A stretch of DNA of 64,000 nt from Polyangiales bacterium. Lineage in GTDB: Bacteria; Myxococcota_A; Polyangia; Polyangiales; Ga0077539. Positions 1 to 64,000 of the stretch are shown piece by piece. The stretch covers positions 224,001-288,000 of the forward strand of contig JBGARZ010000006.1 of assembly GCA_044229975.1 (NCBI GenBank). Direction: 5' to 3'. Positions within the stretch are counted from its first letter, which is position 1. Each line of letters starts with the position of its first letter. Both the position numbers and the translations under genes were made by a program. Under the pieces are notes generated by a model. The model saw only the letters and a list, made by a program, of their open reading frames with translations, did no database searches and had not been told where the DNA came from.

Positions 1-582
1 GTTTTCGAGGATCTCGTACGAGAACTCCGTCATCGTGAAGATGGTCGCGTCGGGCTTGAACGTGACGATGGTGCCCGTCTTCGCAGTGTCGCCCACGACC
101 TTCAGCGGTGCCTTCGTGATGCCCGCCGCGAACTCAAGGTCGTGCACCTTGCCCTCGCGCCAGATCTCGAGCCGCAGCCACTCGCTGACGGCGTTGACCG
201 CGCTCACGCCGACGCCGTGCAGGCCCGACGACATCGCGTAGTTGTTGGCGCTCTTGAACTTCCCGCCCGCGTGCAGGCTGGTGAGGGCGAGCTCGGCCGC
301 GCTGATGCCGTGCTTGGTGTTGATGCCCGTCGGGATGCCGCGCCCGTTGTCGCCCACGCGCACCGAACCGTCAGCGTGGATGACCACGTCGATGTGGTTG
401 CACACCCCCGCGAAGTACTCGTCGATGGAGTTGTCCACGACCTCCCACACCAGGTGGTGCAACCCGGTGCCGTCGTGCACGTCGCCGATGTACATGCCGG
501 GCACCTCGCGCACCGCCTGGAGACCCTCCAGCTTGGTGATGCTGTCCGGCCCGTAATCCTGCCCCGTCGGTTCGATCGTCAT
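1..582 (-). CDS. gyrB: DNA gyrase subunit B, N-terminal part (runs off the window)
   Basis: Manual translation from ATG at 582: [55 protein letters not shown]... [21 protein letters not shown]. Lies downstream of recF. Confidence 0.97.
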
Positions 583-659
583 GTCTTGGATTTCCTCGGA
601 AATTTCAGGTGTTTTCTGTACCAGAAACACCCCGAAAATTCAACGACAGATTATGTCCA

Positions 660-1751
660 TCACCGCTGCCCGGCGGACACGGTTCCGTCGGTCACCAGGA
701 AGCGCCGCGCGTCGGGCAGGAGGGACGCGATGGCGGGGTCGGTGGTGGTCACGAACACCTGCGCGCCGAGGGTCGCCACGAGCTTGAACAGACGTGCGGT
801 TCGCTCGCGGTCGAGCTCGCTCGACACGTCGTCGAGGAGCAGCACCGGGACGGCGCGGGTGCGGGCTTCGAGCACGTGCAGCTCGGCGAGGCGCAGCGCG
901 AGGGCGAGGGCGCGGGTCTGCCCCTGGCTGGCCACCACGCGGGCCGGGAGACCCGACCACGAGATGGCCAGGTCGTCGCCGTGCGGGCCGAGCGCGGTGC
1001 TGCGGCGGGCGAGGTCGCGCGGCATCCCCTCGACGAGGGCAGCGAGGAAGGCGATCTGGTCGGTGGTGGCGCGCGGCACGTAGCCGAGCTCGATGGCGTC
1101 GGGGCTGAGCGCGACCTCGTCGAGCGCCCTCCGCGCGGCCGGAACGAGGTCTTGCACCAGCGTGGTGCGAGCGCGGGTGAGGGCGCTGCCGTAGCGCGCG
1201 AGCGGGAGGTCGAAGGCCTGGATGGCCTTGGTGTTGGGGTGCCGCTCGCGGAGCAGCGCGTTGCGGGCGCGCAGGGCCTTGCCGTACGACTTGAGCGCCT
1301 CGCCGTACCCGTCGACGGTGCGCACCAGGATGCGGTCGAGGAGGCGGCGACGCAGCTCCGGGGCGCCCCGTATGAGGTCGAGGTCGCCGGGGTGGAACAC
1401 CACGCACGCGGCGCCCGAGAAGTAGTCCATGGCGCGCTCGGGTCGCTTGCCGTCGACGGTGATGTCGCGGGCGTTGCGGGCGAGCCGGGCGCGGTACTCC
1501 CTCGCGGGCAGCGGGCCGCCCACCTTGAGCATCACCTGGGCGAGCTTCACGTCGTGGCCGACGAGCTGCGTTCGCGTGGCGCCGCGGAAGGAGCGCAGCG
1601 AGGCGACGTAGTCGATGGCTTCGAGGACGGAGGTCTTGCCGTGGCCGTTGTCGCCGAGGAGCACGTTGCCCGTCGGCGCCGGCGAGAGCGTCACGCCGCA
1701 GAGGTTGCGAAACCCGTCGACGTTGAGCTCGGTGATGCGGAGCGGGGTCAG
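660..1751 (-). CDS. recF: DNA replication/repair protein RecF
   Basis: FRNL, Walker A GDNGHGKTS, GPHGDDL, SQGQ, LLLDDVSSELD. The conserved N-terminus extends upstream of the GTG at 1694, so the start is placed tentatively at CTG 1751. Confidence 0.95.
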   Translation of the reverse strand: MTPLRITELNVDGFRNLCGVTLSPAPTGNVLLGDNGHGKTSVLEAIDYVASLRSFRGATRTQLVGHDVKLAQVMLKVGGPLPAREYRARLARNARDITVDGKRPERAMDYFSGAACVVFHPGDLDLIRGAPELRRRLLDRILVRTVDGYGEALKSYGKALRARNALLRERHPNTKAIQAFDLPLARYGSALTRARTTLVQDLVPAARRALDEVALSPDAIELGYVPRATTDQIAFLAALVEGMPRDLARRSTALGPHGDDLAISWSGLPARVVASQGQTRALALALRLAELHVLEARTRAVPVLLLDDVSSELDRERTARLFKLVATLGAQVFVTTTDPAIASLLPDARRFLVTDGTVSAGQR

Positions 1752-1754
1752 ATC

Positions 1755-2888
1755 TCAGATCCGCATCGGCATGATGACGCCGAGGTAGTCGTCGCGGCCG
1801 ACGGGCTTGATCATCCCGGGGTCGAGCTCGCCCGACAGCTCCAGCGCGACCTCTTCGGAGGTGAGCGCGCTCAGGGCGTCGGTGAGGTACTTGCTGTTGA
1901 AGCCGATGGTCACGTCGGGGCCCTGGAGCGACGCGTCGATCTCGTCGCTGCCGGCGCCGATCTCGGGGTTTTCGCTCGTGATGAGCATGCGCGACGAGTT
2001 GACCTGGAGCTTCACGCCGCTGGTGCGATCGGAGGCCACGAGGGACACCGCGCGCAGGGCGTCGAGGAGGGCGGTGCGCGATGCTGTCACGGTGCGATCC
2101 GTCGCCGACGGAATGACCTGCTCGTAGGACGGGAAGGCCGCGTCGACGAGCTTCGACGAGAGGGTCATCCCGTCGCGCTGGAAGAACACCGGGCCCTGCG
2201 AGCTGACGGCGCCGATGCCCACGGTGAGCGGGCCCGAGTTGCCTTCCTTCTTCTCGGCGCGCAGCTCGTCGACCATGCGCTTGAGCTCGTGCACGGCCTT
2301 GGCGGGGATGAGCAGCTTGCTGCTGCCCTTCATGCCGTCGATCTTGCGTTCGGCCTTCGAGAGCCGGTGGCCGTCGGTGGTGACCACGCGCAGGACGTCA
2401 CCCGCCAGCTCGAAGAGCGCGGCCGAGAGGTGCGGCCGGGTGTCGTCCGCGGACATCGAGAACTGCGTGAGCGCGATGAGCTCGGCGACGTCGTCGGCGG
2501 GCACCTGGGTGAGCGTGACCTTGGTCGCGTCGGGCAGCGTGGGGAAGTCCTCGCCGGGCATGCCCGAGAGGTCGAAGCGGCGCTTGCCGGACTTGATGCG
2601 GGCGGAGAAGTTCTTCTCCACGGTGACGGTCACGTCGCCGTCGGGGAGCACCTTCACGACGTCGAAGACGTGCCGCGCGGGGAGCGCCACGGTGCCGCCC
2701 TTGCGAACGTCGACCTTGCAGTGGGCCGTCACCGCCAGGGTGAGGTCGGTGGCCGCGAGGCGCAGGCCCGACCCGTCGGCCACGATGAGCACGTTGCTCA
2801 AGATGGGCATCGCCGACTTCTTGTCGGCCACGCTCTGCACCCGGCTGAGGGCCTTCACGAACTCCCGCTTGTTGACCACGAACTCCAT
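1755..2888 (-). CDS. dnaN: DNA polymerase III beta sliding clamp
   Basis: 377 aa; PILSNVL, ATDL, TTDGHRL, C-terminal IMPMRI; lies between dnaA and recF. Confidence 0.98.
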   Translation of the reverse strand: MEFVVNKREFVKALSRVQSVADKKSAMPILSNVLIVADGSGLRLAATDLTLAVTAHCKVDVRKGGTVALPARHVFDVVKVLPDGDVTVTVEKNFSARIKSGKRRFDLSGMPGEDFPTLPDATKVTLTQVPADDVAELIALTQFSMSADDTRPHLSAALFELAGDVLRVVTTDGHRLSKAERKIDGMKGSSKLLIPAKAVHELKRMVDELRAEKKEGNSGPLTVGIGAVSSQGPVFFQRDGMTLSSKLVDAAFPSYEQVIPSATDRTVTASRTALLDALRAVSLVASDRTSGVKLQVNSSRMLITSENPEIGAGSDEIDASLQGPDVTIGFNSKYLTDALSALTSEEVALELSGELDPGMIKPVGRDDYLGVIMPMRI

Positions 2889-2939
2889 CGCTCACTCTGT
2901 CCTTCGGTCGGGCTCTGCGTCCCGTCCCGGGTGCTTCGG

Positions 2940-3180
2940 TCTGTCTTCTCTAATCAGAGAGAATTTAATTCTTAAAGAACAGTAGTAGTCATGAGTCCTG
3001 TGGAGACAGTGGAAAACACCGTTTCTACCGTCTCCGCCGCGCTCTCGGCTGGGGAGAGTCGCCGGGGCCCCTCCTGTGGAAGCGCCGGGGACAATCCGCA
3101 CCCTACGCCATCCACAGCTTCATCCACAGGAACCGTCACCAGGGATTCGCCCGGTGCTGCCCACAGGGTTTTCCCCAGCG
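2940..3180. promoter_or_regulatory. oriC, dnaA-dnaN half: AT-rich unwinding element, DnaA-trio-like repeats and DnaA boxes
   Basis: AT-rich GAATTTAATTCTTAAAGAAC, then AGTAGTAG (2981-2988), then several degenerate DnaA boxes (TGTGGAGAC, TGTGGAAGC, CCATCCACA, TCATCCACA, CTGCCCACA). Confidence 0.85.
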
Positions 3181-3230
3181 GGGTGTTTCGGGCCGCGGTA
3201 TGCCACCGGGCGGGGGTCAGCGTCCACCCT

Positions 3231-4736
3231 TCAGCCCTCCGCCCCGACCGCCACGTCCAGCACCGGCGCGGCGAAGCCCAGCTTCAGCGAGATGGCCTCC
3301 AGGGCCGCCGCCACCTCGGGGTCTTCCTTCCGGAGCTGGGCCACCTTCTTCACCGACGACATGACGGTGGTGTGGTCCTTCCCGTTGAAGCGGTGCCCGA
3401 TCTGCGGAAACGACGTCCCCAGGTGCGTACGCGCCAGGTACATCGCCACCTGCCGGGGGAGCGCCACCTCGCGGTGACGGTCCTTCCCCACGAGCTGCGC
3501 CAGCTTGATGCGGTAGTGCTCGCACACCGCCCGCTGCACGTCCTCGACGGTGGTCACCGCGGGCTTCGACCCGATGCGCAGGGTCTCCCGCGCCAGGGTC
3601 GAGTCGATGACCCCCGTGCGGCCCCCGAGGCTCGCGCGAATCGACAGCTTCATCAGCATGCCTTCGAGCTCGCGCACGTTGGATCCCGCGCTCGCGATGA
3701 GCGCCGCCGTCTCGTCGTCGAGGCGCACCCCGTCCTGCTCGGCCTTCTTCCGCAGGATCGCGATGCGCGTCTCCAGCTCCGGCGGATACACCTCCGCGAC
3801 GAGCCCGCTCGCGAAGCGCGAGAGCAGGCGCTCGGCCATGCCGTGGAGGTTCTGCGGCAGCACGTCGCTCGTCAGGACGATGGGGATGTCCTTCTGGTAG
3901 AGCGCGTTGAAGGTGTGGAAGAACTCCTCCTGGGTGCCTTCGCGGCCCGCGAGAAACTGCACGTCGTCGATGAGCAGCCCGTCGCACTCGTTGCGGTAGC
4001 GCGCGCGAAACTCCTCCATGCGCTTCTGCTGGATGGAGGCCACGTACTCGTTGGTGAAGGTCTCCGCGCTCACGTAGACGATCTTCGCGCCGGGCTTCTG
4101 CTCCAGGATGCGGTGCCCGATCGCGTTGGAGAGGTGGGTCTTGCCGAGGCCCGTGCCCCCGCAGAGGAAGAGCACGTTGACGCGCCGGCCCGCGAGGTTG
4201 GACATGGCCTGGGCCATGGCGTGGGCGACGTTGTTGGACGGCCCCATCACGAAGGTGTCGAAGGTGTACTTGGGCGACAGCCCGCACGCGGCCGACCCGC
4301 TCGCCGAGCCCGGGTTGTGGACAGGAGCGGGAGCCTTCGTCGACACCGGCGGCGCGAGCGCACGCGACGGCGCGGCGGGCGTCACGCTGACAGGCGCGGG
4401 CGCGGGTGACGGACGCGACACCGGGGCGGGCGCGGGACGCGCCGCGGGGCGAGGAACAGGCGGCGGCGGCGGACGGACCGCGGTCTTCGGGCTGGCCGAC
4501 CAGTGCACCGACCACGGCTGGCCGGTGAGGTAGCGCAGGGTCTCCTCGATGACCGGGACGTAGCCCTTGGTCACCCACTCGCGGGTGAAGTCGTTGGGCG
4601 CGCGCAGGAGCAGCGCCCCGTCGGCGGCGTCGAGCGGCTCCAGCGGTCGCAGGAGCTTGTCGATCATCTGCTCGCCCACGCGCCCGCGGAGGGCTTCGAG
4701 CACCTTGTCCCAGAGCGTCCTGGCTTCGTCACCCAC
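3231..4736 (-). CDS. dnaA: Chromosomal replication initiator DnaA
   Basis: KYTFDTFV, GGTGLGKTHL, LLIDDVQF, TQEEFFHTFN, NVRELEG, KDHTTV. Start set at GTG 4736 because the longer ORF runs into the DnaA-box cluster. Confidence 0.98.
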   Translation of the reverse strand: MGDEARTLWDKVLEALRGRVGEQMIDKLLRPLEPLDAADGALLLRAPNDFTREWVTKGYVPVIEETLRYLTGQPWSVHWSASPKTAVRPPPPPVPRPAARPAPAPVSRPSPAPAPVSVTPAAPSRALAPPVSTKAPAPVHNPGSASGSAACGLSPKYTFDTFVMGPSNNVAHAMAQAMSNLAGRRVNVLFLCGGTGLGKTHLSNAIGHRILEQKPGAKIVYVSAETFTNEYVASIQQKRMEEFRARYRNECDGLLIDDVQFLAGREGTQEEFFHTFNALYQKDIPIVLTSDVLPQNLHGMAERLLSRFASGLVAEVYPPELETRIAILRKKAEQDGVRLDDETAALIASAGSNVRELEGMLMKLSIRASLGGRTGVIDSTLARETLRIGSKPAVTTVEDVQRAVCEHYRIKLAQLVGKDRHREVALPRQVAMYLARTHLGTSFPQIGHRFNGKDHTTVMSSVKKVAQLRKEDPEVAAALEAISLKLGFAAPVLDVAVGAEG

Positions 4737-4744
4737 GGCGGTAC

Positions 4745-4905
4745 AACACCCTGTCCACAACGTTTTCCACAGCCCCAGGCCACAGCTCACCCGGAGGACG
4801 CTGAGCATCGCGGATGATCGCTGTGGGCGCGAGAAATCGACGACGACGCCCCTCGGGGTGAGAGGGGTTATCCACAGGGTGTGACGGGGGCTGTGGAAAA
4901 CCCGC
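4745..4905. promoter_or_regulatory. DnaA-box cluster upstream of dnaA (second oriC half or autoregulatory site)
   Basis: Perfect TTATCCACA 4868-4876, TTTTCCACA 4763-4771, CTGTCCACA 4751-4759, TGTGGAAAA 4892-4900. Confidence 0.85.
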
Positions 4906-4949
4906 CGGGAAGTAGACAGGGTCGGCGGGGCGTTCTATCCGCGGCATCC

Positions 4950-5855
4950 ATGGAGCTCACCGTCCTCTCCCGAACGCTCTGCTGCGCCGTGGCCCTGGCG
5001 TTGGTCCCGTCCGTGGCCTCGGGGCAGGTGCAGACCGCGCCAGAGATGCCCGTCACGGCGCGCACCATGGCTCTCGGTGGAGGCACGCACGCCATCGCGC
5101 AGAGCACCTCGGCGCTCTACGTCAACCCCGCGGCCATGGGGATGTCGCGCGTCTACCACGTCGACACCTCGGTGCTGTGGGACCCGTCGACCGATCGCTG
5201 GGGGTTCGGCGGCGCGGTGGTCGACTCGACGCGCCGGGTGGGCGCCGGGCTCGCGTACCACTACTCGCTGCTCGACGGCGACACGCGCAACCACGACTTC
5301 CGCATCGGGCTGTCCGCGTCCATCACCGACGGCGTGAGCCTCGGCGTCACCGGCCGGTACATGGACTACGTGGGCGTCCCCTCGACGCTGAACGCCAACA
5401 ACGTCCGCATCCGGGGCACCGAGTACTCGGGCTTCACGGTGGACGTGGGCCTCGCGCTCAAGCCGTTTCCGTGGCTGGTGCTGGGCGTCACGGGCTACTC
5501 GCTGAGCAACCCCGACACGGCCCTGTCGCCGCTCTCCATCGGCGGCGGCATCGGCGTCGTCCCGACCGACACGCTGCACATCGTGGCCGACACGGTGTGG
5601 GACCTGACGTCCTTCGCCGACGGTCCGCGCGCGCGCTGGTCGGGCGGCGTGGAGTTTCTGGCGGGCCGGGTTCCGCTGCGCGTCGGCTACACCTACGACG
5701 ACGTGCGGCTGATCAACCCGGTGCACCTCGTCACGGCGGGCCTCGGGTACATCGACCAGATGTTCGCGGCGGAGCTGTCGATGCGGCAGGAGGTCTCCGG
5801 GGGCTCGCAGACGACGCTGCTGCTCAACCTCCGCTACTTCCACCGCATTCTGTAG
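4950..5855 (+). CDS. Outer-membrane beta-barrel protein (FadL/PorV-like)
   Basis: Signal peptide, ARTMALGG...ALYVNPAAM motif typical of the FadL/PorV fold, amphipathic beta strands, aromatic C-terminus (LRYF). Confidence 0.65.
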   Translation: MELTVLSRTLCCAVALALVPSVASGQVQTAPEMPVTARTMALGGGTHAIAQSTSALYVNPAAMGMSRVYHVDTSVLWDPSTDRWGFGGAVVDSTRRVGAGLAYHYSLLDGDTRNHDFRIGLSASITDGVSLGVTGRYMDYVGVPSTLNANNVRIRGTEYSGFTVDVGLALKPFPWLVLGVTGYSLSNPDTALSPLSIGGGIGVVPTDTLHIVADTVWDLTSFADGPRARWSGGVEFLAGRVPLRVGYTYDDVRLINPVHLVTAGLGYIDQMFAAELSMRQEVSGGSQTTLLLNLRYFHRIL

Positions 5856-5895
5856 TCGTCCGCGAGAGCGCCTGAAGCGCGCGGTTGGATAAGAA

Positions 5896-6020
5896 GCCGC
5901 AAGGGCGCGAGGGTCGCAAGGGAAAGACGGGATCGGGCGGTGTATTGAGGTCGAGCCGCACCACCTGACCCTGAATCCCTCTCACCTTCTGATCCCTTGC
6001 GACCCCTGCGCCCTTGCGGC
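5896..6020. repeat. REP-like inverted doublet between convergent genes
   Basis: GCCGCAAGGGCGCGAGGGTCGCAAGGGA (5896-5923) and near reverse complement TCCCTTGCGACCCCTGCGCCCTTGCGGC (5993-6020). A third copy is at 48757-48783. Confidence 0.8.
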
Positions 6021-6034
6021 CAATTTTCTGGTCG

Positions 6035-7021
6035 CTACCAACGCAGAACGATCTTCCCCACGGTCTCGTCGCGCGCCATCCGCTGATGCGCCTCCCGAAC
6101 CTCCGTCATCGGCAACACGGCATCGACCACCGGCCGCAGCGCCCCTCGCGCGAAGCCCGGTAGCACCGCCCGCGTGAACCCACGCGCCAGCGCGATCTTC
6201 TCCTCCAGCGCCCGGCTTCGCAGCACCGTTCCCTTGATGGTCACCCGTCGCGAGAGCGCGAGCCCCAATGGCAGCGTCGCCGTGCCGCCGCCCACCGTCG
6301 CGAGCAGCACCACCCGCGCGCCCACCGCCACGCACCGCAGGCTCTCCGCCACGTAGTCCCCACCCACCAGGTCGATCACCACCGTCGCGCCCGCTCCGCC
6401 CGTGAGCGCCGTCACCGCGTCGGCGAAGCGCCCGTCCTTCGCGACCACCGACTCCTCCAGACCCCACTCGCGGCACCGCGCCAGCTTCGCTTCGTTGCGA
6501 CCCGTCCCGATCACCCGGGCGCCCATCAGCCGCGCGATCTGCGTCGCGGCCGTCCCCACGCCGCTCGCCGCCGCGTGCACGAGCACCACGTCGCCCATCC
6601 CCGCGCCCGCTTGCACCAGCGCATCCCACGCCGTCGCGAATGCCTCTGGGATGCTCGCCGCGTCCGTCAACGCCATCCCCTCCGGAACCACCATCAGCTC
6701 GCGGTGGTGCACCACCAGCGCCTCGGCCATCGCGCCGCCGCCGACGAGCCCCATCACGCGATCGCCCACCGCGACGCCCCGCACCTCCGCGCCCAACGCC
6801 TCGACCACGCCCGCGTACTCCAACCCCGGAACATCCGGCAGCACCCCGGGCGGCGCCGGATACACCCCCGCGCGTTGCATCAGGTCGGCGCGGTTGAGCC
6901 CCGCCGCCTCGACCCGCACCCGCACCTCGCCGGGGCCCGGGTCGCGCAGCGACACCTTGCCGAGCTCCAGCACGTCGACATCCCCAGGCTCACGAATACG
7001 CACGGCGCGAACGGTCGTCAT
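6035..7021 (-). CDS. NAD(P)H-quinone oxidoreductase, PIG3/MDR family
   Basis: GLNRADLMQRAGVYP, PGLEYAG, VHAAASGVGTAA, C-terminal GKIVL. Confidence 0.93.
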   Translation of the reverse strand: MTTVRAVRIREPGDVDVLELGKVSLRDPGPGEVRVRVEAAGLNRADLMQRAGVYPAPPGVLPDVPGLEYAGVVEALGAEVRGVAVGDRVMGLVGGGAMAEALVVHHRELMVVPEGMALTDAASIPEAFATAWDALVQAGAGMGDVVLVHAAASGVGTAATQIARLMGARVIGTGRNEAKLARCREWGLEESVVAKDGRFADAVTALTGGAGATVVIDLVGGDYVAESLRCVAVGARVVLLATVGGGTATLPLGLALSRRVTIKGTVLRSRALEEKIALARGFTRAVLPGFARGALRPVVDAVLPMTEVREAHQRMARDETVGKIVLRW

Positions 7022-7064
7022 GCCGACGAGTCAATCACCGCGGACGGCGTGGTCGCAACGGCGG

Positions 7065-7868
7065 TCAGCGCAGACCGAAGAGCGCCCGCGCGTTGGCCGT
7101 GGTGACCGCGGCGACGTGCTCGACGGACTGCGCGCGAAACGCCGCGACGGAGCGGACGATGACCGGGAGGTCGCCGGGTTCGCAGCGCCGGTCGGAGCGA
7201 TCGACGCCGGTGGGGAGCTGGTCGGGCGCGTCGGTCTCGACGAGCAGCCGGTTGTCGGGGACGGCCTTCACGCTGTCGACGGGCGCGCGGGCGCGGGGCC
7301 GGGTGACGGCGCCGCCGAAGGAGAGGTGAAACCCGAGCGCCGTCCACGCGCGCACCAGCTCGGGGCCGCCCGAGTAGCTGTGCACCATGCCCGGCCGCGA
7401 CGGCAGCGCGACGGTCTTGAGCAGCGCGAGCGCCAGCGCGTGCGAGCGCACCACGTGGAGGATCAGCGGCAGGTCGAGCTCGGCCGCCACCGCGACCTGG
7501 GCCATGAATACGTGACGTTGTAAGAGCGGGTCGACGCCGGCCGGGTCGAGGGACGCGTCGAGGCCGCACTCGCCGATGGCGACGACCCGGTCGCGGTGCG
7601 CGCGCACGGTGGCGGCGAGGTCGCCGAGGGCGCGGTCGAGGGCGGTGCGGGAGAGCGTGAGCAGCGCCTGCGGGTGGACGCCGAGGGCGATGGAGCGCTC
7701 GCCCGGGAGGGCGCAGTCGAGGGTGGCGCGCCAGGTGTCGGGGCGTATCGCGGGGACGATCGCGCGGGTGACGCCCTGCTCGCGGGCGCGCGCCCAGACG
7801 GCCTCGCGGTCGCTGGCGAACGTGGGGAGGTCGAGGTGGCAGTGCGCGTCGACGAGGTCGGCGCTCAC
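7065..7868 (-). CDS. tatD: TatD family metal-dependent hydrolase/DNase
   Basis: DAHCHLD, LGVHP, AIGECGLD, HSYSG, LVETDAP. Confidence 0.92.
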   Translation of the reverse strand: MSADLVDAHCHLDLPTFASDREAVWARAREQGVTRAIVPAIRPDTWRATLDCALPGERSIALGVHPQALLTLSRTALDRALGDLAATVRAHRDRVVAIGECGLDASLDPAGVDPLLQRHVFMAQVAVAAELDLPLILHVVRSHALALALLKTVALPSRPGMVHSYSGGPELVRAWTALGFHLSFGGAVTRPRARAPVDSVKAVPDNRLLVETDAPDQLPTGVDRSDRRCEPGDLPVIVRSVAAFRAQSVEHVAAVTTANARALFGLR

Positions 7869-8134
7869 GAGGGCGCCGCGCCGGTCGCGACGGCGCGAGC
7901 GAAGGCTTCGCGCACGGCGACGGTGGCGCTCACGAGGCGGCCGCGCACCACGAAGGCGTCGCCGTCCTTGTGTGAACCGGCGACCTTGAGCGTGAACGTG
8001 TGCGCGTCATCGAGGGTGCCCTGCGCGGGCGCCCCGGGCGGAAACGGCCGCGTCGAGCGAACCGTCACCAGCAGCGCATCCGCCGTGAGCACCGCGCCCT
8101 CGCCCTGTCCCGACCAACGAACCTGTCCGCTCAA
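7865..8134 (-). CDS. Hypothetical protein (~89 aa)
   Basis: TTG start overlaps the smpB stop and its own stop overlaps the tatD start; typical codon bias. Confidence 0.6.
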   Translation of the reverse strand: MSGQVRWSGQGEGAVLTADALLVTVRSTRPFPPGAPAQGTLDDAHTFTLKVAGSHKDGDAFVVRGRLVSATVAVREAFARAVATGAAPS

Positions 8135-8607
8135 CGGTGCCTCTGCTTCATGGCCGCGCGGGCCTCCCGATCGCCCTCGCGCTCCTTGATCTCCTGCCGC
8201 CGGTCGGCGTGGTTCTTCGCGTGCGCGAGGCCGAGCTCGACCTTCACCTTGCTGCCCTTGAAGTAGGCCCGCAGCGCGATGAGCGTGTAGCCCTTCTGCG
8301 ACACCTTGCCGTCGATGCGGTCGATCTCCGTGCGGTGCGCCAGCAGCCGACGCTCGCGCTTCTCCGGGACGCGCGCCGTGCTCGTGAAGGCGTACGGCGG
8401 GATGTACGCGTTGACGAGCGTGAGCTGCCCGTTGAGCACCATCGCGTAGGTGTCGTTGAGCTCCATGCGACCCGAGCGGAGGCTCTTCACCTCCGAGCCG
8501 GTGAGCACCACCCCCACCTCGATGCGCTCGTCGACGGTGTACTTCATCGCGGCGCGGCGGTTCTCCGAGATGATCTTGATGTCCCCGTCGGGGCGCGCGG
8601 CGGCCAT
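8131..8607 (-). CDS. smpB: SsrA-binding protein SmpB
   Basis: ENRRA, GVVLTGSEVKSLR, RERRLLAHRTEI, GYTLIAL, DRRQEIKER. Confidence 0.96.
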   Translation of the reverse strand: MAAARPDGDIKIISENRRAAMKYTVDERIEVGVVLTGSEVKSLRSGRMELNDTYAMVLNGQLTLVNAYIPPYAFTSTARVPEKRERRLLAHRTEIDRIDGKVSQKGYTLIALRAYFKGSKVKVELGLAHAKNHADRRQEIKEREGDREARAAMKQRHR

Positions 8608-8673
8608 GGCGACCCACCGTGTAGCACGCCCCCGCGCGCAACGTCCGCTCCATGACAGCCCGACAACGGCCCC

Positions 8674-9339
8674 ATGCGCACCAACCCCCTCCGCCTGGTG
8701 TCGGCCCGCCTCGTGGCCCTCACCGATCTCTTCGCCCCGCGCGCCTGCGTCTCGTGCAGCGCGCCCGTCGCCGACGCACCTCTCTGCGACGTCTGCGTCG
8801 TCTCCCTCCTCGACGCGCCCGACCCACCACCCGGCGTCCTCGTCGCCCACGAGCACGGCGGCGCCCTCGCCCGCGCCGTCTACCGCGCCAAGTACGACGG
8901 CGACCCCACCCGCGCCTCCCGCCTCGGCGCGCTGCTCGTCCCGCTCACCCACGCCATCGCGCGGCCGGTCGCGTGCGTCATCCCCGTCCCGCTGCACCCG
9001 CGTCGTCTCCGCGAGCGCGGGTACAACCAGTCCATGGAGCTGGCCCGACCCGTCGCCCGCGCCCTCGCCTGCCCGCTGCGCGCCGAAGGTCTGTTGCGCG
9101 TGCGAGACACCCCGACGCAGACCACCCTCGCGCGGGCCGAGCGCGCCGCCAACGTGGCCGACGCCTTCCGCGCCAGCCGCACGATCTCGCTCACCGGTTC
9201 ACACGTCGTGATCGTCGACGACGTGGTGACCACCGGCGCCACCCTCCGCGCCGCGATGGCCGCCGCTCAGGCCGCGGGCGCCACGTCGGTCACCGGGATC
9301 GCCCTGACCCGGATGCCCCGTCGGGACGCCGCGGGTTGA
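8674..9339 (+). CDS. comF: ComF family phosphoribosyltransferase-like protein
   Basis: N-terminal CxxC..CxxC, PVPLHPRRLRERGYNQ, VDDVVTTGATL. Confidence 0.92.
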   Translation: MRTNPLRLVSARLVALTDLFAPRACVSCSAPVADAPLCDVCVVSLLDAPDPPPGVLVAHEHGGALARAVYRAKYDGDPTRASRLGALLVPLTHAIARPVACVIPVPLHPRRLRERGYNQSMELARPVARALACPLRAEGLLRVRDTPTQTTLARAERAANVADAFRASRTISLTGSHVVIVDDVVTTGATLRAAMAAAQAAGATSVTGIALTRMPRRDAAG

Positions 9340-12300
9340 GCCCGTCGAGCCACTGCACCCGCCCCGTCGCGCCGCACTGCTCCCACTGCACCCTCGCACG
9401 CTCGACGCCCGCGTCGCGCGCCGCCCCCGCGGGCGTCACGTGCAGCGCGATGAGCGCCTCGGCGTAGGCCACCTCCGTCCGCATCCCGCGCTCGTGCGCC
9501 AGCGTCAGCGCCTCGCGCCACCGCCGCCCCGCCGTCGACCGATCGCCCTCCGACCACGCGAGCTGCCCCGCCCAGCGCAGCGCCATCGCGCGCCCCACGG
9601 CGTGCGCCTTCGCCCAGCGCTGCACCCGCTCGATGGCCGCGGCGAGGGCGCTCCGCGAGACGCGCCCCGACCCGCGCGCGGCCAGCAGCGTGTCGAGCGA
9701 TCCCTCCCAGATGTGCGCCGCCGTCGGCGGAATCGCGCGCTCCATCCCGACGCCCCGCAGCGCCTCGTCGGCCAGCGACACCGCCTGCTCGACCTGGCCC
9801 TCGCGCAGCGCCACCGCCGACTGCATCGCCCGCGTGAGCGATCGCACCAGCGCGTCGCCGCGGTCGGGCTGGCCCGCCAGCGTCGCGAGCGCGGCCTTCG
9901 CCGCCGCCACGTCGCCGCCCGAGAGGTGCGCGAAGGCCTCGGTGTGCACCAGCGCCACCCGCTGCCCGAACATGTCGTCGCCGAGCGCGTCCATCGCCAC
10001 GGACATGTCGTCGCGCATCGCGTCGACGCGCCCGTCGAACCAGTCGAGCATCGCCATCACCGAGAGGCACAGGCCCTCGTCGAGGCGGTCGCCGCTGAAG
10101 CGCGTCTGCGCGATGGCCCCGTCGAGCAGCGCCCTCGCCCGCGTCCGCTCGTCGCGACCGAGGGCCCACACCGCCTCCAGCATCGACGACGCCGCGCGCC
10201 CTCGCCAGCTCACGCCCGGCCCCGCGGGCGCCGCCGCCGCCGCGCGACCGCGCTCGAAATACCGCTGCGCCACCTGGTCGAGCCCGAGCGTCCCCGCGGC
10301 GTACCCGAGCGCCCCGAGCGCCTCGACGTGGGCGTCGCCCGCCCGCTCGGCGAGGTTGGCCGCGGCGAGGCTCGCGGCCAGCACGGCGGCGTTGTCGCCC
10401 CGGAAGATGGCGAGGTGCGAGAGCTTGCCCGCGGCGTGCGCAGCAACGGTGAGCCCGTCGCGGTGCCTCGGGTCGTCCTGCGACGACGCACCCGGCCGAA
10501 CACCATGCCGCACCTGCTCGGCGAGGTGCTCGGCGAGGAAGCGCGCGCGCGCCATGGAGCTCGACGGGATGCCGTGGGCGTAGGGTTCCATGGCCGCGGT
10601 GAGCCAGCGCTCGGCGCGCGCGAAGTCACCCGTCACGAAGGCCGCGTCGCCGCCCTGCAAGCACCACCGCGCCATGGTCAGCCGCATGACTTCGTCGTGG
10701 GCGCGCCCGCGGTTCCAGGTGATGGCCACGTCGAGGAAGCGGATGACGTCCGCGAAGGCCCCGTCGCGGTACGAGCGCTCCCCCGCGCGGCCCGCGTGAA
10801 ACGCCTCCTTCGCCGGGTCGCCCGCCTCGCGCCAGTGCAGCACCAGGTCGGCGTGGAGCGTCCCCATCGCGGGGTCGCTGCGCAGCACCGCCTCCAGCGC
10901 CTCGGCCGCCCGCAGGTGCAGCACGCGCCGTCGCGCTGCGGTGAGGTCGTTCCACGCGGCCTCGCGGAGCTTGTCGTGCACCAGCCGGAAGCGATCGCCG
11001 CCGGCCTCTTCGAGAATCTGCCGCAGCGACAGCTCGCGCAGCGCGTCGGCTGCCGCGGCCTCGGGGAGCCCCGACACCTCCACCAGCACCGACGCCTCGA
11101 CCTCGCGACCGAGCACCGCCGCAGCCTCCACCAGCGCGTGCGCGTCCGGCGCGAGGCCCCGCAGCCGCCGCCCTACCAGGTCGAGCAGCGAGCGCGGAAC
11201 CGGCAGCGCCTCGGCCGAGATCGCGTCGAGCTGCCAGCGCCCGCTGGCGTCGCGCCCGAGGATGCCCTCGGCGATGGCCATGCGGAGGTACTCGGACACG
11301 TAGAAGGGATTGCCGCGGGAGTGCGTGGAGAGAAACTCCACCAGGGCTGCGGGGGGTGTCGCGAGGGCCAGCATGTCGGACACCAGCGCGGCGACCGAGG
11401 TGCCCTCCAGGCGGCCGACCTTGAGGCGCATCACAGCGGGCGAGGCGAGCAGCCGCGGGAGGGTCGTTCCCACCTCGTTGTCGCGAAACGTCCCCAGGAT
11501 GAGCACCCGGTGCTTCGCGAAAAACGCCTGGCTCAGCGTGGCGAGCAGCGTGATGCTGAGGTCATCGGCCCACTGGAGGTCATCGATGACGAGCAGCAGC
11601 GGCTCGTCGCGGGACACCGCCGCGAGGGTGTCGCGCACCGCTTCGAGGGTGCGCCGTCGTGCGGCGGGCGCAGGAAGATCGGCGAGCGGCGGGAGGTCGG
11701 CGAAGCCATTGACCGTGGCGATGGACGGCTCGTAGCGCGCGAGCACGCGGGCCCACGTCTTGAGCCACTTGGAAAACACCGTGACGCCATCATCACTGCA
11801 CCGGTCGGCCAGCGCCTGGAACAACCCCCGAAACGGGTGCAGCGCCGACCCCCGGCCCTCGACGCGCATGTCGACGTTTTGCACGCCGCTGAAGGAGTTG
11901 TCCGTCGCGTCCTCGTGGCGCGGGTCGGCGTCCTCCGCGCGGGGCAGCGACACGCACTCGCCCGCCACCACGAACACCTCATCGCGCGCGGCCTGCTGGG
12001 CGACCTCGGCCACGATGCGGGTCTTCCCGACGCCGCTCTGCCCGCCCAACAGAACGATGCCGCCGCGGCCTTCGCGCAGGTCGCGCACCCGCTGGTGGAG
12101 CTCGCGCAGGGTCTCCTCGCGGCCGACGATGCCGGGGCGGTAGAGGTACGCCGACGGCTTGAGGATGGTCGACGACGGCCGCGTCTCCGCGGCGGTGTCG
12201 ATGCTCTCGCCCTCGGAGATCTCCCACAGCGCCTGGGCCACGTCGTCGGCGTGGCCGATGCGGTCGCGCGGTGACTTGGCGAGCAGCCGCATCACCAGGT

Positions 12301-13174
12301 CGTCGAGCGGGGGAGGCACCCCGGCGACCCGCAGCGACGGGAGCTCGGGGGCGGTGTTGCGGTGCATGTTCATGGTGTCCATCACGGTGCGCCCCACGAA
12401 GGGGACGGTGCCGGTGAGGGCCTCGTAGAGCATGCAGCCGAGGGCGTAGAGGTCGCAGCGGGCGTCGACGCGACCGCCCGTGGTCTGCTCGGGCGCCATG
12501 TACGCGGTGGTGCCGACCATGTTGGAGCCGACGTCGACGACCTCGCGCCCGGCGGCGCCGTGCACCTTGGCGACGACGCCGAAGTCCATGAGCACCGGCG
12601 TCCCGTCCTTCCTCAAGAACACGTTGGCCGGCTTGAGGTCGCGGTGCACGATCCCCTGGCCGTGCACGAACGCGAGCGGCACGCACAGCCGGCGGAAGAG
12701 CGCGAGCACCTCGTCGAGCTTGCCGCACGCGGCGAGGGGCCGGTCGACCATCAGACCGGTCATCGGGGGAAGGGTGACCACGGCCCGACCGGTGTTGAGC
12801 GTGGGCTCGCGGGGGATGGGGGCGGTGGCGGCGTGGGCGTCGGAGAACAGCGGCTCCGCGAGGATGTCCCAGAGGGTGGAGAGGAAGTCTCGAAGGGTCT
12901 CGCCTTCGAGGAGTTCCATGGCGTACCAGGGGCCTACCTCGTGGAGGCCGACCTCCTCGATGCGGATGACGTTGGGGTGCACGGTGCGCCGCAGCGCGAG
13001 CACCTCGCGGCGGATGGATGCCAGCAGGTCGGAGCTCGCCACGCGCACGGTCTTGAGCGCGACGACGGCGCCGGTCTCCTCGTGCACCGCCCGGTACACG
13101 ACGCCCATTCCACCTTCACCGATCACGCGGTCGACCCGGTACGGGCCGATCTGCTCTGGATTGGCGGCAGTCAC
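9290..13174 (-). CDS. Ser/Thr kinase fused to a STAND/AAA_16 ATPase and a helical-repeat region
   Basis: IGEGGMGVVY, HRDLKPAN, DFG, YMAPEQ; P-loop GQSGVGKT; Walker B LVIDDLQWAD; GNPF; HDKLRE. Confidence 0.93.
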   Translation of the reverse strand: MTAANPEQIGPYRVDRVIGEGGMGVVYRAVHEETGAVVALKTVRVASSDLLASIRREVLALRRTVHPNVIRIEEVGLHEVGPWYAMELLEGETLRDFLSTLWDILAEPLFSDAHAATAPIPREPTLNTGRAVVTLPPMTGLMVDRPLAACGKLDEVLALFRRLCVPLAFVHGQGIVHRDLKPANVFLRKDGTPVLMDFGVVAKVHGAAGREVVDVGSNMVGTTAYMAPEQTTGGRVDARCDLYALGCMLYEALTGTVPFVGRTVMDTMNMHRNTAPELPSLRVAGVPPPLDDLVMRLLAKSPRDRIGHADDVAQALWEISEGESIDTAAETRPSSTILKPSAYLYRPGIVGREETLRELHQRVRDLREGRGGIVLLGGQSGVGKTRIVAEVAQQAARDEVFVVAGECVSLPRAEDADPRHEDATDNSFSGVQNVDMRVEGRGSALHPFRGLFQALADRCSDDGVTVFSKWLKTWARVLARYEPSIATVNGFADLPPLADLPAPAARRRTLEAVRDTLAAVSRDEPLLLVIDDLQWADDLSITLLATLSQAFFAKHRVLILGTFRDNEVGTTLPRLLASPAVMRLKVGRLEGTSVAALVSDMLALATPPAALVEFLSTHSRGNPFYVSEYLRMAIAEGILGRDASGRWQLDAISAEALPVPRSLLDLVGRRLRGLAPDAHALVEAAAVLGREVEASVLVEVSGLPEAAAADALRELSLRQILEEAGGDRFRLVHDKLREAAWNDLTAARRRVLHLRAAEALEAVLRSDPAMGTLHADLVLHWREAGDPAKEAFHAGRAGERSYRDGAFADVIRFLDVAITWNRGRAHDEVMRLTMARWCLQGGDAAFVTGDFARAERWLTAAMEPYAHGIPSSSMARARFLAEHLAEQVRHGVRPGASSQDDPRHRDGLTVAAHAAGKLSHLAIFRGDNAAVLAASLAAANLAERAGDAHVEALGALGYAAGTLGLDQVAQRYFERGRAAAAAPAGPGVSWRGRAASSMLEAVWALGRDERTRARALLDGAIAQTRFSGDRLDEGLCLSVMAMLDWFDGRVDAMRDDMSVAMDALGDDMFGQRVALVHTEAFAHLSGGDVAAAKAALATLAGQPDRGDALVRSLTRAMQSAVALREGQVEQAVSLADEALRGVGMERAIPPTAAHIWEGSLDTLLAARGSGRVSRSALAAAIERVQRWAKAHAVGRAMALRWAGQLAWSEGDRSTAGRRWREALTLAHERGMRTEVAYAEALIALHVTPAGAARDAGVERARVQWEQCGATGRVQWLDGLNPRRPDGASGSGRSR

Positions 13175-13304
13175 GCGAGAGGCACCCTCGCGGCGACGCT
13201 ATCACGAAAGCCCCGCCCGCCCGGACGTTCGCAACAGCGATCACACGGACGAGGCGGAGACTTGTAGAGGCTGGAATTGAGGGGAGAGAGGGAGCGGTCG
13301 GCGA

Positions 13305-14198
13305 TCAGGCGCTGTCGCCGTCGCCCGCCGTGCGGCGAACCCAGAGCATCGCGTCGGCGCGTCGCTCGCCGGGGGCGAGGTGCTGCGAGAGCACGCCCGT
13401 GCGGCGGTAGCCGGCCCCGAGAAACACTGCCGCGAGCAGGGGGCTGTCGGCCGGGGTCATGGCGAAGGTGCAGCCGATTTCGCGGGCCTTGAGGGCCTCG
13501 TGCAGACCGTGGATCGCCCCGGCGAGCACGCGGGCCTCGTCGGTCTTGGTGGGCACCATGGCGATCTGGATATAGGCGTTGCCGAAGGGCTCTTGCAGTT
13601 CGGCGGTGACGAGCTGCGCGTTGGTGCGGCCGCGACCGAGCACGTGCATCCGGTCGCCCGACCGCAGGAAGCGCTCTTCGAACCACGCGGTGGTCTTGCG
13701 GTTGCGCGCGGGGCCGACGCCCTGGGCGATCACCTGGAGGTCGGTGAGCACCTCGATCTTGAGGCCCTTCACGGCGGTGATCTCGACCACGAGCTTGCGC
13801 GCCTGGACGAGCACCTTCTCGGCGGCGTTGGTGTCCGCTGGCGGCGTGAGGGGCGCGCCGTCTTCGTCGACGAGCGGCGGGTCGGTGATGACCCGGCCCA
13901 TGAGGTAGGCGTCGGAGCGCTTGTAGTAGCCGGGGATGGTGCCCTCGCGGGCGTAGCCCACCTTGGCCCAGCCGAGGCTCTCTTCCTTCTCGACGAAGGT
14001 GTAGATGCGGTTGATGCCCTCGCGCTGCGCGAGCTCGTCGAGGCGCTGCTGCTTCAGGGGGAAGTTGCCAGCGAGGAAATCCACCAGCCGCGCTGTGCGC
14101 ATGCGGCGGTTGACGATGAGGCTGACGTGGATGCCCTCCCGCCGGTAGGAAACCTCTTCGATGACGGACCGTGGGTTCGTCTGGATCTGCATGGACAT
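13305..14198 (-). CDS. Hypothetical protein, tandem GNAT-like (resembles AblB beta-lysine acetyltransferase)
   Basis: GYAREGTIPGYYKRSDAYLM and a second GYRRTGVL motif; strong codon bias. Confidence 0.55.
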   Translation of the reverse strand: MSMQIQTNPRSVIEEVSYRREGIHVSLIVNRRMRTARLVDFLAGNFPLKQQRLDELAQREGINRIYTFVEKEESLGWAKVGYAREGTIPGYYKRSDAYLMGRVITDPPLVDEDGAPLTPPADTNAAEKVLVQARKLVVEITAVKGLKIEVLTDLQVIAQGVGPARNRKTTAWFEERFLRSGDRMHVLGRGRTNAQLVTAELQEPFGNAYIQIAMVPTKTDEARVLAGAIHGLHEALKAREIGCTFAMTPADSPLLAAVFLGAGYRRTGVLSQHLAPGERRADAMLWVRRTAGDGDSA

Positions 14199-14350
14199 CG
14201 TCGAGTGCACCCCGCTGCCGAAGAATACCCGGGGACGTATCACCCCCGGCGCCCGCGGCCGCTGTTCTGGCGCTCTCTAGTCAAGGCCCTGGAGATGGGA
14301 GCGGGGAGTGGGGGGGACGGTCAGCAGGTGACCGTCAGCGGGGGGGAGGA

Positions 14351-16369
14351 TCAGTGCGCGGCGGGGGCCGCGAGGGCCGCGTCGATGCGGCGCTGGAACT
14401 CCTCGAAGGGCAGCGCGCCCGCGAAGAACTTCCCGTTGATGAAGAAGGCCGGGGTGCCGATCTGGGCGCCGGTGGCGTCCGCGGCGGCCATGTCGTCACG
14501 AACACGCGCCTGGTGGGTGTGGCCGTCGAGCGCGGCGCGGAAGCGCGCCATGTCGAGGCCCTGCTCCTGGGCGTAGCGCTCGAGGTCGGCGCGCTCGATG
14601 TGCGCCTGGTTCTCGAACAGGTGGTCGTGGAAGCGCCAGAAGCCCTGGTTGCCGCGCTGGGCGAACGCCTCCTGGGCGGCCTCCGCGGCGAGCATGGCGT
14701 TGTTGTGGAAGGGGAGCGGGTAATCGCGCCACACGAAGCGCACCTGGGTGGGGTAGCGCGTGCGGATCTGGGCGATCTGCGACGCGACGCGCGAGCAGAA
14801 CGGGCACTGGTAGTCCGAGAAGTGCTCGATGACGACGCGGGCGTTGGCCGGGCCGAAGCTCGGGGCGCGCGGGTTGGGGCGCACGGTGTAGACGCGGTTC
14901 TCGTCGGCCGCGGGGGCCGCGGGGGCGGCGGCCGCGGGGGCGGCGCCACCGCCGGTGCGGCGGATGGTGGTGTCGGCGGCGGCCATCATGCGCTCGTAGA
15001 GGTTCGCGCGGGTGGTGCCCGGGTGCGTCCGCATGAACTCCTCGGCCTTGGTCTTCACCTCGTCGATGAGGCGGGTGAACGCCTCGACGGGCTGCGCGCC
15101 GACGAGGCGGCGGCCGTTGATGAAGAAGTGCGGGGTGCCGTTGGCCTCGAGGCGCTGGGCCTGGGCGTGGTCGGCGTCGATCGCGGCGATGTGCGTGTGC
15201 GCGGTCATCGCGGCGTTGTAGCGGGCCATGTTGAGGCCGGCCTGCTGGGCGTACTGGTCGAGGTTGGTGCGCTCGAGGGCGGTCTGGTGCTCGAAGAGGA
15301 TGCCGTGCATCTGCCAGAACCCGGCGTTGCCGCGCTGGGCGAAGGCTTCCATGGCGAGCTCAGCCGCGGGGCGGGCCTTGTCGTGGAAGGGGAGCGGCTC
15401 GTTCTTCCAGACGATGCGGATGTCCTGGCCGTAGCGGGTACGGAGGGCTTCCATCGTGGGGTTCACGCGCGAGCAGAAGGGGCACTGGAAGTCCGAGAAG
15501 ATGACCACCGTGACGAGCGCGGTGTTGGGGCCCTGGACGGGCGAGTTGCCCACGTCGACGCGGAGCACCTGCGCCGGATCGGGCTCCGACGGGGCGGGCT
15601 GGTCGGGCTGGCTCGGCCGCGCGGGCTCGGCGCCCGGAACGGGGTCGGCGACCATGTTGGCGTACACGCGGTTGCGCGGCTGGATGGTGCGCGCGCGGGC
15701 GAGCACCTGGTCGATGATGGTCTTGAACCGGTCGAAGGGCTGGGCGCCGGTGACCTGGGTCCCGTTGATGAAGAAGTTGGGCGTGCCCTGCGCGCCGACG
15801 GCCTGCGCGAGGGTCTTGTCACGCTCCACGGCGGCCTGGTGCGTGTGGTTGGTCATGGCCGTGCGGAAGCGCGCCATGTTGAGGCCGACCTGCTGCGCGA
15901 GGCGCTCCAGGGTGGCGGTGTCGAGGTTCTGCTGGTTCTGGTAGAGCAGGTCGTGCATCTGCCAGAACTTGGCGTTGCCGCCCTGCGCGAACGCCTCCTG
16001 GGCGGCCTCGGCCGCGGGGCCCGCGTTGTTGTGGAAGGGCAGCGGGGCGTTCTTCCAGACGATGCGGACGTCGTTGCCGTACTGCGTGCGAATCTGGCGG
16101 AGGGTCTCCTCCACGCGCGTGCAGAACGGGCACTGGAAGTCCGAGAACTCCACGATGGTGACGAGCGCGTTGGCGGGGCCCAGCGACGGCGAGTTGCCGA
16201 CCGGGATCCGCTCGGCGTCGACCATGGCCGCGCCGCTGTTGGGGGTGTTGCTGGCCTCGGCGGTGACGCCGCCGGGTTCCGCTGGTGCCTTCGAGCCCGT
16301 GATGTTGCCCACCACGAACCCGAGCACCAACGCCATGATGATGGAGATGGCTGATGCTCCCTTGCTCAC
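14351..16369 (-). CDS. Membrane-anchored protein with three DsbA/thioredoxin domains
   Basis: Three FSD(F/Y)QCPFC motifs, each followed by PLPFH and GTP.FFING; N-terminal TM segment; GTG start after a GAGG Shine-Dalgarno. Confidence 0.93.
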   Translation of the reverse strand: MSKGASAISIIMALVLGFVVGNITGSKAPAEPGGVTAEASNTPNSGAAMVDAERIPVGNSPSLGPANALVTIVEFSDFQCPFCTRVEETLRQIRTQYGNDVRIVWKNAPLPFHNNAGPAAEAAQEAFAQGGNAKFWQMHDLLYQNQQNLDTATLERLAQQVGLNMARFRTAMTNHTHQAAVERDKTLAQAVGAQGTPNFFINGTQVTGAQPFDRFKTIIDQVLARARTIQPRNRVYANMVADPVPGAEPARPSQPDQPAPSEPDPAQVLRVDVGNSPVQGPNTALVTVVIFSDFQCPFCSRVNPTMEALRTRYGQDIRIVWKNEPLPFHDKARPAAELAMEAFAQRGNAGFWQMHGILFEHQTALERTNLDQYAQQAGLNMARYNAAMTAHTHIAAIDADHAQAQRLEANGTPHFFINGRRLVGAQPVEAFTRLIDEVKTKAEEFMRTHPGTTRANLYERMMAAADTTIRRTGGGAAPAAAAPAAPAADENRVYTVRPNPRAPSFGPANARVVIEHFSDYQCPFCSRVASQIAQIRTRYPTQVRFVWRDYPLPFHNNAMLAAEAAQEAFAQRGNQGFWRFHDHLFENQAHIERADLERYAQEQGLDMARFRAALDGHTHQARVRDDMAAADATGAQIGTPAFFINGKFFAGALPFEEFQRRIDAALAAPAAH

Positions 16370-16692
16370 AAGATCCTCTGTTCCATGGTCAGTGACTGAT
16401 TGAAGAGAGACGCGCGACGCTGACCGTCCTCGCGCGGCACCCGTACCAGAAGACACTCTTGTGCCCGATGCGTGGGACACGTTGAGGGTCATCCACCGCG
16501 ACGACGCACCGGGCACGTTCGTTGTCGTCGACGATGGAGTTCCACGGCTCCGGCGGGTCGACGGGCGCGCTCGTGGTGGAGCGGGCGCGCGTCGGCGACC
16601 CTACGAGCCGTCGCAGTCCGCGACGCCTGATGGTGGTCGGGCGTCCCGGTTACGGGCGCACGTCATCCATCGTGTGGCGTCGCAGGCTGCGG

Positions 16693-17130
16693 TCAGGCGC
16701 TCGGCGGACGCCAGGGTGTCCGCATCGCCCCCGCGCGCGGACCGCCATGGAACTGCGCCGCCGGGTCGACGAGGTCGACCGCCTGCGGTGGAACTTCGGG
16801 GAACCCCAACGTGAGCTCGACCGGCTCGTGGTGGGCGGACCAGCTTCCGTTGTGCGTCGGCGCGTCGGGCGCGTCGACCTGGCAGCCGGGCTGGCTGGGG
16901 TCGCTGCACAGCGTCGGCGCCTGCGAGTGCGACGGCATCGCGGGGAGCGCGACGGCGACGACAACGACGGGCTTGCTGATCTTGAGCGGTGAGGTCACCT
17001 GGTCGTCGGCCGTGGGCCGGTAGCTCGCGAGCGTGCCGTAGCACCGACCCTGCGAGTGCTGCGCGTGCGCCGATGCGCCCGTGAAGATCACGGCGAAGGC
17101 GGCGCAGAGTGCGAGGACCAGGGAGCGCAT
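16693..17130 (-). CDS. Small exported hypothetical protein ending in PWRPPSA
   Basis: Signal peptide MRSLVLALCAAFAVIFTGASAHA; CSDPSQPGC motif. Confidence 0.7.
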   Translation of the reverse strand: MRSLVLALCAAFAVIFTGASAHAQHSQGRCYGTLASYRPTADDQVTSPLKISKPVVVVAVALPAMPSHSQAPTLCSDPSQPGCQVDAPDAPTHNGSWSAHHEPVELTLGFPEVPPQAVDLVDPAAQFHGGPRAGAMRTPWRPPSA

Positions 17131-17199
17131 CGGTGGGTGGATCGAGCGACGGAGTAACCGATCGCCCATGGATGCGCAACCATCCGAGGGGAACAGCCT

Positions 17200-17445
17200 A
17201 TTCCCGGGTGTCGTGAAGCAGGTCGCTGAAATAGACACAGGGGACGGACTGGCTCGTGACCAGTGCGTCCCCTGCGGAGGGGAATCACGCCCGACGCGCT
17301 CAGGTCAGCGCGCAGGTGCGGAGGTACCGCCTACCTTGGGCATGCCCCTGCATTGGAGAGACGGAAGTTCAAATTGCCCATTGTGCGTCGCTACCTCCCG
17401 CGGCGATGCCGCAGCCCGAGGGACGCCGGGAGTGATCCCGGTCCA
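17200..17445. ncRNA. Candidate structured non-coding RNA (6S-like is one possibility)
   Basis: Several complementary stems within a ~700-bp gap that has no credible ORF. Family not confirmed. Confidence 0.3.
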
Positions 17446-18313
17446 CGTTCCGAGCCTTCGAGTGATGGAGAGCCGGTGCGCACCATGCGCCCGTGCTCGG
17501 GTTGAGTCGTCGGGAACACTCGCGTGTTCGGGACCAGCCCCGGGACGGATGTCCACCCTTGGACCTTCGTGATGAGCCTCTCCCCGTGACGCGATGAGCG
17601 TCCCTGTATCGAGCGGTCGAGCATCAGGCCACGACAGGTACACCACGATCAAGCCGACCCTATCATCGCACCCCATCCGGTGCCAAGAACTCATGACGGA
17701 GACCCGTATTTTCGAGCCGCGCGAGGGAGTTCCGGGGCCTCCGAGGGCTGTGACAGGATATGTCTTCGATGGTGACAGACTATGTCCCATGGGTGATGGC
17801 GTCGCGTGCTCGTTGTCTCTACGGTCACTCGCATGAACGCCGCGTCCGCCACCTTCCTCACCACCTCCCAGTTCCGTTGGATCGAGGGTGCCGCGGGGCT
17901 CCACCCGCGAGCCGTCGCGCTGGCGTCGCGTCGCTCGCTCCTCCGTGAGCGCTTCTACACGGCGGTGCTGCCCGACCTCGCGCGGCGCGAGGTGCGGCGA
18001 CACATCCAAGGCATCGGCGTGCGTGGCGGGTCGTCGCGCGCGATCTGGTCGTCGTGGCAGATGCCGGGCGAAGACCGGGTGCTGTGGGCGCTACAGGTGA
18101 GCACGCGGCAGGTGCCTGGAGCGATCGAGGGGAAGGCGCCCGCCAACGACGGCTACGTGCTGGCTGCGTGGGGCGACGGGCCGGTCATCGCGTGGGCCAA
18201 CGACCGGCCCGCCGTGCGCGCGGTGCTGCGCGAGGCGCTCGCGACGCTGCCGTCGTGGTTGAGCGCGGGCGTGGTGTCGGGCGACGCGACGCTGCCGCTG
18301 CGCATCGTCCCGG

Positions 18314-19768
<1,455 letters not shown>

Positions 19769-19807
19769 CCGCGGCGCAACCTATCGCTCACCTGACATTA
19801 GCTTCTG

Positions 19808-20776
19808 TCACAGCCATTTCTTGAAGCGGAACCACAGCGCCATGCCGCTGCCGACCACCACCATCAGCCCCAGGGCGAAGGCGTAGCCGTAGTGCCAGTG
19901 CAGCTCGGGCATGTGGTCGAAGTTCATCCCGTAGACGCCCGCGATGAAGGTGAGCGGCAGCATGATGGTGGAGACCAGCGCGAGGGTCTTCATCACCTCG
20001 TTCATGCGGTTGGAGGTCTGCGAGAGGTACGCGTCGAGCGCCGCCGACAGCAGCTCGCGGTTGCCCTCCGCCATGTCCACCACCCGGACGAAGTGGTCGT
20101 GGATGTCCCGGAAGAACGGCAGCGCCCGCTCGGGAATCTGCTCGAACTCCCCGCGCGCCAGCCGTTGCAGTACCTCGCGCTGGTGCATCGCCGTGCGCCG
20201 CATCCGCTGGAGCGCGCGCTTCATCTTGAAGATCTTCGGGACGATGTCCGACGACGCCTTCTCCACCACCTCGGTCTCGATCGCGTCGATCTGCTCGTCG
20301 AAGGTCTCCGTCACCGGGAGGTAGAGGTCCACCATCCGGTCGATGATGGCGTGCGCCACGAAGGCCGGGCCGCGGTCCATTGCCTTGGGGTTGCGCGCGA
20401 ACTCCTCCGCCACCTCCGTCGGCGCCTTCAACCCGCCGCGGTGGTGCGTGAGCAGCCAGCGCTCGGAGAGCACCAGGTCGAGTTCGACGGTGCCGACGTG
20501 CTCGACGTCGGCCTCGGGGCAGTCCACCCCGTGGATCACCATGTACAGGTACTCCCCGTAGTCCTCGACCTTGGGGCCCGGCCGGTCGAGCAGGATGTCC
20601 TCCACCGCCAGGGGGTGTAGCTTCAACACGTCCGTCAACAGCGCCCGCAGGGGCTCGTCGATGCTGGTGGTGTCGATCCAGAAGGTGTCCTCGGACTGGA
20701 GCAGCCCCGGCACCTCCGCGAGGTCGGAGGTCTGGCGGACGCCCGCCGCCGTTCGCACATGAATCGTCGTTGCCAT
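19808..20776 (-). CDS. corA: Magnesium/cobalt transporter CorA
   Basis: LHPLAVED, NEVMKTL, PLTFIAGVYGMNF..MPEL.W.YGY. Confidence 0.96.
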   Translation of the reverse strand: MATTIHVRTAAGVRQTSDLAEVPGLLQSEDTFWIDTTSIDEPLRALLTDVLKLHPLAVEDILLDRPGPKVEDYGEYLYMVIHGVDCPEADVEHVGTVELDLVLSERWLLTHHRGGLKAPTEVAEEFARNPKAMDRGPAFVAHAIIDRMVDLYLPVTETFDEQIDAIETEVVEKASSDIVPKIFKMKRALQRMRRTAMHQREVLQRLARGEFEQIPERALPFFRDIHDHFVRVVDMAEGNRELLSAALDAYLSQTSNRMNEVMKTLALVSTIMLPLTFIAGVYGMNFDHMPELHWHYGYAFALGLMVVVGSGMALWFRFKKWL

Positions 20777-20839
20777 GAGGGGTGTAGGCGCCGACCATAA
20801 CTGATCGCGAGAAAGGGTGATGCGGCCGTCAGGGGAGGG

Positions 20840-21844
20840 ATGGTACGGTCTCCACAGGTGACGATGCCTGACGAGCGCCGAACTCCCGGTGCAACCCCAC
20901 CTGGTGCCTCCACGCCGCGCGATACGGTGATCGACCGCGCGTACCAGTCCACGCCGGAGTCCGTGCGCACCATGCCGCTCGAAGACGGGCGCACCATCCG
21001 CGAGGGACTGCACCTGGCCATCCGCGACGCGCGCCGCCCCTCGGTGGTGGTGATGTCCGGCGGGGCCGTGGGGCTGCGGGTACGGCTCTCGGGCAACGTC
21101 ACGCTCGGGCGCGATCCCACCTGCGAGGTGGTTCTGCCCGACGCGGGTGTGTCGTGGCGCCACGCCCGGGTGGAAGACCGCGGCGACGCCTGGGTGCTCG
21201 TCGACCTCGGGAGCACCAACGGCTCGCAGCTCAACGGCATCCGCCAGGGCGAAGGCCCGCTGGCGCACGGCGACCGCGTCACCCTCGGGCGCACGATGAT
21301 GCGCTTCGAGATGCAGGATCACCTCGACCAGGCCTTCGACGAGCACCTCGACCGGCTGCTGCACATCGACGACCTGTCGGGGCTCTACGTGCGGCGGCGC
21401 TTCGACCAGGAGATGACCCGCACCGTCGCGGCGGCGAGCACCCAGGGCCGCAGCGCGGGGCTGCTCGTGATGGACATGGATGGCATCAAGGCCATCAACG
21501 ACAAGTACGGGCACCTCTTCGGGGCGTACACCATCGGGGAGACGGGCCGGGTCATCGGCGAGGTGCTCGGCGATCGGGGCATCGGGTCGCGCTTCGGCGG
21601 TGATGAGTTCTGCGCGCTGCTGCCCGACCACGACCAGGCGCAGGCGTTTGCCGTCGGGGCGGAGATTCACGCGGCGGTCAACGCGCATTGCTATGCGCGG
21701 GAGGGCATCACGCTGCACCCGGGCATCTCCATCGGCGTGGCGGCCTTTCCGGAAGATGCTGCGGATGCCGAGAAGTTGTTTCAGCGCGCCGATGAGGCGC
21801 TGTATCGGGCGAAGCAGGGAGGGCGCAACCGCGTGATGCGCTAG
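20840..21844 (+). CDS. FHA-domain diguanylate cyclase
   Basis: FHA (LGR...VSWRHA...STNG) plus GGDEF domain (INDKYGH, RFGGDEF, ADEALYRAK). Confidence 0.93.
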   Translation: MVRSPQVTMPDERRTPGATPPGASTPRDTVIDRAYQSTPESVRTMPLEDGRTIREGLHLAIRDARRPSVVVMSGGAVGLRVRLSGNVTLGRDPTCEVVLPDAGVSWRHARVEDRGDAWVLVDLGSTNGSQLNGIRQGEGPLAHGDRVTLGRTMMRFEMQDHLDQAFDEHLDRLLHIDDLSGLYVRRRFDQEMTRTVAAASTQGRSAGLLVMDMDGIKAINDKYGHLFGAYTIGETGRVIGEVLGDRGIGSRFGGDEFCALLPDHDQAQAFAVGAEIHAAVNAHCYAREGITLHPGISIGVAAFPEDAADAEKLFQRADEALYRAKQGGRNRVMR

Positions 21845-21904
21845 TCGGCGTGTCCGTCGGTCCCGCAACGAGAGCCCGCGAAGGCGGGCGGTGGATGGTG
21901 AGCG

Positions 21905-24900
21905 ATGTTCGAGGTCCGTTGCCCAGGCTGCCAGAACCCCTTCGAGCTCGACGAGCGTCGCGTGCCTCGCAATGGGATGACCATGCGGTGCCCGAAGTGC
22001 CAGACCACCTTCGTGGTCAAGCGCCCGGAGACCCTCGCCTTCGCGGGGGCGCCGCCCGCGAGTGATGGCTCCGGGGCCGTCGCGCTCCCGATGCCCGTCC
22101 TGCCCGGTGGGGCGAAGGGGCCGCCGCCTCCGCCCGTTCCTGGCGTGCGCCCGGGGCCCAACCAGCCGACGCGCCCGCCCGGTCCGCGTCCGCCGATGCC
22201 CGCCGACCTCGCCGCGGAGATTCTCGGTCGCACCCCCGCACCCCCGGCGGTGAGCGCCAGCGCGGTCGACTCGTCGTGGGAACTCTCCGTCGACCTCCCG
22301 GTTGCGGCCAACCCCGAGGTCGCGCTGCCCGTCCCCGCCGAGCCCGGTCCGCGTCGCGGGAGCATCTCCGCCGCGGGTCTCCCGGCGCAGAACCCGGCCT
22401 TCGGCCCGAGCGTGAAGTCCACCCTCACCATGCTGCCCGAGCTGCGACCAGAGCAGCAGGCCGTGATGGGACGACCGTCGCCGCGCCCCATTCCGCCCGA
22501 GGAGATGGGGCTGCCGGGGCTCCATTCGCAGCAGGCCGTGGGCTTGCCCGCGCTCTATCAGGGCAACGTCGGGCTCCCGCAGGTCGCGGCCGCGCTCCCG
22601 CAGATGGCCGCTGGGCTGCCGCAGATGGCTGCGGGGCTTCCGCAGACCGCAGCCGGGCTCCCGCAGACGGCCGCGGCCCTGCCGCAGATGGCCGCCGGGC
22701 TCCCGATGAACGCCGCTGGGCTCCCGATGAACGCCGCGGGCTACCCGATGAACGCCGCGGGTCTGCCCATGAACGCGGCCGGACTCCCGATGAACGCGTC
22801 GGGCCTCCCGATGAACGCCGCGGGTCTGCCCATGAACGCATCGGGCCTCCCGATGAACGCCGCGGGTCTACCCATGAACGCCGCGGAGCTGCCCAACCTG
22901 GAGCCCGACCTTCCCACCGGCGGCCCTCGCCTGGCCGTGCTCGGTCGCGTCAACGTCGAGCGCCGCGCGTTTACCGTCGACGCCGACGACCTGCCTTCGC
23001 TGGCCGGTGAAGCCGCACTCCCGGTGCGCTCGGCCAACCAGCCGGTGCGCGAAGAGTACGCGACGCCGATGGACGATCGCGGCGGTCGCGGACTCCACGG
23101 TGGCGGGGTGAACTACGGCGAGCTCGACCTCGGCGACGTCATCGGGCAGCCGATGCCTCCGCCGCCCAGTCCCTACAATCCCCCCGGCGCAAACCCCTAC
23201 GCGCCGTCCACCCCGGCGGCGGACATCGGTCGGGAGTTCGACGCCATCCCGGGGAGCGTGCGACCGCCGCCGCCTCACCAGAGCGTGCAGGCGCCAGCCC
23301 CGAAGCCCTTCAAGAAGGAGCCGGCGAAGAAGGCGACGCCGACCCACGACGGTCGCGCCCGGCCGTGGGTGCAGTACGCGCTCTATGGCGCCCTCGGCGT
23401 GCTCGGCATCGGCGTGCTCGGCGGCGCGGCGCTCGCCACCACCGAGTACGGCGCCTTCGGCAAGAACTGGTTCGACGAGCAGCTCCATGGTCCCGAGCGC
23501 CACGCCGCGGCCACGCGGGTGATCCAGTACGTCGATCGCTTCATCGAGCACGACACGTACGACCGCGCCATCTCTGGTCTGCGACGCGTCGAGCAGGCCC
23601 TCAGCCGCGTGCCCAAGGAGCGCGAGCTCAAGGCGTACATCGTCTACGCGAACAACCTCGTGGTGCTGCGCTTCGGCGCCGACCCGACGCGCACCGGCCG
23701 CGCCCGCACGCTCCTCGCAGAGCTCGCCGACGCGCCTCCGGGGATGCAGTTCCTGGCGCTGGCGAAGGCGTCCGATGCGCTCGCGCGGGGCAACCCCCGG
23801 GAGGCGCTGCGCCTCGCCCGCAACGACCCCAACGGGCGCGACCTCGCCACCATGGCCGCGGCCGAGCTCAACGACACCGCCCAGTGGCTGCGCTACGCCA
23901 CCGCGGGCCGTCAGCGCCACCCCACCGCGCGCTCGCGCTACCTCCTGGCGCGGGCGTACCTCGCGACCGGTGACGCCGTCGCGGCCCGGCGCATGGCCGA
24001 CGAGACCCTCCAGCACGAGCGGCACCACCCCGGCGCGCGCATCCTCCTGGCGCGTCTGCTCGGTCAGCGCGAAGAAGACCAGGCCCGCGCCCTCTCGCTG
24101 CTGTCCGACCTCGTGGGCGCGACCGCCCGCGGCGCCGCGGCGAGCTACGCGTCGCCCACCGAGCGCGCCGATGCGTGCGTGGTGGCCGGTCAGATCGAGC
24201 TGTCGCGCGATCGTGTGTCGGTGGCGCAGGCGAGGTTCCAGCGCGCGCTGGAGCTGGAGCCGCGCAGCGCGACGGCGCTCGTGGGCATCGGGTCGATCTT
24301 GTACCGGCAGGGCAACTTCACCGACGCGCAGGCGCGCTTCCGCAACGCCTTCAGCGCCGACGCGCAGAACCTCGACGCCGTCATCGGCATCGCCCAGTCG
24401 ACGCTGTCGCTCAACCAGCCCGCCGAGGCCAAGGCCGCGCTCGAGCCCGCCGTCGCGTCGCACCCCAACGACGGCCGCCTCCACTACTGGCTCGGCCGCG
24501 CGCTCGCCGCCACCACCGACCAGCGATCGCTCGCGCAGCAGTCGTTTCGCGAGGCCATTCGCCTCCAGCCCGACAACCTCGACGCGTACGTCTCGCTCTC
24601 CGAGCTGCTCATCGCGATGCAGCGCAACGACGCCGCCGACCAGGTGCTCGTCGAGGCCCGCGCCCGCGTGCCCGACAACGCCGCCATCCACCGCGCGCTC
24701 GCCCACGGCCGCCTCTCCCGCGGCGACATCCCCGGCGCCGAGGAAGAACTCCGCGTCGCCCTCCAGCGCGACCCCGAGGACGTGCGCGCGCACTACGCCC
24801 TCGGCGACGTCTACCGCCGCATGCAGCGCCTCGACGACGCCACGCGCGAGCTCAACACCGTCGCTCACATCGACCCCGACTACCCGGGCCTCGCCCTCGC

Positions 24901-25771
24901 CCGCGGCCGCCTCGCCGAGGCGCGCGGTCAGCTCCCCGAGGCGCTCGCGACCTTCCGAGAGGCGCTGGCGCGCGACCCCACCAACCCCGAGCTCATCAAC
25001 CGCGTGGCGGCGACGCTCGTGGCGCTGGGCAACTTCGGCGACGCCGACCAGATGCTCCGCTCGGTGGTGGTCAACCAGCCCACCAACGCCGAGGCGCAGT
25101 ACCTCATGGGTCGCGCGCGTCTCGGCGCGGGCAACTACGTCGACTCGGTGCACTACCTCGATCGCGCCATCGAGCTCAACCCGCTGCGGGCGGAGTTCAA
25201 GGCCTTCGCGGCCGAGGCGCACCGTCGCGCGGGCGACATCGTGCGCGCGCTCCAGCTCGCCGAGGAGTCCATCCAGCTCGACCCGGCTTTCCCGCGCGGG
25301 TACTGGGTGCGCGCGGAGATTCGCGTGCGCCAGGGCGCAGCGGCGCAAGCGCTCGTCGACATCAACCGCGCGACGCAGCTCGATGGAACGTTCTGGGACG
25401 CCTACGCGACCTGGGCGGACATCGACGATGCGCTCGGCCGTCGCGACGACGCCATCCGGCTCTACCAGATCGCCATCTCGCACGACCCGCGACACGGCGA
25501 CTGGTTCTACAACCTCGGTCGGCTCCTGGCCGACGCGGGGCGCGAGGGCGATGCGCGCGCGGCCATGCTCCAGGTGCGGGCGCTGGGCTCGGGGCTCAAC
25601 CCGACGCCGAGCTGGTTCGTCCAGGGCACGCGGCAGCTCGCCGACCTCGAACGCCAGAGCAACCCCACCGAAGCGCGCAGGCTCTACGTGGAGTACCTGC
25701 GGATGGTTCCGCCCAACAGCCCATCGTCCAACAGCGTGCAGGTCATCCTCGGAGAGATGAGCGGCGGCTGA
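21905..25771 (+). CDS. Zinc-ribbon (MJ0042-type) / Pro-rich / TM / TPR membrane protein
   Basis: CPGC...CPKC N-terminus, low-complexity linker, one TM segment, many TPR-like repeats. Confidence 0.88.
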   Translation: MFEVRCPGCQNPFELDERRVPRNGMTMRCPKCQTTFVVKRPETLAFAGAPPASDGSGAVALPMPVLPGGAKGPPPPPVPGVRPGPNQPTRPPGPRPPMPADLAAEILGRTPAPPAVSASAVDSSWELSVDLPVAANPEVALPVPAEPGPRRGSISAAGLPAQNPAFGPSVKSTLTMLPELRPEQQAVMGRPSPRPIPPEEMGLPGLHSQQAVGLPALYQGNVGLPQVAAALPQMAAGLPQMAAGLPQTAAGLPQTAAALPQMAAGLPMNAAGLPMNAAGYPMNAAGLPMNAAGLPMNASGLPMNAAGLPMNASGLPMNAAGLPMNAAELPNLEPDLPTGGPRLAVLGRVNVERRAFTVDADDLPSLAGEAALPVRSANQPVREEYATPMDDRGGRGLHGGGVNYGELDLGDVIGQPMPPPPSPYNPPGANPYAPSTPAADIGREFDAIPGSVRPPPPHQSVQAPAPKPFKKEPAKKATPTHDGRARPWVQYALYGALGVLGIGVLGGAALATTEYGAFGKNWFDEQLHGPERHAAATRVIQYVDRFIEHDTYDRAISGLRRVEQALSRVPKERELKAYIVYANNLVVLRFGADPTRTGRARTLLAELADAPPGMQFLALAKASDALARGNPREALRLARNDPNGRDLATMAAAELNDTAQWLRYATAGRQRHPTARSRYLLARAYLATGDAVAARRMADETLQHERHHPGARILLARLLGQREEDQARALSLLSDLVGATARGAAASYASPTERADACVVAGQIELSRDRVSVAQARFQRALELEPRSATALVGIGSILYRQGNFTDAQARFRNAFSADAQNLDAVIGIAQSTLSLNQPAEAKAALEPAVASHPNDGRLHYWLGRALAATTDQRSLAQQSFREAIRLQPDNLDAYVSLSELLIAMQRNDAADQVLVEARARVPDNAAIHRALAHGRLSRGDIPGAEEELRVALQRDPEDVRAHYALGDVYRRMQRLDDATRELNTVAHIDPDYPGLALARGRLAEARGQLPEALATFREALARDPTNPELINRVAATLVALGNFGDADQMLRSVVVNQPTNAEAQYLMGRARLGAGNYVDSVHYLDRAIELNPLRAEFKAFAAEAHRRAGDIVRALQLAEESIQLDPAFPRGYWVRAEIRVRQGAAAQALVDINRATQLDGTFWDAYATWADIDDALGRRDDAIRLYQIAISHDPRHGDWFYNLGRLLADAGREGDARAAMLQVRALGSGLNPTPSWFVQGTRQLADLERQSNPTEARRLYVEYLRMVPPNSPSSNSVQVILGEMSGG
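22574..22888 (+). repeat. Coding 21-bp tandem repeat, 15 units (LPQMAAG / LPMNAAG)
   Basis: Visible in both the DNA and the translation. Confidence 0.95.
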
Positions 25772-25925
25772 AGCCGATCGGGGCGTCGAGCCTCGGGTGT
25801 GGCGTCTCTGTCAGATCGCGGCGTCCTCGCGGGCGCCAAACCACTGCCCGAATGTTGCGGCTCACGGGATGCAACGTGCATGGACGTTCAAACGCGTCCG
25901 CGCATCTGCCGGAGGTCACGTCCCG

Positions 25926-26203
25926 TGAACACCCACGACAACCCGACCGACCTGTGCCGTTTCCCGAAGCTGCTCTACGCCCCGCTGGGGTTGATCATCG
26001 TCGCGCTGGCGATGCGAGGCGTCGCCTCGCCGCTCACGGTGGTGGCGGTCGACCTGCTGGCGTTGGGGCTGGGCGCGCTCGCCGGGTGGCTGGGCGGGGA
26101 GTTCGTGACGGGGAGAGAGCCCTACTCGGTCTCGCGGGCGGCGGCGCGGTTCTCTTCGCGCAAGGCACGGCCGCGGGTGAGGGCCGCGTCGCGGGCCTCG
26201 TAG
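25926..26203 (+). CDS. Possible small two-TM membrane protein
   Basis: Hydrophobic ORF (LLYAPLGLIIVALAM...LLALGLGALAGWLGG); overlaps the 3' end of phoH. Confidence 0.4.
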
Positions 26204-27180
26204 GCGCGGACGATGCGGGCCACCAGCGGGTGGCGCACCACGTCGACGTCCGTGAAGGTGCAGAACGCGATGCCATCAACGCCCGCCAGGAGGTTGGTGG
26301 CGTCGGAGAGGCCCGACTTGCGGCCCTCGGGGAGGTCGACCTGCGTGACGTCGCCGGTGATGACCGCCTTCGAGTCGTACCCGAGGCGCGTCAGGAACAT
26401 CTTCATCTGCTCGGACGTGGTGTTTTGCGCCTCGTCGAGGATCACGAAGGCTTCGTTGAGGGTGCGGCCGCGCATGAAGGCGAGCGGCGCGACCTCGATC
26501 TGCCCGCGCTGGATGAGCGCCTGGGCTTTGTCGAGATCCATCATGTCGTGCATCGCGTCGTAGAGCGGGCGCAGGTACGGATTGACCTTCTCCGCGAGGT
26601 CGCCCGGGAGAAACCCGAGCTTCTCTCCGGCCTCCACCGCGGGTCGCGTGAGGATGATGCGCTTGACCTTCTTCTGCATCAGCGCCGCCACGGCCATGGC
26701 CATCGCGAGGTAGGTCTTGCCCGTCCCCGCCGGGCCGATGCCAAACACGATGTCGTGCTCGCGCAGCGCCTCGATGTACTTCTTCTGGGCGAGGCCCTTC
26801 GGCGCGATGATGCGGTGCTTCGCGCTCACCAGCACCACGTCTTGAAACACGTCGCGCAGCTTCAGCTCGGGGTGCTCCTTGAGGAGCCGCACCGAGCGCG
26901 CCACGTCGTTGCCGTTGATCTCGTTGCCGTCGCGGATGGACTCGCACAGCTCGGCGACGACCCGCTCGGCGAAGGCCACCTCCTCGGCCGATGCTCCGTG
27001 GATGTGCACCTGGTTGCCGCGCTGGCCGATGGTCACACCGGTCTCGGCCTCCAGCACCCGCAGGTGCTCGTTGCGCGGCCCGCACAGCGCTACCAGCAGC
27101 GCAGGATCGTCCACATCCACCTGCGCGCTCCCGCCCGGGTTGCGCGCGCCCTTCGTCCCCGACACGTCACGGTTCGCCAT
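26122..27180 (-). CDS. phoH: PhoH-like ATPase (YbeZ-type, with N-terminal KH-like domain)
   Basis: GPAGTGKTYLA, RPAVEAGEKLGFLPGDL, APLAFMRGRTL, LDEAQN, GDVTQVDLP. Confidence 0.96.
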   Translation of the reverse strand: MANRDVSGTKGARNPGGSAQVDVDDPALLVALCGPRNEHLRVLEAETGVTIGQRGNQVHIHGASAEEVAFAERVVAELCESIRDGNEINGNDVARSVRLLKEHPELKLRDVFQDVVLVSAKHRIIAPKGLAQKKYIEALREHDIVFGIGPAGTGKTYLAMAMAVAALMQKKVKRIILTRPAVEAGEKLGFLPGDLAEKVNPYLRPLYDAMHDMMDLDKAQALIQRGQIEVAPLAFMRGRTLNEAFVILDEAQNTTSEQMKMFLTRLGYDSKAVITGDVTQVDLPEGRKSGLSDATNLLAGVDGIAFCTFTDVDVVRHPLVARIVRAYEARDAALTRGRALREENRAAARETE

Positions 27181-27239
27181 TCGCCGTCGAAGCTACCACG
27201 CCTCCGCGGTCCCGCACCGCATCGCGGTATAGGTGCGGG

Positions 27240-27926
27240 GTGACGATTCGCGCGGTGGTGTTCGACCTCGATGACACGCTCTACCCGGAGTCGGCCTACG
27301 TGGCCTCGGGCTTCCGCGCCGTGGGCGAGGCGCTGGCGAAGGAGCACTCGCTCCACGGGTTCGGTGAGCTCGCGGCCTCCCTCGCGGCGTCGGGCGTGCG
27401 TGGCAACGTATTCGACGAGGCGCTGCGGCGCTCAGGCGTCGCGGCCGAGCGGGTCGGCGCGCTGGTCGCGTGGAGCGTCGAGCGGTACCGCGATCACCGG
27501 CCGGACATCGCCCTCTTCCCAGAGGCCCACGAGGCGCTGGACGGCTTACGTGGAAAGGTAAAGATCGGCGTGCTGACGGACGGCTGGCTGGCGGCGCAGC
27601 GGCGCAAGGTCGAGGCGCTGGGGTTGGCGGAGCGGGTCGACGCGGTGGTGTTCAGCGACAGCTTCGGGCGCGAGCACTGGAAGCCGAGCGAGGTTCCGTA
27701 TCGGGCGGTGGCCGACGCGCTCGGGGTGGCGCACGATGGCTGCGTGTACATCGCCGACAACCCCGCGAAGGACTTCATCACGGCGCGGGCGTTGGGGTGG
27801 CGCACGGTGCAGGTGTCGCGGCCGGGGCAGACGCACCCGAGCGTGGCGCCGAGCGACGCGCACGCGGCGGAGGTGAGCGCGGTGGGGTTGCGCGAGGCGA
27901 TGGCGATCGTGGCGGGGTGGCGGTGA
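27240..27926 (+). CDS. HAD-superfamily hydrolase
   Basis: VFDLDDTLY, LTDG, WKP, YIADNPAKDF. Confidence 0.92.
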   Translation: MTIRAVVFDLDDTLYPESAYVASGFRAVGEALAKEHSLHGFGELAASLAASGVRGNVFDEALRRSGVAAERVGALVAWSVERYRDHRPDIALFPEAHEALDGLRGKVKIGVLTDGWLAAQRRKVEALGLAERVDAVVFSDSFGREHWKPSEVPYRAVADALGVAHDGCVYIADNPAKDFITARALGWRTVQVSRPGQTHPSVAPSDAHAAEVSAVGLREAMAIVAGWR

Positions 27927-28378
27927 AGCGGGCGCTGCCGTTGGTGGACGGGCGACCGGGGCCGCACCTCGATCAGGCGCGACGCAGCCTCGGCGGGTTG
28001 TGCGCGGAGGACGTCGACGCGTCGATGATCGGGCGGCTGGTGCGCTCGTCGACGCACGAGGGCGTGGTGCTGCACGCCGACGGGTCGACGGTGGACGTGC
28101 TGGTGTCGGCGGGCGTGGTGCGGCGCGTGGCGCGCGCGGGCGTGGTGACCGTCGACGACGTGGCGCTGTCGCCGCTGCGGCGACGGATGGCGGACGACGT
28201 GAGGCGGTTTGCGGCGATGCCGACGGGGCGGCGGGCGCGGTTTCTGGCGGAGGCGGGCGCCGAGGCCGAGGGGCTGCTGATCGAGAAGTGTCGCTACGGG
28301 GCGCTGGTGGCGCTCGACGACGGGCGGGTGGTGGCGCTGGGGTTCAGCCGGATGCTCGCGACGGTGGCGCCGGGGTAG
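27923..28378 (+). CDS. Hypothetical protein
   Basis: GTGA overlap with the HAD gene; LIEKCRYGALV motif; codon bias. Confidence 0.7.
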   Translation: MKRALPLVDGRPGPHLDQARRSLGGLCAEDVDASMIGRLVRSSTHEGVVLHADGSTVDVLVSAGVVRRVARAGVVTVDDVALSPLRRRMADDVRRFAAMPTGRRARFLAEAGAEAEGLLIEKCRYGALVALDDGRVVALGFSRMLATVAPG

Positions 28379-28384
28379 CGACCG

Positions 28385-29248
28385 CTACTCGTCGATCACC
28401 CGCAGCCGGCCGTCGCTCCCGATGAGCGGCGCCCTCGCCCGCCCGCTCTTCGCGCCGCCCGCGTCGCGCTGGTCTTCCGCCTTCGGCGCGAGCGCGCGAT
28501 CGAGCAGCTGCGTCGGCCGCACGTTGCCCAGCGCCGCGAACACCGACGCCTTCACGCCGGGGTGTCCTTCTTCGAGCTGCCCGAGCAGCGCCTTGATCTG
28601 CTTGCGCTGGGCCTGCGACTGCGACCCGCACAGGTTGCACGGCAGGATCGGAAACCCCCGCTCGACCGCGTACGCCGCGAGCCACTCCTCGGCGCACGCG
28701 ATCATCGGGCGGATCACCACGTTGGCCCCGTCGTCCGAGCGCAGCCGCGCCGGCATCGCCGCGACCTTGCCCGCGAAGAACAGGTTGAGCAGCAGCGTCT
28801 CGATGGCGTCTTCGCGGTGGTGACCCAGCGCGATCTTCGTGCACCCGAGCTCCGTCGCCGCGCGGTACAGCACGCCGCGCCGCAGCCGCGAGCACAGCGC
28901 GCAGTACGTCGCGCCCTCGGGGACCTTGTCCACCACCACCGAGTACGTGTCCTCGCGCAGCACGTGCCACTCGCCGCCCTGCGCCTCCATCCACGCGCGC
29001 AGCGGTGCGCCGTCGTAGCCCGGCTGACCCTGGTCGAGGTGCACCGCCACCAGCTCGAAGCGCACCGGCGCGCGCCGCTGGAGGATGCGCAGCGCCTCGT
29101 GCATCGCGTAGCTGTCCTTGCCGCCCGACAGCGCGACCATCACCCGGTCGCCCTCGGCGATGAGCTCGTGCTCGACGACGGCGCGGCCCACCTCGCGGAC
29201 GATGCGCCGCTCCAGCGCGCTGCCGTTGCCGACCTCCGGCGCGGACAT
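28385..29248 (-). CDS. ttcA: tRNA 2-thiocytidine(32) synthetase
   Basis: SGGKDS PP-loop, CALCSRLRRG, LGHHRED, CNLC. Confidence 0.96.
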   Translation of the reverse strand: MSAPEVGNGSALERRIVREVGRAVVEHELIAEGDRVMVALSGGKDSYAMHEALRILQRRAPVRFELVAVHLDQGQPGYDGAPLRAWMEAQGGEWHVLREDTYSVVVDKVPEGATYCALCSRLRRGVLYRAATELGCTKIALGHHREDAIETLLLNLFFAGKVAAMPARLRSDDGANVVIRPMIACAEEWLAAYAVERGFPILPCNLCGSQSQAQRKQIKALLGQLEEGHPGVKASVFAALGNVRPTQLLDRALAPKAEDQRDAGGAKSGRARAPLIGSDGRLRVIDE

Positions 29249-29252
29249 GGCT

Positions 29253-30374
29253 CTACCCCTGCTGCTCGGCGGGCAGCGAGCGACGCACCCGACCGCGCCC
29301 GCGCCGCACCCGCGACACCACCCAGAACGCCGCCGACAGCACCGCCGCCACCGCGCCCACGAACAACACCGGAACCACCAGCTCGCGATGCCGCCCCAGG
29401 TGCAGTCGATCGATGGCCGCGAAGCGCCCGAACTTCGCCCGCAGCCAACCGCGCATCCCGGTACCCTGCCCCTGCTCGGGGTCGCCGCTCGCGCTCGGCA
29501 GACGGCGCGCCCGCTCGGCCTCGGCCACCACCGCCGCGGGCGTGTCCTGCACCACCGGCGCGACCGCCGCAGCCGCAGGAGGCGGCGCCGGGGCGAGCAC
29601 GCCGATGTGGTTGATGACCTCGCGCTCCCAGCCGCGCGACGGGCGATTCACCACGCCCCCTTCACCGCCGACGTACATCGTCGTCGAGCCGCCGCCATCG
29701 AGGTTGATCGCCCGCGCCGCGCCGAGCTCGATCATGAGCTCGGCCATCTCGGTGAGCGTTCCGCCGTGGCTCGTCGCGCGGCGACCGTCGACCGTCACCA
29801 GCATCACCTTGCGGCCGTCTTCCGACACCCCGACCGCCGACCGCGGCTCGCGGCTGAAGGTGCGAGGAAACGTGTACAGCTCCTGCGCGATGTGGCCGCT
29901 GTCGACGATCATCGGGCGGCCCGACACGCCGTCGGTGATGCGGCGCCGCGACGCCTGCACCACGTCGCTCGGCGGCGACACAAAGGCCCGGCCCGTCGCC
30001 GTCACCGCGAAGAACCCGTGCTCCGCGTCGTCGCTCCCCCAGATCTGTCCGCCGCCCGCCGCGAGGCCCTCAGCCCCCTGACCGAACAGCCCCCAGAAGC
30101 CGCCGTTCATGGCCGCCGAGAGGTTGGCGTCGCGGGCGTAGGCGCTCGTGCTCTTCCAGCGCTCGCGCGGCGGCGTGCAGCGGATGGTCACGCCGGGCAC
30201 GTCGAGGTCGATCACCAGCGCGTGAAACTCCGCGGGCGCCGGCGTCGTGCGGTGCAGGTGACGGATGCCGGGGTTGGGCGTCGTCCAGACGTCCACCGCG
30301 TGCGCGGGCGACGCGTACGCCCAGAGCGCCCAGGTGAGCGCCATCGTTCCGGCGCTGTGATAGAGGGTTCGCAC
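29253..30374 (-). CDS. Exported phosphodiester glycosidase (NAGPA) family protein with C-terminal TM
   Basis: AMNGGF, EPRSAVG, VTVDGR, AINLDGGGSTT. Confidence 0.9.
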   Translation of the reverse strand: MRTLYHSAGTMALTWALWAYASPAHAVDVWTTPNPGIRHLHRTTPAPAEFHALVIDLDVPGVTIRCTPPRERWKSTSAYARDANLSAAMNGGFWGLFGQGAEGLAAGGGQIWGSDDAEHGFFAVTATGRAFVSPPSDVVQASRRRITDGVSGRPMIVDSGHIAQELYTFPRTFSREPRSAVGVSEDGRKVMLVTVDGRRATSHGGTLTEMAELMIELGAARAINLDGGGSTTMYVGGEGGVVNRPSRGWEREVINHIGVLAPAPPPAAAAVAPVVQDTPAAVVAEAERARRLPSASGDPEQGQGTGMRGWLRAKFGRFAAIDRLHLGRHRELVVPVLFVGAVAAVLSAAFWVVSRVRRGRGRVRRSLPAEQQG

Positions 30375-30389
30375 TGGATCGGTCCTCGA

Positions 30390-31496
30390 ATGCCGCGCAC
30401 GCTTGCCACACCGTCCCGATACCGTCAATCGCTGGGCCATCTGGTCTCCGTCATCGTGGCGTGCGTTGCATGCCGCGATCCAGATTCCGTCCAAGCCCCC
30501 GCGAACGCCCGTCACCCCGCGACCCCGTCGGCGCCCTTCGACGCTCGGCCCGCGGCGCGGCCCTCCCGCTTGGGTCCGCCGTTGCCCCGCTCGGCCTACG
30601 TCGACGCGGGCGCCCGCCCACAGAGCCGTGGCTTTCTAGGACTCGATGACTCGGCTCAGCTCGCGCGTCTCTGCCGCGCGCCCATCGAGCGCATCGAGCG
30701 CAACCGCGGCGGCAGCACGGTGTCGTTTCGCGTGTGGCTCACCGGCGGACAGCGCGCCCTCTTCAAGCCGCAGCAGCGCTCCGAGGTCGCCAACTTCCGC
30801 GCCGAGCTCGCGGCCTTCCGCATGAGCCGCCTCCTCGACCTCCACCGAACGCCCCCCGCCTGCGGCCGCCTCGTCCCGCGCGAGACCCTGCAACGTGCGG
30901 CCGACGCCTCGGGCGACACTGCCTTCTCGCAGCGCGTGATGACCGAGCTGCTCGGGCGCGTGGAGGAGGTTCCGGGCGCGATGCTGTTCTGGGTGCCGGG
31001 ATCGCTCGACCCGGTGCCGGGCGTCGATGGCTACGCGCAGCTTCTGGATGTGTCGCGGCCGCTCCCGCCCGAGAGCGTGAGCCTCGCCGCCGAGCTCTCT
31101 GCGCTGCTGCTCTTCGACTTCCTCAACGACAACGTCGACCGCTGGTCGGGCGGCAACGTGCTGCGCCAGCACACGGCCAACGGCGAGCCCCTCGCGCCGA
31201 TGCTCTTCATGGACAACGGCGCGTCGTTTAGCGCCATCAACGGCGGGCTCGGAGCGAGGCCCAGCGATCAGGCCGCCCGCCTCGAACACGTGCAGCGCTT
31301 CTCGCCGACGCTGCTGCGGTCGTTGCGCGGGCTGACGGCGGCGTCGATCCAGGCGGCCGTGGCCGAAGACCCGCTGGGGCCGTGCCTCTCCGAAGCACAG
31401 ATCCAGGCGGTGCTCGCGCGGCGCGATCGCATCGTCGCGCACGCCAACGAGGTGGCCGCGGCGCACCCGCAGGGGGACGTGTTCGCGTTCCCGTGA
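30390..31496 (+). CDS. Putative lipoprotein with an atypical (Fam20C/four-jointed/PI3K-like) kinase fold
   Basis: ALFKP, AELAAFRMSRLL, FDFLNDNVDR, FMDNG; hydrophobic N-terminus ending in VAC. Confidence 0.7.
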   Translation: MPRTLATPSRYRQSLGHLVSVIVACVACRDPDSVQAPANARHPATPSAPFDARPAARPSRLGPPLPRSAYVDAGARPQSRGFLGLDDSAQLARLCRAPIERIERNRGGSTVSFRVWLTGGQRALFKPQQRSEVANFRAELAAFRMSRLLDLHRTPPACGRLVPRETLQRAADASGDTAFSQRVMTELLGRVEEVPGAMLFWVPGSLDPVPGVDGYAQLLDVSRPLPPESVSLAAELSALLLFDFLNDNVDRWSGGNVLRQHTANGEPLAPMLFMDNGASFSAINGGLGARPSDQAARLEHVQRFSPTLLRSLRGLTAASIQAAVAEDPLGPCLSEAQIQAVLARRDRIVAHANEVAAAHPQGDVFAFP

Positions 31497-31536
31497 GCAT
31501 TGCGGAATTGGCTCGTGGGGCTACATAGTCTGGACG

Positions 31537-32712
31537 ATGTCCAATGCGCTGACCCTGGCTGAAGCACGACGAGCCTGGCGCGTTCGACAGCACCTCTCGA
31601 CCCCCTCCACACACTCTCTCCCCGACCTCGTCACCGCCGTCGGCGCCCTGCCCTGCCCGGCCGGTGCGTCGCCCACGCTCGCCCTCTTCGCCCGCGGCGC
31701 CATCGCCCACCGCGCCACCCTCGACGACGCCCTCTTCCGCGATCGATCGCTCGCGCTGGTGCCCGGTCCGCGCGGGCTCTCGTGGGTGGTGGCCGGCGTC
31801 AACGCCCCCGCGGTGCGTGCGTTTGCCGTCGCCGAACACGCCGCCCGCGAGGCCCGCCTCGCCGCCGCATGCGGGCTCTCGTCGCGCGATCTGCTCAGCG
31901 CGCGCGACGCCATCCGCGAGGCGCTCGCGAAGCCCCGCACCTCCGACGCCCTGCGCGATGCGCTGCCGCGTGATGTTCGCCGCGACCTCGGTGAGCCGGG
32001 CCGCCGCGCGGGCAGCACCACGCTCGCCGGGCTCGTGCTGCGTGGCATGTGGGCCGTCGGCGAGGTCGACCGCGAGCCCGTCGAAGGGCGCATCGATCGC
32101 GAGCCGTGGCGCTACCGGCTCGACCCGATGCCCAAGGTGGTTCCGCCTGCAGCGGAGGCCGTGCCGAAGCTGAGCCGCGAGTGGATCGCCGCGCACGCAC
32201 CGGTCACCGCGAAGAACTTCGCCGCTGCATTCGGCATCGCCAACAGTCGCGCGGTGGCGGCGCTCAAGCCGCTGAAGCTGAAGACCGTGACCATCGAAGG
32301 GCTGGCGGGCGAGTACATGGTTCCGGCGGACTTCGAGGTGCCACCCGAGCGCGTGGGGATGGCGGTGGACCTGTTGCCGGTGCGCGACCCATTGGTCGAC
32401 GCGAGCCCCGACCTCACGGGCTTGTGCCCGCCCGAGCAGGTGCGCGCGACGATGGGTCGGCACGGCGTCATCGCGCCGCTGGTGCTGGTCGACGGCGCGG
32501 TGGTCGGGACGTGGGCCTTCGACGGCGCGGCGTCGGACGTGCGGCTGCGCCCGCTGTCGCCGTGGGGCGCGGCAGAGGGTGCGCTCATCGAGTCGAAGGC
32601 GTCGGAGCTGGCGAGGTTCATCGCGAAGGAGCTCGAACAGCCTGCGCTGCACCTGGCGGCCGCGTCGCGAACCCCGCCGCCCCGCAGCGCGAGCGCCGAC
32701 CTGGAGCTGTAG
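31537..32712 (+). CDS. Winged-helix protein, AlkZ/YcaQ (HTH_42)-like
   Basis: N-terminal RQHL, LALFAR, LLPVRDP, VLVDGAVVGTW. Confidence 0.7.
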   Translation: MSNALTLAEARRAWRVRQHLSTPSTHSLPDLVTAVGALPCPAGASPTLALFARGAIAHRATLDDALFRDRSLALVPGPRGLSWVVAGVNAPAVRAFAVAEHAAREARLAAACGLSSRDLLSARDAIREALAKPRTSDALRDALPRDVRRDLGEPGRRAGSTTLAGLVLRGMWAVGEVDREPVEGRIDREPWRYRLDPMPKVVPPAAEAVPKLSREWIAAHAPVTAKNFAAAFGIANSRAVAALKPLKLKTVTIEGLAGEYMVPADFEVPPERVGMAVDLLPVRDPLVDASPDLTGLCPPEQVRATMGRHGVIAPLVLVDGAVVGTWAFDGAASDVRLRPLSPWGAAEGALIESKASELARFIAKELEQPALHLAAASRTPPPRSASADLEL

Positions 32713-32807
32713 TCGTTGGAGTCCGCGGGCGTGAGCGGTCGCGCGCCGCGCTGACGCTGCGGCGTGGGCTTCGATCCCGTTGCCATCGCTGATAGCTTCC
32801 GCCGCCT

Positions 32808-34640
32808 ATGCGCAACTGGTGGCGTGAAGGTCATTGGATCCCGGTGCTCGCGTGCGTCGCGCTCGTCGCGGCCTTCGTCGGCCCCACCGCGCGGCTCTGC
32901 ACCCTCGCGCCCGATGGCCAGCGCGTCTGCGAGTGGGTCACCCACCGCACCGGCTCCACCGACGACTGGCGCGCCTTCGCGGGCGCCTGGGAGGCCGCGC
33001 GCATCTCCCTCCGCGACTTCCACCAGTGGCCCTCGTGGAACCCCTACCACTGCGGCGGAGTCCCCCTCTATCAAGACCCGCAGACGGCTGTGCCGGGGGT
33101 GATGTTCCTGCTGACCTTCGGGTGGTTGCCCACGCCCGTCGGCATGAAGCTCTGGCTGTGGGTACACCTCCTCGTCGGCGCCCTCGGCGCGCGCGCGCTG
33201 CTCCGCCACCACGGCGCCAACATACCCGAGCAGGTACTCGGCGCCGCCCTCGTCGCCGCCTGCGGCTTCTGCTCGGAGCACTTCGGCGGCGGTCACCTCT
33301 CCTTCACGCCCTTCCTCTTCCTGCCGTGGGTGCTGCTCGGTCATCGCCGCGCGCTCACCGACGCCCGCTGGTCGGTGCTCACCGCCACCGTCCTCGCCTT
33401 CGCCGTCTGGGAAGGCGGAACCTATCCCGTCCCGCTCCTCTTCTTCGCCCTCGCGGTCGACACGCTGCTGCGCCTCAACGACCCCGCCGCGCGCCGCGCC
33501 CTCACCGTGTCGCTTCCACTCACCGGCGGACTCTTCGCGCTCATCTCCGCCGTGCGCCTCGTGCCCGTGCTGCTCTGGCTGCGCGAGCACCCGCGGCTCA
33601 TGCCCCTCGACGACTCCATGTCCGTCGCCGAGGTCGTTCTCGCCTGGACGGCCCGCGCCCACGAGCGCGCCTTCCCCGGCCACGTCTTCGTCTGGCCCGA
33701 GTACGGCGATTACATCGGCGCCCTCCCCGTCGCCCTCTTCGCGCTCGGCATCGTCGCCGCCCTCGCCCGCCGCGACTCCGGCGCCCGCGACCGCCGCGTC
33801 GACGTCGGCGTCGCCGTCGCGCTCATCTGGTGCGCCCTCGGCAACATCCCGGGCTTCTCGCTCTTCGGCCTGCTCCATGAGCTGCCGGTGTTTCGCTCAC
33901 TGCGGGTCCCGTCGCGCTTCCTCTACCCGGCGACGGTGCTCGTCGCGCTCGTCGCCGGACGCGCCCTCGCCGACGCCCGCGTGCTCCTCCGCGACCGCGG
34001 CGTGCGCCCCATGCTCCTCAAGGCCTTCGTCGCCATCGAGTGCGCCGTCGCGCTCGCGGTCTGCATCGACGTGGTGTCCGTCAACAGCCCGCGCCTCCAA
34101 CAGGGCGCCGACCCGCCGCTGCCCACGGGGCGCGCCTCCGCCGACTTCCTCCAGGAGGGCGGCCACGACTACTGGCGCTGGCCCACGTACCCCGTGCGCG
34201 GCGTCGGAACGCCCGTCTGCTACGTCGCCTTCGACTGGACGCCCGCTCCGCAGCTCCGCATCGGCGCCGTCCCGCAGCAGCTCGTCGAGCCCGCTGACGC
34301 CGGCTCCGTGCGCTCGCTCGCGTGGTCGCCCAACGAGCTGCGCTTCGACGTCGAGCTCTCCCGCCCCGCCGCCCTCGTCATCAACCAGAACACCGACTCC
34401 GGCTGGGACACCTCCCTCGGGACCATCAACCGGACGCAGCCCATCCTCACCGTCGACCTGCCCGCGGGTCACCACACCGTCACGGTCACGCACTCCGTCC
34501 GCGGCCTCGCGGTCGGCACCCTGCTTACCTTGCTGGGTATTGCGGCGTCGGTCTGGATCATCCGCCGCGCGACGCCCGAGCGCATCGAGGCGTGGCGCGA
34601 CAGGGCTACCCGGCGGCTGCTCGGTCCGCCGTCAACGTGA
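32808..34640 (+). CDS. Polytopic membrane protein, YfhO/GT-C-like
   Basis: PSWNPYHCGGVP, SLRVPSRF, many TM segments, C-terminal NQNTDSGW...LPAGHHTV. Confidence 0.75.
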   Translation: MRNWWREGHWIPVLACVALVAAFVGPTARLCTLAPDGQRVCEWVTHRTGSTDDWRAFAGAWEAARISLRDFHQWPSWNPYHCGGVPLYQDPQTAVPGVMFLLTFGWLPTPVGMKLWLWVHLLVGALGARALLRHHGANIPEQVLGAALVAACGFCSEHFGGGHLSFTPFLFLPWVLLGHRRALTDARWSVLTATVLAFAVWEGGTYPVPLLFFALAVDTLLRLNDPAARRALTVSLPLTGGLFALISAVRLVPVLLWLREHPRLMPLDDSMSVAEVVLAWTARAHERAFPGHVFVWPEYGDYIGALPVALFALGIVAALARRDSGARDRRVDVGVAVALIWCALGNIPGFSLFGLLHELPVFRSLRVPSRFLYPATVLVALVAGRALADARVLLRDRGVRPMLLKAFVAIECAVALAVCIDVVSVNSPRLQQGADPPLPTGRASADFLQEGGHDYWRWPTYPVRGVGTPVCYVAFDWTPAPQLRIGAVPQQLVEPADAGSVRSLAWSPNELRFDVELSRPAALVINQNTDSGWDTSLGTINRTQPILTVDLPAGHHTVTVTHSVRGLAVGTLLTLLGIAASVWIIRRATPERIEAWRDRATRRLLGPPST

Positions 34641-34700
34641 CTGCGCCCTGCTGTTGATGCCCTCCTCCTCATCCATGCAGTCGTTGAATCTGTCCGTCGA

Positions 34701-35119
34701 CCTTCGCCCGCAGGTTGAAACCCTTTCGTTTCTACCCATCGTTGGCGCCCGCTTCGGAGCGCCCACTGCGCGGTTGCGGACGGCCCGCGAGCGGGCCTGC
34801 AACCGCTGAAGTGGGAGCCTGGAGCTGGGCGTCCCGCCGTCGCGGGACTTCCTGCATGCGCGCCGGTCGCTGGGGCGACCGTCGAGAGGGTGAAGGAGGT
34901 CCTCTCCAAGCCGTTCCGCGAGCCCCTACCTCCACTCGTCGAGCGCGGCGCGCTCGGCGCTCCGACAGGAAGTCCCGCGACGGCGGGACGTCCATCTCCA
35001 GGCTCCCACTTCAGCGGTTGCAGGCCCGCTCGCGGGCCGTCCGCAACCGCGCAGTGGGCGCTCCGAAGCGGGCGCCAACGATGGGTAGAAACGAAAGGGT
35101 TTCAACCTGCGGGCGAAGG
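34701..35119. repeat. Long inverted repeat: 154-bp arms around a 111-bp spacer (REPIN/MITE-like)
   Basis: 34701-34854 is the reverse complement of 34966-35119, with 2 mismatches by eye. Confidence 0.93.
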
Positions 35120-35148
35120 CAACTGGACAGAATTTCTTGCCGCGTGGG

Positions 35149-36699
35149 TCACACCCGCGCGTAGCGGCCGGGGGACACCACGCCGTTGGGGTCGAGCGCC
35201 GATTTGATGCGCGCGACGACGTCGAAGCGCTCGGGCTCGCGCGCGACGAGCGACGCCATGCGGTCGACGGCCACGCGGTACGGCGCAAACCCGGCGCGGT
35301 CCATCCCCTCCCAGAGCGCGGCCTCGGCGCGCTCGGCGCGGTCCACGTCGGCGGGGTCGTCGCGGCGAAACGGGATCGTGATGAGCGCCCGTCCATCGCC
35401 GTAGATCGACGGCTTCACCGCGACGCCGTGCGAGCGCGCCGCCTCGATCACCCGCTCGAACGCGCGGACGTGGCGCGGCGAGAAGGGGATCACGCTCACC
35501 AGCGACTTCATCCCGAAGGGGGGAGCGTCGGCGTCGAGGGCGCGCGGGTCTTCGGGAACCGGCGTGCCGGTCATCTGGTAGATGGTCTTGATGGTCTCGG
35601 CGTCGGGCGTTCCGCGCACCAGCTTCAGCAGCGGGAGCAGCGCGGGCGGCAGGTCGCGCTCGGCGTCGCGGCCCGACTGGTGGTCGTAGGCACCCGACGT
35701 CGTGCAGAGCGGCGCCATCGCTTCGACGATCTCCTGCGCGATCGCGTCCGCCGTCCGCCCCGTTCCGCCGATGAACGCGTAGAACAACCACCCCGCCGAC
35801 TCCTCGGTCGCCGCCGCGCCGTCGTGGGAGTCCCGCGCGTGCACGAAGCGGTTGCTGTACCCGAGCTGCACGGCGTCGAGAGGAAACACCCCCTGCTGAC
35901 CGAGCGAGCGCAGCGCCGTCACCGCGTCCTCCAGGCGCTCGTCGCGAACGATGCCCCACACGAGGTACGTCCGCTGCGGCTTGCGGAGCAGCTTGAACGC
36001 GAGCTGCGTGACCACGCCGAAGTTCGACTGCGTGAACAGCGCCGCGAGGTCGGGCCCCGCGGTGTGCCGCGCGTGGTGGCTCGGCTCGCCGGTGCCGACG
36101 TTTGCCCAGACGCCGCCCGCCTCGAAGGGCGCGCCGCTGCCCAGCACACCGCGGACACCCAGCAGGTCGTGGACCCGCGCGCGCATGCCGTCACCGCGTT
36201 CGAGCGTGTTGCCCGAGACGCTCGTGAACGCGAACGACCCGGTGAAGTTCATGGTGAGCGACGGGTGGTGCTCGCGGAGGTGCGCGGCGAGCTGACCCTG
36301 CGTGACGCCCGGCTCGATGACCGCGTAGCCGAACTCCTCGTTGACCTCCACGATGCGTGTAAGGCGCGACAGGTCGACGACGGCGCAACCGTCGGTCACC
36401 GGGAGCTTCGAGCCGAGGCCCCAGTTGCGGCCGGTGCTGAAGGGGTAGAGCGCGACGCGGTGCTCGTTGGCGACCGCTACGATGCGCCGCACCTCGTCCT
36501 CGGTGCGCGGGACCAGCACGACCGGCACGGCGCGCGACAGGGCCGTCACGTTGCGAAGGTAGCGGCGCTCGATGACGGCCGCGTCGCTCAGCACGACGTC
36601 CGGCGAGACGGCGTCGGCGAACAGCGCGGCGACGTCGCGCGGCGGGCTCTCGGTGGAAGACGAAGACATGCTGAACGCGACGGGCGTCTCGGGTGGCAT
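35149..36699 (-). CDS. FAD-binding oxidoreductase, VAO/p-cresol methylhydroxylase family
   Basis: YPFSTGRNWGLGS, IEPGVTQ, GNTLERG, QSNFGVVT, ALDPNGVVSPGRY. Confidence 0.9.
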   Translation of the reverse strand: MPPETPVAFSMSSSSTESPPRDVAALFADAVSPDVVLSDAAVIERRYLRNVTALSRAVPVVLVPRTEDEVRRIVAVANEHRVALYPFSTGRNWGLGSKLPVTDGCAVVDLSRLTRIVEVNEEFGYAVIEPGVTQGQLAAHLREHHPSLTMNFTGSFAFTSVSGNTLERGDGMRARVHDLLGVRGVLGSGAPFEAGGVWANVGTGEPSHHARHTAGPDLAALFTQSNFGVVTQLAFKLLRKPQRTYLVWGIVRDERLEDAVTALRSLGQQGVFPLDAVQLGYSNRFVHARDSHDGAAATEESAGWLFYAFIGGTGRTADAIAQEIVEAMAPLCTTSGAYDHQSGRDAERDLPPALLPLLKLVRGTPDAETIKTIYQMTGTPVPEDPRALDADAPPFGMKSLVSVIPFSPRHVRAFERVIEAARSHGVAVKPSIYGDGRALITIPFRRDDPADVDRAERAEAALWEGMDRAGFAPYRVAVDRMASLVAREPERFDVVARIKSALDPNGVVSPGRYARV

Positions 36700-36721
36700 C
36701 GGGGATTCCTGTGCTCGGTGT

Positions 36722-37189
36722 TCAGTGGCAGAGCGCGAAGTACGCGGCGCGCCCGGCCATGTAGACGATGATGAGAGAGCCCGGCGTCCACAGCATCGCG
36801 CGGGTGTCGTGGGTGCGCGCCGTGAAGTACGCCGCGAAGTGCAGCAGACGCGTCACCACGTAGGCGCCGAAGAGGCAGCGCGCGAGCAGCAGCGAGGGGC
36901 TGGTGAGGACGAAGAGGAAGCCCGCGGCGAGGAAGAACGGGATGTTCTCCAGGTCGTTGCCGTGGATGCGCCGGATGCGATCGACGTCGGCGTTGGGGTC
37001 GAGCTGCTTCGGGTCGGGGTTGGGGTTGAAGGGCGTCTTCAGGAGGTCTTCGGGGTTGCGGTAGCCGCCGTTGGCCTTGAGCATCCGGGCGACCGTGAGC
37101 CACGACATGCTCACGACCTTCAGGATCATGATCGCGGCCGCGAGGGCGTACGCGGCGAAGACCGGGTTCTGGAGATTCAACTGGTTCAT
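36722..37189 (-). CDS. MAPEG family protein (microsomal GST-like)
   Basis: NPED, VDRIRRIHGNDLENIPFF, RLLH. Confidence 0.92.
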   Translation of the reverse strand: MNQLNLQNPVFAAYALAAAIMILKVVSMSWLTVARMLKANGGYRNPEDLLKTPFNPNPDPKQLDPNADVDRIRRIHGNDLENIPFFLAAGFLFVLTSPSLLLARCLFGAYVVTRLLHFAAYFTARTHDTRAMLWTPGSLIIVYMAGRAAYFALCH

Positions 37190-37207
37190 GGCGGGCTCCT
37201 CGTCGGG

Positions 37208-37927
37208 TCAGGCGCGGGCGAGCATCGCTTCGTAGGCGTCGGCCAGGCGCAGCAGTGACTCGCCGCAGCGGTGGGTGCCCGACGAGCCGTGCATGGGCGC
37301 GAGCATCCGGGGCTCCAGCGCGGCGAGGCGGCGGATGGTCGGGCCCGTCGCGCTCGACAGCGCCGTCGCGTGGAAGATGGCTTCGGTGGCGAGCGCGGGC
37401 CCGACGAGGTCGTCGCCGGTGACGGCGGGGCCGTCGCCCACCTGCGCGAAGAGGTCGCCGCAGAAGAGGGTGCCGGTGGTCTCCTCGAAGAGCACGCGAG
37501 ACTCCCAGTTGTGCGGGACGTGGGGCGTGTCGAGGTGGCGCACGCGCTTGCCACCGAGGTCGATGACTTCTCCATCGGCGAGGCGGCGGGGCGCGCGGTC
37601 GCAGAGGTCGTCGAGGGAGACCATGCAGCCGAGCGCGCCGTGCGCGACCTCGGCGTGGGGCGCGGCGGCGAGCAGCTCGTTCATCGCTCCGCACTCGTCG
37701 GACTCGACGTGGCCGAACGCGATGTAGCGCAGGCTCGCCAGCGGCACGACCCGCGCGATGGCCGCCGACACCAGCGGGAACATCCGCCGCGGACCCGTGT
37801 GGAAGAGCAGCGGCTGCTCGGCCTTGATGAGGAACTGGTTGAACGTGAACCCGCCCGGCGCCGCCTCGGGCACGCAGGTGGAGAAGCGGTAGATGCCGTC
37901 GGCGATCTCGTGGGTGAGCGTGTTCAT
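37208..37927 (-). CDS. Metallo-beta-lactamase-fold protein (stand-alone FprA/ODP-like)
   Basis: FNQFLI, HVESDECG, TPHVPHNW, LFCGDLF, PMHG. Confidence 0.88.
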   Translation of the reverse strand: MNTLTHEIADGIYRFSTCVPEAAPGGFTFNQFLIKAEQPLLFHTGPRRMFPLVSAAIARVVPLASLRYIAFGHVESDECGAMNELLAAAPHAEVAHGALGCMVSLDDLCDRAPRRLADGEVIDLGGKRVRHLDTPHVPHNWESRVLFEETTGTLFCGDLFAQVGDGPAVTGDDLVGPALATEAIFHATALSSATGPTIRRLAALEPRMLAPMHGSSGTHRCGESLLRLADAYEAMLARA

Positions 37928-37991
37928 GGTGCGTCCCTGTTCGACGTAGGCCCCTGATGACCCGTCGACGAGCCATCTCTAACACCATATT

Positions 37992-38024
37992 TGAACGTTG
38001 GTAGAAAAATACTACCGACGGTCC
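37992..38024. promoter_or_regulatory. Probable TetR operator(s) in the divergent promoter
   Basis: GGTAG-N7-CTACC (38000-38016) and palindromic ACCGACGGT (38014-38022). Confidence 0.55.
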
Positions 38025-38054
38025 ACTTTAGGGAGGTCGTGATAGAAAGAGGGC

Positions 38055-38783
38055 GTGAAGAAGACCGCGAAGCCCGCCGCTGCCCCCCGCGCCACGAAGC
38101 CTGCGAAGCCCGCGAAGCCCGCGCCTGCTCCCGTCGAGGCCGAGGCGTCGCCGCGGGTTGCGCGGCGCGAACGGCGGCGCGAGCGCTCGCGGGAGGAGAT
38201 CGTGACCGCGGCGCGGCGGGTGCTGCTCCAGAAGGGCCTGGCGGCGACGACGCTCGACGCGATCGCGAGCGAGGTCGGGCTCACCAAGGCGGCGCTCTAC
38301 TACTACTACCCCTCGAAGGACGCGCTCTTCTTCGAGATCATGTACGGCGCCGTGGAGGCGCAGGCGCGCGCGGTCCACGCGGGGGTCGAGCGGTCCGCGA
38401 CCGGGGGCCAGGCGCTGGGCGCCATCGTGCGGGAGATGGTGCACACCTTCGCGCCGCGGCTCGACGACTTCCGCGTGGTGTTCTTGCTGGGCCAGGTCGC
38501 GCCCGGCGCGGTGCGCCTCGGCGCGGAGCAGCTCGCCCGGCTCCGGCCGCTCAACGACCTCGCGTACGGGGGCGCCGCCCGGCGGCTCGCCGAGGAGTGG
38601 GCCACCCGGCGCGGGCGCGCGAAGGTCGAGCCGCGCAAGATGGCGTTCCTCGCGTCGCTCGCGGCCATCGGGCTGCTCACCATGAAGGGCCTCGTCGAGA
38701 GCTTCGGCGACCCGCTCATGTACTCCGACGACGAGCTCGTCGACGGCTTCGCGCGCCTGTTCGAGGCCGCCGCGGAGCCGTAG
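38055..38783 (+). CDS. TetR/AcrR family transcriptional regulator
   Basis: TTLDAIASEVGLTKAALYYYYPSKDAL HTH. Confidence 0.95.
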   Translation: MKKTAKPAAAPRATKPAKPAKPAPAPVEAEASPRVARRERRRERSREEIVTAARRVLLQKGLAATTLDAIASEVGLTKAALYYYYPSKDALFFEIMYGAVEAQARAVHAGVERSATGGQALGAIVREMVHTFAPRLDDFRVVFLLGQVAPGAVRLGAEQLARLRPLNDLAYGGAARRLAEEWATRRGRAKVEPRKMAFLASLAAIGLLTMKGLVESFGDPLMYSDDELVDGFARLFEAAAEP

Positions 38784-38804
38784 ACCGCCGCGGTGGGGTT
38801 TCTA

Positions 38805-38825
38805 ATTTCAACCGTCGGTTGAAAT
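38805..38825. promoter_or_regulatory. Perfect 21-bp palindrome, operator-like
   Basis: ATTTCAACCG-T-CGGTTGAAAT directly upstream of the decarboxylase gene. Confidence 0.65.
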
Positions 38826-38907
38826 ATTGTTGTCGGGGATGAATCACGGCGTTAGGGTCGTCGGAGTCGGGCGAACAGTGACGCCCGGCGAGGAGCCAGC
38901 ACCCCCG

Positions 38908-40702
38908 ATGAACACCCGCGCGAACGAGACCGCCCCGATGACCCGCTCGCTCCCCTCCACGCAGGGTCGTAGCGTCTCGGCGACCCACCTCCGTGTTGTC
39001 GCGACGGCTCCCGCTCTTCGGCGCGAAGCAGACGAACCCGTCAAGGCCGCGTGGGTCCCCGGGCAGCGCTTCGCCCCGGCGCTCTCGGTCGCGATCCTCC
39101 AGACGCGCTGGCTCGAGACCTACGCCACGCCCTGCCACGCGCACGGCAGCGCGTTCTAGTCGGCGGCCCGAGCGACGCGCCATGACCCCCGAAGCCGACC
39201 TCACCGCGCTCACCCGCTGCCTCCAGGTCACGTCCGATTCGCTGCGCTCGCCCAAGGTCCGGCGCGACCTCCGCAGCGTTACCGAGCGCGACGCCGCCGC
39301 GCTGCGCCGCGCGATCCTGCGGCTCACGGCCTTCCTCGACGACTCCATCAGCAACCCCCACCTCGGCTCGCTCTTCGACCGCACCGCGAGCGACCCCCTC
39401 AACGCCCTGGCCGACGCGCTCGCGTCCGCGTACGGCGTCGCGAAGACCTATCCCGGCACCACGGGCACCACCGGGCTCAACGCGCCTGCCGTGATGACGC
39501 TCGCGGGCGAAGGCGAGTCCATCGCCGTCGCGCGCGACTGCCACGTCTCCGTCATCGGCGGGCTCTGCCTCTCGGGCGCCGAGCCGCTGTACCTCACACC
39601 ACCCTTCGACGCCGATCGCGGCGTGATGCTGCCGCCGACCGCCGCCGAGGTCGCCGCGTTGCTCGACGGCCACCCCGCCGTGCGCGCCCTCGTCGTGACG
39701 ATGCCGACCTATCACGGCCTCATGGGAGACGTGGCGGGCATCGTGCGCGAGTGCCATCGGCGCGGCGTGCGCGTGATGGTCGACGAGGCCCACGGCCCGC
39801 ACTTCCGTTTCTTGCGAACCATCGGCTTCCCGCTGTGCGCCGAAGACGCCGGGGCCGACGTGGTCACGCAGTCGACGCACAAGGTGCTGTCGGCGCTCAA
39901 CCAGGCATCGCTGCTCCACTTCAACGACGCCGGTCTCGCGCGGCGCTACGAGGAGTGCCAGGCGATGGGGTTCCAGTCGACGTCGTTCTCGTACCCGCTG
40001 CTGCTCTCCATCGAGCAGGCGATCGAGCAGATGACCGACGGGGGCGCAGCCCGGTGGCGCGACGCGGCCGCGCTCGCCCGGCGGTTGCGCGACGGGGCTC
40101 GCGGCATCGCGGGCGTCACCGTGCTCGACGAGACGGTGGTCGACGGCGAGCGGGTCATGGGCGTCGACCCCACGCGCGTCACCCTCAACCTCCGCGCGAC
40201 GGGGCACAGCGGGTACGCGGTGAGCGACGCCATCACCCGGCGCGGCGCCCTCGTCGAGATGGTCACCGCCGACGTGGTGTTGTTCCTGGTGAGCCCGAGC
40301 GTGACGGCCGCGCAGGTCGACGCGACCCTCGACGACCTGCGCGCGGTGTTGCGCGAGCCCGCGTCTGCGCACCGCGGCCCGCGCCTCACGACGCCGCCGC
40401 TGCCCGAGCGTGTGATGTCGCCGCGGCGGGCCGTGATGTCGCTGTCGCGCGAGCGGGTTCCACGGCGCGCGGCCATCGGGCGGGTCTGCGCGGAGACGAT
40501 CGGGGCGTACCCGCCGGGGCAGGCGATCTTCGTCGCGGGCGAGCGCGTGCACGCCGAGGGCGTCGACTACCTCGAACGCGTGGTGGCCGCGGGCGGTCAC
40601 CTGAAGCGCGTGCAGGACGACCACTTCGAGACCATCGAGGTCGTCCGCGAGGCGGGTCCACGTCCGTTCTCGTCGCGGTCGCGCTTGCAGGCGGTGCGCT
40701 GA
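38908..40702 (+). CDS. PLP-dependent Orn/Lys/Arg decarboxylase (fold type I), split by a +1 frameshift near 39157; recoded gene or pseudogene; start uncertain
   Basis: Frame 1 ends YATPCHAHGSAF-TAG. Frame 2 continues SRRP...DDSISNPHLGSLFD, TGTT, RDCHVS, PTYHG, VDEAHG, TQSTHK, STSFSY, YPPG. Confidence 0.85.
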
Positions 40703-40706
40703 GGCC

Positions 40707-41045
40707 ATGAACGTCCCGCCCATCCTCGTGGTTCTCGCGTGCGCGGCGGTGAGCACCGTCGCCGACACGATGGCCACCGTGTACTGGGAGCACCGTCGCC
40801 CCGCCGACCTCGCGGTCACGCTCGTGCTCGCGCCGGTGGTCTTCGTGCTCTTCGGCTACGTGGGCGCGAGCCGGGGCCTCGCCACCGCGTCGGGCTACAC
40901 CAACTCGCTCATCGTCGCGGGGCCCATCCTGGTCGGCCTCTTCGCGCGTCGCGAGGCCCAGCACGCGTCGACCCCGCAGATGATCGGGCTGGCGTTGATC
41001 TTCGTGGGCGTCGGGCTGGTCGCGGCCTTCCGTCCGAGCACCTGA
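40707..41045 (+). CDS. Small four-TM SMR/DMT-like transporter
   Basis: 112 aa, four hydrophobic segments, QMIGLALIFVGV. Confidence 0.7.
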   Translation: MNVPPILVVLACAAVSTVADTMATVYWEHRRPADLAVTLVLAPVVFVLFGYVGASRGLATASGYTNSLIVAGPILVGLFARREAQHASTPQMIGLALIFVGVGLVAAFRPST

Positions 41046-41060
41046 ACCACGGGAGTGCCC

Positions 41061-41807
41061 ATGCCGAACATCGACACCAGGTGGCCTGCGCAGCACCCCG
41101 ATCGCCTCCAGCTCTACTCGGCGCCCACGGCCAACGGCGCGAAGGTCTCGATCATGCTCGAAGAGGTCGGGCTCCCGTACGAAGCCCACCTCGTGCGCGT
41201 CGACCTCGGTGAGCAGATGTCGCCCGAGTTTCTCGCGATCAACCCCAACAACAAGATCCCCGCCATCGTCGACCCCGACGGGCCCGGCGGCCGATCGCTC
41301 ACGCTGTTCGAGTCGGGCGCGATTCTCGTCTACCTCGCGGAGAAGACCGGGCGGCTCCTGCCCGCGGATGCTGCCGAGCGCTACGAGACCCTTCAGTGGT
41401 TGATGTTCCAGATGAGCGGCGTCGGGCCGATGTTTGGGCAGGTGGGGTTCTTCCACCGCTTCGGCGGCAAGGACTACGAAGACAAGCGACCGCGCGACCG
41501 CTACGTCGCCGAGGCCCGTCGCCTGCTCGCGGTGCTCGACCAACGCCTCGACGGCCGGCGCTGGATCATGGGCGACGCGTACGGCATCGCCGACGTCGCG
41601 ACCTTCCCGTGGGTGCGTACGCTCATGGGTTTCTACGACGCGGGCGAGCTCGTCGGCATCGGTGACTTCCCCAACGTGCTGCGCGCGCTCGATGCGTTCG
41701 TGGCGCGCCCGGCGGTGGTGCGCGGGCTCGCGGTGCCGGCGGGCATCAACCCAGCGCGGCTGGTGCCTTCGCCCGACCCGAGCGACCGACCACCGCCAGC
41801 AGCGTGA
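41061..41807 (+). CDS. Glutathione S-transferase (YfcG/YghU-like)
   Basis: LYSAPTANG, INPNNKIPAIVD, LFESGAIL, GPMFGQ, IADVATFPW. Confidence 0.95.
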   Translation: MPNIDTRWPAQHPDRLQLYSAPTANGAKVSIMLEEVGLPYEAHLVRVDLGEQMSPEFLAINPNNKIPAIVDPDGPGGRSLTLFESGAILVYLAEKTGRLLPADAAERYETLQWLMFQMSGVGPMFGQVGFFHRFGGKDYEDKRPRDRYVAEARRLLAVLDQRLDGRRWIMGDAYGIADVATFPWVRTLMGFYDAGELVGIGDFPNVLRALDAFVARPAVVRGLAVPAGINPARLVPSPDPSDRPPPAA

Positions 41808-42627
41808 GCGCGAAGGGCAGCGCCTGGAGCACCACCGTCGGAACACGCCCACCGCTCGCCAGCGTCGCCTCCAGCGCGGACAGCGCGCCGATGCCCACCG
41901 CCCACAACGCGGCGCGAGTCGGGTTCCAGCGACCGAGGATGACGGCCGCCACCGCGAGGAAGCCGCGACCGCCGCTCATGCCCGCCACGAAGGCGTGCTG
42001 GTGCAAGCCCAACTGCGCACCACCGAGCGCCGCCATCGCGCCGCCCATCGCGAGCGCCGCCGTCTGAACGCCCACCACCGGAACACCCTGCGCCCGCGCC
42101 GCCGTCGGATGCTCGCCGCACGCCGTGATGCGCAGCCCGAGCACCGTGCGTGAGAGCAGCCACCATGTGAAGAGCACCAGCAGCGGCGCGAGGAAGACCG
42201 TCGGCGTGGTGAGCGCGTCGTGCAGCGCCGTCCACGCGAGCGACGACCCGCGCGATCCTTCGGCCGTGGGCATCGTCGGGCTGTTGGACGCCGACCCGTA
42301 GAGCACCTTGAGGGCGGCGCGCGTTCCGGCGACGGCGAGGAGGTTGAAGGCGATGCCGACCACCACGGAGCTGGCCCGCTGCCGCACCGCGAATACCGCG
42401 AAGAGTAAGCCCGCGAGCGCTCCGGCGAGGGCGGCGGCGAGCAGCGCGATGACCGTCGACCCGGTCGCGAGCCCGACGGTCACCGCCGCGAACGCGCCCA
42501 CCAGCAGGTACGCTTCGAGCGCGAGCATCACCATGCCCGCGCGCTCGGACAGAACACCCCCGAGCGTCGCCAGCACCAGCGGCGTCGCGGCGCTCAGCAC
42601 CTGCGCGATGAACACCAGCAGCATCAT
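41746..42627 (-). CDS. ABC transporter permease (nucleoside/sugar, BPD_transp_2)
   Basis: ATPLVLATLGGVLSERAG, GLRITACGEHP, GRGFLAVAAVILGRWNP. Confidence 0.92.
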   Translation of the reverse strand: MMLLVFIAQVLSAATPLVLATLGGVLSERAGMVMLALEAYLLVGAFAAVTVGLATGSTVIALLAAALAGALAGLLFAVFAVRQRASSVVVGIAFNLLAVAGTRAALKVLYGSASNSPTMPTAEGSRGSSLAWTALHDALTTPTVFLAPLLVLFTWWLLSRTVLGLRITACGEHPTAARAQGVPVVGVQTAALAMGGAMAALGGAQLGLHQHAFVAGMSGGRGFLAVAAVILGRWNPTRAALWAVGIGALSALEATLASGGRVPTVVLQALPFALTLLAVVGRSGRAKAPAALG

Positions 42628-43646
42628 CGGCGGCCTCCGAGCGAACCGGCGCCGACAACAGCCACCGCGATGAGCGTCGCGGCCTGCACCACGACGAGCG
42701 CGTCGGACGGGACCACTGCGTTCACCGTCAGCGCGCCCTGCGCGAGGAAGCCGAAGAGCACCGCTGCCATCGCGACGCCCAACGGTCTTGATGCGCCGAG
42801 GAGCGCGACGGCCATGCCGGTGAAGCCGACGCCGGTGCCGAGGCCGTGCTCGGCGTAGCCCTTCACACCGAGGACGAGGTGTGACGCCGCGAGGCCAGCG
42901 AGCGCGCCCGACAGCGCCATCGCGCGGACGGTGGTGCGCGCCGGGTCGATGCCGAGGGCGGCGGATGCGCCGGGGGATGATCCGAGCGCGCGGAGGGTGA
43001 GTCCGCCGCGGGTGCGTTCGAGGTACCAGCCGACGGTGGCGAGCGCGACGAGGCCGAGGAGGAACGAGGCGTTGAGGCCGCTGCCGCGGAAGGCGTGGAG
43101 GAGGGTTCCGGCCATGGGGAAGCGGGCATGGGCGATGACGTCGCGGGTGTGCACCTGGGCGCCGTCGCGGAGTGGTCCGCCGTAGAGCCAGGTGACGGCC
43201 ACGGCCATGAGGCCGTTGAGCATGAGGGTGCTGAGGACCTCGTGGGTTCCGAAGCGCCCGCGGAGCCAGCCGGCGAAGGCGCCGAGCGAAGCGCCCGCGG
43301 CGGCGGCAGCGGCGAGACAGATGGGGATGGCGAGGAGTGATGGCGTCGCGGCAGGGAGCGCTGCGCCGACGACCGCGCAGGAGAGGACTCCGGCGAGGCA
43401 CTGGCCTTCGGCGCCGACATTGAAGAGGCGGGCGCGGAGTGCGACGGCGACGGCGGCGCCGGTCCAGAGGAGCGGAGTGGCCTTGGCGAGGGTCTGCGCG
43501 AGGCCGTAGGAGGAGCCGAGGGTTCCGGCGACCATCATGGCCAGCACGCGGCGGGGAGAGGCGCCCGCGAGCCAGACCGAGAGGTTCATGGTGGTGAGCA
43601 CCGCGGCGGCGGCGGCCACCACCGCCAGCGCGCGAGGACGACTCAC
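42624..43646 (-). CDS. ABC transporter permease (nucleoside/sugar)
   Basis: ATPLLWTG, LFNVGAEGQ, EVLSTLMLN, GFTGMAVALLG. Confidence 0.92.
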   Translation of the reverse strand: MSRPRALAVVAAAAAVLTTMNLSVWLAGASPRRVLAMMVAGTLGSSYGLAQTLAKATPLLWTGAAVAVALRARLFNVGAEGQCLAGVLSCAVVGAALPAATPSLLAIPICLAAAAAAGASLGAFAGWLRGRFGTHEVLSTLMLNGLMAVAVTWLYGGPLRDGAQVHTRDVIAHARFPMAGTLLHAFRGSGLNASFLLGLVALATVGWYLERTRGGLTLRALGSSPGASAALGIDPARTTVRAMALSGALAGLAASHLVLGVKGYAEHGLGTGVGFTGMAVALLGASRPLGVAMAAVLFGFLAQGALTVNAVVPSDALVVVQAATLIAVAVVGAGSLGGRR

Positions 43647-43701
43647 AGCGGGCGACGGTACCCGTTGACACGGCCGCGCGCGACCGCGCAGATTTTTGTC
43701 C

Positions 43702-44646
43702 ATGCCCGACCCGATCGTGCGTGCCCGCGGCCGCGGCTGCGTCGTTCAGCTCGTCTCCCTCGTCGTCGCGGTGGGGGTCGTGGGCGTCTTCCTCGTGGTG
43801 GCGATGGGGGCAGGCTCGCTCGCGCCCGGCGATGGCGTCTCGCAGCTCGCCGTGTTCGGCGCGTGCTTCCTCGCACTCATCGTCGCCTTCGCCGTCGGCG
43901 CGGTGATGTTCGCCGCGGGCCGCTCGCGGGTGCTCGACCCGGGCTTCGCGCAGCTCGGTATCGCGGGCGCCGGCTCGCTGCCCAACCTCCGCGAGTACCA
44001 CGGCACCTGGAGCGGTCGCGCCGTCGACGCGCTCTACGTCCGTCGCGGTCCGCTGCTGGAGACCAGCGTCGACGCCCGCATCCATGGCGCGTTGGCGGTC
44101 GGCACGCGCACGGGCGTCGGTGACCTCGTGCGCGGGGCCCTCGGGCTGCCGACCATCACCCTCCACGACCCGGCGTTTGCGCACCTCACGGTCGCCGCCG
44201 CGGACGGCGCGTGGGCCGCCGCCGTGCTCGCCACGCCTGCCGTGCGCGATGGTGTGCTGCGCGCCATGCACGACCCGACGGGCCGCGAGCACCGCGTCGT
44301 GGCGATACGGCCGGGCGCCGTGCGGATGACCCGTCGCTTCTTCGATCCTGCGCGCGCGGTCGGCGAGGTGGCCCCCATGGTCGCGCTGCTGTCGTCCATC
44401 GGTGCCGCGGTCGAGGCGCTCCCGCCGCCGTCGTCGCCGGTCGCCCTCACGGACTTCGAGCGCATGGCCCGCAAGGCGCCCGGCGCGATGGGCGCCCGCG
44501 TCGTCGTATGGCTCCTCGTCGGGGTGCTGCTCGTCGTGGCGGTGGTGTCCATCGCCGTCATGGTCGCGGCCCCCAGCCTCGCGCGACCCGTCGGCGGCTC
44601 CGACCCGACCACCGTGCCATGGGGCGGACGGCATCACCGGCGGTAG
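43702..44646 (+). CDS. Hypothetical membrane protein
   Basis: Two N-terminal TM segments and one C-terminal TM segment; codon bias. Confidence 0.75.
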   Translation: MPDPIVRARGRGCVVQLVSLVVAVGVVGVFLVVAMGAGSLAPGDGVSQLAVFGACFLALIVAFAVGAVMFAAGRSRVLDPGFAQLGIAGAGSLPNLREYHGTWSGRAVDALYVRRGPLLETSVDARIHGALAVGTRTGVGDLVRGALGLPTITLHDPAFAHLTVAAADGAWAAAVLATPAVRDGVLRAMHDPTGREHRVVAIRPGAVRMTRRFFDPARAVGEVAPMVALLSSIGAAVEALPPPSSPVALTDFERMARKAPGAMGARVVVWLLVGVLLVVAVVSIAVMVAAPSLARPVGGSDPTTVPWGGRHHRR

Positions 44647-44697
44647 CGGCGCTTGCCACCGGGCGCTCGCGGGTGCTCACTCCGCGACACCCTCGCG

Positions 44698-46047
44698 ATG
44701 GACCTCTTCGACCGCAAGAAGCCGAGCGCCCCCGTCGACGAGCCCGAGGAGATCGTCGCGCCCGACGCGCCGCTCGCCGACCGCATGCGACCGCGCACCC
44801 TCGATGAGCTCATCGGCCACGACGAGGCCCTCGGCCCCACCACCTCGCTGGGCCGCGCCATCCGCGCCGATCGCTCGCCCTCCATCATCCTCTGGGGCCC
44901 ACCGGGGTGCGGCAAGACCACCGTCGCGCGCGCCATCGCCGCGCACTCCAGCGCCCGCTTCGCGCAGCTCTCCGCCGTGCTCTCGGGCGTCGCCGAGGTG
45001 CGGCAGGCCATCGCCCGCGCCGAGCACGAGCGCACCATGGGGCGGCGCACGGTGCTCTTCATCGACGAGATCCACCGCTTCAACCGCGCGCAGCAGGACG
45101 CGCTGCTCCCGCACGTCGAGGCCGGCGTCGTCACGCTGGTCGGCGCCACCACCGAGAACCCGTCGTTCGCCATCAACAGCGCCGTGCTCTCTCGCGCGCA
45201 GGTGGTGCGGCTCGATCCGCTGCGCCCGGAGTCGCTGGTGCTGGTGCTGCGGCGCGCGCTCGACGACCGCGAGCGCGGCCTCGGCAAGCTGGAGATGACC
45301 GCGACGGACGAGGCGCTGGAGGCCATCGCGCGGTGGTCGGACGGCGACGCGCGTCGGGCGCTGACGCTGCTCGACCACATGGCGCGCGAGCGGGCGGCGC
45401 TGGGCATCGCGGCGCTGACGGTGGGCGACGTCGAGGCGGCTGCGCGCTCGAAGAACCTCCGCTACGACAAGTCCGGCGAGGAGCACTACAACCTGGCGAG
45501 CGCGTTCATCAAGAGCCTGCGGGGGAGCGACCCCGACGCGGCGCTCTACTGGGGTCTGCGCATGATCGAGAGCGGCGATGATCCGCGCTTCGTGCTGCGC
45601 CGCATGATCATCTTCGCGTCGGAGGACATCGGGCTCGCTGATTCGCGCGCGCTGGAGATCGCGGTGGCGGCCGACCGGGCGTTCGAGCGGCTGGGGGTGC
45701 CGGAGGGGTTGATCCCGCTGGCGCACGCGGTGACGTACCTGGCGGTGGCGCCGAAATCGAAGGCGGCGTACCGCGCGCTGCGGGCGGTGCAGGGCGCGAT
45801 ACAGGAGCACGGGACGCTGCCGGTGCCGATGCGGTTGCGGAATGCGCCGACGGCGGCGATGAAGGAGTGGGGCTACGGCGAGGGGTATCGCGACCCGCAC
45901 GCGGGCGAAGGTGGCTTCGTGGCGGAGCGGTACCTGCCCGAAGAGATGGGCAACACGACGTGGTACGAGCCGACGACGCACGGGACCGAAGCGCGCGTGC
46001 GGGAGCACCTGACGAAGCTGCGAGCGAGGGCGACGCGAGGGGAGTGA
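44698..46047 (+). CDS. rarA: Replication-associated recombination protein A (MgsA)
   Basis: PLADRMRP, WGPPGCGKTT, FIDEIHRFN, GATTENP, SAFIKSLRGSDPDAA, ASEDIGLAD. Confidence 0.97.
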   Translation: MDLFDRKKPSAPVDEPEEIVAPDAPLADRMRPRTLDELIGHDEALGPTTSLGRAIRADRSPSIILWGPPGCGKTTVARAIAAHSSARFAQLSAVLSGVAEVRQAIARAEHERTMGRRTVLFIDEIHRFNRAQQDALLPHVEAGVVTLVGATTENPSFAINSAVLSRAQVVRLDPLRPESLVLVLRRALDDRERGLGKLEMTATDEALEAIARWSDGDARRALTLLDHMARERAALGIAALTVGDVEAAARSKNLRYDKSGEEHYNLASAFIKSLRGSDPDAALYWGLRMIESGDDPRFVLRRMIIFASEDIGLADSRALEIAVAADRAFERLGVPEGLIPLAHAVTYLAVAPKSKAAYRALRAVQGAIQEHGTLPVPMRLRNAPTAAMKEWGYGEGYRDPHAGEGGFVAERYLPEEMGNTTWYEPTTHGTEARVREHLTKLRARATRGE

Positions 46048-46049
46048 AG

Positions 46050-47042
46050 ATGGTCACCATGGGTCGTGCGTCTCGGTGGGTGAGCGGTTGGCTGGTGGCC
46101 GTGATGGTCGGCTGCGGCGGCGAGATCGCCACGCCCATCGATCCAGAGATCGACCAGCATCCGAGCATCCCCGAGGACGCCGAGCTCGCCGAGGGGGCCG
46201 ACGTCCCGCTGCTGCCGCCCATCGTCGACGAGGTCGACGCCGCGGTCGCAGAGGACGTGTCCGTGGCGGAAGACGTCGCACTCGTGGTCATCGACGTCCC
46301 GGCGAGGGCGGACGTGCGCGCGGTGGTCGACGTGCGCGTGGTGGTTGATGTGCCCGCACCGCGGGACGTGCCTGTGACGCCGCCACGCTGCGTGGGCTCA
46401 GCCTCGGGTCAGTCGAACATCTGGACCTGCACCGTGGGCGAGCGTTCGCGTCAGCGTTGTGTCTCGGGGCGCGTCGAGACCGACGCCTGCGATCACGGTT
46501 GCCTGCACCGCCCGTCGGGCACCAACGACGTCTGCGCCGCGGCACCTCCGCCTGCGCCCACGCTCCCCGGCTGTGCGCGTCGCTCGCTTCTGCACTGGGG
46601 TCTGCACCCCGATGCGTCCGATCGGCTGCGGTGCGCGGGCGTCCCCGCCGAACGCATCACGCAGACCATCGGCAACGCCGCCGCTTCCGCGGGCACCCAC
46701 GCCGCCGACGGAACCGCCAGCGGACTCGCCTACTCCGCCGCGACGGACATCTCGACGCGCGGGCTCTCGACGGCCGACATCCACGCGCTGCTCGACCGCC
46801 TCGCCAACCAGGGCTTCGCGGCGTGGTACCGCTGGCCCGGTCACGACGGCTGGCCTTCGAGCGAGGCGCCGCACATCCACGCGATCTACGTCGGCTGTCG
46901 GATGAAGGCGTCGCTGCGCAGCCAGGTCACGAGCTGGCTCGCCGGCCGCAACGGCCTCGTCAGCAACACGCTCTATGGCTTCCACTCATGGACGACGGCG
47001 CAGCGCTCGCTCATCCGCACCGTCTACGAGCGCTTCAACTAG
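46050..47042 (+). CDS. Lipoprotein with Cys-rich region and a C-terminal M15-like Zn peptidase domain
   Basis: Lipobox VMVGC; SAGTH...ATD, GFAAWYR, PHIHAI. Confidence 0.65.
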   Translation: MVTMGRASRWVSGWLVAVMVGCGGEIATPIDPEIDQHPSIPEDAELAEGADVPLLPPIVDEVDAAVAEDVSVAEDVALVVIDVPARADVRAVVDVRVVVDVPAPRDVPVTPPRCVGSASGQSNIWTCTVGERSRQRCVSGRVETDACDHGCLHRPSGTNDVCAAAPPPAPTLPGCARRSLLHWGLHPDASDRLRCAGVPAERITQTIGNAAASAGTHAADGTASGLAYSAATDISTRGLSTADIHALLDRLANQGFAAWYRWPGHDGWPSSEAPHIHAIYVGCRMKASLRSQVTSWLAGRNGLVSNTLYGFHSWTTAQRSLIRTVYERFN

Positions 47043-47703
47043 CGCCCGGTCGTCGCGCCGCCGCCGGGAGGTCGCGCCAGCGCGCCAGCACTGATTCGTT
47101 GACCGGGTCTTCTCCCCGCATCCGCATCGCGGCGCACGGAAACGCGTCGTACCCCCAGAACAACTCCCCATCGACCAGCAGCGTGGGCACCCCGAACACG
47201 CCGCGCGCGACCGCCTCTTCCGTCCGCGTCCGCACCCGCGCCTTCACATCATCCCTCCCGGCCCCGCGCACCGCGGCCTCGCCGTCGATGCCCGCGCGCG
47301 AGAGCACTCCCGCAACGATCGCCGGATCGATCACGCCGGGCCCGTCGCCCCAGGTCGCGTCGAAGAGCGCGTCGATCACCGAGCGTCGCGTCGGCTCGTC
47401 GAAGTCGAGGCTCGCGACGCGCAACGCCAGCAGCGGATTGAACGGATGCGCGGGCGGCGGGACGAGCGTCACCCCGGCCATCGACGCGCGGCGCAACGCG
47501 TCCTTGAAGATGTACTCGCGCTTGGCCGGAACCTCCGCAGGACCTTTGGTTCCGTGCGCGTCGAGCAGCGCCGCGAAGAGGATGGGCACCGGCTCGACGG
47601 AGCGCCCGTGCTCGGCGGCGAGCGCATGGACGCCCTTCCACGCGAGGTACGCGTACGGCGAGATGAAGTCGAAATACAACCGGATGGGCTCACCGCTCGC
47701 CAT
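47035..47703 (-). CDS. 2-hydroxychromene-2-carboxylate isomerase / DsbA-like GST kappa
   Basis: YFDFISPYAYL, GVFGVPT, ELFWG. Confidence 0.92.
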   Translation of the reverse strand: MASGEPIRLYFDFISPYAYLAWKGVHALAAEHGRSVEPVPILFAALLDAHGTKGPAEVPAKREYIFKDALRRASMAGVTLVPPPAHPFNPLLALRVASLDFDEPTRRSVIDALFDATWGDGPGVIDPAIVAGVLSRAGIDGEAAVRGAGRDDVKARVRTRTEEAVARGVFGVPTLLVDGELFWGYDAFPCAAMRMRGEDPVNESVLARWRDLPAAARRPGAS

Positions 47704-47797
47704 GGTCGGCATTGGTCACACGAACCCGCTGGGCCGGTCCATCCCCTGTAAGCCCGTAGACCTGTTGCGCGTTTGCTCCGTCGAAGGAGCCACCGCC

Positions 47798-48721
47798 ATG
47801 CCACTCGCCCACCTCCGTTCGCTCGCCCTCGCGCTTCCGTTCCTCGCCGCGTGTGGCCCTTCGCTCCACGGCACCGTCACCGACCTCACCCGCGTCACCG
47901 TCGTCACCGCCGTGCCTGCTCCCACCAACGACCCGCTCGTCGTCGCGACGGCACCGTCATCACTGCGCTGCCCCGCTCCATCGCGCGCCCTCGCCGGAAC
48001 GCCCGTCGCCCTCCACACCACCGGCTCCGCGCCCGGCGCGCGCGTGCGATGGTCGGTGTCCGCCGCGCCCGGCGACACCCGCGCGTATCGCTTCGCCGAG
48101 CGTTACCTCGACACCGACACCGACTCGGTGGTCGCGCAGGGCGTCGACGTCCCGTTCACGTCGGTCATCGTCGGTGACTTCACGGTCCACGCCGAGACCC
48201 GCAACCCCGACGGAACCACCGCCGAATGCGACACCACCGTCTCGATGCTGGGCCACGGCTTCCGCGTCGAGCTCTCCTGGAACACCCAGGGCACCGACGT
48301 CGACCTCCACACCCTGAGCGACCCCGAGTCGCGCTGGTTCACGCCCGCGGACTGCTACTTCGGCAACCGCCAGCCCGACACGTCCTTCGGTGACGAGGGC
48401 CGCCGCCGCTGGCTCGACACCGACGACACCGACGGTGAGGGTCCTGAGAACATCCGCGTCGACACGCCCGAGGTCGACCACGACTACGAGGTGGCGGTTC
48501 ACTACTACTCGTCGCACGGGCAGCAGGCGCTCACCCACGCGACGGTGGTGATCTACTGCGGCGAGCAGCGCGTCGCCCGCTTCGAGCGCGACCTCGACGG
48601 CAACCGCGGCGGCGACAACGACTTCTGGCGCGTCGCCGCGGTGCGCTTCGGCGGCCCCGAGGTCTGCGCGGTGCGACCCATCCAGCAGGTGGTCCCCGCG
48701 TCGCAGGTGCGCGTCCGCTGA
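47798..48721 (+). CDS. Lipoprotein with YfaP/DUF2135-like domain
   Basis: Lipobox FLAAC; VELSWNTQGTDVDLH, LDTDDTDGEGPENI, VHYY. Confidence 0.8.
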   Translation: MPLAHLRSLALALPFLAACGPSLHGTVTDLTRVTVVTAVPAPTNDPLVVATAPSSLRCPAPSRALAGTPVALHTTGSAPGARVRWSVSAAPGDTRAYRFAERYLDTDTDSVVAQGVDVPFTSVIVGDFTVHAETRNPDGTTAECDTTVSMLGHGFRVELSWNTQGTDVDLHTLSDPESRWFTPADCYFGNRQPDTSFGDEGRRRWLDTDDTDGEGPENIRVDTPEVDHDYEVAVHYYSSHGQQALTHATVVIYCGEQRVARFERDLDGNRGGDNDFWRVAAVRFGGPEVCAVRPIQQVVPASQVRVR

Positions 48722-48756
48722 ACGACCCACCGCTCAACCCCCTACGTTCGTCCGTA

Positions 48757-48786
48757 CCCTTGCGACCCCTGCGCCCTTGCGGCTTC
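48757..48786. repeat. Single REP-like repeat, identical over 27 bp to 5994-6020
   Basis: CCCTTGCGACCCCTGCGCCCTTGCGGC between convergent genes. Confidence 0.8.
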
Positions 48787-48815
48787 GTTCCGTCGTCCGT
48801 AGCGCGCCGCCCTAC

Positions 48816-49574
48816 TCACGGCCGCCGCGCCACCACCAGCGTCCGCGGTCGCGCCGCCGACAGCCCCGCCCCATCGAAGCCGCCGTAGCCGCGCTCCACC
48901 TCGAAGCCCGCCGCCCGCAGCATCATCCGTATCTCCGTGTACGCGTAGACCCGCACCGAGAACGTCACCGTCCGCGTCCTCCCTCCGCGCACCGTCGTCC
49001 GCGTGTCGACCAGTCGCCCGCTCTCCAGATCAAACCGCTGCCGGTCGATCATCAGATCACCGCCCGCCTCGGTCACGCTCACCGGCGCCAACCGCGTCAC
49101 GAACTCCCTCGTCCGCAGGTCCAACAGCAACCGCCCGCCCGGCTTGAGCATCGCGAATACGTTGCGGAGTATTCCCATCTGCCCGTCATCGTCGAACCAC
49201 CCGAACGCGTCGAACAGACACACCGCCCCCTCGAACACCGCTTCGTTCACCGCAAAGGTCCGCACGTCCCCATGAACGAAGTCCGCCCGTAGCCCTTCGC
49301 GTGTCGCGGCCTCCTTCGCCATCGCGACGAAGCCCTCCACCAGATCGACGCCCACCACCGGAAACCCTCTGCGCGCGAAGGCCAGCGCGTGCCGTCCGTG
49401 ACCGCACCCGAGGTCGATCACCGGCGCTCCCGCCCGCAGCGACAGTGCCTTCACGGCGAAGTCCACCTGCCCTTCGGTGTCCTCGGCGCGCAGGGTCTCG
49501 TCGAGGAAATGCAGGTACTCCTCCGGGTCGAAGAGCTCGTCGAAGCGGAACGTCCCTGCGGTCTCGTTGCTCAC
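48816..49574 (-). CDS. Class I SAM-dependent methyltransferase
   Basis: [20 protein letters not shown]. Confidence 0.92.
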
Positions 49575-49627
49575 GGCCGCGCAGCCTACCGCCCCGCACG
49601 CACGACGGTGTAAGGTCCGCGCCCATC

Positions 49628-50617
49628 ATGGACGCGACCCTTCCGCCCGAGCACCCCATCCGCCACGACTGGAACGTCTCCGAAGTCGTCGCCCTCCACG
49701 ACCTTCCCCTGCTCGATCTGTTGCACCGCGCGCAGACCGTCCACCGCGCGTTTCACCCGCCCGACGCCGTCCAGCTCTGCACCCTGCTCTCCGTGAAGAC
49801 GGGCGGTTGTCCCGAGGACTGCTCCTACTGCCCGCAGAGCTCGAAGTACGAGTCGCCCGTCGAGACCGAGAAGATGCTCGACGTGGAGTCGGTCATCGCT
49901 TCGGCCCGTCGCGCGCGCGAGGCCGGCAGCACCCGCTTCTGCATGGGCGCGGCGTGGCGCGAGGTGAAGGAAGGCCCCGCGTTCGACAAGGTGCTCACCA
50001 TGGTGCGCGGGGTGAAGGAGCTCGGCCTCGAAGCGTGCTGCACCCTCGGGATGCTCAACGAGTCGCAGGCGAAGTCCCTCAAGGAAGCCGGACTCGACGC
50101 GTACAACCACAACCTCGACTCCTCCAAGGAGTTCTACGGGACGATCATCACCACGCGCGCCTACGAAGACCGGCTGCGCACGCTCGACAACGTCCGCAAG
50201 GCGGGCATCACCGTGTGCTCGGGCGGCATCATCGGCATGGGCGAGACCACCCGCGACCGCGCCCGCATGCTCGTCACGCTCGCCAACCTCGACCCGCACC
50301 CCGAGAGCGTCCCCATCAACGCCCTCGTCCCCGTCGAAGGCACGCCCCTCGCCGATCGCCCGCCCGTCGACCCCGTCGAGCTCGTTCGCATGATCGCCGC
50401 CGCGCGCATCATGATGCCGCGCTCGATGGTTCGCTTGAGCGCGGGTCGCACATCACTCTCCCGCGAGGCGCAGCTCCTCTGCATGATGGCCGGCGCCAAC
50501 TCGCTCTTCTACGGCGACAAGCTGCTCACCACCCCCAACCCCGACACCGACGACGACGCGCGGCTGCTCCGCGACGCGGGCCTGCGACCGCTCGCCCCCG
50601 CCGTCCACGCGGGCTGA
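49628..50617 (+). CDS. bioB: Biotin synthase
   Basis: [50 protein letters not shown]. Confidence 0.98.
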
Positions 50618-50636
50618 ACCGCTCCGCTCATTTCCG

Positions 50637-51482
50637 ATGGCCACCGCCGACCCGCCGACCGAGGAGGGAGAGCGCCGCGACCTGCTGCTGCGGGGCGTTC
50701 GCGTCCACTACCAGGAGATCGGGCGCGGGCCGACGCTGCTCTTACTCCACGATGTATTCGCCGATCACCGCGCGTGGCGGCGGGTGGTGCCGAAGCTGGC
50801 CGAGCGCTTCCGCGTGATCGCGCCCGACCTGCCGGGCTTCGGCGTGAGCGAGAAGCCCACGCGGTATGCCTTCACGCGAGAGGCGCTGGCCGAGACCCTG
50901 TGCGATCTGCTGGCGGGCGTCGGGGCGGCGCGCGCGCACGTCGCGGGTCACGCGCTCGGGGCGACGGTGGCGTTGACGCTGGCGGCCGACCACCCGGAGA
51001 TCGTCGATCGTCTCGCCGTGATGCACGCCGCCGCGTGGCCGACGGAGCGCGGCATCGGATCACGGCTGCCGTCGGTCCCGGTGCTGGGGTCGCTGGTGTT
51101 CAAGCAGTGGTTCGGGCGGGGGATGTTTCACGCGCACTTCCGACGGGAGGTATTCGCGCCGGGCTATCAGTACGACCGCGCGTTGGTGGACGCGTGGTTC
51201 GCGCAGTTCGACCCGCCCGAGGCGCGGGAGTGCGCGTGGCGGACGCTGGGACGCTCGGTGCTGGACGTCTCGGCGCTCGGGCCGAAGCTGGCGAAGGTGC
51301 GCGCGCCGACGCTGGTGATGTGGGGCGACCGCGCGAAGCCGGCGTCGCAGGCGATGGGTCAACGATTGGTGCGCGAGGTGAAGGACGCGCGCTGGGAGTC
51401 GGTCGCGGGCGCGTCATCGGGGATGTGGGAGGAGCAACCCGACGCGGTGGCCGAGTCGCTCACGCGGTGGATGAGCGCGTGA
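50637..51482 (+). CDS. Alpha/beta hydrolase-fold protein, catalytic residues apparently absent
   Basis: APDLPGFGVS, GHALG (Ala at the nucleophile position), PTLVMWG. Confidence 0.88.
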   Translation: MATADPPTEEGERRDLLLRGVRVHYQEIGRGPTLLLLHDVFADHRAWRRVVPKLAERFRVIAPDLPGFGVSEKPTRYAFTREALAETLCDLLAGVGAARAHVAGHALGATVALTLAADHPEIVDRLAVMHAAAWPTERGIGSRLPSVPVLGSLVFKQWFGRGMFHAHFRREVFAPGYQYDRALVDAWFAQFDPPEARECAWRTLGRSVLDVSALGPKLAKVRAPTLVMWGDRAKPASQAMGQRLVREVKDARWESVAGASSGMWEEQPDAVAESLTRWMSA

Positions 51483-51631
51483 AGAAGGGGACGGGAGTTG
51501 ACGAGCGCCTGGAACTTTCCAACGGAAAGAACCAATAGCTATGCTTATAGTTATACGAGAATTATAGGGTATTTGGCGATTGGATTGGTTTCGGATTGGC
51601 TGAGATTGGTTTTCATCGCCCTGCCGGGTGC

Positions 51632-53299
51632 TCAGGGTGGTGACGTTGATGAGGGTATCGAATGCCAGCGAGCGCCTCGCGTAGTTCCACGCGGTTCGGC
51701 CTTACCTTCGCGCCGGAGTTCGGCGAGAAGTCCTCGGAGTTGCCCGCGGGAGAGGGCAGGAAGGACGCCTTGCAGGTCTGACAGCGGGCTGCCGCTGTGC
51801 GTGTTGTCTGCGATGTGTCGCAACAGGAGCTGTTTGTTGGTCTCGTGGTCGAGCCCCATGCGGCGGGTGTAGTCGCCCGGCTTCCCGAGGAGCTCGTAGA
51901 ACTGCCGCGCAAGCACGATCTTCTGACCGCGACCTCGGCCGATCGTCTCAACGGCACCTCGATCACGTAGGCCGCCGATACGTTCGCGGTACTTCAGTGG
52001 CACTGGCTCTTCTCGATGGATCAGGTCGAGCACCAGAAGGTCGTCGAGATGAAACCCGCCCTCCTCGTGTTTCAGCTTTTGCATGAGGGCCAGGAAGCGT
52101 TCGTCTCGCACCGCCCCGTTCAGCGTGACCGACACCTGCCATGCGTCCGTTCCGTTGAACTCCGGTGGCTGCTTGGCCTCCTCCAACGACGTGCGCACCA
52201 CACGATCGATCCCCTGTCCCGAACGCTCCACGAACCCACAGCGTTGGAAGGTCTCCGCGATGCGTCGGTTGCGAGGGACATGTCGCTCGATGATGTTCTC
52301 GGGTGTCACGCCGTTTGGTAGTCCGCCAGGGCTGACCACGTTGAGGCGTCGCGGGTACTGGCGGACAAAGACCGAGGCGCCCAGCCCGTAGTCGCGGTGT
52401 GCGACCGCGTTGAGCAGCACCTCACGCACGGCGATCTCGTTGAAGGTCGCGATGCTGCCGACGAAGAGGCCGTCGCGGAAGCTCTGCGCATCGTTGCGCG
52501 CGTTGATCAACTCCCACAGGCGGTCGTCGATCAGGAAGAAGCCCTCTCGGTGATCGTGGCGCACCTGCGCTTCGATGGAGACGTCGTCCTTGCGGTACTC
52601 GAAGATGATCTCGGCCTGCGCGAGGTACCTGCCCAGCGCCACCCGCGTGCCCATCAAGGCGAGCGCCGCGTAGGTGATGCCACCATCGAGCGACAGCTCC
52701 GCGTCCGCCAGAAGGCGCGCGTGGTCGAACGATCGCAGCGCCTCGTTGCCCGATTTCCGCGCCCAGAGGTCGCGGAAGCGCTCGATGGCTTCCGGCGCGA
52801 GATCACTCAATGTTGCGCCTCGGCAAATCTGCGCCGAGAAGTCCGGACCGTGCGCCTCCGCGAAGATCTGCCCGAGCTTCTCGGGCGTCATCGCCACGAG
52901 GCTCTCGCCCGAGCGCATCAGGTACTGGCCCTGGTGGGCCCAAGGCGTCCCGAGCGGGCGAGACGGCACGCGAAACACCACGACCCGTCCGTCGGGGTGT
53001 TGCATCTCCTCCGCGTCGACACGGATGTGCAGCGTATCGAGGATCTGCTTCTGCTTGCCGACGAGATCGAGGAACGCGTGACTCCCCACGACCTGACGCG
53101 GCTTCTTGTCCGTCACTCCGAGAACCAGCACCCCGCCGCCTTCGTTGGCGAGGGCGACGCAGTAGCGCAGGAGGTTGTCGTGGTCGTACGAGCGCTCAGC
53201 CTTCTTGAACTCGACGTGCTCGTCCTCCCGTCCGTCCATCCAGCGCTGCAACTCCTGCAACGACGTCAGGCCCTCGGTGCTGTTCCACACGCTGCTCAT
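51632..53299 (-). CDS. AlbA_2 (Schlafen-like) + HATPase_c_4 (RecG C-terminal-like) + winged-helix protein
   Basis: EDEHVEFK, VALANEGGGVLVLGVTD, REVLLNAVAHRDY, SPGGLP, PRNRRIA, VERSGQGID. Confidence 0.9.
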   Translation of the reverse strand: MSSVWNSTEGLTSLQELQRWMDGREDEHVEFKKAERSYDHDNLLRYCVALANEGGGVLVLGVTDKKPRQVVGSHAFLDLVGKQKQILDTLHIRVDAEEMQHPDGRVVVFRVPSRPLGTPWAHQGQYLMRSGESLVAMTPEKLGQIFAEAHGPDFSAQICRGATLSDLAPEAIERFRDLWARKSGNEALRSFDHARLLADAELSLDGGITYAALALMGTRVALGRYLAQAEIIFEYRKDDVSIEAQVRHDHREGFFLIDDRLWELINARNDAQSFRDGLFVGSIATFNEIAVREVLLNAVAHRDYGLGASVFVRQYPRRLNVVSPGGLPNGVTPENIIERHVPRNRRIAETFQRCGFVERSGQGIDRVVRTSLEEAKQPPEFNGTDAWQVSVTLNGAVRDERFLALMQKLKHEEGGFHLDDLLVLDLIHREEPVPLKYRERIGGLRDRGAVETIGRGRGQKIVLARQFYELLGKPGDYTRRMGLDHETNKQLLLRHIADNTHSGSPLSDLQGVLPALSRGQLRGLLAELRREGKAEPRGTTRGARWHSIPSSTSPP

Positions 53300-53535
53300 C
53301 GCGACACCCCTCCCGCCTCGTGTCCGGTCGCAGGCCCGCTGTACCGCTCCTCACGCCACCGCGCCAACATCGCGCGGAGCACCACCTCGAAGACCTTCCC
53401 GTGTCCTCCTCGCTCCAAGTGCAACAGCTCGTGCGCGATCACCTCGGCGCGAAACTCTTCGGGCTGTTCCAGCAGATCTCGCGCGAAGGTGACTCGCCCC
53501 GCGCTCGATGCGCTGCCCCACTTGGGGCGCATCGA
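53296..53535 (-). pseudogene. 3' fragment of an M48/YgjP (DUF45) metallopeptidase
   Basis: MRPKWGSASSAG, VIAHELLHL...HG; N-terminus missing; stop overlaps the AlbA_2 start. Confidence 0.75.
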
Positions 53536-53650
53536 TTGGGCCGCGGATCTTGCTGGCCGCCGACCAGAGCCACCCACCGAGCTCGCTGTAGCGCTCGACG
53601 CCGCGTGAGACCTTGGCCTTCGGTGTCTTCCGCGTCTTCCCCTGCGCCAT
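53525..53650 (-). pseudogene. hsdM: 5' fragment of a type I R-M methyltransferase subunit
   Basis: ELGGWLWSAASKIRGPIDAP matches the HsdM N-terminal motif, then breaks off. Confidence 0.7.
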
Positions 53651-53913
53651 CGGCTGTACTCCCGCAAGCGGTTCTACTCCGCTCGAGTGCTCAGGAGGCT
53701 TGCCAGACGGCAAGAGACAGGGTCAAGCACGAACAAGTGAGCGTTGGCTCATCGAGTCTCGACGCCAGTGAGGTAGGTGATCAGTACGATGGGTCGGCGC
53801 CTGGTGCGCGAGGTGAAGGACGCGCGCTGGGAGTCGGTCGCGGGCGCGTCATCGGGGATGTGGGAGGAGCAACCCGACGCGGTGGCCGAGTCGCTCACGC
53901 GGTGGATGTCGAC

Positions 53914-54258
53914 TCAGTGACGCCAGTGGCCGCGCCGGCGGCCGGGGTGGCGCGCGACGTACACGCCGTTGGGGGTCTGCACCACGACGGGACCACGACG
54001 ACCGCGATGCCAGCGCGCGGGCCGGGCGATATAGACGGGCCGCGCGGGCTGCGCGACGACCACGGGCTGCGCGGGCTGCACATAGACAGGCGGCGGCTGC
54101 TGAACCACCACGACCGGGGGGCGGGCGGGCGCGACGATCACCGGCGCTGGCGTTCCCACGCGAATGCCCGCGCGAATCTGCACCTGCGCACCAGCCAGGG
54201 ACGGAAAGGCCATCGAGGCGACGAGCGAGCCGACAGCGAGAAGAGATCGAAGGTTCAT
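53914..54258 (-). CDS. Small exported Pro/Val-rich protein (PXPV-like)
   Basis: Signal peptide, PVVVVQQPPPVYVQP, basic His/Trp tail. Confidence 0.75.
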   Translation of the reverse strand: MNLRSLLAVGSLVASMAFPSLAGAQVQIRAGIRVGTPAPVIVAPARPPVVVVQQPPPVYVQPAQPVVVAQPARPVYIARPARWHRGRRGPVVVQTPNGVYVARHPGRRRGHWRH

Positions 54259-54419
54259 GGGTTCCTCACAGTGCAGCGCTGCAAGCGACTGCGAGGGAGC
54301 GGTTGAGCACGCGACGTGCCGCTCCGTTGGGGCGCTGAGAGGCCCGCGAGCGGGAAGATCTGCGGCGATCTGCCACAAGAGGGTGAGCGCGCTGTGCGCT
54401 CGTGGCACTGTCGACGACC

Positions 54420-54803
54420 ATGACGAAGCTCGTCGACCGCGCCGACACCGACGCCTCCACGCTCGCTGCGATCGCCGCCGTGGTGGACAAGCAGGCATCG
54501 CTCGCCCACGTGGTGCAGTGGGGACTCACCGCGACGCCCGAGCGGATGATCGTCGACGTGGTGGTGCAGGACGAGTTCACCCACGACGTGGTGCTGCGCT
54601 GGTCGGACGACCGTTACCTCGTCTACGACGCCACCTGACTGGGCGCAGTGACGGCGGTCGCCGTCTGGAATCACCCACCGACCTCGCGCGAGCTCCTCGA
54701 CGCGCGACTCGCAGACGGCTGGGAACCAACACCGTCGCTGTTGAAGGAAGGCCCGCAGGTGCTGGGCTTCGCGGCCTGCGCGGTGGGTGCGCTGAAGCGC
54801 TGA
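54420..54803 (+). CDS. Putative small selenoprotein, 127 aa, Sec at codon 73 (TGA 54636-54638)
   Basis: ...VQDEFTHDVVLRWSDDRYLVYDAT-TGA-LGAVTAVAVWNHPPTS...GFAAC...; frame open for 54 more codons; SECIS-like hairpin follows the TGA. Confidence 0.72.
54639..54677 (+). promoter_or_regulatory. Bacterial SECIS-like element
   Basis: 11-nt spacer after the TGA, then stem GACGGC/GCCGTC (54650-54665) with a GGTC loop. Confidence 0.7.
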
Positions 54804-54808
54804 GACGC

Positions 54809-56569
54809 CTACGCCGCCAGCGGACCGAAGTGCTGCACCAGCTCCGCCCGCAGGCTGGTCAGCCGCGCGTGCCTCGCCGCGAAGCCCCCGCGCAGCGCCT
54901 TCGCCTCGCCCTCGCGCCCCGCCGCCGTCAGCACCCGCTCCATGCGCGCCAGCATCGTGCACGCGTCGCGGTACGACGCCCTCCCCCGCTGCGCCACGTG
55001 CGCCTCCGCCTGCCGCAGGTACACCCGCGCCGCACCCTCCGGGTCACTCTCCTCCAGCGCCTTCGCCACCCGAACCCGCTCCGCCGCGAAGCCCGCCGGT
55101 CGCGCCCGCTCGTCCTCCGCCACCCGCCGCGCCGCCGGCAGATCACCCTCATCCAACAGCCACGCCAGCAACACGCCGGGCGCCTTCGCGTCGAGCACCG
55201 CCTCGGCCCTCTCCCTCACGTCGTCCCAACGACCCTGCGCCTGGGCCTTCTCGCGCAGCGCATCCAATGACGCCCGCGTGGGCTCCGCCGCCAGCACCGC
55301 CTCGGCCAGGCCCAGCGCCATCTCGGCGTCGACCGTCCGCGCCTCGCGTTCGCGCAGCCACGTCACCAGACGCTCGCGGCTCATGGTCCCCGACCGCGCG
55401 GCGCGCGCCTTCACCGCCTCGACGTAGCCCTCTGCCAACCCAAGCTCGTCGAAGCGCCTGGCCAGCACCAGCACCTCGCCATCGGCCACCTCGCCCAGCG
55501 CCGTCCACGCCTCTTCGATGCGGCCCAACGCCAGCAGCCGTCGACAGCGCGCCGCGGGCCGATGGTGCGCCCGCGCCTGCTCCATCCACGCCTCGTCGTC
55601 GTCGACGAGTCCCTCCTCCAGCTCCACCAGCACCGCGCCCCACGCAAACCGCGCCCACTCGTCGCCGCGCGCCATCACCCCGCGAACCTTCCGCGCCAGC
55701 GCCCGCCGCTCGTCGGCCGTCGCCACCTCCAGCGCCGCCGTCACCGCCACGCGTCCCAGCGCGTCGACCACGCCCGCGCAGCCGTGCTCCACGTCGAAGC
55801 CGTACAGCGCCACCAGCCAGCGCAACCCCCGCGCGCGCGCCTCTCGCTCCCCTGTCTTCACGCTCGCCGCGACCGCCTCGACGCACCGCCGCGCCACCGC
55901 CATCACGGGCCCCGTGTCACCGCCCACCCGGCGCCGCCGACCCACCATGCCCACGGCCAGTCGCTCGACTGCGCGCAGATCTCCCGCCGCCATCGCCGCC
56001 ACTCGCAGCGCTTCCAGCTCGGTCGCCACCGCGCCGAGATCGGAGCCCGACCATACACCGCGCAGTAAAGCCGACCCCGGCCCGTGGCCCTCGGTCGCCG
56101 GTCGCGCGAAGGCGTCGGGCAGCGCCTCTTCCACCAGCATCTCCAGCTCTGGGCGCTTCAGGAGCAGCAGCCCCAGCAGCGCCCGCAGCGCCTCGGCGTC
56201 GACCCCCGCGAGCGCCTCGTCCGCCGTCGGAACCTCCGCAAACGCCTCCGGCTCCTTCGCGTACGTGAGCAGCACCGCCGCCACGTGCTTGCAGTCCCCC
56301 GCGTCGCCCATCGGACAGTCGCACAGCGCGTCGACCACCCCGTCGGGGCCGAGCGTCACCCGCACCCGCCACGCCTCCTGCCCGCTGCCCTCGCAGCGCG
56401 CCCGCAGCACCGCGCCCCGCCGCCTTCCGTCGAACACGGCGCCCCACGCGACGTACCTCCGCCCGCGCTCCAACGCGCGACCGCCCACCCGCGCGAACAC
56501 CGACGCCTCGGTCACCACCTCGGCGCCCACCACATCGTTGGCGGGCCGCTGAAACACCATCTCTCCCAT
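54809..56569 (-). CDS. SWIM zinc-finger protein
   Basis: CDCP.....CKHVAAVLL, then a helical-repeat region. Confidence 0.88.
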   Translation of the reverse strand: MGEMVFQRPANDVVGAEVVTEASVFARVGGRALERGRRYVAWGAVFDGRRRGAVLRARCEGSGQEAWRVRVTLGPDGVVDALCDCPMGDAGDCKHVAAVLLTYAKEPEAFAEVPTADEALAGVDAEALRALLGLLLLKRPELEMLVEEALPDAFARPATEGHGPGSALLRGVWSGSDLGAVATELEALRVAAMAAGDLRAVERLAVGMVGRRRRVGGDTGPVMAVARRCVEAVAASVKTGEREARARGLRWLVALYGFDVEHGCAGVVDALGRVAVTAALEVATADERRALARKVRGVMARGDEWARFAWGAVLVELEEGLVDDDEAWMEQARAHHRPAARCRRLLALGRIEEAWTALGEVADGEVLVLARRFDELGLAEGYVEAVKARAARSGTMSRERLVTWLREREARTVDAEMALGLAEAVLAAEPTRASLDALREKAQAQGRWDDVRERAEAVLDAKAPGVLLAWLLDEGDLPAARRVAEDERARPAGFAAERVRVAKALEESDPEGAARVYLRQAEAHVAQRGRASYRDACTMLARMERVLTAAGREGEAKALRGGFAARHARLTSLRAELVQHFGPLAA

Positions 56570-56656
56570 CGCGTGCATGACGTCAGCGTAGGCGCTCACG
56601 CCCGCCTCGCAACGCGGTAGGTGACATAGCCTGTCCACTGCCGTAGAGTCGCGCGC

Positions 56657-57277
56657 ATGGCGGACGAAGAGCCGAAGCCGGCGGGCGACGAGTACACGGC
56701 GCAGTACATGGAGGGCGGTCGCGCGCGCATCGTGACGAAGCAGCGCATGCCGGGTTGGTTCTTCGCGATCATGGGCGTGTCGTCGCTCGCGATCGTCGGG
56801 AGCGGCCTCGCGACGGGTGCGCTGGTGAGCATGGTGGGGGTCATCCCGCTGGTGCTGGTGACGCTGCTGCTGTCGCACCTGCGGGTGGTGGTGACCGACG
56901 ACGCGCTGCACGTGCAGTACGGGCTGTGGGGCCCGAAGGTGGCCGTGGAGGACATCACCCGCTGCGAGGTGCAGCGCTACGACCCGATGCGCTTCGGCGG
57001 CTGGGGCCTGAAGCGCTCCATCGACGGAACCATGGCGTACAGCGTTCCGGGCGGAGAGGGCGAGTGCATCGCGCTGGAGATCACCGAAGGGGCGAAGACC
57101 CGCAAGGTGGTGATCACGACGCCCAACGCCGCGAGCGTGGCGCTCGCCATCGAAGAGGCCCGCGCCCGCAAGCTGGGATCGAGGGTGCGCGTCGATACGA
57201 GCGCCACGAGCGATGTCGGTGAGGTGGATGAAGCAGCGGTCGAAGCGACGACGGAAGAGCGACAGCGGCGGGGATAG
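56657..57277 (+). CDS. Two-TM membrane protein with a bacterial PH-like domain
   Basis: Two TM segments, then FGGWGLK motif. Confidence 0.75.
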   Translation: MADEEPKPAGDEYTAQYMEGGRARIVTKQRMPGWFFAIMGVSSLAIVGSGLATGALVSMVGVIPLVLVTLLLSHLRVVVTDDALHVQYGLWGPKVAVEDITRCEVQRYDPMRFGGWGLKRSIDGTMAYSVPGGEGECIALEITEGAKTRKVVITTPNAASVALAIEEARARKLGSRVRVDTSATSDVGEVDEAAVEATTEERQRRG

Positions 57278-57284
57278 CGCCCCC

Positions 57285-58787
57285 TCACATCGTCAGCAGT
57301 ACGTCCCGCCAGCAGGCCCGATCGGCCTCCTTGAAGAGCACCACGCGCAGCGTTCGGACGTGCACCGGTTGCAGCCACGCGAAGGTGCGAAACGCCTCCA
57401 GCATCAGCTTCGCGCCCTGCGCCATCGGAACCTCCCCGACCCCGGTGCCCAGCGCCGGAAACGCCACCGTCGTCGCGCGCCGCGCCTCGGCCTCCAGCAG
57501 CACCCGCAATACACACCGCTGTAAGCAGATGGCCCCGTCGAGCGCCGCCACCGCGTGCGCCACGTGGCTCGCCTGCAACCGCCCCGCGCCCGTCCACACG
57601 ACGTCGCCCATCGCCACGGGCAGCGTGCGCTGCGCCCGCGCCTCGACGGCGATCTCCGCGCCGCCCGCGCGCTCCAGCGAGAGGGCCACCCCGCGGTCCA
57701 TCTTGAACTGCGTGTTGGCGGCGTTGACGATGACGTCCGCGCGCTGCTCGGACAGGTCGCCCACCGCCAGCTCGACGCCCACCGACCCGATGGTCGCCGC
57801 GTCGTGGCCCGTCGGAACGATGCGCGCCCCGGGCTCGGCCACCACGCCGAGGCTGCGCACCACCTCGTCGGCCGTGGAGTAGCGGTCCTCGGGACGCTTC
57901 CGCAGCATGCGCCCCACCACCGCGAAGAGGTACGCCTCGCGCGGGTCGCGCGGCGGCGGTGGGAGGTACGGTTCGGACACGTGCGCCACCCCGAGCTGCA
58001 ACGCGCTCTCCCCGTGAAACGGCGGCGCGTTGGTCGACAGCAGGTGCGCCGTCGCGCCCAGCGCGTAGAGGTCGGTGCGGCGGTCGATGACCCCCTGGTT
58101 CCATTGTTCGGGGGCCATGAACTGGGGTGTTCCGACGATGGGTTCGTGCGCGGGGTCGACGCCGAAGGTCTCCACCGCGATGCCGAAATCCCCCACCGAC
58201 GCGGAGCCTCCGCCGCCCAGGAAGAGGTTCGCCGGTTTGACGTCGCGGTGGATGACCCCGGCCTGGTGGATGGCCCGCAGGCCGAGCGCGGCGTCGAGCA
58301 CCAGCCGGCACACGAGGTCGACCGGCAGCCGTCGCTTCATCGCGCGCTGGGCCCGCAGCAGCTCTTCGAGGTCGATGCCGTCGACGTAGCGCTGCACTAC
58401 GAAGGGGACCTCGTCCTCCACGCCCGCGTCGAGCACGCTCACCACGTGCGGTGACGAGACCCGCGCCGCGAGGTGCGCCTCACGGAAGATCTGCGACGGC
58501 GCCGCGCTCTTGAAGGTCTTGATGACCAGCGGAACCCGCAGCACCCGGTGGCTGGCGAGGTACGCCGCGCCCATGCCGCCCTCGCCGAGAATCCCGTGGA
58601 CCTTCAGCCCATGGAAGTCGCGCTCGGGCTGCGGCCCTTTGCCCGTAGGTGTGGTGATGGCCGTCGCTTCGATGGAGAGCGACGGCGCGTCGGGCGCCGG
58701 CCCAAGGAACTCGGTGGCCATCTGCCCCATCGCGGGTGATGGCACCGGAGGTTCGTTGCTGGAGTTGGAGTCGGGAGGATCGATCAT
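57285..58787 (-). CDS. Ser/Thr protein kinase fused to a C-terminal macro domain
   Basis: LGEGGMG, HRDVKPAN, DFG, FMAPEQ; macro motifs GDL, DVIVNAAN, VAFPALGTGVG. Confidence 0.92.
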   Translation of the reverse strand: MIDPPDSNSSNEPPVPSPAMGQMATEFLGPAPDAPSLSIEATAITTPTGKGPQPERDFHGLKVHGILGEGGMGAAYLASHRVLRVPLVIKTFKSAAPSQIFREAHLAARVSSPHVVSVLDAGVEDEVPFVVQRYVDGIDLEELLRAQRAMKRRLPVDLVCRLVLDAALGLRAIHQAGVIHRDVKPANLFLGGGGSASVGDFGIAVETFGVDPAHEPIVGTPQFMAPEQWNQGVIDRRTDLYALGATAHLLSTNAPPFHGESALQLGVAHVSEPYLPPPPRDPREAYLFAVVGRMLRKRPEDRYSTADEVVRSLGVVAEPGARIVPTGHDAATIGSVGVELAVGDLSEQRADVIVNAANTQFKMDRGVALSLERAGGAEIAVEARAQRTLPVAMGDVVWTGAGRLQASHVAHAVAALDGAICLQRCVLRVLLEAEARRATTVAFPALGTGVGEVPMAQGAKLMLEAFRTFAWLQPVHVRTLRVVLFKEADRACWRDVLLTM

Positions 58788-58829
58788 GGTCGCGGGGTGC
58801 GTGAGCCCCGCGGCCGTTCTACCGTGAGA

Positions 58830-59756
58830 TCACCAGTCGCCGCCACCGCCGCCGGCGTCACCGCCGCCGAAGTCGCCGCCACCGCCGTCCCAACCCGAGC
58901 TGCTGCCGCCCGCGTCGTAGTTGGAGCTGCTGTGGTCGGAGCCGCCGCTGTAGTCGGACCCGTGGTGCTCGTCGCGGTTGGCCATCGCCGACCCGAGCGC
59001 GTAGCCCGCGACGCCGCCGAGGCCCGCGCCGATGAGGCCCGCGCCGAGGCCGCTACCCTGCTGCGGCCCGTAGCCCGGTCCGTAGTTGGGACCATACCCG
59101 GGAGGGTATCCGCCGGGCTGGCCGTACGGGCCCGGGCCCTGCTGCGCGCGGTACGGGTCACCGCCGTACGCCCCACCCATCGCCTGCCGGTTGCGCATCG
59201 CGCGGAAGACCATCACCACGACGATCACACCACCGATGCCGAGGAGCATGAGGCCCCACGGGAAGGAGGGCGCCTCGCGGTTGGAGGTCGCGCCGACCGC
59301 GTCACGGTTGGTGATCTCGCCCGCGGCGGCAGAGCCCACCGCGCCGTTGGCGGAGGTGAAGATCGCCTCGACGCCGCTGCGCCACTGCCCCGCGCGAAAC
59401 CACTGGTCGCCCGCGTTTTCGATGGCGCTGAAGCGGTCGCGCGCGATGCGGGTGCCCGTGCCGAAGTGCACCGAGGTGAAGCGGTGCGTCGGGTCGACGC
59501 CGACGACGACCATGTTGGGCTCCGAGACCTGCGCGCCGACGTAGCGGTCGAGCGAGGCGCGGGAGGGCATCTCGCTGGTGACGACCACGCGCGCGTCGAA
59601 GGGCCACGCGCGGGCGGCGTCACGGAGACCCGCCTCGTCCTGCGCGGTGAGCATGTCGGAGGGGTCGCGGACCTGGAGGGTTCCGGCGGAGGCCGTGACG
59701 GGGATGAGCAGGGCGGCGAGCAGAGCGCCAGAGAGGAGCTTGGAGCGCGTCGTCAT
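58830..59756 (-). CDS. Exported TPM-like domain, TM segment and Gly-rich tail
   Basis: Signal peptide, DPSDMLT, one TM, GYGP repeats, GGGDFGGGDAGGGGGDW end. Confidence 0.75.
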   Translation of the reverse strand: MTTRSKLLSGALLAALLIPVTASAGTLQVRDPSDMLTAQDEAGLRDAARAWPFDARVVVTSEMPSRASLDRYVGAQVSEPNMVVVGVDPTHRFTSVHFGTGTRIARDRFSAIENAGDQWFRAGQWRSGVEAIFTSANGAVGSAAAGEITNRDAVGATSNREAPSFPWGLMLLGIGGVIVVVMVFRAMRNRQAMGGAYGGDPYRAQQGPGPYGQPGGYPPGYGPNYGPGYGPQQGSGLGAGLIGAGLGGVAGYALGSAMANRDEHHGSDYSGGSDHSSSNYDAGGSSSGWDGGGGDFGGGDAGGGGGDW

Positions 59757-59857
59757 GGGGAGACCTTCTCTTTCTCCTCGTCACACTGCGGCCGTCATCT
59801 GCGGCCAGTCCGGCGAGGCGGGAGAAGCTTGGGTCTCGTGTGTGGGGATGTCGAGGT

Positions 59858-60706
59858 CTACGGCGTCTGCGCGAGGTACGACTCCACGTCGCGTAGCGCG
59901 GCCTGCACCGCAGAGGTGATGAGCGTCGCCTCGGTGCGGCGCAGTGCCGCAGCGTCGTGGCCGTAGGGCGCGGGCAGCGAGGCGGCGCCGGTGACCATGC
60001 CGACGATGGCGTGCTGCGGCTCGGAGACGATGACGAGGTTGACCTCGGCGCGCAGGCGCTCACCGTCGGGGGCGGGCACGCGACGAACGGTCTGGAGGCC
60101 GCCGTCGAGGGAGAACTGGCGGAGCGAACCGCTGCGCAGGCGGCGCTGGGCGGCGGGGGGCAGGAGGCCGGGGTGCAGCGCGACGGTGCCGCGGTTGCGG
60201 AGCGCGCTACGGACGGCGTCGCGGAGCAGGTCGACGCGGGCGGCGTCGGAGCCCTCGCGGTCGGCGAGCTCGCCGGGGCGGACGAGGAAGCGGACAGCGG
60301 CGAGGTCGACGGGCTGCGGGGCTTCGAAGGTGGCGCTGGCGGAGGGTGTTCCGAGGCGGGCGAGGGCGCGGGTGACGGCGTCGCGGACGTTGTCGTTGGG
60401 GTCTTGCAGGTGGGCCTGGAGGGCGGCGATGGAGCCGGCGTCGCGGAGATCGGCGAGTGACGCGGCGGCGGCGGCGCGGACGACGGCGGCGGGGTCGGAG
60501 AGCGCGTCACGCAGGGCGGCGGGCGCGTCGGCGCTGGGCAGGCGAGCCAGGGAGAGGGCGGCCTGCGCGCGGGTACGGGCATCGGGCGCGCTGCGGAGCA
60601 TCTGGACGACCGGCGAGGCGGCGGCAGAGCGCTGCGCGGAGGCGGTGGATGCTGCGAGGAGGAGGGAGGCGGCGAGCGAACAGATCCACCGGGCTTTTGA
60701 GCGCAT
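59858..60706 (-). CDS. Exported HEAT-repeat protein
   Basis: Signal peptide; LSDPAAVVRAAAAASL and LQDPNDNVRDAVTRAL repeats. Confidence 0.85.
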   Translation of the reverse strand: MRSKARWICSLAASLLLAASTASAQRSAAASPVVQMLRSAPDARTRAQAALSLARLPSADAPAALRDALSDPAAVVRAAAAASLADLRDAGSIAALQAHLQDPNDNVRDAVTRALARLGTPSASATFEAPQPVDLAAVRFLVRPGELADREGSDAARVDLLRDAVRSALRNRGTVALHPGLLPPAAQRRLRSGSLRQFSLDGGLQTVRRVPAPDGERLRAEVNLVIVSEPQHAIVGMVTGAASLPAPYGHDAAALRRTEATLITSAVQAALRDVESYLAQTP

Positions 60707-60919
60707 GAAGGGCCTCCCTAACAGCGTAGGCAAAGGGTCACCGAAGGTGTTCGCGTGTGCCTTTAGGAGAAAGGGCGACTGCGCGAAGAACCAGGGAACG
60801 CCACCATCACACGATACGAGACCGCTGTCACGTTACCGAACACGGAAAAATGAGGTGATTATTGCACCTACACCGCCCCGGATGTGCCGCTCGGTCGGTT
60901 GTCGGTAATGAATTGGACT

Positions 60920-63900
60920 TTATCCGTGAAGGAGCTTTTCGAGCATCGGGAGGAGGACGCGCTCGAAGGCGGGGCCCTGCGGTGTCGGTTGAGGCGGCGG
61001 CGGCGGCGCGTAGACCTCGACAGGTGGTGGTGGCGGAGCGGTGTAGACCTCGGGCGGCGGCTGCGGCGCTGCGGCGGGCGCGCTGCTCTGGGCGAAGGGG
61101 TCGCCGCTGGCATCGACGACCCAGTCACCCGAGACGCGCGTGAAGGGGTCACCGGGTGACGGCGCGATCGCGACGGGTTGTGGATTGAACTGAAGCGCGG
61201 GCGGTGGTGGTGCGACCGCGATGGGTTGTGGGTTGAACTGAAGCGCGGGCGGTGGTGGTGCGACCGCGACGGGTTGTGGATTGAACTGGAGCGCGGGCGG
61301 TGGTGGTGCGATCGCGATGGGTTGTGGGTTGAACTGGAGCGCGGGCGGCGGCGGCGCGACCGCGACGGGTTGTGGATTGAACTGAAGCGCGGGCGGCGGC
61401 GGCGCGACCGCGACGGGTTGTGGGTTGAACTGAAGCGCGGAGACGGCCGGAGGCGGCGCCACGTACTCGGGTGGCGGCTCCGGGGTGATCGGCGTGAACG
61501 ACGGCGTGACGGCCGCGGGCGGCGCGGGCGCAGGCATGGACGGGGGGACGCCCGTCGCGATGCGCTGGCGCGGCAGCGTGGGGAGCGACGGCAACGACGG
61601 CCGCGGGCGGGCGGGCGGCGGGACGGAGGGCGTCGGCGCGGGCGGCGGGTTGGTCGGGGGAGCGGCGACGGGCGCGGCGACGGACGCGGCGGGCTTGAGG
61701 GTGGGCGTCGGCGCGGGCGGCTCGGTCTGCGTGGGCGTCGACGAGGTGGGCTCTCCGAAGAGGCTCTCATCGATGATCATGGAGTCTTCGTCGGCGGAGG
61801 GCGGATCGGTCGGCGGTGGCGCGACCACGATCGGTGGCGGCGGTGCCTTGAGCTCCGCGGTGACGGAGCCGACCTCGGGCAGCGCGACACCATCGAGCGG
61901 GGTTCGCTCTTCGGACTCCGCCGGCGGGGTTGGTTGTTTCGGTGCGGGCTCGGGCTCGGCGAAGGTGCTGATCGACGCGGTGGGCTCGGGCTCGGGCTCT
62001 GGTTGGGCGAAGGTGCTGATGGAGGCCGTGGATTCAGGTTCGGCGGACAGCTCTTCGATGGCGTCATCGGACAACTCGTCGATGACCTCCGCGGTGTGCT
62101 GTGCGGAGGCGGCGAGGGTCGTCGGTTCGGGGGGCGGCGTGGTCGGGCTCGCGTCCACCTCTGCTTCCGTCTCTGCCGCTCCCGTGTCTGTTTCCGCTAC
62201 CGCTACCGCTTCCGTCTCCGCGGGCGCGGGGTCTGCCGTCGGGGGTTCGGTGATCACCGCCGCGGCGGGCTCGTCGACGACCTGTCGCTCGATGGTCACG
62301 GCTCTGGTCTGCTCCTCGTCGGCGTCTCGTTCGATGGCGATGGCCTTGGTGGGCTCGTCGATGACGTCCGTCTCGACGGTGACGATCCCGGTGGGTTCGT
62401 CCCGGTCCATGGGCTCCGCTGCGGGCGTCTCTGGCGCTGGCTCCGCGACCGGCGGCAGCACCGCCGTCACCGGCTCCGACGCCGGCGCTTCGGCCTTCGC
62501 CTCGGCCCTCCTGGCGACCTCGGCCAGCAGCTCCTCGAACATCACCGGCGCCGTCCCCGGATCATCCAGCGTCGCGACCAGGCCCTTCATCGCGTCGTCG
62601 TCGGGGCTGAACCGCAGCGCCCGCTCGGCGAGCTGCCGCGCCTGCTCCTTGCGACCCAGCTCGAACGACAACTGCGCCGCCCGGCCATAGAACTCCCCGG
62701 CGCGCCGCCCCGGCGCCACCGGGTGATCGGCGTACGCCACCAGCGTCGTGAGCTGCGCCTCGCGGTCTCCCATCGCGCCCAGCACCCGCGCCTCGGCCTC
62801 CCACGCGAGGGCGCTCGTCGGGTCGATGCTGCGCGCGTTGCGCCACGCCTCGACGCTGCTCTCCAGATCACCGATGCGCTCCAGGTGCTCGGCGAGCTGG
62901 CTCCACCGCGACGCCGCGTGCGTCGGGCCCGCGCGCTCGATGAGGGCGTACAGCATCGCCGTCACGCCGATGTCGTCGCCCGCGCGCCGCCGCGCCTCCG
63001 TCAGCGCGCGCCCCACGTCGTCGTCCGGGTGCTGAACCCACAGCCGCTCCAGCACCTCCGTCTCGCGCGCCACGTCGGGCCGGTGTTCCCGTCGCACCTG
63101 CACCCAGCGCATCCACAGTCGCCGCGACTCCGACGGGTCGTCCTCCGCCTCGGCCTGCGTCGCGAGGCGCTCCAGCACCTGGTCCCAGTCCTCCACCCGG
63201 GTCATCAATCGCAGCAGCGCGGCCTGCGCCTCGGCGCGCCCCTCCGCGGTCTCCGCCACGCGCTCCAGCGACTCCCACGCCGTGCGCGCGTCGGCCACGT
63301 CGTCGAAGCGCCGCTCGGCGAGCTGGGCCACCTCGCGCAGCCAACGAACCCGCGACGCCGCCTCGACGCCGTCGACCTTCGCGGCCGCGCGCAGCCGATC
63401 GCGCAGCTCGCCCAGCAACCCCTGGAGTCGACAGTCACGCTCGATCTCGGCCAGTGCCTCGGCCTCCGCGGGAGACTCGTCGAGCAGCGATCGCAACGCC
63501 GCCAGGTGCTGCGGCTTCTGTCCGCTCTGCTTCCACGCCTGCGCGCGTCGACGCAACACCGCCAGCCGCGCGTCGTCCTCCGCGGGCATCGGCAGTCGGT
63601 CGAGCAGCTTCGCCAGGTCGAGGTGCCGACCGAGCTTCTCGTAGAGCTTCGCGAGCGACTGCGCCGCCTGCGGATCATCGTCGGCCGCCGCCGAGAGAAC
63701 CGTCACCGCGTCCTCGGGTCGGTGCGTGGCGACGTAGGCGTCCGCGAGGTCGCGCCGCACCCGCTGACCGCGCGCGCCCTTCGGGTCGGCCGCGAGAAAC
63801 TGGATGCGCAGCGTGGTGAGGTCGGCCTGCTTGAGCGATCCGCTCTCCTCCAGCACCTCGAACGCGCTCACCTCACCCGGCCACAGCGACAGCGCCGCCT

Positions 63901-64000
63901 GCGCGAACTCCACCGCGCGCCCCGTCGCTCCCTCCTTCGCCACGAGGCCCAGCAGCGCCGCCGCCTCCCGCTGGTCGGGGTCGACCTCACCTTCCGCCAA
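60920..64000 (-). CDS. Large TPR-like protein with acidic/Pro-rich C-terminus (5' end outside the window)
   Basis: Open frame of more than 1000 codons; helical repeats followed by a low-complexity tail. Confidence 0.82.
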   Translation of the reverse strand: MAEGEVDPDQREAAALLGLVAKEGATGRAVEFAQAALSLWPGEVSAFEVLEESGSLKQADLTTLRIQFLAADPKGARGQRVRRDLADAYVATHRPEDAVTVLSAAADDDPQAAQSLAKLYEKLGRHLDLAKLLDRLPMPAEDDARLAVLRRRAQAWKQSGQKPQHLAALRSLLDESPAEAEALAEIERDCRLQGLLGELRDRLRAAAKVDGVEAASRVRWLREVAQLAERRFDDVADARTAWESLERVAETAEGRAEAQAALLRLMTRVEDWDQVLERLATQAEAEDDPSESRRLWMRWVQVRREHRPDVARETEVLERLWVQHPDDDVGRALTEARRRAGDDIGVTAMLYALIERAGPTHAASRWSQLAEHLERIGDLESSVEAWRNARSIDPTSALAWEAEARVLGAMGDREAQLTTLVAYADHPVAPGRRAGEFYGRAAQLSFELGRKEQARQLAERALRFSPDDDAMKGLVATLDDPGTAPVMFEELLAEVARRAEAKAEAPASEPVTAVLPPVAEPAPETPAAEPMDRDEPTGIVTVETDVIDEPTKAIAIERDADEEQTRAVTIERQVVDEPAAAVITEPPTADPAPAETEAVAVAETDTGAAETEAEVDASPTTPPPEPTTLAASAQHTAEVIDELSDDAIEELSAEPESTASISTFAQPEPEPEPTASISTFAEPEPAPKQPTPPAESEERTPLDGVALPEVGSVTAELKAPPPPIVVAPPPTDPPSADEDSMIIDESLFGEPTSSTPTQTEPPAPTPTLKPAASVAAPVAAPPTNPPPAPTPSVPPPARPRPSLPSLPTLPRQRIATGVPPSMPAPAPPAAVTPSFTPITPEPPPEYVAPPPAVSALQFNPQPVAVAPPPPALQFNPQPVAVAPPPPALQFNPQPIAIAPPPPALQFNPQPVAVAPPPPALQFNPQPIAVAPPPPALQFNPQPVAIAPSPGDPFTRVSGDWVVDASGDPFAQSSAPAAAPQPPPEVYTAPPPPPVEVYAPPPPPQPTPQGPAFERVLLPMLEKLLHG
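61152..61439 (-). repeat. Coding 48-bp tandem repeat, 6 units (ALQFNPQPVAVAPPPP)
   Basis: Visible in both the DNA and the translation. Confidence 0.93.

Follow-up and report, generated by a model that had tools for sequence, protein, structure and literature searches.

Layout of the reading frame

The locus at 54420..54803 of the window (the whole 64,000-nucleotide stretch of DNA analysed here, from a Polyangiales bacterium whose genome assembly is 10.0 Mb long and 93% complete) raises the question of whether an in-frame TGA ends a short hypothetical gene or is read as selenocysteine (Sec) within a longer one. Based on our analysis, the TGA at 54636-54638 very probably encodes Sec in a 127-aa protein, with a probability of about 0.92 that applies to the recoding and not to the function of the product. 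We favor recoding because the UGA is conserved and has Cys counterparts, the frame downstream of it is conserved, the hairpin that follows covaries, and selA, selB, selD and tRNA-Sec are present.

Read directly, ATG 54420 opens 72 codons whose last residues are YLVYDAT, followed by TGA 54636-54638 and by 54 more open codons that are closed by a second TGA at 54801-54803; the convergent SWIM-domain gene (Pfam SWIM, E 2.8e-7) ends at 54809, 5 nt from this stop codon. Such a layout is the one described in the sequence-only reading that proposed a selenoprotein here, and the frame also agrees with its 127-aa product, with TGA at position 73 and residue 120 as the sole, distal Cys. No CxxU or UxxC motif is found, as that reading also stated, the context being Y-D-A-T-U-L-G-A with the nearest Cys 47 residues off. 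The start given by the ORF finder is GTG 54402; it is ATG 54420, however, that matches the homologs as the predicted start, as these have a median of 72 residues before the TGA. Another GTG, at 54648, lies in frame downstream of TGA 54636-54638. The features of the locus are listed below.

54420..54803, + strand: complete gene for 127 aa, residue 73 being the predicted Sec (direct reading; homologs; structure model)
54420..54635, + strand: 5' half, 72 codons, annotated by gene callers as a hypothetical protein
54567..54587, + strand: conserved Q50-D-E-F-T-H-D56 motif, beta1-beta2 turn (D51 and E52 invariant in 89 loci; model)
54636..54638, + strand: in-frame TGA for predicted Sec73, within the T-U-L-G turn that joins beta3 to beta4 (codon survey; Cys homologs)
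54639..54800, + strand: 3' half, 54 codons, with beta4, helix 89-98, GWxPTPS loop and GxAAC helix (dN/dS; invariant residues)
54650..54665, + strand: SECIS-like hairpin GACGGC-GGUC-GCCGUC (folding, covariation, bSECIS criteria)
54777..54779, + strand: Cys120, which may act as resolving Cys or as second ligand (82/88 TGA loci have a Cys in this segment)
54801..54803, + strand: true stop codon, TGA (homolog ends mixed)

Homologs and the residue at the TGA position

Our first protein search returned 23 matches, namely the truncated product of the gene itself, 17 proteins ending exactly before the TGA column, and five full-length proteins with Cys (four) or Trp (one) at that column. A profile search at E <= 0.001 reached 787 clusters (50% identity), 150 of them being the matches listed. 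Among the proteins fetched, 38 are full-length and conserve both sides of the site, as the sequence-only reading had hoped to see; Cys is the commonest residue at the site in these database homologs (17), followed by Trp (8; P0003, P0031, P0032, P0042, P0049 and P0176-P0178), Ser (6), Arg (3), and Pro, Gly, Val and a gap (one each), so that 21 of the 38, known from protein records alone, carry no Cys there. In addition to these, 117 N-halves and 40 C-halves are held in the databases as separate proteins, in line with the prediction that gene callers would split or truncate the gene, and all but two of the N-halves (115/117) end within one residue or less of the match end, just before the site.

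At the DNA level, the codon at the site was TGA in 101 of 102 homologous loci and TGC in the remaining one, while TAA and TAG, which the sequence-only reading had named as evidence against Sec, were found in none. These 102 loci are those left after removing duplicates, seven weak matches without TGA that we regard as noise (L115-L117, L119-L122), one broken copy (L118), and one locus that our pattern did not parse (L112); the best 80 of 188 genome loci were kept, and 89 loci remain at <= 90% identity. An unpublished carrier (L067, in genome G360) is included in the counts of 88, 102 and 72, each of which it raises by one, with no effect on the conclusions. Separate surveys gave the same picture, with a single in-frame TGA in every one of the 15 matches obtained from a DNA search of 41 relatives, and TGA in all 16 strong matches from a 301-genome sample. 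The true ends of the homologs are TGA in 50, TAG in 22 and TAA in 15, with one cut off, and the fixed internal TGA is therefore not a matter of stop-codon bias. TGC was seen in the DNA of three Cys genes (L076, L130 and L131).

Carriers include Myxococcus xanthus AM003, Corallococcus, Pyxidicoccus, Archangium, Haliangium and Pyrinomonadaceae, as well as Vicinamibacteria, Gemmatimonadota, Gemmataceae and Chloroflexia, and the sequences found here indicate that the family is widespread in myxobacteria and acidobacteria. The gene is single-copy wherever copy number was tested. No copy was found in eight of eight genomes of the same genus, nor in phage, plasmid and viral collections, and there was no longer fused form among 7,997 scored candidates, which is weak evidence. 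In a quick tree the Cys forms nest within TGA lineages several times (eight changes are needed, two of them forced by starred branches), which suggests that Sec is the ancestral state of the family. One well-supported subclade of seven loci (L107-L111, L113 and L114) has M-D-E-[YF]-[TS]-[IL]-[DE] and U-N-A motifs and keeps the hairpin, and five of its seven members lack the C-terminal Cys. A copy filed under Comamonas sp. KCTC 72670 (L037) nests among Myxococcus, and the record is possibly mislabelled.

Coding constraint downstream of the TGA

Over codons +13 to +47, dN/dS was 0.135 in Myxococcaceae (78 pairs) and 0.146 in Pyrinomonadaceae (55 unsaturated pairs of 120), against upstream values in the same two clades of 0.31 and 0.11. 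As judged from this ratio of about 0.14, purifying selection acts on the downstream half, and the conservation of the frame beyond the TGA on which the sequence-only reading depended is thus borne out. Eight residues, on both sides of the site, are invariant in 89 loci, namely D51, E52, T72, V80, P87, L93, W101 and G116. A start codon is found at +4 in 45/88 loci; in 35/88, no ATG, GTG or TTG occurs in frame at codons +1 to +6, and a separate start corresponding to GTG 54648, which had been put forward as a way in which the proposal could fail, is therefore not conserved.

The hairpin downstream of the TGA

The 6-bp stem (GACGGC/GCCGTC) with a GGUC loop reported exactly 11 nt after the TGA was confirmed at 54650-54665; its loop of 4 nt, with G first, begins 17 nt after the UGA, GU falls at nt 22-23, and its energy ranges from -9.6 to -10.8 kcal/mol. 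In E. coli fdhF, the SECIS has an 11-nt spacer and a GGUC loop. The further extension of the stem that had been envisaged (GTGA/TCAC and TGGG/CCCA) is not supported by folding, as neither the 45-nt nor the 65-nt minimum-energy fold contains it together with the 6-bp stem. The hairpin was no more stable than shuffled sequences in the four segments folded (z -1.07, -0.46, +1.15 and -0.50), and Rfam gave no match at E <= 5 across 53500-55500. According to PMC13188914, the bSECIS model comprises a loop of 3-9 nt, a stem of 4-16 bp, G within the first two loop positions, a spacing of 16-37 nt, and an MFE <= -7.5; with a loop of 4, a stem of 6, a spacing of 17 and -9.6, the hairpin studied here falls within these limits. 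Across the genome, in six frames, 22 of 186,822 TGA triplets carry such a hairpin at the same register, with 17-45 at neighbouring registers. The pairing of TGA and hairpin at this locus exceeds chance, and both codon and hairpin recur across homologs.

Hairpins that fit the model at <= -7.5 kcal/mol come after 54/88 TGAs, compared to 8/87 true stops and 14/88 internal control sites, and GU occupies nt 22-23 in all 88 TGA loci. The closing pair 21/24 is compatible in 88/88 (GC 69, AU 17, CG 1 and GU 1), silent positions are paired in 72/72 loci with Ala+6/Val+7 and in 46/46 with Thr+5/Ala+8, and Thr-to-Met changes accompany Val-to-Ile changes so that the stem is preserved. Val+7 is encoded by GTG in 1/88, compared to 504/912 other Val codons (G21 group). 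Over 86 distinct rows, covariation of the 6-bp stem was 0.223, compared to 0.118 in shuffled alignments (0/500 as high), with 79.3% paired cells against 71.8 when shuffled; all slid registers scored below the actual one, and five of the six stem pairs vary on both sides. The two measures based on numbers of pairs or of pair types were not significant (81/500 and 98/500), the covariation counts are of sequences and not of independent events, and only 50/88 loci exceed the mean of synonymous-codon shuffles. In 27 loci, mostly of Myxococcaceae, Ser+8 breaks pair 20/25 and the stem fits poorly. On these sequences, the hairpin covaries at silent positions, more weakly in Myxococcaceae, and the covariation that the sequence-only reading had asked for is present with this reservation. 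In the 27 Ser+8 loci, which are of the type of the M. xanthus locus (L023), GGUC is kept at nt 21-24, the upper stem is mismatched, and the outer stem is often longer; it is possible that such a variant represents a lineage-specific SECIS. Of three Cys genes with available DNA, the hairpin is broken in two and kept in one (L130). As positive controls we used six Prx, TlpA and FDH genes with TGA from carriers, four of which show clear RGU loops with GU at nt 21-24 and two GUA at 21-23 with less clear folds; five SelD and SelW-like TGA genes had mixed hairpin spacings.

Selenocysteine machinery and other selenoproteins in the carriers

The genome from which the window derives has selA, selB and selD over cut-off as well as tRNA-Sec, its SelD being the Cys form. 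selB was found in 66 of the 72 TGA carriers tested and selA in five of the other six, four of these five with tRNA-Sec as well; the last one (G334) has a UxxK SelD. Sec machinery is thus found where the proposal needs it, with selA or selB in 71/72 carriers. In the 301-genome sample, strong matches came from 16/185 selB-positive and 0/116 selB-negative genomes (Fisher p 3.7e-4, with kin that are not independent). selB is likewise present in the one genome with TGC.

Five of six same-genus genomes tested have selB and no homolog of the 54420..54803 gene, and other Sec clients therefore probably exist in this genus. In the source genome itself, we found no Sec form among molybdopterin oxidoreductases, AhpC-TSA, CMD, Rdx and SelD; a deiodinase search matched nothing anywhere and carries no information on this point. 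Our scans of the genome were crude, two of them having filtered out even the 54420..54803 gene. A CMD candidate with an apparent TGA in this genome turned out to be an ordinary AhpD stop. Known-type genes with in-frame TGA were seen elsewhere in the carriers (L127, L141, L128, L124-L126, L129 and L137-L140 overall). In M. xanthus AM003 these are a TlpA-like gene with WAPGUHAC (L127, G337:C99) and a SelW-like gene with CTAU (L141, G337:C111); one Pyrinomonadaceae genome has three Prx-like genes, Corallococcus an FDH, and UxxK SelD with in-frame TGA occurs in three genomes (G011, G334 and G339).

Alternatives to recoding

A leaky stop, where Trp or some other near-cognate residue is inserted at the UGA to give a short and a long product with no involvement of selenium, would account for Trp in 8/38 full-length homologs and for Ser or Arg in nine, codons for all of which are one base from TGA. 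UGA followed by C is a leaky stop context, and C does follow the UGA in most loci. Nevertheless, we consider this explanation very unlikely, given that Cys is commonest at the site (17/38), that the gene is strictly tied to genomes with selA or selB, and that a covarying GU hairpin sits at SECIS spacing; the Trp residues, moreover, may reflect TGG or code-4 gene calls. It is highly improbable, too, that two coupled small genes, one of 72 aa and one of about 50 aa starting at GTG 54648, make the two parts of a complex with the TGA as a normal stop between them. The separate N- and C-halves in the databases and the start at +4 in about half of the loci are what such an arrangement would produce; the loci devoid of any nearby start, on the other hand, speak against it, as do the TGA at the site in 88/88 loci in spite of mixed true ends, the 38 natural fused forms, the conservation of the L-G residues ahead of the GTG, and a structural model in which both halves build one sheet. 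Finally, absence from all eight same-genus genomes and the one broken copy (L118) might have pointed to a gene in decay that has inherited a nonsense mutation, an explanation that is hardly credible once the same TGA is found in records of five phyla (Myxococcota, Acidobacteriota, Gemmatimonadota, Planctomycetota and Chloroflexota), and that is refuted by the dN/dS of about 0.14 downstream of the TGA.

Predicted structure and family searches

AlphaFold2, run on 116 sequences, predicts one α/β domain (pLDDT 96.2, pTM 0.89) with strand beta3-6, helices 12-22 and 28-37, a four-stranded meander (44-51, 54-62, 65-72 and 76-83), helix 89-98, and a C-terminal helix 119-126; a natural Cys homolog modelled from 35 table-11 sequences has the same elements (pLDDT 91.1). 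In the model, residue 73 falls in the turn that links strand 65-72 to strand 76-83, and from the geometry of the meander we infer that Sec73 would share a sheet edge with the D51-E52-F53-T54-H55 turn. Mean-field couplings (Neff 98) are weak for H55-73 and F53-73 and too shallow to place Cys120. This Cys is kept in 82/88 TGA loci; the six that lack it include five from the U-N-A clade, and it is also missing from 9/17 Cys homologs.

When the 116 members were searched against Pfam and NCBIfam 20.0 (June 2026) at E <= 0.05, no family match was found other than scattered ones to at most three members per family (best E 0.0056), in agreement with the sequence-only reading, which could not match the protein to a known selenoprotein family. 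PHROGs (one match at E 0.044) and PADLOC gave no family match for the gene, the best PDB sequence match had E 0.91, Foldseek gave nothing at E <= 0.001 against PDB and BFVD, and ESM Atlas, queried with the Cys homolog P0007, gave no usable match. The best VIA Z scores, 6.2 for the Sec-protein model and 5.5 for the Cys model, show neither a new nor a different fold. Table 1 of PMC13188914 catalogues 119 prokaryotic selenoprotein families; none of the motifs in it fits, with our model scan covering the families defined by Pfam, TIGR or NF models, and the families of PMC12013261 were compared as entered in this table. "Myxococc" does not occur in the main texts of PMC12013277, PMC13326102 and PMC13745706, and our literature search, subscription papers aside, retrieved no description of this TGA-split family. 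Taken at the level of sequence, it is very likely that we are dealing with a new selenoprotein family of a known kind.

Relation to known systems

Judged by its sequence, the gene passes all testable features of bacterial SECIS-dependent selenoprotein genes. It shares with the classical system of SelA, SelB, SelD, tRNA-Sec and a bSECIS within the coding region, of which E. coli fdhF is the prototype, an in-frame UGA and a GU-loop hairpin; it differs in that the 127-aa protein is unrelated to FDH, that no lower stem is conserved, and that the stem is mismatched in Myxococcaceae. Comparable loops are seen in selenoprotein genes of the carriers, with GGUCU in the Corallococcus FDH and AGUU in the Prx and TlpA genes. 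Like thioredoxin-fold and other redox selenoproteins (Prx, TlpA-like, SelW-like, AhpD-like), the protein is small, has a single Sec and Cys homologs, and occurs in the same genomes. In place of UxxC, CxxU or TxxU, however, it has T-[TAS]-U-L-G and a distal GxAAC, the modelled order of strands and helices differs from that of the thioredoxin fold, and no thioredoxin is among the VIA matches listed. A further parallel is with GOS_B (NF041374), DF (NF049942), DG (NF049953), Sao and Tso, which are likewise hypothetical families devoid of a motif and were found as UGA truncations aligned to Cys; no member of our family, however, matches their NCBIfam models at E <= 0.05, and in contrast to Sao and Tso there is no conserved operon.

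With regard to the fold, the predicted arrangement of helices on a beta-meander may resemble that of SmpA/OmlA and BLIP-like proteins (OsmE 4dm5, VIA Z 6.2, with 81 residues aligned at an rmsd of 2.7 A; for the Cys model, Z 5.5, rmsd 3.2 over 81 residues) and that of RelE/HigB-like proteins (Z 4.0-4.8; RelE 3bpq, Z 4.8, rmsd 3.0 over 72 residues). These matches have 6-14% identity and scores typical of common arrangements, and they barely cover residues 106-127. In contrast to SmpA/OmlA lipoproteins, there is no N-terminal Cys and, by eye, no lipobox signal, residues 3-6 being a sheet strand; unlike RelE/HigB toxins, no adjacent antitoxin is conserved in the 89 loci, as far as crude ORFs of at least 70 aa can tell, given that shorter partners could escape.

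Our results would add to the known selenoproteins a widespread family that belongs to neither the thioredoxin nor the CxxU/UxxC class, for which hundreds of database fragments (the 787 clusters at 50% identity) are mis-annotated as two hypothetical proteins. Cys homologs usually far outnumber Sec forms, according to PMC13188914. In the genome loci studied here, the Sec to Cys ratio is instead 101:1; this inversion of the norm is relevant to why Sec is retained and may explain why screens based on Cys/TGA pairs missed the family. We see roughly an even chance that this gene is the founding member of a family in which Sec is ancestral, with a stand-alone gene present as a single copy in myxobacteria and acidobacteria alike, an unsolved fold and a new Sec chemistry based on an acidic/His pocket and a distal Cys, and that it is possibly among very few Sec clients in this genome. 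As Myxococcus xanthus carries a copy and is genetically tractable, recoding, the variant Myxococcaceae SECIS and function are all directly testable there.

Possible function

According to the recoding that we propose, a single gene would be translated through its UGA, read as Sec by virtue of the hairpin 11 nt downstream; by analogy with established Sec biology, SelB-GTP-Sec-tRNA would bind the GU loop and insert Sec73, and when selenium is lacking translation would stop to leave a 72-aa fragment without the fourth strand of the sheet. The selenolate, flanked by invariant acidic, His and Thr residues, may then attack a small substrate that is oxidised or electrophilic, such as a peroxide, a sulfoxide or a disulfide, after which Cys120 could resolve the intermediate to a Se-S bond and cellular thiol reductants could recycle the enzyme. 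Such an assignment, in which the protein is a selenol redox enzyme and Cys120 its resolving residue, is a tentative one, to which we give a little less than even odds. It was made because most characterised selenoproteins are redox enzymes (as stated in PMC13188914) and because one distal Cys is conserved; the lack of a CxxU or UxxC motif, of a conserved neighbour and of a structural relative counts against it.

Alternatively, and with the recoding itself left untouched, since only the step concerning function is at issue, Sec73 might be a metal or metalloid ligand together with D51, E52, H55, D56, D70 and possibly C120, in a metal-binding protein, chaperone or sensor. The acidic and His residues that the loci and the model place on the sheet edge of Sec73 are invariant or nearly so, which would suit a binding site, as would the weak H55-73 and F53-73 couplings and the fact that one clade does without C120; according to PMC13188914, moreover, metals take part in about 70% of the ligand interactions predicted for known selenoprotein families. 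We nonetheless consider a ligand role, the main rival reading, less likely than the redox one, with the rest of the probability going to other kinds of chemistry, as no metal-transport or resistance genes are conserved nearby (the largest neighbour cluster comprises 6/89 loci), and the extra Cys kept in 82/88 loci suits a resolving role equally well. For a locus closely related to that of M. xanthus (L023), RNA from one stranded run showed a sense depth of 41-48 and an antisense depth of 22-29, over a two-strand background of about 20-30, and covered both halves evenly, which weakly suggests low expression of the M. xanthus-type locus. Contigs assembled from RNA (X14, X21 and X24) are no evidence of transcription.

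Genomic neighbourhood

No neighbour is conserved beyond close kin in the 89 loci, the largest cluster being 6/89 with crude ORF calls of at least 70 aa. The convergent gene at 54809-56911 (- strand), which is not a conserved neighbour, encodes a 700-aa SWIM zinc-finger protein with a weak match to PADLOC PDC-S62 (E 5.8e-10). On the other side, 51632-53299 (- strand) and 53296-53713 (- strand) encode a Schlafen/AlbA_2 and RecG-C-terminal protein with weak PADLOC Argonaute-associated matches, and the short ORFs beside the Schlafen/AlbA_2 gene contain an HELLH motif and a 'LGGWLWSAASKIRG' stretch, which we take to resemble the start of the type I restriction-modification protein HsdM. This region, about 700 nt upstream of the 54420..54803 gene, possibly represents defence-island remnants. 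Further along, at 57285-58787 (- strand), lies a gene for a Ser/Thr kinase fused to a Macro domain.
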